Part shown: in pieces, positions 1 through 64,000 of the stretch
Numbering within the stretch: the stretch's first letter is position 1
Layout of the letters: every line of letters starts with the position of its first letter
DNA from: Eledone cirrhosa
Lineage: Eukaryota
Length of the DNA stretch: 64,000 nt
Direction: 5' to 3'
Assembly (NCBI GenBank): GCA_964016885.1
Contig: CAXHJY010001022.1
Coordinates: 9,520-73,519 of the forward strand
The notes under the pieces: model-generated
Seen by the model: only the letters and a program-made list of their open reading frames with translations
What the model was told of the DNA's origin: nothing
Databases searched by the model: none
Translations under genes and position numbers: made by a program

Positions 1-19434: not shown

Positions 19435-20567
19435 TCTATATATATAAAACTGTGGTTGTCTGTCTGTCTACTAAAACCTTCGGCACACATCTCCTCTTAA
19501 ACCGTACGTTCAAATTTCGGTGAAATTGCTACACTTATAGATGAAGGTCCAGCGGAACCATCGGTCAAACAAATTTTCAAATCGACCCACGCCAAGTGTA
19601 AAAATCGAATTTGTAATGTATTGATTTTTCAGTTCAAATGTATAAATAGAGATGAGAGACGAGTTATTTCCCTTTTATGGCGTCATTTGCTTATCTATTT
19701 ATGTTACGTATAAACGACGCGGTGGACCGAGAAGAACAATTTCATGCAAAGAGAAGACCAAGTTTATGGTGTAAATGGAGTCGTTAGCCTAATATTCTAT
19801 TTAAAATAACCGAATGATTTCCAGCCCCGGAGTTTAAGAATGATGTAAATAAAATTGTAAACGAAAATGACAGGTTATTAAAATAGTTGTTTCTACTTTT
19901 GGCACAAGGCCAGCAATTAATCAGTACATTACTGGTACTTTATTTTATCGACCCCGTAAGGATGAAAGGTAAAGTTAACCTCGACGGGATTTTAACTTTG
20001 CCTTAACATAGTAAAAGTAAATAGTGAAGTTTTAGGCCAGTACATACGTATGCACCGACGAACATACACATACTTATACATACGCACACACAAATACATA
20101 CACACACATACACGTGCGCGTGCGCGCGTGTGTGTAAACCTTATGCATTTCTACAGTATTTTCACCAAACTTAAGACATAGGTTACTCATGTACTCCGGA
20201 TGGTCATGGACACTTTCATTTTTCCAGATATTGATTATAGGGCCTCCCGGCAGATAACACCCTTTAACCACTTCCTTGGAGTCGACTGAAGCACTGCAGT
20301 GCAATGCAAAAAAAACGTCATAACTTCTGGAGTTCGCAACCGATTTTCACAAAACTTGACACATGGGATACGTTTGTTCTACAGATGGATGTGAACTCTC
20401 AGAATTGGCACATATTGAGTAGGGGACCCCTGAGGGCAGGAACCCCCTTTTGGAAAAAGTCGATGAGTTTATAAAAGTATAGTTTTCGAAGCAGCAGTGA
20501 AGTATTGACATAAATGGTATACATAACTGCTATTTAATACCCGAGCAACGCCGGGTACCTCTGCTTG
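19435..20567 (+). mobile_element. Non-autonomous Helitron-like element
   Basis: 5' A|TCTATATATATAAAAC...tgtctgtctgtc. 3' hairpin cccgagc-aac-gccggg (20540-20555) then CTTG|T, one change from CTAG|T. Confidence 0.7.
19885..19998 (-). mobile_element. SINE fragment nested in the Helitron
   Basis: Reverse complement of the SINE 3' part. Confidence 0.75.
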
Positions 20568-20569
20568 TA

Positions 20570-20845
20570 TAGTATATCATTGTATACTTTATTATATTAT
20601 ATATTATATGTGCTACTTATAATTATATCATATTATTACCTCATGTATATTAGATATACATATTATTATTATTATTATTTGTATTCCTATCATGCTTATT
20701 TATATTTAAACTCTTAATAAGGTTTAATTTGTGGTGTTGAAGATGGATATGTGTATTGATGTATGTGTATATGTGTGTACGTGTTCGGACATATATACAT
20801 ATGTATATTGTACCTTTTAATTTTTGTTGTAATTTTAATATTGGA
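20570..20845 (+). mobile_element. PLE family C 3'-region fragment, inverted relative to 17540-17815
   Basis: Shared taaactcttaataaggtttaatttgtg and neighbouring sequence. Confidence 0.7.
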
Positions 20846-21249
20846 AGTTCACCGAAACATATATACAATGGCAAGCACACGTATTCGAAGTCTGTCGGAA
20901 AAAAATATGTTGTCTTATCTAATACTTACTGGCATTACGGACACAGATTAGTGCAGAGTAGAGCTTAATGTATTCATGTACATTTGCAGTGTTTATGCTA
21001 GTGTCTGTCAGACAAACTTTGTGTGATTTGCTGTTGTATTTTCATTTCAATATCCGTTGTATTTTCATTCAGGCCGATACTGCCGGCGTGATTACTGGCT
21101 ACTTGAATAATGCAATGACTAGAAATTGTGTGCTGGCGTACGTGTCCGGTCAGGAAGCGAATGCAGATCGTCAATATCCTAAAAAGCATATCATAAGCGG
21201 ATACACAATCTGCTGATCTTTCTCCTTCACGTACTGAATTGTTTTTCGT

Positions 21250-21780
21250 TATTAATATACGGAAAACGGCTACCGATTAACGAAGAATACTACCTGGATA
21301 TCACCCGGCGTCTTCGCAATGATTTTCGATACGAGAGAACGTATTCAAAACTCTCAAAATTGGTAGCTGTATCCAGATGAAATGCTGACTAGTTAGTTAT
21401 AGCTCATCTAAAGTTTCCTCATTTGTCTGGTACCATATTTTCTAGCACACGCCATTCTGACTTTTTTAACTGCAAAGAAGGCAACGTTGACTGCGGCGGC
21501 AGCTGGAGCCATTCCTGAAAGGTGCTACGGTCGTGGTTTCAACGGTGGAAATATTTCAGGACTAAATTCGTGAAGGCAAAATTAACATTGATCAAAAGAA
21601 TTATCCAGGAGCCGCAAACAATACATATGAATTTCCACAGCCTATGGCCGAAAAGGTTATCAACAAAACTTGAATGATACTCTGTCATTTAATGAGTAAA
21701 AATGATACTCAAAGATACCATGTGTGCCTTCGTCTCCATATGCAGCTGGCCGGCTTTGCCACGTAATGTATGATTTATTA
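21250..21780 (+). pseudogene. Possible degraded Tc1/mariner transposase remnant
   Basis: Only short motif echoes (EYYLDI..RLRN, DFF, AGRLCHVMY). No ORF. Confidence 0.3.
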
Positions 21781-22083
21781 TAAGTACATTTAATTTTATA
21801 CACCTAAGAATTGTCTTCTTAATTTTCATCTTAATATTTTAAAGCTAGTGTTTGTCTAGTTTACCACACGTTGTGACTCCGGAGTGTACAGAAATTCCGC
21901 AGGTATTTAGTTTGATTATTTCGGCAGCATTTGACAACGTAGTTTTGTATTTGTTGCGAATAGTATACATATATATATGTATACATATGTATATATATAA
22001 GTTATTCCGGGTTCAATCGGAGGTAACCACAGTAAGTAAGGTACTCAATACATAGCAGAGTATAAATGTGTTAATATAGATGA

Positions 22084-22132
22084 GATTCTACAGGACTAGA
22101 ACGGTTTCATTCTTTAGAAATCATCAGGAATC
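22084..22132 (-). ncRNA. Hammerhead-like motif
   Basis: gattc-CTGATGA-tttct aa agaat-GAA-accg...ctgt-A-gaatc, with one mismatch in stem III. Confidence 0.55.
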
Positions 22133-22554
22133 TGGCTGTCCAAAACAAATGTGGTATTTATATCTTTTCTGGTGGTAGGAGAGGGTGGGGAGTGGAATTG
22201 GTGGAGGTAATGGGTTGAAAGAAAGGGGAAATTCTTTAAAAGCTAATTCTTTAAAGCTCTACTTAGAGTGAGAAATGCCAAGAGAATGTTTTAAACCAGT
22301 TCAAATATTGGGTGCTTTTCATTATTGTCATGTTTCTCTTAAGCTATATTTCAGGCGTCAACAAACAACTTCACATACACACACACATATATATATACAT
22401 ATATATATAAATATACACATATACAAACATATACAAACACATCTACACATATACACCTGTTACATAAATACATAAATACACATACACAAATATACATAAA
22501 TATATATATATATATATATATTATTATTATGTAATAAACAACATAAGGCAATTA

Positions 22555-22614
22555 TTCTATTTACCAGTGGTTTCTTAAAAGCAAAAGGTTTTGCTTTCAA
22601 TCCTCAGAATGAAA
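22555..22614 (-). ncRNA. Hammerhead ribozyme, family D inverted arm
   Basis: Reverse complement of 25478-25537. Confidence 0.78.
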
Positions 22615-22893
22615 AATCCTGGTTTGTTTATTGAATTTGGATTCTAAAAACAAAAATGCAATCTATATAAAAGTGAGGCTGGAAAAGGGAGAAGGAAAGA
22701 AAAATAAAATAAAACTACACATGCAAACACACACACAAAAAAACACAAAAGCATACTTACACACACATACACATATACAATTATATAAATGTACGCATAC
22801 ATATATACATATACACACATATATATATAAAACGTACACCTACACACACATACACATATATACACACATATACACATACATACATTCATACAT

Positions 22894-22932
<39 letters not shown>

Positions 22933-22960
22933 TACACACACACATATAAATATATGTACA

Positions 22961-23012
<52 letters not shown>

Positions 23013-23168
23013 CACACATACACACACACACACATGTGTGTGTACAAGCATACACATACACAAACATAGCCATACATACACACATATATATACACATACA
23101 TGCATTCACACAAACATACAACGTACATACATACACATACATGAATGCACTCCTCTACATATTCATGA

Positions 23169-23616
23169 ATGCCAATTGCAGGGTAAATGTAACACAAAAT
23201 CTGTCGTTTATGAGGCTAAGATAACGCCAGTTATCATCAACCAGCCAGCCAGGAGTGAGCGATATGTTGGTATGACCCAGGACAGGTTTAAAACCAGATT
23301 TTACTCACATGTCGCTTCTTTTAAGCACTCTGATAAACGAACATCAACGGCCCTCGCAAGTAAGGTATGGGATCTCAAGGATAGTAATATCCCGTACTCT
23401 ATTGATTGGTCTATATTAGAACATTCGAGGGAGTACCAAAGGGGCACAAAGAATTGTTCTTTGTGCACCACAGAAAAGTATAGGATTTTGCTAAACTTGA
23501 GAGCCACTTCCGCTTGCCTTAACTCAAAGACTGAGATCTTCAGATGCTGTCCTCATCTGAAATCGCATCTGATCTGTAACTGGATTAACACTCCTATGAG
23601 AAATCAACCGCCTTGA
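23169..23616 (+). pseudogene. GIY-YIG endonuclease fragment
   Basis: KSVVYEA...RYVGMT..RFKTRFYSH...CSLCTTEK...LNSKTE..CCPH. The upstream part of the called ORF is microsatellite. Confidence 0.88.
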
Positions 23617-23820
23617 ACTCCTTCTCTGCTCTTTACTTTTGCTACGGTTTTTATTTTGCTGACTCTACCTCTGTACTCTTGTATATTTAAAAAAAAATGT
23701 TCTCCCTTACCTCCCCTTATATTTTACCTTCTCTTATGCCCCCCCCCCATATATTCTTTTTGTTTTGCCCTTCACATACCTATGTGTATGTGTATGTATT
23801 TTTGTGTGTATATATATATG

Positions 23821-23852
<32 letters not shown>

Positions 23853-23854
23853 TT

Positions 23855-23902
<48 letters not shown>

Positions 23903-24137
23903 CGTGTGTGTATGTATATAATTGTATATTTGTATGTGTATATGTATGTATATGAAGATTGAACTTTTTTGCTTTTAAGAAACCTCTGGTGAATGTGTTA
24001 CTTTATTACTTTACTACTATATATACGTTTATGTAAGGTTCATTTGTCTTATCTAATACTGAGCTTTACACATACACACATGTATATGTGTGTGTGTATG
24101 TGTATGCATGTGTGTATGTGTACGTGTATGTGTGTAT

Positions 24138-24171
<34 letters not shown>

Positions 24172-24409
24172 GTGTATATATATATGTATGTATGTATATG
24201 TGTGCGTGTGTATTTATTTATTTTTATGTATGGGAGTGTGTGTGTGTGTTTGTATTTGGTTGTGCGTGCGTTTGATATATACATATTTGCATGTGTATAA
24301 TTGTTTAGCTATGTATGTATATGTGTGTTTACGTATATATATGTGTGTGTGTGTGTGTGCGTTTATATTTCTATATTTTTGTATGTATATATATATATAT
24401 ATGTAGGAA

Positions 24410-24621
24410 GGATCGACTTTGTTGTCAAATCGGACCGAGGGAACAATGTTTTCGTTGGTCTTTCCTATTGCTAATACTATCTATCGGTCGCAACTCCAGG
24501 TAGAAGGAGCAACGTGAAATAAAGTGTCTTGCTCAAGGACATAACGCATCGCCTGGTCCAGGAATCGAACTCACAACCTTACGATTGCGAATACAATTCT
24601 CTAACCACTCAGCCACACGCC

Positions 24622-24625
<4 letters not shown>
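24410..24625 (-). mobile_element. Second tRNA-derived SINE family with CORE-like segment
   Basis: A box tggctgagtgg, B box gttcgattcc, then ccttgagcaagacactt. Confidence 0.75.
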
Positions 24626-24661
<36 letters not shown>

Positions 24662-25095
24662 TGTGTGTATATAATTACATATAGATGTGTGTGTTTATAT
24701 TATATACGTGTGCGTGTTTGTGTATGTATGTGTATGTACGTGTTTATGTATTTGTATATGTATATTTATGTGTGAGAGTGTGTGTATGTGTTTACTATTT
24801 CGTATGTATGTATATGTGCTTTCGTGTGTATTACTTACCACGCGTGTCTGTCCTGTTAGCTGGGGCATGTCTCGGTGTCAAACATTTTTTAATATATATA
24901 TATATATTTATATATTTTTTTCTTATATTTATTTGCGTGTGTGAATATGTAGAGGAGTGCATTCATGTATGTGTATGTATGTACGTTGTATGTTTGTGTG
25001 AATGTATGTATGTGTATATATATATGTGTGTGTGTGTATGGCTATGTTTGTGTATGTGTATGCTTGTACACACACGTGTGTGTGTGTGTATGTGT

Positions 25096-25145
<50 letters not shown>

Positions 25146-25477
25146 GTACATATATTTATATGTGTGTGTGTATGTGTGTGTATGTGTGTGTGTGTGTATG
25201 TATGAATGTGTGTATGTGTATATGTGTGTATATATGTGTATGTGTGTGTAGGTGTACGTTTTATATATATATATGTGTATATGTATATATGTATGCGTAC
25301 ATTTATATAATTGTATATATGTATGTGTGTGTAAGTATGCTTTTGTGTTTTTTTGTGTGTGTGTTTGCATGTGTAGTTTTATTTTATTTTTCCTTTCCTT
25401 CTCCCTTTTCCAGCCTCACTTTCATATAGATTGCATTTTTGTTTTTAGAATCCAAATTCAATAAACAAACCAGGATT

Positions 25478-25537
25478 TTTCATTCTGAGGATTGAAAGCA
25501 AAACCTTTTGCTTTTAAGAAACCACTGGTAAATGGAA
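25478..25537 (+). ncRNA. Hammerhead ribozyme, family D pLTR
   Basis: ttcatt-CTGAGGA-ttgaaagcaaaa cc ttttgcttttaa-GAA-accactggt-A-aatgga. Confidence 0.82.
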
Positions 25538-25633
25538 TAATTGCCTTATGTTGTTTATTACATAATAATAATAATTAAGCTCTGTCGCCTACATAGAGCA
25601 CTCTTTTTTCCTGGACTTTTCCGATGGAATTAC

Positions 25634-25713
<80 letters not shown>

Positions 25714-25909
25714 TACACATACATACACATATATGCACATATATGTGTGTATACATATATATATATACACAAACACATATATACATATATATATTAATAA
25801 GAGGAATTCCAACTTTGTCTGATTTACTCGTTTTATTTACAATCCTTTAAAATATATAATGGTATTATAATGAAATAGTATGATAGAATATTAAATTCTA
25901 AGTGTTAAT

Positions 25910-25948
25910 TGAACAAGTACTTTCATGCTTTCGCAATTTTCAGGTTCA
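25910..25948 (-). ncRNA. Degenerate minimal hammerhead (G8>A)
   Basis: tgaac-CTGAAAA-ttgc gaaa gcat-GAA-agtact-T-gttca. Confidence 0.5.
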
Positions 25949-25984
25949 TAATATGTGGTGACAGTCAAGTTTGCAATTTTCAAC

Positions 25985-26105
<121 letters not shown>

Positions 26106-26144
26106 CATATATACATATATACATATACACATATATACATAAAT

Positions 26145-26191
<47 letters not shown>

Positions 26192-26680
26192 CATACATAC
26201 ACATACATACATACATACACACATACATACATACACATAGATGTATACATATATAAATATGTATATATATATATATATATATATGGTGTCTGCCAACTCG
26301 TTTTCGAGTACGGCCACTACTTTATATCCATGTAGGAGAACCCCTACCGATGCGCTGAACGAGTGTGACTTTTTAGTCCAGCCAGCGACTTGAAAACTCT
26401 GGTACAAACACTACATTCGTGACAATTACTGACACATAGTGCTGGGCCCATGGTACCATGTGATGACAAGTGCAGAGAGATCTCCAGATATAAAGCAATG
26501 CCTGTGCCGTGAAGCGTTTATAGTGAGCAAAGGCACTGCACAAAGCCAGTCCCACTCTCTTAACCAGGATTATATTTACAAAAAAGAACAAGTCAACATC
26601 ATTGGATACCATCAGGGTTGCAGGTGTTATATCAGAGTTTTCCTTCTCCTACACATACATATACATACACATACACATAC

Positions 26681-26711
<31 letters not shown>

Positions 26712-26712
26712 C

Positions 26713-26817
<105 letters not shown>

Positions 26818-27359
26818 CACATACACACATATACACATATACATATATATATATATATGTTATACACATATACACATATATATAAATATATGTGTATATA
26901 TATATATATATAAATATATGTATATATATATATACATATATATACATATATATATATATACATATATATATTCATATATATATATATATATACACATATA
27001 TATATACACACACATATACACATATACATACATATATATGTTATACACATATACACATATATATAAATATATTATTTTCCCGAGAAAACATCTATGTGTG
27101 TCATCAAGCGATGCGCACATATGGTTATTTTTTTTATATCCAATTGAGTTCTAGCACGTGGCATGAATTCTTATCAGAATTGATTGACCTGCGCACGTAT
27201 TGATTTTTGGCGGTAATCTCCTTCCTCCTATTTTCGAGACAGTGTGAAATTATCTTTAGAACTGCTGGACTAACAACCTAGCAGCTCCCTCAAGCACTGA
27301 TGGTGATTATCGCTAAATATTGATGTTTATTTGGTTATCAATATTAATATTATTGGGCA

Positions 27360-27482
27360 CCCACTGAAGAATTATAAGAGCCCACTTGAATAAGTATATG
27401 TTGATCTTATACAACCTTCTACATAAATTGGTATAATTTCACTTAATTTGTAGAAATCTTATAGTGAAACGAGTCGTCTGGG
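27360..27482 (+). ncRNA. Hammerhead ribozyme with ~95-nt stem II domain
   Basis: ccca-CTGAAGA-attataaga...tcttatagt-GAA-acgagtcgt-C-tggg. Confidence 0.75.
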
Positions 27483-28157
27483 AAGAGATATACTTGATAT
27501 ATCTCATATGAAATGATACAGCCAATTTTCCACACAATACAATTAGTTAGCACCCCGAACGTTTAATTATGAGTATACTCAGGTATTACCTAATGTTTGT
27601 TGAGTGGGTTGTAATTTGGCCGGAGTATCGCTATTAGCTTTCTCCGATTATATATTTATATATTTACTCTTGGAGCAACAGATATGAACTTTCCCGATAT
27701 AAGGTATGACACTCTTTGTTTATTTTTTATATGAATATTGAGTGTTTGTTCTTGTATCTCATTCTGTTATTTTGCCGGAGAAAATATCTATGTATGTCAT
27801 CAAGCGATGCGCACATATGGTTTTCTTTTCATATCCAATTGAGTTATAACACGAGGCTTGAATTCTTTTCAGAATTTATTGACCTGCGCATGTATTGTTT
27901 TTTGGCGGTAATCTGCTTCCTCCTATTTTCGAGACAGTGTGAGATTTTCTTTAGAACTGCTGAACTAACAACCTAGCAGCTCCCTCAAGCAGTGATGGTG
28001 ATTATCGCTAAATATTGATGTTGATTTGGTTATCAATATTAATATTATTGGGCACCCACTGAAGAATTATAAGAGCTCACTTGAATAAGTATTTGTTGAT
28101 CTTATACAAGCTTTTACATAAATTGGTATAATTTCACTTAATTTGTAGAAATCTTAT

Positions 28158-28511
28158 CATCATTCATCATTCATCGACTACTGTCGAGATGATGGATCTT
28201 ACTCTCATGCCCCAGAATTCCCTGTTCCCCATCGCCGCCCCCAGGTCCTGTCTACTGATTCCCGTATCCCTAGAGATAACGTCAGGAATGACAGCTTCCT
28301 ACTCCTAATCAAGCTGGAGTCACGCTACCCAGCAAAATACTTGATCGACACCGGCATTGCTGACGACATCGCATTGTTCAGTCGGTCACTGGAAAATGCT
28401 GAGAGTCTTTTGAAGTCATTAGAGCAAGCGTCCAACTGTGTTGGACTGTACCTCAACGAATCCAAGACTGAGTATGTGAACAGATGCGCAAACAGCCCAA
28501 ACTACCCCATC
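28158..28511 (-). mobile_element. RTE-type LINE fragment with 5' inversion and 11-bp TSD
   Basis: TSD agaaatcttat at 28147-28157 and 28512-28522. Minus strand encodes RDTGISRQDLGAAMGNREFW with a gatgaatgat tail. Plus strand encodes ADDIALFS...GLYLNESKTEY. Confidence 0.8.
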
Positions 28512-28712
28512 AGAAATCTTATAGTGAAACGAGTCGTCTGGGAAGAGATATACTGGATATATCTCATATGAAATGATACAGCCAATTTTCCACACAATAC
28601 AATTAGTTAGCACCCTGAACGTTTAATTAGAAATATACTCAGGTATTTCCTAATGTTTGTTGAGTGAGTTAGAATTTGGCGAGAGTATCGTTATTAGCTT
28701 TCTCCGCTTATG

Positions 28713-28839
<127 letters not shown>

Positions 28840-29302
28840 AAATACATACATATAAAGAAGTAGAGAGAAAGAGAAAATGAGGCCAAGAAGAGAACATGGG
28901 TGTATGTATTGAGTCCTGTCGAGGCATATATATGTTACTTATTCATTTCACTTGGAATACTTTCTCTTTCACTACGAAAAATTAATTAACTATCTCGAAT
29001 AACTGTTCATTCTTGATTTATACGGGTGATTTGTCGATATAGTACTCATTGGCTTAGCCATAATCAATTGCTTTGAAAAGCTTACCTACGATATACGCCT
29101 ATATTAAGTGCGAATTTTGCCGGAAAGTTAACGAAATCTATAAATAAGGTATTATCGATAAACATCGCGTTATAGGGATATTTTAGCGGAAGCCTTACTG
29201 TTACTATTCCTTAGACGATTATCAATATGAATTGATTGACCGACAATATTCGTGAAATACGTACTAATACGCTAGTAGCTTATGATATATTTGACACAAG
29301 AA

Positions 29303-29504
29303 TTTTGAAGACGGTAAATGAACCAGGAGCGGCACTATCGGAGCGCTCTCACTTGGCTGATAAAAGAGTGCTTCTAAAATTCATATATATACATATATAT
29401 ATGAATTTTAGAAGCACTCTTTTATTCACCACATTGTAGTCTCTATCAACCAAGTGAGAGCGCTCCAATAGTGCCGCTCCTGGTCTTTTAACCGTCTTCA
29501 AAAT
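29303..29504. repeat. Foldback centred on a short (TA)n
   Basis: ttttgaagacggt..ccaggagcggcactat..cttctaaaattcat is mirrored on the other side. Confidence 0.85.
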
Positions 29505-29815
29505 GACTAACGCACACTATGTCAGAACAACATGACCCCTCATTAATTACAGTCGACAAACTTTTGCTTTGTATGTAAATGAGTTTCGTCAGCCGATGTC
29601 CATGCCATAAATCCTATGACCGTTTAACATATTTTCTTCTTAGCATCTAAGGAGGTAGCCTCTCTAATAGCGGTTAAAAATCAGTAACGGTCCCTTCAGA
29701 GTGCTCTCGCATTGTTGGTGTTGAATTAATCACTGCTTCTAAACTTCTCATAGAGATGACTATAAAATGTTTATTTACATGACCACTTCTGGTATGATTC
29801 AACATACAATCCCAG

Positions 29816-29864
<49 letters not shown>

Positions 29865-29915
29865 AAGTAATTGAGTTAATTACTATAATTTTCTTATCTT
29901 ACGTCTTATATATAC

Positions 29916-29963
<48 letters not shown>

Positions 29964-30009
29964 CGTGAGATAAGAAAATTATAGTAATTAACTCAATTAC
30001 TTAAATTTC

Positions 30010-30091
30010 ACTCCAACTAATTAGTTTCTCAGAGGAGATATACATAGTCTCCAAATGGAGACCATGGAGAATCCTTTCTTCATCAGGGAGT
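30010..30091 (-). ncRNA. Hammerhead ribozyme
   Basis: actcc-CTGATGA-long stem II (catggtctcca/tggagactatg)-GAA-actaattagt-T-ggagt. Confidence 0.72.
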
Positions 30092-30727
30092 CATTCTCAG
30101 CTAAGATTCCTGGCGATGCGTGGACACAGGGATCGTATACAAAAATAATTCAGTGGATGGAAAAAAGCTAGCGCGGACTAAATTCGAAGCCATTGAAAAT
30201 TTCACTGCCTTCCTGGTCAGTGGCAAATTCAAAAGAATCAATCACGTGACATTGAGGTTATTCAGTGAGGAGTGGGTGTTAAACAAACAGTAGCTAAATT
30301 GAATACTATGAACCATAGTAGTAATTTAGGCAAATTTGTGCACAACAAAATAATTTGGAGATAATTATAAAGAATTAGTATATCTACCAACATATTTATA
30401 CAGATGTATACTTACGCTAGCAAATATATAAGTTTTGTCTTAGTAACTTTGTGGTTCCATACAAAGAAATGTAGAACAATTATATAAAAGACGTAAAATA
30501 AGGAAATTATAGTAATTAACTCACATATATATATATATATATGGAGAAGAAGTTTATGAAACGGAAATGCGGGTATAAAGAATTTATTAGGTAACAATTG
30601 TTTCCATAGTGTATGGGTTACCTATACCTCGCTATTTGAATAATATAAAAATATTATCATAAACCGAAGGTAGACTGCAAGCAGACACACCATGTCGTTA
30701 GTAACATTGGAATACAAATTTACTAAT

Positions 30728-30844
<117 letters not shown>

Positions 30845-30959
30845 ATACATAGGGAGGTTCATATTATTATAATATTGCCAGAAAAAATAGCAGAACACAG
30901 TCATGGTTTGGTTTGCGTTTCGCTTCTGTATCTTTTATATAGTTAATTTATTTGGCAAT

Positions 30960-33900
30960 CATTGTTGATCATAGATCGACCAACGGTTAAAAATACAGAT
31001 ATCAATATATATATATACAACCCGTATGGGATTGAAAGAACAAAATATAACGACTTAATTTTAAAGGAATTGCGGAAAAATTATAAAAAGGCCCCAAGTG
31101 ATGTTTTATTGGATATTAATAATGATGCATTTGAAATTATCACCATATCTTGGAATAGAGCGGAAAACCGAACCTTTCATACCAAAGCAACCACGGATAA
31201 ATTTTAAAGACCATAAAAGAAATTTCGAGGAGGACCTGCCAGTTAGACTTATAGCACCTTCAAAATCAGATCTTGGAATAATTAGTAAAATTACAATAGA
31301 GAGGATTTTACCAACTCTTAAATTTAGGTCATGGCTAAACCAATCGAAAGGCACTAGTGAAGTCATAGATCGGTTCACTAGTGAAAATAAAAATAATTAT
31401 AAGTTCATTGAAATGGACATAACTAGTTATTATTCCTCGATAACACCTAATCTGTTAAATAAGGCGTTATCATATGTATATAAACATACTGACTTATCTA
31501 GTGATGAGATACATATTATATTAACAGGGCGAACTTTGATTCACTTTAATAATTGTTTTTACGTTAGGCACAAGGCCAGCAAATACCCAGTGCATTACTG
31601 GTACTTTATTTTATCGACACCGTAAGGATGAAAGGCAAAGTTAACCTCGGCGGGATTTGAACTCAGAATGGCAAGGGCCGTAATAATGATCTTTGGAGTA
31701 GATCAGATAGACAGAAGATTGTTGACATTACTATGGGTTCGTCTGATTCGGCGCAAGTTACCGATATTGTGGGAATTTTCATCCTTAACCTGATAAATAG
31801 AAAACTGCCGGAGATTACCGGAGGTTTTTATAGAGATGGCATACTATTTATTTTAGAAAAACATAATAATAGCGAATTAAAAACTGTAAAGAAAGTAATT
31901 ATAGAATTTTTTTTAAATTACGTCCTGAAATTAGAAGTAGAAAATAATAATAAAATAGTTAATTTTTTAGACGTTACTCTTAATTTGAACTCAGGCCTTT
32001 ATTATCCCTTCCATAAACTCAATGAGAATTTAAATTATGTTAGTTTTTATTTTATTCATCCTAAAAGAGTTAAGAATGCAATTGTCAACAGTGTACAGCA
32101 CCGAATGTCCAGGCTATCTGCTAATAGATCCATATTTAATAGTAAGGCTGTATATTATAATGAAGCGTCACATAAAGCTGGATATAACAATAATATTGAG
32201 TATATAGAAAAAAATAATGAAAATAATATTAATTATAATTACACTAATCATAATAAAAACGAATATAAAAACAACTTGCGGAATAAATGGGGGGAAAAAA
32301 TAAGAAATAGGTATGCTCCGCCAGCATCTTTAGCTATTAAAACACAGGTAGCACACTTATTTTTTAAGCTTTGGATAAATGCTTCCCTACGTCACATAAA
32401 TATTACTCTATTTTCAACAGACACACAGTTAAACTTTCTCATTCAAGAACTATGAATATTGCTCAAAATATAGCATAAATAAATAATAAAATTCTTAACT
32501 TGAACCGACATATAATTAGCAATAATAACAATAATAATAACAATACATTAGTTAATGGGAATAACAATAATAGTTTAAATACTAATAATAGTAGAACACC
32601 TGTAAATAATAATGTGAATAGTTTAAGGTCTGGAAATTACATTGAGAAGAAATGTAATTGTAGAAAGCAGTCCGAATGTTCTTTACGAAATAATTGCGTT
32701 GACAAGAATATAGTATATAAATGTACCATTAAGACAAAAAATAGTATATATAACTATATTGGTGCCACTTCATATAAATTTAAGGAACGGCAGTATAATC
32801 ACAGACAGTCTTTTATTAAACCAGATAAGAAATGTTCAACTTCACTTTCGCAATTAATATGGTCTTTAAGGGACAATAATATTAAATATTCCATCTCTTG
32901 GACCAAATTGAAGAATGCTACTGTTTCGCAAATTTTGCAATGTTTGTAATTTCGGTCTCCACTGAAAATTACAAGTTATGACAATTTAATCAACAAAAAA
33001 ATGAATTATTCAGTAGTTGTCACCATAACATTGGTAAAACTTTCCAAGCATTGTACAAGTTTCGAAAAAAATATTGACAATTAATAATTTAATATATATA
33101 TACATGTTTTTGCCTTATTGTGGTAATAATGTATTGTTAGTTATATGTATTAGAATTATTTTATTAAAAGTCTCGTTATCTTATTTTTTTATTAGGACAG
33201 TTCAATATCTAACTAGACATTTTTTATGATATTTGCAATAGATTATTTATGGTGTTCGAGATATCGCGGAATGTGTGAGTAGAGATATGTTATAAATGTT
33301 TGTACATGGTGAATGAGTTATCTTCCTTTTGTTTACATTGTCCGTAAAATGTTCTTCCTTTGGTCTAGCTTGCTGAATATTGGTTTTGAAATATGTAGAT
33401 TAATAATATACAGACTATCATTAAAATGAAACTATATAAATAAGTAAATACAGAAGTAAATATAGCCTTTCAGTAAATTAATGAAATTAACTTTCGTGAG
33501 TAAATGTAACTGCAGTTTAATCCTAGAAATTAAATGAAAATTAAAGAATAGTGAAGATTTTATGAAGAGAATATCATAATTAAATAATTTGAGTAATATA
33601 TGATCTAAATATATTATATGTTTTGATGGTGATTTATGTATGGTATTAGATGTTAATACATATGTAATAATTATTCAAATACGCTTTAACGATTAATTCT
33701 TTTAAAGTTGTAACAAAATATTTATAGAATATCTTACCTTAAAATTAAAAATAATACTGTATAATGAGTTAAATTAAATTATATAAATGTTTAATTAAAT
33801 TATATATGTGATTGCTATAGAAAATAATCTATACTGATTAATTTTGATATGATATAAGTATAATTAGCTAATGCATAATCAAATACTAAAGATATACAAT

Positions 33901-34433
33901 TGTTTAGTTGAATTGATTGGATATCCTATTTGATCCAGTATTTGAAAACAACGGATTTTTCTATATTCCCCTCTATTTGATGTTTCCTTTATTTTCTTTA
34001 TTTTCGTTACCCCCCTCTGTTCCCTTTACTTTACTTTCCTTACACCTTCCCTCTTGTGTCGTTATTCCTCTTTCCTTTTTATATATTTCTTTTACTCATT
34101 AATCTTTTTATTTTTTATTATTTTATTAATTTATCTATTTATGTATGTATTTATTTATTTTTTCTTAACTTTCCTCTTCTTTACACCCTCTCTCATATCA
34201 CTAATTTTCTCTACGTCCTTTTCTTCTTTAAGTTTATCATATTATTTGTGGTATATACACGTTGAGATTTTATGTAATAAATCACTGCCAATACTGGAAT
34301 TGTATAATCAAGACCGTAGCGGTATGTCATATATCAAATCATATATTTTATCTGATGAAAACGTACTGAAAAAACAACACAAATATATATAATAAAGCAT
34401 ATAATTTGAATATCGTTCATTGTAAATATTTTG

Positions 34434-34440
<7 letters not shown>
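30960..34440 (+). mobile_element. Naiad-type PLE family E, degenerate, with SINE insertion
   Basis: FKDHK, PSKSDLG, MGSSDSAQVTD, FYRDG, FLDVTL, CNCRKQSECSL, NYIG spread over ORF fragments 30962-32949. AT-rich 3' region follows. Confidence 0.85.
31551..31681 (-). mobile_element. 5'-truncated SINE inside the PLE E RT
   Basis: Reverse complement of the SINE. Probable TSD taataat. Confidence 0.82.
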
Positions 34441-34468
<28 letters not shown>

Positions 34469-34509
34469 GAAAATAAAACAAAGAAGCCTTCAATACATCA
34501 AAAGTCTTT

Positions 34510-34554
34510 ATTAGCCAACAATGTTTCGTCCTATTAAGGACTCATCAGGGCAAT
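34510..34554 (-). ncRNA. Minimal hammerhead, family C inverted arm
   Basis: Reverse complement of 36187-36231. Confidence 0.82.
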
Positions 34555-36186
34555 CAAAACCACAAGAAGTACTATCGGCCAATACAAGCCGAAAACTCCG
34601 AAGAATATGGAGTGTACATACACTAAAGTATTGGAAGATTATGGGTAAAAATATATAATAAAAATCACTAAGGAGGTGGATAACATTTTGAACCATATTA
34701 CAAATATAGTCCAAAGCAAAAAAACTAAAGGTGGTTATATAGAGCAGGAATTATAGTACTATATATAATACAATATAATATAATATAATATACTTGTAAC
34801 AATATTAAAATTAAAATTAAAAGGCACAATATACATATGTATATATGTACGCACAAGTACGCACGTATACATATACATCAATACACATTTCCATCATTAA
34901 CAGCACAAATTAAACCTTATTAAGAGTTTAAATATAAATAAGCATAATAGGAATAAAAATAATAATAATACATATATCTAATATACAGTATAACATGAAG
35001 TAATGAAATGATTAAAAGTAAAACATATAATATATAATAAACTATATAATTATATAATATATAATATAATATAATAGATAATCTCCGATTAATTTACACA
35101 AACAATATAGATGTCACAATAATACTATAATAATAATATAATAACATATAATATATAATGGCATGTAAGTTAACAAATCAATTCATGTAGAGTTACAGAG
35201 TAGAGCAGAAAAAAATATATATTGTACAATACCCAAAATTATGATGGTACAAAAATATAAACATCTTACATGATATATAAAATTTAACATATCATAATGG
35301 TACATAAAATCATCGGTAAGTAATAAGGATCAATAGTACAATAACAACTTCAATATGAAATAAAATAATGAACATAATATAATATATAATTACTTATAAT
35401 TAAAAGGTTGGTAAACAGACACATATGTGAATGAGTGAATAAGGGCCAGACAGAAAATACTATGCACAGTAGTATTAATAAATAAATAAATAAAATCAAA
35501 CGGAAATTAAAAAACAAAAACAAAAGTATTTACTTAGGTCTCACATGCAGTTAAGTAAAAACTTAGGAAAAAACCCAGATAAATGACTAGAAAACCCTAT
35601 TTGATAAATTAATATTGAAAATATTTAATATACCTAATAAGGCAATACAATATTAGCTATGGTTTAAGTAATAAAAATTCCTAAACATTAATATTTCACT
35701 ATAAATATATATATAAAGGAATGAAATATTCTACTATCATTTACATGTTATACTGTATATTAGATATACGTATTATTATTATTTTTATTCCTATTATGCT
35801 TATTTATATTTAAACTCTTAATAAGGTTTAATTTGTGCTGTTAATGATGGAAATGTGTATTGATGTATATGTATATGTGCGTACGTGTGCGTACATATAT
35901 ACATATGTATATTGTGCCTTTTAATTTTAATTTTAATATTGTTACAAATATATTATATTATATTATATTGTATTATATATAGTACTATAATTCCCGCTCT
36001 ATATAACCACCTTTAGTTTTTTTGCTTTGGACTATATTTGTAATATGGTTCAAAATGTTATCCACCTCCTTAGTGATTTTTATTATATATTTTTACCCAT
36101 AATCTTCCAATACTTTAGTGTGTGTACACTCCATATTCTTCGGAGTTTTCGGCTTGTATTGGCTGATAGTACTTCTTGTGGTTTTG

Positions 36187-36231
36187 ATTGCCCTGATGAG
36201 TCCTTAATAGGACGAAACATTGTTGGCTAAT
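36187..36231 (+). ncRNA. Minimal hammerhead, family C 5' pLTR
   Basis: attgcc-CTGATGA-gtcct taat aggac-GAA-acattgt-T-ggctaat. Confidence 0.85.
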
Positions 36232-36418
36232 AAAGACTTTTGATATATTGAAGGCTTCTTTGTTTTATTTTCATAATTCTTCGGCTCTGTTTAATTACAT
36301 TGAGCTATACCTTTTACTGTCATTTCTATAATACGAAGAGGGTGTTTAACTCCAACACGCTCCAGTATTTTAATCCTTGTCACTGCTCCCGATTGGTTGA
36401 GCTTCCGCCTATATACTG

Positions 36419-39110
36419 GTGTTTTTGCCTTTATATATATCTGACAGTATGCTAACAAAGAGTTACCTGCCTTTATCTCTGAAGAATATTCCCACCCCCT
36501 CTAAGAATACTTACGAAAAACCATTGATTGCTAGTGGTAACTCCTTCGTAAAAAGGATTAGATGGCGTGCTTTCCACTATGATATTAATAGGAATAGGAA
36601 GGACCCCAGGAATAGAACAAATTTTAATAACTATGGCTTCAAAACTTATATGAGCCCACCACATAATGTTCTATTAGATAATTGTGAAAGTGACTTACTC
36701 TCTCTTGTCAAAAATATTAAGTATAGGCCAAATAATAGACATAGAAATTATAATAAATTTGATAACTTCCAGTCTAGACTTAAAAATATTGTTAAGGGTT
36801 TTAGTGCGAATAAGTCTATTATTGTCCCGGCGGATAAGACTAAGAATCTATACTCTATGGATTACAGTGCTTACCGTGACTTTCTTTATAAGGAGCTGCA
36901 TAGAAATTATAAAAAGACTACGCTAGATAATTTGAACCATATCAATTGTGAGGGTCTTAAAATAGTCTCGGACCTCGGGCTTGATAAGTACACCCAGCCA
37001 TATTACCCTAGAGAACCGAGATTCACTATTAAGGATCATAAGGTAGACTTCATTAGTAACCCCTCTGTTAGACTCATCTGTCCTTCTAAGTCCGATATAG
37101 CCATAATCAGTAAAAAAATCCTTGACCTTATTATACCAGATGTTAGGGATAAAGTTAATTTTAACCTATGGGGGAACACTAAGGAAGTTATACATTGGTT
37201 CTCTGGGATTAATAAACTTGAATCTAATAAGTTTATCCAGTTCGATATTGATGTCTACTACACATCGATTTCACCCATCCTCCTCAATAAAGCCTTAATG
37301 TTGGCCATGACAGTGTCCAGCCTTACACGATCACAGGTAGATATTATACTAGCAGCCCGTAGAACTATTATTAATTTTGAGGACACATCTTGGACCCGTA
37401 AAAACACGCCCAACAATTTCTACGTTACAATGGGTTCGAGTGATTCGGGCCAGGTAACTGATCTTGTTGGGTTGTTCCTCCTAAATGAACTATATGTTAC
37501 CTTTCCGCACTTTAATGGCGGACTATATCGTGATGATGCATTGTTCGTAATTAACTCTAGCACCAACAATGTAGAACATAATAAGAAGAAGCTTTATAAG
37601 TTTATTTAAAAGCTATAACCTTTCGATCACGATAGATAGAAACGATAGAGCGGTCAACTTTTTAGATGTGACTTTGGACTTGGTCACTAATAGTTTTAAA
37701 CCCTTCTATAAGCCTAATGAAATACTTTCTTATGTTAGTCCGAATTCTAACCACCCCAAATCTATCATAAGCTCTATAATTAAGAGTGTATCTAATAGGA
37801 TTTCCACACTCTCTAAGGACGTAGGAATATTTAATGAACATGCGGAGTACTATAATAATTCCCTAGCTAATTCCGGTTACTCTAGTAAAATACATAATAA
37901 TAATAGTAACCTTAGAAATTCTCCGCTTACTTATAATAATAATAACATAATATCCCATAACATGGCCATGAATGGGAGTAGGAAGCATAATAATCGTAGA
38001 AATTACATAGGTGTATCTGAACCCATCCATAAGTTAACCCACCGGACTCGTAATAGGGAATCAAGTCGAACCCTCTGAGCGCTCACTCATTGGTGATGAT
38101 TTTGCTAGATCTAATTCTAATAATGTTGTTTCTACTGATCCTATTATTGGCCCTAATCCTTTTGATAGGATTCCAGACAGCAGCAGATCTACTAGAGGTA
38201 GAAACATTAAGAGATATAATGGAATTTTGGCTGATTCTAATAATGCGGTTTTAACTAATCCTTGTAATAACCCTATCTTAATAATGGGATATTAGATAAT
38301 GGTAGAGTCGGAAAGGATAAAAATAGAAGGAGACTAAATACTTATTTTAACCCGCCATATAATCAGGAAGTATTAACTAATATCCCTAGGTCTTTCTTTT
38401 CTATCTTAGAGAAACATTTCACCCCTTCTCATAAATACCATAGTATTTTTAATAAAAATGTTATTAAACTTTCATTCTCTACCACCCCTAATATTAGTTC
38501 TCATTTAGCTAGCACTAACAATAGGAAAATTAGGGATGGATACTCCTCTCTACATACTACTAGTCTGAACAGATCTGGAAATGCCTTACCACCAGAGCAG
38601 ACCTTATCTAATAGTAATCCTACGTTTAATGCATCACTACTTCAGCCAATCAATAGCACCCGGAAGTGTAACTGTAGAGTGAGTGCTAACTGCCCTTTAA
38701 ACGGTAACTGCCTCTCTAAGAACATCGTCTATGCTTGCGTAGTTATAACTAATTCCTCTAATAGAACTTATATAGGCTCTACATCTAACACTAGGTTTAA
38801 TTCTCATATCTCTAATTTCAAACATGTTAAGTTTAAGAATTCTATTTCTTTAGCACCCTATATCTGGGATCTTAAGGGGGCTAATATACCATATAGCCTT
38901 AATTGGCGTTTAGATGCACGCTCTAATAACCTTTCTACACATACTAAATTGTGTAATCTCTGTATCCTCGAGACACACTCTATAATGTTCTCTAGTGAAT
39001 CCTTACTTAATAGAAAGTCTGAGATATTCTCTTCTTGCCCCCACGCTATTTCTAATTCTTACTTATATTATAAAACTAAAGGTTCTAGTAGTGTAAATTG
39101 TATCCATTAG
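36419..39110 (+). pseudogene. PLE RT-GIY-YIG ORF with frameshifts/stops
   Basis: ADKT, FIQFDID, MGSSDSGQ, LYRDDA, CPLNGNC, TYIGST, CNLCILE, SCPH. Confidence 0.92.
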
Positions 39111-40780
39111 CTGATATATTCCATTACTTATTTTTTTTAGTTTAGGTTCTTTTTGTTTACCACCATTATTATCATCATTATTATCATTGGTTTTTGACAA
39201 CTTTTTATTCTAGCTCTCATAATCTTTTGGCTACTATACCATATCTATCTTCTTACACATTAAATTTTCACTATTAACACCTTATGAGTATATATCTGAT
39301 TATATATTTGATATTATTTTATTTTATTTCATTTTATTTTATTTTATTTGGATTCTTCTTTGGGTAACCCCTCTCCTCCCCCCCCCCATGCACACATAAA
39401 CTTATTGCCAACCCCTTCAGATATATTATGATTATATTTAATCTCCCCCTCTTTTATGCTCCTTTCTATTATATAATACAGTATATTGATTATGATTTTA
39501 AGCTCCTTTGTATCCTGGATACATTTCTTTTTTTCTGTCCCTATTAGCCTACCATAATTCTGCTTAAGTCAGTTTTTTAGATATCGTTATGTAAATGATA
39601 GTAGAATATTTCATTCCTTTATATATATATTTATAGTGAAATATTAATGTTTAGGAATTTTTATTACTTAAACCATAGCTAATATTGTATTGCCTTATTA
39701 GGTATATTAAATATTTTCAATATTAATTTATCAAATAGGGTTTTCTAGTCATTTATCTGGGGTTTTTCCTAAGTTTTTACTTAACTGCATGTGAGACCTA
39801 AGTAAATACTTTTGTTTTTGTTTTTTAATTTCCGGTTGATTTTATTTATTTATTTATTAATACTACTGTGCATAGTATTTTCTGTCTGGCCCTTATTCAC
39901 TCATTCACATATGTGTCTGTTTACCAACCTTGTAATTATAAGTAATTATATATTATATTATGTTCATTATTTTATTTTATATTGAAGTTGTTATTGTACT
40001 ATTGATCCTTATTACTTACCGATGATTTTATGTACCATTATGATATGTTAAATTTTATATATCATGTAAGATGTTTATATTTTTGTACCATCATAATTTT
40101 GGGTATTGTACAATATATATTTTTTTCTGCTCTACTCTGTAACTCTACATGAATTGATTTGTTAACTTACATGCCATTATATATTATATGTTATTATATT
40201 ATTATTATAGTATTATTGTGACATCTATATTGTTTGTGTAAATTAATCGGAGATTATCTATTATATTATATTATATATTATATAATTATATAGTTTATTA
40301 TATATTATATGTTTTACTTTTAATCATTTCATTACTTCATGTTATACTGTATATTAGATATATGTATTATTATTATTTTTATTCCTATTATGCTTATTTA
40401 TATTTAAACTCTTAATAAGGTTTAATTTGTGCTGGTAATGATGGAAATGTGTATTGATGTATATGTATACGTGCGTACTTGTGCGTACATATATACATAT
40501 GTATATTGTGCCTTTTAATTTTAATTTTAATATTGTTACAAGTATATTATATTATATTATATTGTATTATATATAGTACTATAATTCCTGCTCTATATAA
40601 CCACCTTTAGTTTTTTTGCTTTGGACTATATTTGTAATATGGTTCAAAATGTTATCCACCTCCTTAGTGATTTTTATTATATATTTTTACCCATAATCTT
40701 CCAATACTTTAGTGTATGTACACTCCATATTCTTCGGAGTTTTCGGCTTGTATTGGCCGATAGTACTTCTTGTGGTTTTG

Positions 40781-40825
40781 ATTGCCCTGATGAGTCCTTA
40801 ATAGGACGAAACATTGTTGGCTAAT
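40781..40825 (+). ncRNA. Minimal hammerhead, family C 3' pLTR
   Basis: Identical to 36187-36231. Confidence 0.85.
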
Positions 40826-40968
40826 AAAGACTTTTGATGTATTGAAGGCTTCTTTGTTTTATTTTCATAATTCTTCGGCTCTGTTTAATTACATTGAGCT
40901 ATACCTTTTACTGTCATTTTTATAAAACGAAGAGGGTGTTTAACTCCAACACGCTCCAGTATTTTAAT

Positions 40969-41009
<41 letters not shown>

Positions 41010-41012
<3 letters not shown>

Positions 41013-44000
41013 CAAATAGAAACTATATTTATAAAACCATATTTATTTCATTATACATATTTCAAGGATACCAAGTTAAACCATGGTATGCCTTCATCAG
41101 ACAAAATACAATATATACCAGTTTTATAAATAAACATTGACGTACCCTTTCAAAATGTGACCGTTACTTTTGGAAGACATCAGGATAGTGGTTTGTTTAT
41201 TTTAGTAAGTTGTAGTGTTAAGGATAAGTAAAATGACGGAGAGCGAGAGAGAAACGTGGAGAAAAGAAAGGGAGAGATAAATAAAGAAAAAGAGGAAAGA
41301 AAAAAAAGAAAAAAGAAAAAAAGAAAAAAGAAAAAAGAAAAAAAAAGAAAACAGAGGAAAACAACAGAGATATATCAAACCACCAGACAGAGAGAAAAAA
41401 CTCAAGAGAGAGAATATAGAGATAGAGAGAGGGGGAGAGAACGAAAACCTTAAGTCATGTCATATTAAGTTGAGTCAACAATTGAGATGAAATGAATAAA
41501 TAAAATTAGAAATATTAATATTCATGAATGGAATATACATATATAATATGAGAAATTAATCATTGTTTAATTATGATTAGATATTTAGTTTAAAATTTGA
41601 GATCAATATATTAAAAATTGGAATTTAAACATCACAAAATATATATATTGCTAGAGAAATTATCTATCGTATAGCACGTACATATAGGCAAAGATACATA
41701 AATATATTTATACACACACACTCATAAAATACACATTATATCTACTCCCGCATATAATATATATATACAAAGCATAAGTGATTGTTTTATTACTGCTATA
41801 CATTCCTTGTGTTATTAAATAAAAATTCTTAGTATATATATAAATATATAGGATTAACTTTCATGCATTTATGGCTGTTAAATTATGCATATATGCAATC
41901 AAAACTGCATGGGTAAGCATGTACATGTACATGTACACAATTCTTAGCTATACATATATAAATATGTGTGTGCATCTTCACCCAATTGGTAGACACGCGT
42001 CACTCATGCATATATACAGATAGACATATAATCATAAAAAAGCATATAACACATGTATATGTATGTTAATACACATATATAGATACATAGTCGTATAGAG
42101 ATAAGTATACATCAATATATTACATAGTACAATTGAGTATATAAAATACAAAATGATTATATTTTGGAAATATAATTATATCAATATAACTTAAAATTCT
42201 ACAAATATCAACATATTAAAATATTTTAAAATATTATAGAATATTTTAAGTTAAAATAATATGTTTAATAGATTTAGTGTAGAAATTTATCTTACGTATA
42301 TTTTAATGAAGATATTGAAAAGATAAACTTTTGAAAATTATGAGAAGCTATAAGAATAAAAACCAACCTAATAAAGGTTACACAAATTTGTTAGGTGGTT
42401 TATATGAAGGGCTTTACCTATCACTTCCCATTTTAAAGTGTATGGTATGTTACTTGATTTTAATGAGTGTATGTATGTCGATAGTGAGGTTACGTTGGTA
42501 AGTTTAGGGTTTCTGATCGAATGAAGGTGTGAATTATATCTGGACTTAAAGCTATTCGATGTTGAGCCTATATATACTTTCGAGATGTGATTAGCGGTTA
42601 CAGTACCGGAGTAGATTTTGTCTTTATTTAGGCAGTTCTTATTTAATGGGGATATCTTGTTAGGCCTACAATTACAATTGTTTTGGTAACTAGTATACTG
42701 GTTAAGCGGGTATGCATTTGAGTTGTTGTTTCTGTTTCTACTTCTAGTATTATGATTATCGTGAGTATTATTATTATTGGTATTATTAGTGTGACTTGCT
42801 GTATGGTCTTGTACTGTGTTATTGTTCAGGTTATTTATATGCTAAACATTATTACTTTGGTGTAATTTGAAGTACTTTTTAATCTTTCTCTTGTTGGTGC
42901 TGGCTATATGTCTGCTATGTTAGGTGTGGTGGAGTAGGATAATTGTGTTTTTGTTAAATAGGTTGTTGTATTTATGGTTAGTGGGAAGTTTTTCTCTAGA
43001 GTAGAGAGGAAAGTTATGTTTGTCGATACATTTAAGTTGAACGGGGGGTTAAACAACGTGCTACTTCTTCTATTCTTCTTATCGGTGTTATTCATACTAC
43101 TGTTTAGTGTGGTGTTAGGTTCCTTCTTATCAATATTTTCCTTTCTGTGGTGTTTCTTATGATTATTTTCTGTGGTGTGATTTAACTTTTTTATGGTGAC
43201 TTTTATATAGGAGTCAGGATTTTCAAAACGATGATCATATTTACTTTTATTCATGGCAATGTTGTGTGAAATTATATTAGGTTATCTATGGGTGGTTGAC
43301 GATTTAGGTTTAAATTTAATTTTAACTCTATGCCCAGAACGGGCTAAGGCTTCATTATAGTATTGGGAGGTACTATTAAATGTATTCTCGTTGTAAGAAA
43401 GGCTAGAGATTCTATTAGATACCCCTTTAATGATTGAGGTCAGTACATGTTTAAAGTGGGTAGAGTTGGTATTAACATAGAACAGTTTTTGATTAGATTT
43501 ATGATAAGATGTGTATTGTTTAGAGTCTAATTAGTGAGTGACGTCCAGGAAGCTAACATTGTTGGTGTTTTTATCTAAAGTGATACCTAAGTTATAGTTT
43601 TGAAATATTTTATGTAATTGTTTTATAGTTCTTTCTATATTGAACTTTTTATACTCTAAGAAAAACGGTGCGTCGTCTCGGTAGAGGCCACCGTTGAGGT
43701 AAGGTAGGTTCTTGTGTATTTCATTTAAGAGAAATAGACCGACATATCGGTTACCTGTGCCGAGTCACGAGATCCCATGGTGATATCGAAGTTGTTGGGT
43801 GTATTCTTGCGGGTCCATAGTTGGTGTTCAAATTTAATTATTGTTTTCCTGGCCGCAAGGATTATATCTACCTGGAATCTAGTGAGTTCACTATTGTTCA
43901 TGGCCATTATTAATGGTTTATTTAGGAGGATAGGTGAATTAGAGGTTTAGTAGAAGTGTATATCAAATTGGATGAATTTCTTCTTATTATTTTCATTAAT

Positions 44001-44830
44001 ACCATTAAACCATTCAATTACTTCACTAGTGTTTCCTCAGAGGTCAAAATGAATTGTTTGTTTAATTTGGGGGATTAATTTATCTAAATATTTTTTACTA
44101 ATAATACCAATATCGGATCTGGATGGGCAAATAAGTCTAATTGTGGGGTTGGTATTGAGTCATCCTTATGGTCTTTCAGAGAGGATCGGGGGGGGGGATT
44201 AGGGTGTACGGTTGAGTATATCTCTCTAGTCCTAATTTACATATTAAACTACGGGCTTCAATATTTATGTCATCCAGGTTTTTATGAGATGTTTTTTTGT
44301 AGTTCCTGTAAAGTTCTTTATATATAAATTCTCTATATGTATCGTAATCTAGGCTATATATGTGTTTAGTTATATCAGCTAGTACTGAGAATATTAAAGT
44401 TGTTTTATGGTGGAATTTAGGTTATTTAAGAAGTCGTTCATCTTATTGTTGTATTTCTTGTACTTAATCCTTTTAACAAGTGACACAAGGTCGTTTTCAA
44501 AAGTGTCCAGTAAGATATTGTGTGCAGGGTTTTATATATATTGAAGCCGTATGTTTCAAACGAAGGTGCATCTTGTTTCTTTCACAGCGCGGTTCCTATC
44601 ATAGTGGAATGCCTTCCATCTAACTCTTTTAATAACAGAGTTGACACTATTAATCAGTAGTTTTCGTATGTATCCCTAGATGGGATAGGTATTCACTCTA
44701 ACCTTAGCCTACTAAATAGGAAATCAAAGATCTTCTACACGTGTCCACATTACCATACATTCTCGTTCCACTACTTCAAACCTAGTAACTAATAATAATA
44801 ATAATAAAAATAAACATAAAGACCAATGTC
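41010..44830 (-). mobile_element. Naiad-type PLE family F, heavily degenerate
   Basis: MGSRDSAQVTD, GGLYRDDA (~43670-43695), FNPPFN, SYSTTPN. Ends are approximate. Confidence 0.8.
41046..41106 (-). ncRNA. Hammerhead ribozyme at the family F 3' end
   Basis: ttttgt-CTGATGA-aggcatacca...tggtatcctt-GAA-atatgtat-A-atgaaa. Confidence 0.72.
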
Positions 44831-44857
44831 GGAGATAACACAAGACCACCACCTTTT

Positions 44858-44915
44858 AATTTATCTAACTAGACCTTCATTTATTCAACTAGACTTTCAT
44901 TTATTCAACTAGACC
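44858..44915. repeat. 20-bp tandem repeat, 3 copies
   Basis: ttattcaactagac(c/t)ttcat. Confidence 0.75.
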
Positions 44916-45161
44916 GTCAGGAATATAGGACTACACCTTAATTAAAAGACCACACTGAGCTACATACAGTCATTAAACCCCTGTTTGATTTCTACCTTAC
45001 ACAATTAAAAGATTTAAATAATATAGACACTCTAATAAACTCTCAATATACAACACGAACAAAATAGCTGAGAACTGTGGATATAACTCCAATTACCCCA
45101 GTATATATTATGCAACTCACTATCCTGTCATAAAAAAACTTCAACTATATATGTATGTATG

Positions 45162-45257
<96 letters not shown>

Positions 45258-46373
45258 AGTGCTAAAGCTACAGACGGATTCTGCATTCGTTAGCTTGGCC
45301 GTGTTCTAAAGCTTCGTTAATGCTGTACTAAAATTTATATATATATATATATATAGGTGTATGTATATACATGTGTGTGTGTGTATATATATATGTATAT
45401 ATATATGCACACTCACACATATGTATATACCTTATATTATATATACATATACTAACTATGTAAAAACTATCTATTTGTAATAAACTAAATAAACAAAAGT
45501 GTTTAACCCCCTCCACACACATTTAAAAGACAACAATTGTATAACCAATAATATTTTATATTATATATACTATATAAAGATTAATTTATAACACTACTAC
45601 AATATTAAAACAACCCTTAATTTATCAACAACCTCAATTACATCCCTTTGTTATTAACTCCCTTTACAACTTCTTGTGTAAACTTATAAAAATGAGCAGC
45701 ATAACAGTATACCAACAGCTTAATAACGGTTAATACAAGCGCTAGAAAAGATAATTTGTAGATATAAAAAGGCATAAAATAATATACCTAAAATAACAAC
45801 GTGGCAAGTAATTTACATTTAACAAACAAACACCTATTGAATATAAACGACTGAAAATAATCCCATGGTTTAATAGCTGTGAGTAACAAATAACATATAC
45901 ACATACATACGAACTATAACACAACATGTAACTGACAATCACATACCCAACTATATCACGTGCTTTGCATTACACCTTACATAACAAATACCTACATTAT
46001 CACTACACGCCTCTCTAACAAATTGCACACTATCTTAAACATTTATAACAATTATAACATGCTTTAACACCCCAAACCAAATATGTTCATTTCAACTTTA
46101 TTATTGACACCTGTCTTGACTCCTGCACTGTACACCAATTTTCCTTGCTTATGAATGTTTTGCCTGTGTTTCTTATGCTTGTGATTTTTGGTTTCTGATT
46201 TTTATTTATACCTATTACACTTCCAAGCAGTGCTGCCTGTAATTGTGTTCTATCAAGTAGAACATCTTTTTAACTCCTGATTCTCCACATGATGCCTTTG
46301 ACACTAATAAGAATAATGTACCCTAAATGTTCTAAATGACTAGGATTTTAGTTACATGTTTCGACATTTCTTA

Positions 46374-46420
46374 TGCTGCGATGAAACCAGACTTCCCTCT
46401 GGAAGAAACAATTGTCAGCA
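46374..46420 (+). ncRNA. Degenerate hammerhead
   Basis: tgct-GCGATGA-aaccaga..tctggaa-GAA-acaattgt-C-agca, with a mutated core. Confidence 0.45.
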
Positions 46421-46461
46421 AATGAATGTTCTAAACTAACATATGATCGTTTTAACACTTA

Positions 46462-46489
<28 letters not shown>

Positions 46490-46497
<8 letters not shown>

Positions 46498-46590
46498 ATT
46501 ATTATTATGTAATAAACAACATAAGGCAATTATTCCATTTACCAGTGGTTTCTTAAAAGCAAAAGGTTTTGCTTTCAATCCTCAGAATCT
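46490..46590 (-). mobile_element. Family D 3'-end stub containing only the HHR
   Basis: Matches 22518-22610. Confidence 0.8.
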
Positions 46591-46601
46591 GTTTTTGTCT
46601 T

Positions 46602-47090
46602 TTAAGGACCATATGAGTTCTGAGAGAGCAGTGTTGGTTCTTTTAAGTTTGTATATGAATGATGATTATAGAGACGAGCTTTAAAAGAGGTGGAAGTGGA
46701 GCCAAAATAGGTGAAGGAATTGGTGCTAGTTATAATTTTACATTCATAAATTAAGTTTTTATCGAGACAATGGTTGTTGAGAGGACATTTATTTTTAATG
46801 CGGCAGTTGCAATTAGAGAGATTATTAATGAGTGACCTAGTGTTATCTATAGAAGGAATTGGATTGGAGAAGTTGTTTGCGATAGGAATAATAGGAATAA
46901 TAGTTTCTTGATTTAGAGTTGGATTATGAACATTTAGCGAAGTTGTGTTTGACGTTGTATTTGGGTTTACAGAAGTTAGCCTAGGGTTTACAATGACGTC
47001 AGGAGTACTATTACTGTTATTATGAAATTCAATATTATGAAATTCAATGTTTTTCTCCCCATCAACGAACTCATTATTAATACATATTAA
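46602..47090 (-). pseudogene. PLE linker/GIY-YIG fragment
   Basis: CNCRIKNKCPLNNHC, NLIYEC, TYFGST..FKARLYNH. Confidence 0.85.
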
Positions 47091-47823
47091 CTCTTTATTC
47101 GCATATATTATCAATTCCTTCAATATACAAACTTTAACTCCACATTATTTTTCTCAAATCCTTCTACACACAAACCTTAATAATTTTTCTCTTCGTTAAT
47201 TTTGAAATTGCCACAATATCTTATCAACATACATTTCTTTTTTTTGACGTTAGAATATTCATCCACAATTATTATTTTTTCTCTCTATCTTCATACATAA
47301 ATTCCCTTCGTTAATTTTCAAATTCCTTTAATTTATACATTATCTTCCAACGGTTCCCAACCTCTCTATGTAAAACTATATATCTTTTTCTCAGTTATAA
47401 AAACTATCTCTTTCCCTCTATCACCCATCTCTCCCTCTCCACCTTCACTCTCATCTCCTCCCCCTTTTTTCATCCTTTCCACCCCCCCTCCCTAAATAAA
47501 ATATTTTTTCCTCGCACATATCCTCCCTTCGTTAATTTTCAAAATTTTTTTTTTTAAATTTTTAATTGATACATTATCTTCCAACGGTTTTCAACCTCTC
47601 TATGTAAAACAATATATCTCCTCTCAGTTATAAAAACTATCTCTTTCTCTCTATCACCCATCTCTCCCTCTCATCTCCTTCCCTTTTTCATCCTTTCCAC
47701 CCCCCCTCTCTAAATAAAATATTTTTCACAATATCACACATCAATCTAAAACCACTTTTCATATGTTGATTTAAAACTGCACTATCCACAAGTGTTTTTT
47801 AGCCTTCATATCATGTTCTCTTG

Positions 47824-47890
47824 TTTTATCTGATGAAAACACAAATATTATTGCATGATGATGTTTGTTTTTGAAATGCGCATAATAAAA
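47824..47890 (+). ncRNA. Hammerhead ribozyme
   Basis: ttttat-CTGATGA-aaacac...tgttttt-GAA-atgcgcat-A-ataaaa. Confidence 0.75.
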
Positions 47891-48019
47891 TACATGGAAC
47901 TCCTTTAACCATCTTTTGAACTTATATTATGTATACTCCAGTCCTACAAACTGTAGAGTGCTTCTTATCCGATATCTGCATTGCTTTATTGTACTACAAT
48001 AAAACTCACCTCCTACATA

Positions 48020-50819
<2,800 letters not shown>

Positions 50820-51172
50820 TTAAACAATTAAGTTAAAAATGTACATCTACATATGCATACTGAAATACTAGTGTGTATATGAATACAAACACGTATACAT
50901 ATGTAGGTGTACCAAGTCTTTCACTGGTCGCTTTACAGTGAGCGGCCCAGCTATTCTGTATGTAAACACACAGACAAACCGGTTTTTAGAGTCACACTGG
51001 TTTTTCGGGGGAACACCTTCCCCCTATTCTCCAGAAAGCCAGACAAGGAATATTGACCTAGTTTCGTTGTTGTTACAACTCATCAGCAATGTTTACCTAT
51101 CTACCGGCCTTTCTGGAGAATTGTAAAAGCACATATCGTTATATGCTTTTTCTATGAAAATTAGTAGTGGGC

Positions 51173-51228
<56 letters not shown>

Positions 51229-51705
51229 AAATAACGAAACGAAATTAAATTTCGTTTCGTTTGTAACTCACTTTTGTATGACTGACGCTTAAACAATTAA
51301 GTTAAAAATGTACATCTACATATGCATACTGAAATACTAGTGTGTATATGAATACACACACGTATACATATGTAGGTGTACCAAGTCTTTCACTGGTCGC
51401 TTTACAGTGAGCGGCCCAGCTATTCTGTATGTAAACACACGGACAAACCGGTTTTTAGAGTCACACTGGTTTTTCGGGGGACACCTTCCCCCTATTCACC
51501 AGAAAGCCAGACAAGGAATATTGAACTAGTTTCGTTGTTGTTACAACTCATCAGCAATATTTACCTATCTACCGGCCTTTCTGGAGAATTGTAAAAGCAC
51601 ATATCGTTATATGCTTTTTCTATGAAAATTAGTAGTGGGCAGACTAATTTGCATAGAGTGTGAGTACGCACCGGTTCAGCGGAGACGATAAAAAACAAAT
51701 AACAT
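50820..51705 (-). repeat. Inverted arm (~2 units) of the 469-bp hammerhead satellite (family 2)
   Basis: Reverse-complement units. HHR cores at 51080-51086 and 51548-51554. Confidence 0.92.
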
Positions 51706-51709
51706 AATA

Positions 51710-54115
51710 ATGTGTGTATTCATATACACACTAGTATTTCAGTATGCATATGTAGATGTACATTTTTAACTTAATTGTTTAAGCGTCAGTCATACAAAAG
51801 TGAGTTACAAACGAAACGAAATTTAATTTCGTTTCGTTATTTGTTTTTTATCGTCTCCGCTGAACCGGTGCGTACTCACACTCTATGCAAATTAGTCTGC
51901 CCACTACTAATTTTCATAGAAAAAGCATATAACGATATGTACTTTTACAATTCTCCAGAAAGGCCGGTAGATAGGTAAATATTGCTGATGAGTTGTAACA
52001 ACAACGAAACTAGGTCAATATTCCTTGTCTGGCTTTCTGGAGAATAGGGGGAAGGTGTTCCCCCGAAAAACCAGTGTGACTCTAAAAACCGGTTTGTCTG
52101 TGTGTTTACATACAGAATAGCTGGGCCGCTCACTGTAAAGCGACCAGTGAAAGACTTGGTACACCTACATATGTATACGTGTGTGTATTCATATACACAC
52201 TAGTATTTCAGTATGCATATGTAGATGTACATTTTTAACTTAATTGTTTAAGCGTCAGTCATACAAAAGTGAGTTACAAACGAAACGAAATTTAATTTCG
52301 TTTCGTTATTTGTTTTTTATCGTCTCCGCTGAACCGGTGCGTACTCACATTCTATGCAAATTAGTCTGCCCACTACTAATTTTCATAGAAAAAGCATATA
52401 ACGATGTGTGCTTTTACAATTCTCCAGAAAGGCCGGTAGATAGGTAAATATTGCTGATGAGTTGTAACAACAACGAAACTAGTTCAATATTCCTTGTCTG
52501 GCTTTCTGGTGAATAGGGGGAAGGTGTTCCCCCGAAAAACCAGTGTGACTCTAAAAACCGGTTTGTCTGTGTGTTTACATACAGAATAGCTGGGCCGCTC
52601 ACTGTAAAGCGACCAGTGAAAGACTTGGTACACCTACATATGTATACGTGTGTGTATTCATATACACACTAGTATTTCAGTATGCATATGTAGATGTACA
52701 TTTTTAACTTAATTGTTTAAGCGTCAGTCATACAAAAGTGAGTTACAAACGAAACGAAATTTAATTTCGTTTCGTTATTTGTTTTTTATCGTCTCCGCTG
52801 AACCGGTGCATACTCACATTCTATTCAAATTAGTCTGCCCACTACTAATTTTCATAGAAAAAGCATATAACGATATGTGCTTTTACAATTCTCCAGAAAG
52901 GCCGGTAGATAGGTAAATATTGCTGATGAGTTGTAACAACAACGAAACTAGTTCAATATTCCTTGTCTGGCTTTCTGGAGAATAGGGCTAAGGTGTTCCC
53001 CCGAAAAAACAGTGTGACTCTAAAAACCGGTTTGTCTGTGTGTTTACATACAGAATAGCTGGGCCGCTCACTGTAAAGCGACCAGTGAAAGACTTGGTAC
53101 ACCTACATATGTATACGTGTGTGTATTCATATACACACTAGTATTTCAGTATGCATATGTAGATGTACATTTTTAACTTAATTGTTTAAGCGTCAGTCAT
53201 ACAAAAGTGAGTTACAAACGAAACGAAATTTAATTTCGTTTCGTTATTTGTTTTTTATCGTCTCCGCTGAACCGGTGCGTACTCACACTCTATGCAAATT
53301 AGTCTGCCCACTACTAATTTTCATAGAAAAAGCATATAACGATATGTGCTTTTACAATTCTCCAGAAAGGCCGGTAGATAGGTAAATATTGCTGATGAGT
53401 TGTAACAACAACGAAACTAGTTCAATATTCCTTGTCTGGCTTTCTGGAGAATAGGGGGAAGGTGTTCCCCCGAAAAACCAATGTGACTCTAAAAACCGGT
53501 TTGTCTGTGTGTTTACATACAGAATAGCTGGGCCGCTCACTGTAAAGCGACCAGTGAAAGACTTGGTACACCTACATATGTATACGTGTGTGTATTCATA
53601 TACACACTAGTATTTCAGTATGCATATGTAGATGTACATTTTTAACTTAATTGTTTAAGCGTCAGTCATACAAAAGTGAGTTACAAACGAAACGAAATTT
53701 AATTTCGTTTCGTTATTTGTTTTTTATCGTCTCCGCTGAACCGGTGCGTACTCACACTCTATGCAAATTAGTCTGCCCACTACTGATTTTCATAGAAAAA
53801 GCATATAACGATATGTGCTTTTACAATTCTCCAGAAAGGCCGGTAGATAGGTAAATATTGCTGATGAGTTGTAACAACAACGAAACTAGTTCAATATTCC
53901 TTGTCTGGCTTTCTGGAGAATAGGGGGAAGGTGTTCCCCCGAAAAACCAGTGTGACTCTAAAAACCGGTTTGTCTGTGTGTTTACATACAGAATAGCTGG
54001 GCCGCTCACTGTAAAGCGACCAGTGAAAGACTTGGTACACCTACATATGTATACGTGTGTGTATTCATATACACACTAGTATTTCAGTATGCATATGTAG
54101 ATGTACATTTTTAAC

Positions 54116-54120
<5 letters not shown>
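51710..54120 (+). repeat. Tandem array of 469-bp hammerhead-containing units (retrozyme-like family 2), ~5.1 units
   Basis: HHR cores at 51985, 52454, 52923, 53392, 53861. First octamer at 51885. Confidence 0.95.
52447..52491 (+). ncRNA. Type I hammerhead ribozyme (representative; also at +469, +938, +1407)
   Basis: aatattg-CTGATGA-gttgt aaca acaac-GAA-actagt-T-caatatt. Stem I is extended by agg/cct and ccagaaag/ctttctgg. Confidence 0.9.
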
Positions 54121-54170
<50 letters not shown>

Positions 54171-54197
54171 ATTATATATAAATATATATATATATAT

Positions 54198-57100
54198 GGG
54201 TATGACATTAAACTACATCCAGTGGCAAGGCTCCAGTTCGGGAGTTCAGGGGATGTGGGGAATGTGGAGTCACCCCTTAGTTGTCATGACTCCCAGGTCT
54301 GCCCTGGCCCGGGGTGGTAGTACCTGTTAGGGCTCCGTTTATGGGTTAAATAACTACCTTATTCGAGTGGCGCCGGTAAGGTATTGTCAGCCATCGAAAA
54401 GAAATATGGAGAGTCGATCTAACAGCACTAGGGTTAGAGCCCCTAATTATACTGTCAAGGACCAGCCTGGTCGTTATGACTCTGCTGGCTTACAGCCACA
54501 GAGAGGGCCAGTGGATGATGGATCAGCTGTCTCTGAGACAAATATAAAGAATGCAGTTTTGTCCTGCAGAAGAGCCATCAAAATGGGCACTTTGAATGTG
54601 AGGACTATTCGAACGCTGGAGAAGAGAGAGGAGTTGGGACATCTGTTCGAAGAGAGTGGTATACAGATACTTGCGATCCAAGAACACAGGATTCTACACG
54701 ATGAGCCCGTGAGGAGTGTGATGATCGGGAGGAAGAGCCAGCTCATCACTACATCGGCATCGAAGAACACAACAAATGCTGCAGTAGGAGGAGTGGGTTT
54801 TGTGTTCAGTGCAAAAACCAATCTGTTGGTGAGGGAAATAATGCCTATCTCCCCGCGAGTGTTGAGGGTGACCTTCAATGGAAACCCAAGACTGACAGTC
54901 ATCTCAGGCTATAGTCCAACCGGGGGGGACAGTGATGTGAATGCCGAGGAGTTACATGAGGCGGTGTGTAGAGCTGTCAACACCACTTAGGCACACAATA
55001 TCCTGCTTGTTTTGGGGGACTTCAATGCACATCTGAGTAAGGAGGGCAGTGAAGATCCTTGCTGGTACTTCCATAACAACACCAACCGAAATGAAAGACT
55101 ACTGAGAGACACCCTGCTGGAGGCGAACTTGATGGCGACCAACCTAAGGTTTAGGAAGAATCTGGGGAAGATGTGGTCCTACATCTCAGATATGCACCTG
55201 TCCATGTCCCAGATTGATTTCATTCTGGTGAGGAAAAAGTGGCGGTATAGTGTTCTGAACACGGAACCATACAGCTATTTCAGTACACTGGGTAGTGACC
55301 ACCGACTTGTTATGAGTGAGGTCCGCGTGAGCTTAAGAAAGAGCAAGGCTCAGCCCCGGAGAACAATCTATGACTGGGGAGCTTTCAAGGAAGATGATAA
55401 GCTACAGGAGATGTTCACAGTGGAAGTGAGAAACAGGTTTAGTGCTCTGTGTGGAGAGTCAGAGGAGAGAGAGATTGGATGGACTGAGGAGAGTGTGACG
55501 AGGAGGTACGGGCACTTCACGAATGCAGTGGCGAAAGCAAGTGAAACCCTGGTGCCGAGGAAAAAGAACAAAGGGAAGCACGTCAGCTCTGCAAACCCAA
55601 AAGTGTGTGCAGCCAGAGAACACCTGAAAGCTGCCAGGGGCCAATTCTATGCTGATCCTACGGAGGAGAGGATGGAAACTGTGGAGGTGATGGGGGAAGA
55701 GCTCTGTACCGCTTACACTGAGATCAGAGATGAGGCACTGATAGAGAAGCTCAGAAGTGTGGAGAGAGCGGTTGACAGATCTGGATGTAAGGAGAGCTGG
55801 ATGATCATCAACGAGATCACAGGGAGGAAGAAAAGGTGTTCGAGTCAGATCCAGGGAACGGGACCCGAGGATAGGAAGAGGAAATAGCTAGACCATTTTA
55901 GGACCCTACTAGGAGAGCCACCCTCCACAGCCCAGAGCATTGGGGAGATCAGGCGGCTGTTTGAGGAACTGGATGTTGAGACAGAGCACTTCACCAGAGA
56001 GGAGCTTCAGAGAGCCAAGAAGAAGATCAAGGAGGGCAAGGCTCATGGAGAGGATGGAGTGGCATCAGATGTGATGAAGAGGTGTGATTTTGATGATATC
56101 ATCCTGGGGTTCTGTAACGGGGCACTGGAGAAAGGAGTTGCCCCGAATCAGTGGAGGATCAGTAACATCGTCCCAGTGCCAAAGAAGGGAGATCTCTCTA
56201 ACACCAAAAACTACCGGGGGATCTCACTGACGTCACTTGTGGCAAAGACCCTCAACAGGATGATTCTTAACAGGATCCAGCCTGAGATGGAGAAGAAGCT
56301 CAGGGACAACCAGAACGGCTTCAGAGAGGGTAGATCAACCACCAGTCACATCCTGATGCTGAGGAGGATATTAGAGGGAGCTAGAGCAAAGTGCCTTCCT
56401 GCGGTCATGGTTTTCATTGACTTTAGGAAGGCCTTTAATTCTGTGGACCGTTACTGTCTGATGAAGATGTTACAGGCTTATGGAATCCCCAAGAAGATAG
56501 TGGACCTAATATCACTGCTCTACACCAACACCAAAGCCCAAGTCATTACAGCTGATAGGATGACAGAGTTCTTTGAGATACTGGCTGGATTGCTCCAAGG
56601 AGATGCATTGGCTCCCTACCTTTTTATCATTGTAGTGGACTATTGTATGCGCCTTGCACTGGAGAAACACCAGGACTCTGGCTTTACTGTAGCACCGGCT
56701 CAGAACAGGAGAGTTAGGGCGAAAAAGGTATCGGATGCTGAATTTGCCGACGACATAGTTTTGGTGACAAATACAGAGAAGGAGGCAGAGGATTTGATGC
56801 GGGAGGATGAGACTGTGTCGATGAGTGTGGGGCTGAGAATGAATGAGACAAAAACAAAATATCTGGTAGAGAATGTTGAGAAGCCAGAGGGGATCACTAC
56901 TGTAGGCGGGAAGCCGCTGGAATTGGTTGAGGACTTCCTGTATTTGGGAGCAAAGATTGGGAATACGGAAGATGATGTGGTTGAGAGGAAGAGCAAGGCC
57001 AGGGCGGCGTGTCACAGCTTGAGATCGGTGTGGAAGTCGGACCTTCGTAGAGACCTGAAAATCCGCCTCTTCATTGCTGTAGTGGAGTCTGTGCTGCTGT

Positions 57101-57510
57101 ATGGGTCTGAGACTTGGACACTGACCAAGACACTCACTCAGATGGTGGATGGGTGCTACACGAGAATGCTGAGGATGGCTCTGAACATTAATCAGTATAC
57201 ACTGAGGATGAAAAACTCAGAGCTGTATGGGAGCATCCCAAAAGTCAGCTCAAAAGTGACACAGAGGAGACTGAGGTTGGCTGGACATGCACACCGACAT
57301 CCAGAGTTGAGATTGCACTCAGTGCTCCTTTGGGAGCCCCTACATGGACACACTAGAAGAGGACGACCAAGGTTAACATATGTTGATGCCCTAAGGACAG
57401 ACACTGGTCTGTTGGAGATGCAGGATATGGCAGCGATAATGAGGGACAGAGACCGCTGGAGAGAAATCGTCCATGGATCTCGGGAATTTTACCCGCCTTA
57501 GATAGATTAG

Positions 57511-57512
<2 letters not shown>
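54198..57512 (+). mobile_element. Full-length RTE-type non-LTR retrotransposon
   Basis: Short 5' UTR, single APE-RT frame, tagatagattagat tail, (TA)n flanks. Confidence 0.9.
54367..57501 (+). pseudogene. APE endonuclease-RT ORF with two in-frame TAG stops
   Basis: GTLNVRT, IQEHR, GDFNAH, IDFIL, SDH, NYRGISL, QNGFR, FIDFRKAF, QGD, FADD. The three ORF pieces share one frame, with stops at 54988 and 55885. Confidence 0.93.
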
Positions 57513-57566
<54 letters not shown>

Positions 57567-57710
57567 ATATATTTACACATATATATATTTATATATATAT
57601 ATATATTTACGCATATATATATTTATATATATATATATATTTACACATATATATATTTATATATATATATATATATTTACACATATATATATTTATATAT
57701 ATATATATTT

Positions 57711-57802
<92 letters not shown>

Positions 57803-57899
57803 ATATAACGAAGGAAATGTGGTAAGGAACCAGGTGGACCATAACGCACCAAAGTACTCAATACTTGAGGTAGTAGAGTGGGTAATAGGAACCAGTAAG

Positions 57900-57993
57900 A
57901 CCCCGACAGCTGAGCTCAAGCCGTTTCGACGGCTAATTCTGGACTAAATGAAAATTTATCCAGGTATTTAAATAGCCGATCTTCTCAAGGGGT
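57900..57993 (-). ncRNA. Hammerhead with U3-A8 core variant and long stem II (family A)
   Basis: acccc-TTGAGAA-gatcggcta...tagccgtc-GAA-acggct tgagctc agctgt-C-ggggt. Homologues at 2702-2797 (-) and 6675-6770 (+). Confidence 0.72.
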
Positions 57994-59099
57994 AATTCCA
58001 TATATGGTCAAAGTGATTGTCAAAAATCAGTAGTAATTCTGTGGTTGCAAATTAGTAGGGGAGACGGTGGCTAAACCTGCCAGTAGGAGAAAGAGGGGAG
58101 GGGGTGGAGTAGACCCAATCAAGCGTTGGTAGTGCCAGCTACAGCTGGGCATGAGGTCAAAGAAGATACAGGGGAGGGGGAGGGGGAGGAAGTCGGAACG
58201 GTAGTTAGAACAATGGGGGGTAGAAATGGGAAAGAAAAAAAAAATACTGAGAGTGAAGAAAAGCAAATAAGTGTAAAGAAAAAAGTAAAGTAAATTAAAT
58301 ACTACGACCTAGGTCTCAGGCTATTGTTAGGCAGAATAAAATAAAGAAAGAAAGAAAGAAGTAAATAAATAAATAAATAACGAAATAACGAAATAAGTAA
58401 AAGAACTAGGTGGGACGAAATAGGCAAGGACCCTTTTAAGAGGTATAAGTACGTAAATGATACGGTGACGGGTCAACAAAAGGGGCCAAAATACTAAAGA
58501 GACTACCACGAAATAAACAATAAAGGTTTCCATCCCGGGCCAGCAACGACCCAGTGCAGCAAAGTGAACTTGTACGAGATAATAATTCTGAGTACCGAGA
58601 AAAATATATACTAATGCTAACTCTAAAAGATCTAAAACAAGCTACATGAAAGTTCGTACGAAATAAAGGTAGAATACGGAGAAATAAATTCAGAATCCAC
58701 CCCGCCCAGAAGAAAAGCGAAGCAAGAAATACTGAAACGAAAAAATAAGGCATAAGTGCCACTAAGAAATATAGAGGGCACAGAGAATAGTGGGAGCGGT
58801 CGGAAAAAGGGGGCAAGTATCCGGGGTCTAAGCCAACTGCTATAAAGGGCGGAGTCCGCCAAATCTATCATAGACTAGGGGAGGGGGTGGTGGGGGTACT
58901 AAGGCTACATGGGGCCAAAGGGCAGCCTCGGGTGGGCGAGAAAAGACGCCGACAAAGGAGAAGAGGTGGGGTAGAAGGACTAAGGAGAGAGGGGGGAAGG
59001 AAATAAAAGAAGCGATAAAAGAATACAAAGAAGATCTTACTTCTTCCTTGGCAAGCAGGGGTTACCCATTGCAAAATCGGCAAGTGGGGTGTTATAGCC

Positions 59100-60931
59100 C
59101 TAGTCTACCCCCCCCCCCCCCCCCGGGTCATTATGGGGTTTGAGGGCGAGGTAAGTCCTACGCAATCTATGTTTACATGCAGTGACCAGTTCATCTTTCT
59201 TGTTTAGGAGTTGGTCCGTCGAAACCAGCATTGGTAAAGTTTCCTCCGAGCATAAATTGCACGGACGGCGTCCTCCCGTGTAAGAATTGGCTCTGGACAG
59301 TAATCTCCAAGTGAGATCATAGGTGATGTTGTTGTCCTTGAGGTCCCATATGTGGCCCGAAAGTGTAGTGGCGTGACGCCGGGCCGGGTTTCGGAAGGTA
59401 TGTCTATGTTGGTATAGCCGGGTCTTGAAGTCACATGCGGTAAGTCCTATATAGGCTTTGTTGGAGGTATCCGTCCTCACGTTGCACTGGTGGATCACAT
59501 TACGGTCTCTGCATCTATTGTCGAGTGGGCAAATAGAACTATCCGGGCAGTTACACCTCCTGGTCGGTTCTCCACTGCTATTTAGGTTATTTCTGCCATC
59601 GGGGTTGAGTTTTTTGTTGTTAGAGGAGACGATGTTTTGTGCGAAGTTTGGTGTAGTGCTGTAAGAGAGTTTGATGGTATTTTTGTTAATTATGTTGTGG
59701 TAGCGGTGTTGTAATGGGAAGTGTTTTTCAATGAGCCTAAAGAATAGTTTCCCGATGGGAGTTGTCACCTCTGCGTTGTGGGGAGGATTGAACCATGTTA
59801 CATTGCGTGAGCGGCGGTGTCTACTGCTGGTTCCGCTAATGGGAGCTGGACAGTAGGATATTTCCTCCCGGAAACCACCCCGCTTGAGGGCCTGGTTGTA
59901 ATAAGGCGCATGTTCATCGAATATCCGCTCATTAGCTGACAAACGGGATATGTGGAGGGAGATGTTTTTGACCAGGTTGTTTGTGATGTTCCTAGGATGG
60001 TTTGATCGGCGGTGGATGTAGTGCATATTGTCATTAGGTTTCCTGTATGGGTAGTACAGGTCGTTTTCGAGGTCGAGGGTCACGTCCAGGAAGTTTACTC
60101 GGGTCAGGGACGTTTGTAGGGTTATTTTAAATCCCCAGTCGCGGAAGAATCTGATTAATTGTTTCCGGACACGATCTGTACTACTGGGGTTGTACCCTTT
60201 AAGGGTAAGGAGCCCATCATCACGGTACAATCCACCACCGAATGCAGGAAACATATCAGTGAGTTTGGCTATTAGGAATAATCCTATAAGATCTGTGACC
60301 TCCGCCGAATCCGTGGCGCCCATGCTGACGTCGAAGGGTGAGTCGGGAGCTCTTTTTATCCATTTAGAGTCGTCAAAGAGTAATACTGTCTTCCTGGCGT
60401 GGAGGATGATTTTTCTTTCCTGGTCGGTGATGGGCACAAGTGTTTCGGCGAAGTCCAAGGCGGCAGTAAGTAGCGGTAAGGTGATTGAAGCATAGTAGCT
60501 CTCTATGTCGAACTGTATGAATTTAGTTTCTCGTTTATCCTCCATATTGCTGAACCAGGAGATTACTTCCTGGGTGTTGACCATAGGCTAAGTCGGGTGT
60601 GTTGCTTGACTTTTGGTATCACGCGGTCTAGGATTTTTTTGCTGATTCTCCCTATGTCGGACTTCGTTGGGTTAATAAGCCTGATAGAGGGTTTACGGTC
60701 AAAATCGGATTTATGGTCCTTCAGTGTGAAGTATGGTGTCCGTGGGTCTAGAGGTTCCGTGCGGTCGGCGACCCCGAGGCTGGAGGTGATTTGTTGTCCA
60801 TCTCGATTTATGTCCTCGATGCAAGAGTGGTTGGCCTTTTTATAGGTGGAGTTTAGGCTGCTCCTGATCAGTGTGTGGTATCTGTCAGGGTTGACAAAGT
60901 ATAGGTTCCCAGTTTTATCCGAATGCACCAT
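59100..60931 (-). pseudogene. PLE RT-GIY-YIG ORF, 1-nt frameshift at ~60582, N-terminus missing
   Basis: SDKT, LYRDDG, CNCPDSSICPLDNRC, AYIGLT, CNLCSEE, CKH. Copy 1 has GGG where this copy has GG. Confidence 0.92.
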
Positions 60932-60939
60932 GATGTCAT

Positions 60940-62220
60940 TTGTGTTATCATACTCTGTTAAGTTGCATCGGCGTCAGCATAGCTGGTGATGTTGCCAACC
61001 TTTTCATGGTATGGTGGGAAAGGAGACTTAAATATCTCCTTAATGAAAGCTCCATAGACCTCATCATGTACTCTCGTTATGTAGACGATATCAATATAGT
61101 TATAAGAACACCCCCACTAGAGAGCACTAACAAGTTTGATTTAGAACGTAGCACGATGGAAAGCATCCAGCAGATAGCTAATTCCATACACCAGAGTATA
61201 ACTGTAACTATCGACTTCCCTTCCAAACACCCTAACAATAGACTACCTGTATTAGACACAGAACTCCGGATTAACACTATAGACGAGAGAGCCCAAATTC
61301 TCCACTCACACTATGCTAAACCCATGGCCTCCAAATACCTGATACTCAAAAACTTAGCAATGTCCAGTAGTGCTAATTTTAATATTCTGATCGCAGATTT
61401 GGTAGAGTGATGAAGAATGTGTCCAGCATGTGCGACCCAACAGAAATGGAAAGACACATCCAACACTTTATCAACTGCATGCAGTTCTCTGGCTACAACC
61501 AAAGAGACAGAGTCAGAGTATACGAAGGAGCCATGGTAAAGTATAAGACCCTCATAGAACTGGACATGAAAGGAATTTGCCCATTATACAGGAGCAAATC
61601 ATGGAATAGCTTAGATAGGGCTAGACATAAGATAGGGAAGGCCACATCATTGTACGACAACCAGAGATATCAGTGTCATGTTTGTGGACGCCACCCCTGG
61701 AGGGAAATTAGCTAACCAGTGTAGAAAGGCCCTCAGAAAGACCCACTTAAAAATAAAGGTGGTATAAAAGCCAGGAACCAGCATAAAATCCCTGATCAGC
61801 AAAACCTACTCTTTTAAGAAAACACACTGTACCAATAGAAAATGTATCATATGTAAGGTGAACCCCCGGATAAACTGTAAAACTAGAAACGTAGTCTATA
61901 GCATAAGATGTACAGAGGGTACTTGCAGAAACATGACAACAACATACATAGGTGAGACAGCTCGTAGCATAGGTGAAAGGATAGACCAACACTGGGGGGA
62001 ACTAAAAGGACGAAAAAACAGGTCAGTACTATACGAACATGCTAGACTACAACATGACGGTAACATAGACAACATAGAAATTAGAAAATATCTAAACATA
62101 GGAATGACCCAGCAGATAGGCAAATCAGAGAGGCCAGTGAAATAGAAATTAGAAGACCAAAGCTAAACAGAAAGAATGAGTGGAACAACAACAACACCCA
62201 AACAAACAACACTGACCTAA
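60940..62220 (+). pseudogene. Non-Naiad (Neptune-like) PLE RT/GIY-YIG remnant
   Basis: GVSIAGDVANLFM, YSRYVDD, LPVLD, NCKTRNVVYSIRC, TYIGETARSIGERIDQH. Frameshifted. Clade assignment is tentative. Confidence 0.8.
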
Positions 62221-62754
62221 GAGAAGTATAAATAAGTAAATAAAATTAAATAAAATAAGATAAATAAATACATACACAAGCACAATAACAACAAGCACAT
62301 AAACACACACTAGTCACCCAGCACACACAACACTATACACACTAGTCACACAGCAAACATAACACTATACACACAATCAAACGCATGCGCAAAGAAGACA
62401 AAATAAAATAAACAAACAAGCAAATAAATAAATAAATATATAGACAGACTGAATAAAAATGGCGTAGACATACAACACAACAGGAGGAAAAAATATAACA
62501 CCACTGACGATGTTGCTGATGTGCAACGAAAGATTTATGTAAATTATGTAAACTATATATATGTGTTTGTGTCTATATTGTATCTGTATTATTTTTGTCC
62601 GTCGGTCAGTCAATGGCAACATTGAGGACCGAGTATGTTAGATCGCAGATATAAAAGACAGCGAGAAGCGAAAACCAACCAAACAGTGAGTGTGTTCTGT
62701 TATTAATTCTGGCAATATTACACAAATATGACCCCCCTCCCCACGAAGTATAAC

Positions 62755-64000
<1,246 letters not shown>

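What the first reader, a model, noticed from the sequence alone, without database searches (positions are those of the whole stretch)
50820..54120. 469-bp hammerhead satellite: a candidate young retrozyme/circRNA array
Seen: about seven near-identical non-coding units, each with a type I HHR (aatattg-CUGAUGA-guugu/acaac-GAA-ACUAGU-U-caauauu). Stem I extends a long way (agg/cct, uucuccagaaag/cuuucuggagaa), and each unit has many other hairpins. Five copies have an intact core; two (51080, 51985) read ACUAGG. Known: tandem HHR repeats such as newt satellite 2, Schistosoma Sm-alpha and metazoan non-LTR retrozymes give monomeric and circular RNAs, and palindromic stem III implies dimeric cleavage. 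Inference: this array yields 469-nt self-cleaved or circular RNAs. I cannot tell whether the family has been described.
Basis: partly seen in the sequence, partly recalled or inferred. Interest (0 to 1): 0.9.

Follow-up and report, generated by a model that had tools for sequence, protein, structure and literature searches.

The report
Penelope-driven hammerhead retrozyme, two-start insertions
This is one of thousands of scattered insertions of a small non-coding jumping element with a ribozyme-shaped motif; their ends match those of Penelope-type transposons in the same genome, so it likely spreads by borrowing a Penelope enzyme that would copy a circular RNA.

Summary
The hammerhead array is real: seven type I motifs, five with an intact core, predicted cut after 52484. 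It is not a satellite. It is one insertion of a young, dispersed family with about 9,500 exact ribozyme cores and about 2,300 or more insertions; a related 442-bp family lies in the same window.

Each insertion is two head-to-head arms in (TA)n whose 3' ends fall at two fixed internal sites, A and B, about 70 nt apart. In 62 of 68 arm pairs one arm uses A and the other B; the window does too. Informative sites show duplications of about 11-12 bp. This is the two-start "tail" signature reported as unique to Penelope-like elements (PLEs), and intact Neptune-type PLEs in this genome follow the same rule.

Units within an insertion share locus-specific variants, and brand-new arrays reach 26 near-identical units, which favours rolling-circle copying of one monomer. 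Cleavage, expression, circularity and the exact partner PLE are untested. Verdict: a new member of the non-LTR retrozymes, with unusually direct insertion-site evidence for mobilisation by PLEs.

The parts
51711..54121 (+). Long arm, 5.1 units; 5' end at unit position 165, 3' end at fixed site A (position 230 after the ribozyme cut), abutting (TA)n
51223..51703 (-). Inverted arm, about 1.0 unit; 3' end at fixed site B (position about 305), abutting (TA)23
   Evidence: (L026)
51704..51710 (.). Head-to-head junction, 7 extra bases between the two 5' ends
50820..51176 (-). Extra piece (unit 348 through the cut to site A, 236) carrying the locus-specific G61 and a dead ribozyme; origin unexplained
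51177..51222 (.). (TA)23 between the B arm and the extra piece, in place of about 42 nt of unit
48017..50819 (.). Left (TA)n target tract
54122..54197 (.). Right (TA)n target tract
52447..52491 (+). Type I hammerhead, intact core: stem I 7 bp, stem II 5 bp, stem III palindrome ACUAGU, predicted cut after GUU at 52484. Further intact copies: CUGAUGA at 52923, 53392, 53861 (+) and 51554 (-)
51978..52022 (+). Hammerhead with U16.1 changed to G (52014), predicted inactive; the same change is in the minus copy at 51086
52246..52317 (+). 'Tail' between sites A and B (one per unit), with a 29-nt palindromic hairpin at 52279-52307
52351..52389 (+). Stem just 3' of site B, among the blocks best conserved with the 442-bp family; inferred candidate protein-binding element
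   Evidence: role inferred from PMC11167929
14263..16860 (+). Sister 442-bp retrozyme insertion with the same B-arm/A-arm layout (another copy at 1-410)
7573..11880 (-). Neptune-type PLE ('PLE2'), ORF frameshifted here; family has intact 784-codon copies; candidate source of the enzyme
34467..40971 (+). Second Neptune-type PLE ('PLE1'), ORF broken, hammerhead in its pLTR, same inverted two-end layout in (TA)n

Best explanation
This is one insertion of a dispersed, non-coding tandem element with a type I hammerhead motif, laid down as two head-to-head arms in a (TA)n tract, and it is likely a non-autonomous Penelope-like retroelement (non-LTR retrozyme). Step 1 (inferred): tandem copies are transcribed, cut at the hammerhead through a dimeric stem III, and ligated into a circle of about 468 nt. 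Step 2 (inferred from duplications at a few sites): a Neptune-type RT/GIY-YIG protein nicks both strands of AT-rich DNA about 11-12 nt apart. Step 3 (ends shown, priming inferred): each free 3' end primes reverse transcription inside the RNA, one at site A and the other at site B, about 70 nt apart. Step 4 (inferred): the enzyme runs around the template for 0.1 to about 18 units per arm. Step 5 (junction overlaps shown, repair inferred): the two cDNA ends join head to head, often at short overlaps, and are filled in. Some arrays then expand further in place.
For: Dispersal: 5,217 exact 29-nt cores plus 4,314 matches to a pattern that excludes that stem II, 99 of the first 100 listed being a sister variant; controls 0. 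B-end-plus-TA sites number 1,154 on the forward strand alone. Ends: 162 of 169 arm 3' ends lie at A (229-237) or B (300-306), and 145 of those 162 abut TA-rich DNA. Of 68 head-to-head pairs 62 are A+B, 0 B+B, 5 have one odd end, and the single A+A is this window merged across its TA break, really B+A. The 442-bp family has A+B in 15 of 15 two-arm loci among 25. PLE2 has A+B in 28 of 40 loci picked by their B end, counted by eye. Clear duplications of about 11-12 bp at L160, L135, C18, L007; 18 of 62 pairs pass the test against a shuffled mean of 8.9, maximum 14. Junction overlap in 40 of 68. Template: 143 of 162 arms run through the cut site and 5' ends are not enriched there, 4 of 136 against 5.8 expected. 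52 of 54 units from four arrays on three contigs are identical. Locus-fixed variants are shared by both arms: T133C is in 4 of 4 units of L016 and elsewhere only in 3 lone units; G61 with an extra T is seen only in this window. Ribozyme: 0 of 88 subfamily-variable positions fall in the 11 core positions, and a compensatory stem II change is in 32 of 96 units; 6 of 149 pairs have double changes. Literature: two internal start sites make the PLE-unique tail and both DNA strands are extended (PMC11167929).
Against: No cleavage, transcript or circle was observed. Zero of 88 in the core is weak alone (about 2 expected), and many loci were picked by an intact-core pattern. No PLE sharing sequence with the unit was found, so the partner is unnamed. 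One A+A pair occurs among 45 further stretches (L209) and one B+B pair in PLE2 (L281). Periodic variants confined to one arm show expansion after insertion, so array length is not all from reverse transcription. Some variants sit in only part of an array yet in both arms (window A26T and the dead-core change), which a single monomer template does not explain. 16 shared changes break predicted pairs, against 4 compensatory and 24 one-sided. In the Anolis PLE system hammerhead cleavage was not needed for insertion in vitro, and 8 of 9 Xenopus retrozyme dimers did not cleave. GUU is recalled as a slower triplet than GUC.
Confidence: 0.72

Rival explanations
1. Same Penelope-driven insertion, but the template is an uncleaved linear multimer read through an existing array; the hammerhead is slow or acts elsewhere and no circle is needed.
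For: Unprocessed RNA was the dominant substrate for the Anolis PLE in vitro. Arrays are born homogeneous, so their read-through RNA would be too. Long possible source arrays exist. Variants shared by part of an array across arms.
Against: No source array long enough carries the window's or L016's variants in this assembly, though sources may be lost or polymorphic. 5' ends do not pile up at the cut site. The core and stem II pairing are kept across subfamilies and in the 442-bp family.
Confidence: 0.2
2. The unit is the pseudo-LTR of a coding PLE, and the arrays are truncated copies or local amplifications of it.
For: Xenopus retrozymes resemble pLTRs (10.64898/2026.07.22.740005). The first look found 65,877 candidates for PLE-like RT, of which 74 were scored.
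Against: No arm continued into a PLE through unit-like sequence in 143 stretches. The stem motif with another loop has 4 hits, all decayed 442-family copies. None of 20 loci with other ACUAGU-type motifs showed a matching PLE; one had an adjacent PLE ORF. The 469 and 442 units align end to end.
Confidence: 0.05
3. A DNA-level satellite or foldback element spread by unequal crossover or a DNA transposase; the ribozyme fold is incidental.
For: The arms form inverted repeats, TA targets are typical of some DNA transposons (recalled), and local higher-order expansion occurs.
Against: The two ends differ (A versus B) and 5' ends vary freely, as for cDNA truncation. Duplications are about 11-12 bp where visible. 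Coding PLEs have the same layout.
Confidence: 0.03

Closest known systems
Metazoan non-LTR retrozymes (Cervera and de la Pena 2020, PMC7229834; mussel, coral, axolotl)
   Same: Non-coding tandem units with one type I hammerhead each, GC below 45-50%, highly self-paired, thousands of copies, target duplications longer than 4 bp, co-occurring with PLEs.
   Different: Unit about 468 nt against 170-400 nt. Inverted arms and two fixed ends are not mentioned in its main text ('inverted' 0 hits; supplement unreadable). Expression and cleavage are shown there, not here.
Vertebrate retrozymes as non-autonomous PLE sequences (Li, Clavereau, Pollet 2026, bioRxiv 10.64898/2026.07.22.740005)
   Same: Same conclusion on PLE dependence; unit size within their 51-972 bp range.
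   Different: Their evidence is co-occurrence and pLTR homology, and they propose local amplification into tandems. Here no homologous pLTR was found, the evidence is the insertion ends, and long arrays appear in new insertions. 'tail' has 0 hits in their main text.
Penelope-like elements, EN+ clades (Frangieh 2024, PMC11167929; Craig 2021, 10.1101/2021.04.23.441226)
   Same: Partial tandems, inverted 5'-truncated copy, tail on one end, AT-rich target, two internal RT start sites, hammerhead upstream of them.
   Different: No ORF. Tail about 70 nt against 30-40. In vitro no strand preference between start sites was seen; here one arm uses A and the other B almost without exception.
Newt satellite 2 and schistosome Sm-alpha
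   Same: Tandem hammerhead repeats; dimer-dependent cleavage is reported for newt and PLE hammerheads with short stem III (PMC6765202 passages).
   Different: No sequence comparison made here. This family is dispersed in separate short to long insertions.

Membership tests
Type I hammerhead ribozyme | Core CUGANGA...GAAA...UH with stems I and II | tested here: met
   5 of 7 copies intact; HH9 E 1.6e-7 but below gathering score; stem probabilities 0.66-0.99
Type I hammerhead ribozyme | Stem III formed (here only between two copies) | tested here: inconclusive
   No loop for a monomer; ACUAGU self-duplex -4.8 kcal/mol; kept in 40,221 motifs
Type I hammerhead ribozyme | Self-cleavage | not testable with these tools
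   needs in vitro transcription
Non-LTR retrozyme | Non-coding tandem units, one hammerhead each, no LTR | tested here: met
   No ORF of 120 aa or more inside the array. PBS and PPT were not searched for.
Non-LTR retrozyme | Dispersed, high copy number, duplications longer than 4 bp | tested here: met
Non-LTR retrozyme | Expressed as linear and circular monomer RNA | not testable with these tools
   No raw RNA reads were available to lay; only indirect genomic signs
Penelope-like element (non-autonomous) | Two fixed internal 3' ends giving a tail on one end | tested here: met
   162 of 169 ends; 62 of 68 pairs A+B
Penelope-like element (non-autonomous) | Partial tandems with an inverted 5'-truncated copy in AT-rich targets | tested here: met
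Penelope-like element (non-autonomous) | Sequence homology to the pLTR of an autonomous partner | tested here: inconclusive
   None to window PLE1 or PLE2 or by motif; only three of many PLE families were examined
Penelope-like element (autonomous) | ORF with RT and GIY-YIG | tested here: not met
   not filed as autonomous
Satellite DNA | Few long head-to-tail arrays without fixed ends | tested here: not met
   Median arm 600-680 bp, fixed ends, about 2,300 or more sites

The most novel reading that the evidence does not exclude
Every insertion is a snapshot of a Penelope protein dimer that primes both nicked DNA strands on a circular RNA, one subunit always at site A and the other at site B, and rolls for up to about 12 kb in one event. 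The 468-nt circle would be a minimal natural substrate that explains PLE tails, inversions and partial tandems, and shows that ribozyme 'satellites' are born long.
Probability: 0.45. Interest if true: 0.78.

Novelty: new member of a known kind. Interest (0 to 1): 0.55.

Why it matters
How animal retrozymes move has rested on co-occurrence and pLTR likeness; a 2020 review says their repeats show no motif that points to the partner (PMC7761336 passage). Here the insertion ends carry the PLE signature in thousands of copies, beside intact Neptune-type ORFs. The near-strict one-A-one-B rule, the staggered duplication and the long identical arrays constrain PLE integration, which is still poorly understood, and give a 468-nt RNA with mapped start sites for a direct assay. 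About 40,000 such hammerhead motifs lie in this genome.

Tried and rejected
1) Retrozyme-PLE fusions as proof of a shared enzyme. Four were found: L060, L161, L221, L283. Two have outer ends A+B, two B+B, and three join 46-140 nt short of the PLE's own A end, as expected if the retrozyme inserted into the TA tract beside an older PLE with a small deletion. Not counted as evidence. L223 is a nested insertion with TA between.

2) RNA runs: no RNA holder listed. The four runs laid were contigs of unknown kind; they cover the unit in two other coded organisms with hairpin-preserving changes and no listed change in the core, but say nothing on expression.

3) The variant of the 20-unit identical array was not private: 69 matches at 7 loci. 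G25T and A55C recur at other loci, one of them in both arms each, so they are weaker tests than T133C.

4) A third family or PLE with the shared stem or the ACUAGU hammerhead: none found.

5) Pfam found no family for the intact PLE2 ORF and only GIY-YIG, just below cut-off, for the window copy. 'Neptune-type' rests on motifs read by eye (YRDD, CxC..CxxxxxC linker, C-terminal GIY-YIG) against the description; no tree was built.

6) Rfam miRNA matches are far below cut-off. Duplications could not be read for PLE2, whose flanks were pure TA.

7) A G-U versus A-C strand bias among stem changes was weak. Earlier-findings look-ups were empty.

Full report
OBSERVATION. The array is as described, with a more complex layout. 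Five head-to-tail units of 469 bp run 51711-54121 on the plus strand. A minus arm runs 51703-51223, then (TA)23, then a further minus piece 51176-50820. Both outer ends abut (TA)n. All seven hammerheads match Rfam HH9 below its gathering score. Five have an intact core and two have U16.1 changed to G. Stem I has 7 bp and stem II 5 bp; stem III is the loopless palindrome ACUAGU, so it can form only between two copies. The predicted cut follows 52484. The register is supported by a subfamily with C at that position: GUU 70, GUC 25, GUG 1 of 96 units.

A DISPERSED YOUNG FAMILY. The 3.0-Gb genome holds 5,217 exact copies of the 29-nt core. A pattern that excludes this stem II gives 4,314 more; 99 of the first 100 listed are a sister variant with a compensatory stem II pair. 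Reversed-pattern controls are 0. Exact B ends followed by TA number 1,154 forward and 1,333 reverse, the reverse count being inflated by overlapping matches, so about 2,300 insertions is a floor; A ends give 1,089 forward. Subfamilies differ by up to 13%. A 442-bp family in the same window aligns over the whole unit, with the same core and different stems. All motifs of this type total 40,221. The host is probably a cephalopod; this is recalled from a flanking SINE and was not tested.

THE INSERTION SIGNATURE. I mapped arms in 98 stretches, chosen by best similarity, by genome order of core matches, or by a shared variant. Of 169 arms with a visible end, 70 end at site A (229-237 nt after the cut), 92 at site B (300-306) and 7 elsewhere; 145 of the 162 abut TA-rich DNA. 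Of 68 head-to-head pairs, 62 are A+B, none B+B, and five have one odd end. The one A+A is this window merged across its TA break; its inner arm ends at B. In 45 further stretches, 40 picked because an end seemed to lack a partner, I saw one true A+A (L209). The 5' ends are spread over the unit, with an excess near the palindromic hairpin. Arms overlap at the junction in 40 of 68 pairs, are blunt in 5 and have inserts in 23. Where flanks are informative, 11-12 bp are duplicated (L160, L135, C18, L007; about 8 at L122); 18 of 62 pairs pass against 8.9 in shuffles, so part of that count is chance. Impure flanks beside brand-new arrays suggest that the TA tract was there first. The 442-bp family shows A+B in 15 of 15 two-arm loci among 25.

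LINK TO PENELOPE-LIKE ELEMENTS. Frangieh et al. (PMC11167929; I read the abstract, main text and start of methods) showed that a PLE protein nicks and extends both strands of AT-rich DNA and starts cDNA at two adjacent internal RNA sites, which makes the genomic tail unique to PLEs. Craig et al. (10.1101/2021.04.23.441226; passages) describe the inverted 5'-truncated copy and the one-sided tail. Two Neptune-type PLEs lie in this window. PLE2 has many intact copies of about 784 codons at 98-99% identity, 484 exact B ends, sites about 150 nt apart and A+B in 28 of 40 loci, with one B+B. PLE1 shows the same two ends. The retrozyme shares no detectable sequence with either, and four retrozyme-PLE fusions are as well explained by adjacent insertion with deletion. 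The class of partner is therefore well supported and the family is not identified.

TEMPLATE. Sites A and B lie 230-302 nt from the 5' end of a cut monomer, yet 143 of 162 arms extend past the cut, and only 4 of 136 5' ends lie within 10 nt of it, against 5.8 expected. The template must be a circle, an uncut multimer, or be re-used by jumping. For a single repeated monomer: many loci carry variants fixed in all units of both arms; T133C is in 4 of 4 units of L016 and elsewhere only in 3 lone units; the window's G61 occurs at two other loci, which lack its extra T; and 52 of 54 units from four arrays of up to 26 units are identical (the middle of that output was cut, these rows were visible). 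Against: source arrays may be missing from this assembly; three long arrays show periodic variants in one arm, which means later duplication; and the window has variants shared by only some units across arms. I put the circle at about 0.65-0.7.

SELECTION ON THE RIBOZYME. One unit from each of 95 of 138 stretches, plus a window unit, was aligned. None of 88 positions with a shared second letter is in the 11 core positions (about 2 expected). The shared changes within the motif are a compensatory stem II pair (32 of 96), a loop change and U17/C17. Across the fold, 4 shared changes are compensatory, 24 keep a pair one-sidedly and 16 break one. RNAalifold on 16 diverse units gives 6 of 149 pairs with double changes. 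Many loci were chosen by intact-core patterns, which biases these figures. Two cautions from print: cleavage was not needed for PLE insertion in vitro, and 8 of 9 Xenopus dimers did not cleave.

WHAT IS KNOWN. Non-LTR retrozymes, their circular RNAs and a proposed PLE partner are described in PMC7229834 (parts 2 and 4 of 6, section 14 and passages). A 2026 preprint argues for PLE origin from homology (10.64898/2026.07.22.740005; parts 1-3 of 5 and a term search). I also saw passages of PMC6765202 and PMC7761336. Eight searches listed no report of this family or of paired fixed ends in retrozymes; other papers were seen as listings only. The supplement of PMC7229834 could not be read, bioRxiv supplements are closed, and Dfam and Repbase were not available, so this family may already be catalogued.

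VERDICT. It works like a non-autonomous PLE and is filed as a new member of the non-LTR retrozymes, with expression and cleavage untested. The value lies in the end signature and in the assay it makes possible. Interest 0.55.

Noticed in passing
window 14263-16860 and 1-410: Sister 442-bp retrozyme family (GUA triplet, U-U at the base of stem II, same ACUAGU), more numerous than the 469 family, with ends at about 229 and 286; the window copy is interrupted by a SINE-like insert near 16113-16305.
   Followed up: partly
window 7573-11880 (-): Neptune-type PLE2 with a frameshift here; its pLTR has a CUGAGGA motif but no compact hammerhead that I could recognise. The family is young, with intact ORFs elsewhere.
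   Followed up: partly
window 34467-40971; fragment near 17078-17300: Neptune-type PLE1 with a long AT-rich 3' region, a hammerhead with GUU triplet in each pLTR, an inverted 5' arm and a broken ORF.
   Followed up: partly
window 54331-57501 (+): Non-LTR retrotransposon with APE endonuclease and RT in three frames separated by stops, right beside the array.
   Followed up: no
window 50820-51222: The extra minus piece has the locus-specific variant and sits almost in register, with (TA)23 in place of about 42 nt; neither an independent insertion nor a simple duplication explains it.
   Followed up: partly
L120 (unit C744+1): A unit of a different subfamily is joined directly to ten units of the youngest subfamily, a possible template switch between retrozyme RNAs.
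   Followed up: no
L111:7211-7773: Insertion flanked by (CAT)n rather than (TA)n; L122 and L160 are in non-repetitive AT-rich sites.
   Followed up: partly
L214: Two insertions fused tail to tail at the palindromic hairpin near site B.
   Followed up: no
L305-L321: Dozens of single, diverse CUGAUGA...GAAACUAGU motifs outside both families (110 matches against 4 in the control, many of them decayed family copies); some may be old hammerheads.
   Followed up: partly
window 52351-52389: The conserved stem 3' of site B contains an octamer-like ATGCAAAT (motif recalled from snRNA promoters); it is changed in the youngest subfamily, so a promoter role is doubtful.
   Followed up: no

Follow-up and report, generated by a model that had tools for sequence, protein, structure and literature searches.

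A candidate snRNA-type promoter module in hammerhead retrozyme repeats of Eledone cirrhosa

Among the tandem repeats that carry hammerhead ribozymes, newt satellite 2 is reported to be transcribed by Pol II from an internal snRNA-type promoter (PMC2220036; Coats, Zhang and Epstein 1994), and an internal Pol III promoter is reported for the Schistosoma SM-alpha satellite, which also has a hammerhead (PMC2220036). The preliminary description of the present DNA had used the newt repeat as its precedent, in agreement with what PMC2220036 says of it. As to metazoan retrozymes, they seem to have neither a promoter nor a motif pointing to their mobiliser, according to a 2020 review (PMC7761336). Meanwhile, high levels of circular RNA from animal retrozymes have been reported for every tissue tested. 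In Penelope-like elements, the pLTR signature consists of partial tandems, an inverted 5' copy and a tail at one end (PMC8557442), and the inverted copy plus tail has been traced to two internal RT start sites (PMC11167929).

The window studied here (the whole stretch of DNA that was analysed, 64,000 nucleotides) contains two families of hammerhead repeats, F1 and F2, whose sequences fit the non-LTR retrozymes of PMC7229834. Unlike the picture given in PMC7761336, they show a promoter-like module and Penelope-type ends. We propose, with a probability of roughly 0.7, that this module is an snRNA-type promoter present in every retrozyme unit, with a Pol II start just upstream of the ribozyme.

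The F1 and F2 repeats and their insertions

The F2 array (51711..54121, plus strand) consists of 5.1 copies of a 469-bp unit and ends in a (TA)n tract. The inverted F2 arms (50820..51703, minus strand), a 5' inversion of the Penelope type, are split by (TA)23 at 51177-51222 and contain an intact module at 51654 (minus strand). The F1 array (14386..16866, plus strand) has a 442-bp unit, an inverted arm at 14280-14385 and (TA)n at its end, and it is broken at about 16114-16305 by an unrelated short repeat of about 195 bp. In addition, an extra F1-type copy followed by (TA)n lies at the window start (41..290, plus strand). Neither the F2 array nor the F1 units contain an ORF of at least 120 aa. 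Homology between the two families extends over the full unit (255 of 480 aligned columns identical), so their modules are not independent occurrences. A first look at the 3.0-Gb host genome gave about 2213 candidates for F1 and about 993 for F2, and the best genome copies were 96-97% and 98-99% identical, respectively. Directly after the F2 (TA)n tract there is a LINE-type element (54331-57501) with endonuclease-like and RVT_1 frames in pieces, which is presumably RTE-like.

The F2 units include a type I hammerhead (51967..52038, plus strand) with the palindrome ACUAGU at stem III and a GUU cleavage triplet, and this first copy has GGU in place of GUU. The Rfam model RF02275 matched the first copy with E 4e-6 and four other units with 1.2e-7, under the gathering score; at the gathering threshold, Rfam gave no matches in the window. 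The type I hammerhead of F1 (14634..14677, plus strand), with CUGACGA, the ACUAGU palindrome and a GUA triplet, was recognised by eye, and its core had no Rfam hammerhead match at E<=10. In both families the palindrome ACUAGU takes the place of helix III; from what is established for amphibian and Penelope hammerheads, F1 and F2 would cleave themselves as dimers. Stem II of F1 (14648-14661) has a U-U pair at its base, like the axolotl HHR_Amex2 of PMC7229834. Monomers cut at successive hammerhead cleavage sites and folded as predicted circles were 62% (F1) and 68% (F2) paired, with z of -6.2 and -9.9 (40 shuffles). Furthermore, F2 is covered by contigs of four sequencing runs of unspecified kind, with a very high summed depth in one of them, and such contigs include the (AT)n junction at 51848; a circle and a tandem look alike in them. 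None of the sequencing runs listed was recorded as RNA.

Insertions were examined at 24 loci of F2 and 27 of F1; of 30 loci for each family, 6 and 3, respectively, had been left out as duplicates, as cut by an edge or as the window's own. We found two back-to-back arms with their 3' ends outward at 19 of the 24 F2 loci and 20 of the 27 F1 loci, and these two-armed loci almost always had one long and one short end (17/19 and 19/20). A (TA)n tract lay on at least one side at 23/24 F2 and 25/27 F1 loci, and the arms consisted of unit sequence only. By analogy, these two-armed, tailed insertions are the inverted-copy-plus-tail signature of Penelope-like elements. The Penelope-type pLTR of the window has the same end architecture; the comparison gave neither an end sequence in common nor an autonomous partner. 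In F2, the tail (51776..51848, plus strand) is the part between the short (~51776/51781) and the long (51848) insertion ends, and it holds the AACGAAACGAAATTT hairpin and a T6 run.

A broken Penelope-like element was found at 34464-40971, with inverted terminal copies, AATAAA after the ribozyme and (TA)n ends; its pLTR hammerheads lie at 36193, 40787 and 34548 (minus strand). Further RT/GIY-YIG fragments lie at 8227-10582, 31065-32949 and 59100-60587. The RT-like ORFs of the window had no Pfam or PDB match except a weak GIY-YIG (E 2e-4), and we take them to be Penelope-like from known motifs and the observed end structure. F1 and F2 were also considered as pLTRs of an autonomous element, and this was rejected because no fixed ORF neighbour was found (140 loci, 1.5-kb flanks); the Penelope ORF matches near these loci had no fixed position.

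The module and the host snRNA promoters

Of all blocks in the alignment of F1 with F2, the module is conserved best (34-35 identical columns out of 45, versus 28 out of 45 for the ribozyme), which goes beyond the preliminary description, where it was ranked best outside the ribozyme. In F2, it begins with the 12-mer TATGCAAATTAG (51884..51895), which is also found at -78 to -67 of the host U6 gene L002, and CTATGCAAATTAG of F2 is the same as in this gene. The 12-mer is repeated at 52353, 53291 and 53760. It is followed by the PSE-core position, CCACTA, at octamer +16 (51901..51906), by TAATTTTCATA, which is complementary to the octamer block and found in F1/F2 only (51908..51918), by a TATA-like box, CATATA, 25 bp past the core position (51926..51931), and by the predicted transcription start AGAAAGG at octamer +72 (51957..51963), all on the plus strand. 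Meanwhile, the F1 module (14552..14600, plus strand) has TATGCAAATTAG at 14552, the core TCAGCC at 14569, TAATTTTCATA at 14577 and TATATA at 14595, with a predicted start at 14625 (plus strand). Because host Pol II genes start 55-58 nt past the core, the start is predicted at octamer +71 to +74.

The strings given earlier for both arrays were found in their places, and only one base differed: at 14553, as at 16521, the spacer before TATATA reads aggagag and not aggaaag, which occurs in the F1 copies at 41, 14995, 15437 and 15879. The distances of 88 (F1) and 100 (F2) between octamer and hammerhead core were also confirmed, in 6/6 window copies of each family. From the octamer to AGAAAG there are 72 in both families, though the octamer-to-ribozyme distance differs by 12. 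Nine of the ten plus-strand matches of ATGCAAAT in the window lie within F1/F2 modules; on the minus strand, one lies in a module and one (24292) is unrelated. In some window copies the octamer is mutated (15879, ~52822-52823).

In the host U6, U6atac and RNase MRP genes, ATG(C/G)(A/T)AAT(T/G)AG lies at -76 to -78 and TATA at -30. Among the 20 U6 loci fetched, the octamer block was in place at 13, displaced by an insertion at 5 and absent from 2, and those with the block represent three independent loci or clusters. It was also found in the single MRP locus and, of the 8 U6atac loci fetched, in the top-scoring one only, and we infer that the octamer-less U6atac loci are retrocopies. In one U6 cluster copy (L007), a relative (88%) of the ~195-bp repeat that interrupts the F1 array is inserted between octamer and gene, and four other U6 copies share this displacement. 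In the host U1, U2 and U5 genes, all of 13 distinct promoters (taken from 12, 12 and 8 loci) show YCAGT at -55 to -58, followed at 25-28 bp by a TATA-like box, and U12, which was held out of the matrices, fits as well (CCAGC at -58, TATA 27 later). The proximal octamer was absent from the U1, U2, U5 and U12 promoters examined; at -77, it was confined to Pol III genes among the host snRNA loci examined. In addition to YCAGT at -56 and the TATA-like box near -30, the host Pol II snRNA genes have a 3' box resembling AAAAWCAGAYT and, upstream, AATTAA near -90.

When the module was set beside the host U1/U2/U6 upstream elements, the octamer block proved to match the proximal element of U6, U6atac and MRP, and the core and TATA spacing that follow it were of the U1/U2 type. 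The distance from octamer +16 to TATA is 30-32 bp in the host Pol III genes, 26 in F1 and 25 in F2, and that from the octamer itself is 42 (F1) and 41 (F2) versus 46-48 bp in host promoters of Pol III type 3. No host gene examined had the exact combination of the module, the U6-type TATA being 5 bp further away. In F1, TCAGCC stands exactly at octamer +16 and its core scores +4.9 bits. The F2 core CCACTA is degenerate: with the host Pol II core matrix it reaches -2.8 bits, less than background, and therefore the Pol II call for F2 rests on spacing and homology. The joint Pol II score for core plus TATA gave p 0.0002 for F1 and 0.006 for F2, with host matrices made from few and AT-rich promoters. 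A host-type 3' box was not found in the units, whose best scores were 4.0 and 6.4 bits (p 0.68 and 0.31) versus 8.7-16.8 in host genes. The conserved TGTTT(A/G)CA was ruled out as a 3' box by the same scoring. Judged by its letters, the module is a chimera of a U6-type octamer with a core and spacing of the U1/U2 type, and no copy of a U1/U2 promoter. Of the preliminary proposal of an internal snRNA-type promoter, the DNA side is thus well supported, with a match to the host proximal element and with U1/U2-type core and TATA spacing. The same description had presented TAATTTTCATA as a conserved box, which it is not: only F1/F2 have it, and what is conserved is the YCAG core within the spacer that had been written in lower case.

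A search with the octamer block and hammerhead core, excluding the F1/F2 spacer, gave 459 matches versus 1 in the reversed control. Families were sorted by eye from 50 loci among the first 100 of these matches: F1 variants, F1b, F3, F5, F6 and F7 have short spacing, F4 and F8 have long spacing, and 3 loci fall outside. With TAATTTTCATA kept and the next base changed, the pattern gave 50 matches, which were F1/F2 variants only. The TATA-like box lies 25-28 bp past +16 in 11/11 short-spacing representatives, at 30-31 in F4 (4/4; 46-47 from the octamer) and at 34 in one of three F8 loci, the other two having none. With F1 and F2, seven related short-spacing families thus retain the octamer, the core and the TATA-like box. 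The joint Pol II score beat shuffles in 9/9 short-spacing representatives tested (p<=0.006), and gave p 0.06-1.0 for five host Pol III promoters, 0.62 for F4 and 0.26 for F8; the family p-values are not independent, because the octamer was part of the search pattern, the +16 offset was chosen once the alignment had been viewed, and ancestry is shared. The core of F5a scores -5.2 bits against the host Pol II matrix, and ATCAGTCACT is common to F3 and the host U2 gene L052. Over 11 representatives (54% mean identity), the octamer, the core CA, the TATA box and the hammerhead core are nearly the only invariant columns; the octamer of F3-F8 is invariant by search design, and the core and TATA were outside the search pattern. 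The geometry of F4 and F8 suggests a polymerase switch within the clade.

Several other features of these families were observed. F4 (L149, L173, L186, L188 and others) and F8 (L176-L178) are old and diverged, with the same octamer, U6-type spacing and a U6-like core, and F4 shows partial tandems ending in (TA)n. F3 (L159, L163, L172, L191) has, ahead of its main octamer, 3-4 tandem octamer/core-like units of ~35 bp, which resemble a multiplied enhancer. In all short-spacing families, the TATA-like box lies within a predicted RNA hairpin with differing stems (51920-51946 and 14590-14605 in the window; F3, F5, F6, F7). In all short-spacing families checked, the long insertion end is directly followed on its 3' side by a small hairpin (51849-51884, 14516-14552; F3, F5, F6, F7); F4 lacks this hairpin, which is a candidate RT-binding signal in the others. 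An octamer-independent search with RF00163 gave only Penelope-type pLTR hammerheads (30 of 74 loci fetched).

On this evidence, an internal snRNA-type promoter for one polymerase or the other is quite probable. In the proposed cycle, a POU factor and SNAPc would bind the module, and Pol II would initiate at AGAAAGG, just 5' of the ribozyme, and would read through the array into multimers. Paired hammerheads would then release monomers of 442 and 469 nt, which would circularise, and a Penelope-like RT would copy the circles into (TA)n, starting at two internal sites. Since the monomer includes the promoter, each new insertion of a full unit would carry its own. The F2 monomer has T-runs of T5, T6, T4 and T4, and F1 has T4 only; those of F2 (T5/T6/T4) would stop Pol III, and the T4 runs of F1 would be a weak barrier. 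T-runs without a host-type 3' box fit Pol II read-through into multimers. More tentatively, at slightly less than even odds, the whole retrozyme clade may have captured host snRNA promoters as a chimera without the 3' box, so that each unit is self-transcribing; the geometry may have switched between Pol II and Pol III (F4/F8 versus F1-F3 and F5-F7), the promoter letters may double as arms of an RNA hairpin, and a Penelope RT may copy the circles. If true, this would fill two gaps in the account of animal retrozymes, their promoter and their mobiliser.

Other readings of the module

The module could instead be read by Pol III as a compressed U6-type promoter, with short transcripts ending at T-runs. 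The octamer block is indeed found only in host Pol III genes, F4 and F8 have true U6 spacing, and in F2 the long insertion end falls on a T6 run that follows a hairpin. However, the homologous insertion end of F1 has T3 only, the TATA box is 5 bp closer than in 5/5 host Pol III promoters and is in register with the Pol II genes, and inserted whole tandem units, promoter included, need a template that crosses the T5/T6 runs, so we consider transcription by Pol III quite unlikely. It is also conceivable that a captured snRNA promoter survives in the module as a relic, through common descent, and that transcription of the arrays depends entirely on read-through from their neighbours. Such read-through was proposed in PMC7761336, all families are homologous, and octamers are mutated in the window copies at 15879 and ~52823. 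Nevertheless, hardly any columns are invariant beyond the octamer (which was searched for), the core CA, TATA and the hammerhead core, and the genome-wide identity of 98-99% among F2 copies indicates a recently active lineage with the module intact; mere descent is thus very improbable.

The preliminary description had offered an RNA hairpin, perhaps an RT-recognition signal, as its second hypothesis. In a rival reading of this kind, the module would mainly be a hairpin to which the Penelope-like RT binds, the match to the octamer being incidental or secondary. The hairpin itself is predicted, with 9/10 pairs in F1, F1b and F2 and 8/10 in F5a and F6b (p<0.01 against shuffles in every case). 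In F2 it has a local z of -3.6, with P>=0.87 for 9/10 pairs in the predicted circle. The distance from the long insertion end to the hairpin, which lies on its 3' side, is 36-37 nt; the anole Penelope RT depends on ~55 nt of sequence 3' of its start site (PMC11167929). However, the local fold of F1 is weak (z only -0.5), only 5-7 of 10 pairs form in F3, F4, F6a, F7 and F8, and partner and register change between families, TAATTTTCAT not being kept; in F3, F4 and F6b the octamer pairs upstream instead. The C-U mismatch, which had been described as kept, is present in F1 and F2 but turns into C-G in F1b and C-A in F5/F6. Compensatory change amounts to one two-sided replacement, U-A to G-C at pair 9 in F5/F6. 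Furthermore, the first 8 letters of the 5' arm never vary in the sequences examined, which is partly search design, the untranscribed promoter of the host U6 gene L001 also reaches 9/10 pairs (p 0.027), and the match to host promoter geometry would be left unexplained. A mainly RNA role therefore appears unlikely, and the hairpin hypothesis is weaker than that of a promoter. The octamer hairpin is best seen as a by-product of general RNA self-pairing around letters fixed by a DNA function, and its role as an RT signal is unsupported; a second, RT-binding role is kept in view because the hairpin starts 36-37 nt 3' of the long end. Its identity as a SECIS or IRE was ruled out by inspection against the known consensus.

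Comparison with known systems

F1 and F2 resemble the metazoan non-LTR retrozymes, as PMC7229834 and PMC7761336 present them, in their ORF-less tandem units, type I hammerhead with short helix III, highly self-paired predicted circles and coexistence with Penelope-like elements, and their units of 442 and 469 nt exceed the 170-400 nt reported there. With the tailed Penelope pLTRs they share partial tandems, the inverted 5' copy, a tail at one end ascribed to two RT starts and (TA)n or AT-rich targets, but they have no ORF and their tail is ~57-72 nt versus 30-40 (PMC8557442, PMC11167929). In addition, the Penelope-type pLTR hammerheads of the host genome lack the octamer of F1/F2: it was found in 0/30 autonomous-type loci and not in the window's own. 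The two-armed, tailed insertions are direct genomic evidence for the Penelope partnership that was only proposed in PMC7229834.

The two host promoter classes are like those of insects (PSEA-PSEB versus PSEA-TATA), which share one SNAPc site and have the downstream box nearer in Pol II genes (PMC1761439). They differ from the insect classes, as far as these have been described, in that the host has a TATA-like box in both classes and the proximal octamer in the Pol III class only. In insects, the spacing from PSEA to the downstream box is 8 bp (Pol II) versus 12 bp. The Schistosoma SM-alpha satellite is similar to F1/F2 as a hammerhead satellite with an internal promoter, which is a predicted one in our case. 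The SM-alpha promoter consists of tRNA-type A/B boxes.

In the literature, where subscription papers were mostly beyond reach, we found no description of such a module in invertebrate retrozymes or outside amphibians. A housekeeping snRNA-type promoter in each unit would explain constitutive retrozyme expression, and the repeats would then likely be self-transcribing rather than dependent on neighbours, as current models assume. The promoter reading also gives base-level predictions of the start site, the polymerase and silencing mutations. The closest likeness is to newt satellite 2, a tandem hammerhead repeat with an internal snRNA-type promoter, and the promoter of F1/F2 is predicted from sequence. 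The newt repeat is amphibian and ~330 bp long, whereas several families occur here in another animal genome; moreover, elements of host Pol III and Pol II snRNA genes are combined here, and there are sister families with U6 spacing. The promoter reading would thus carry the finding on newt satellite 2 over to another lineage.
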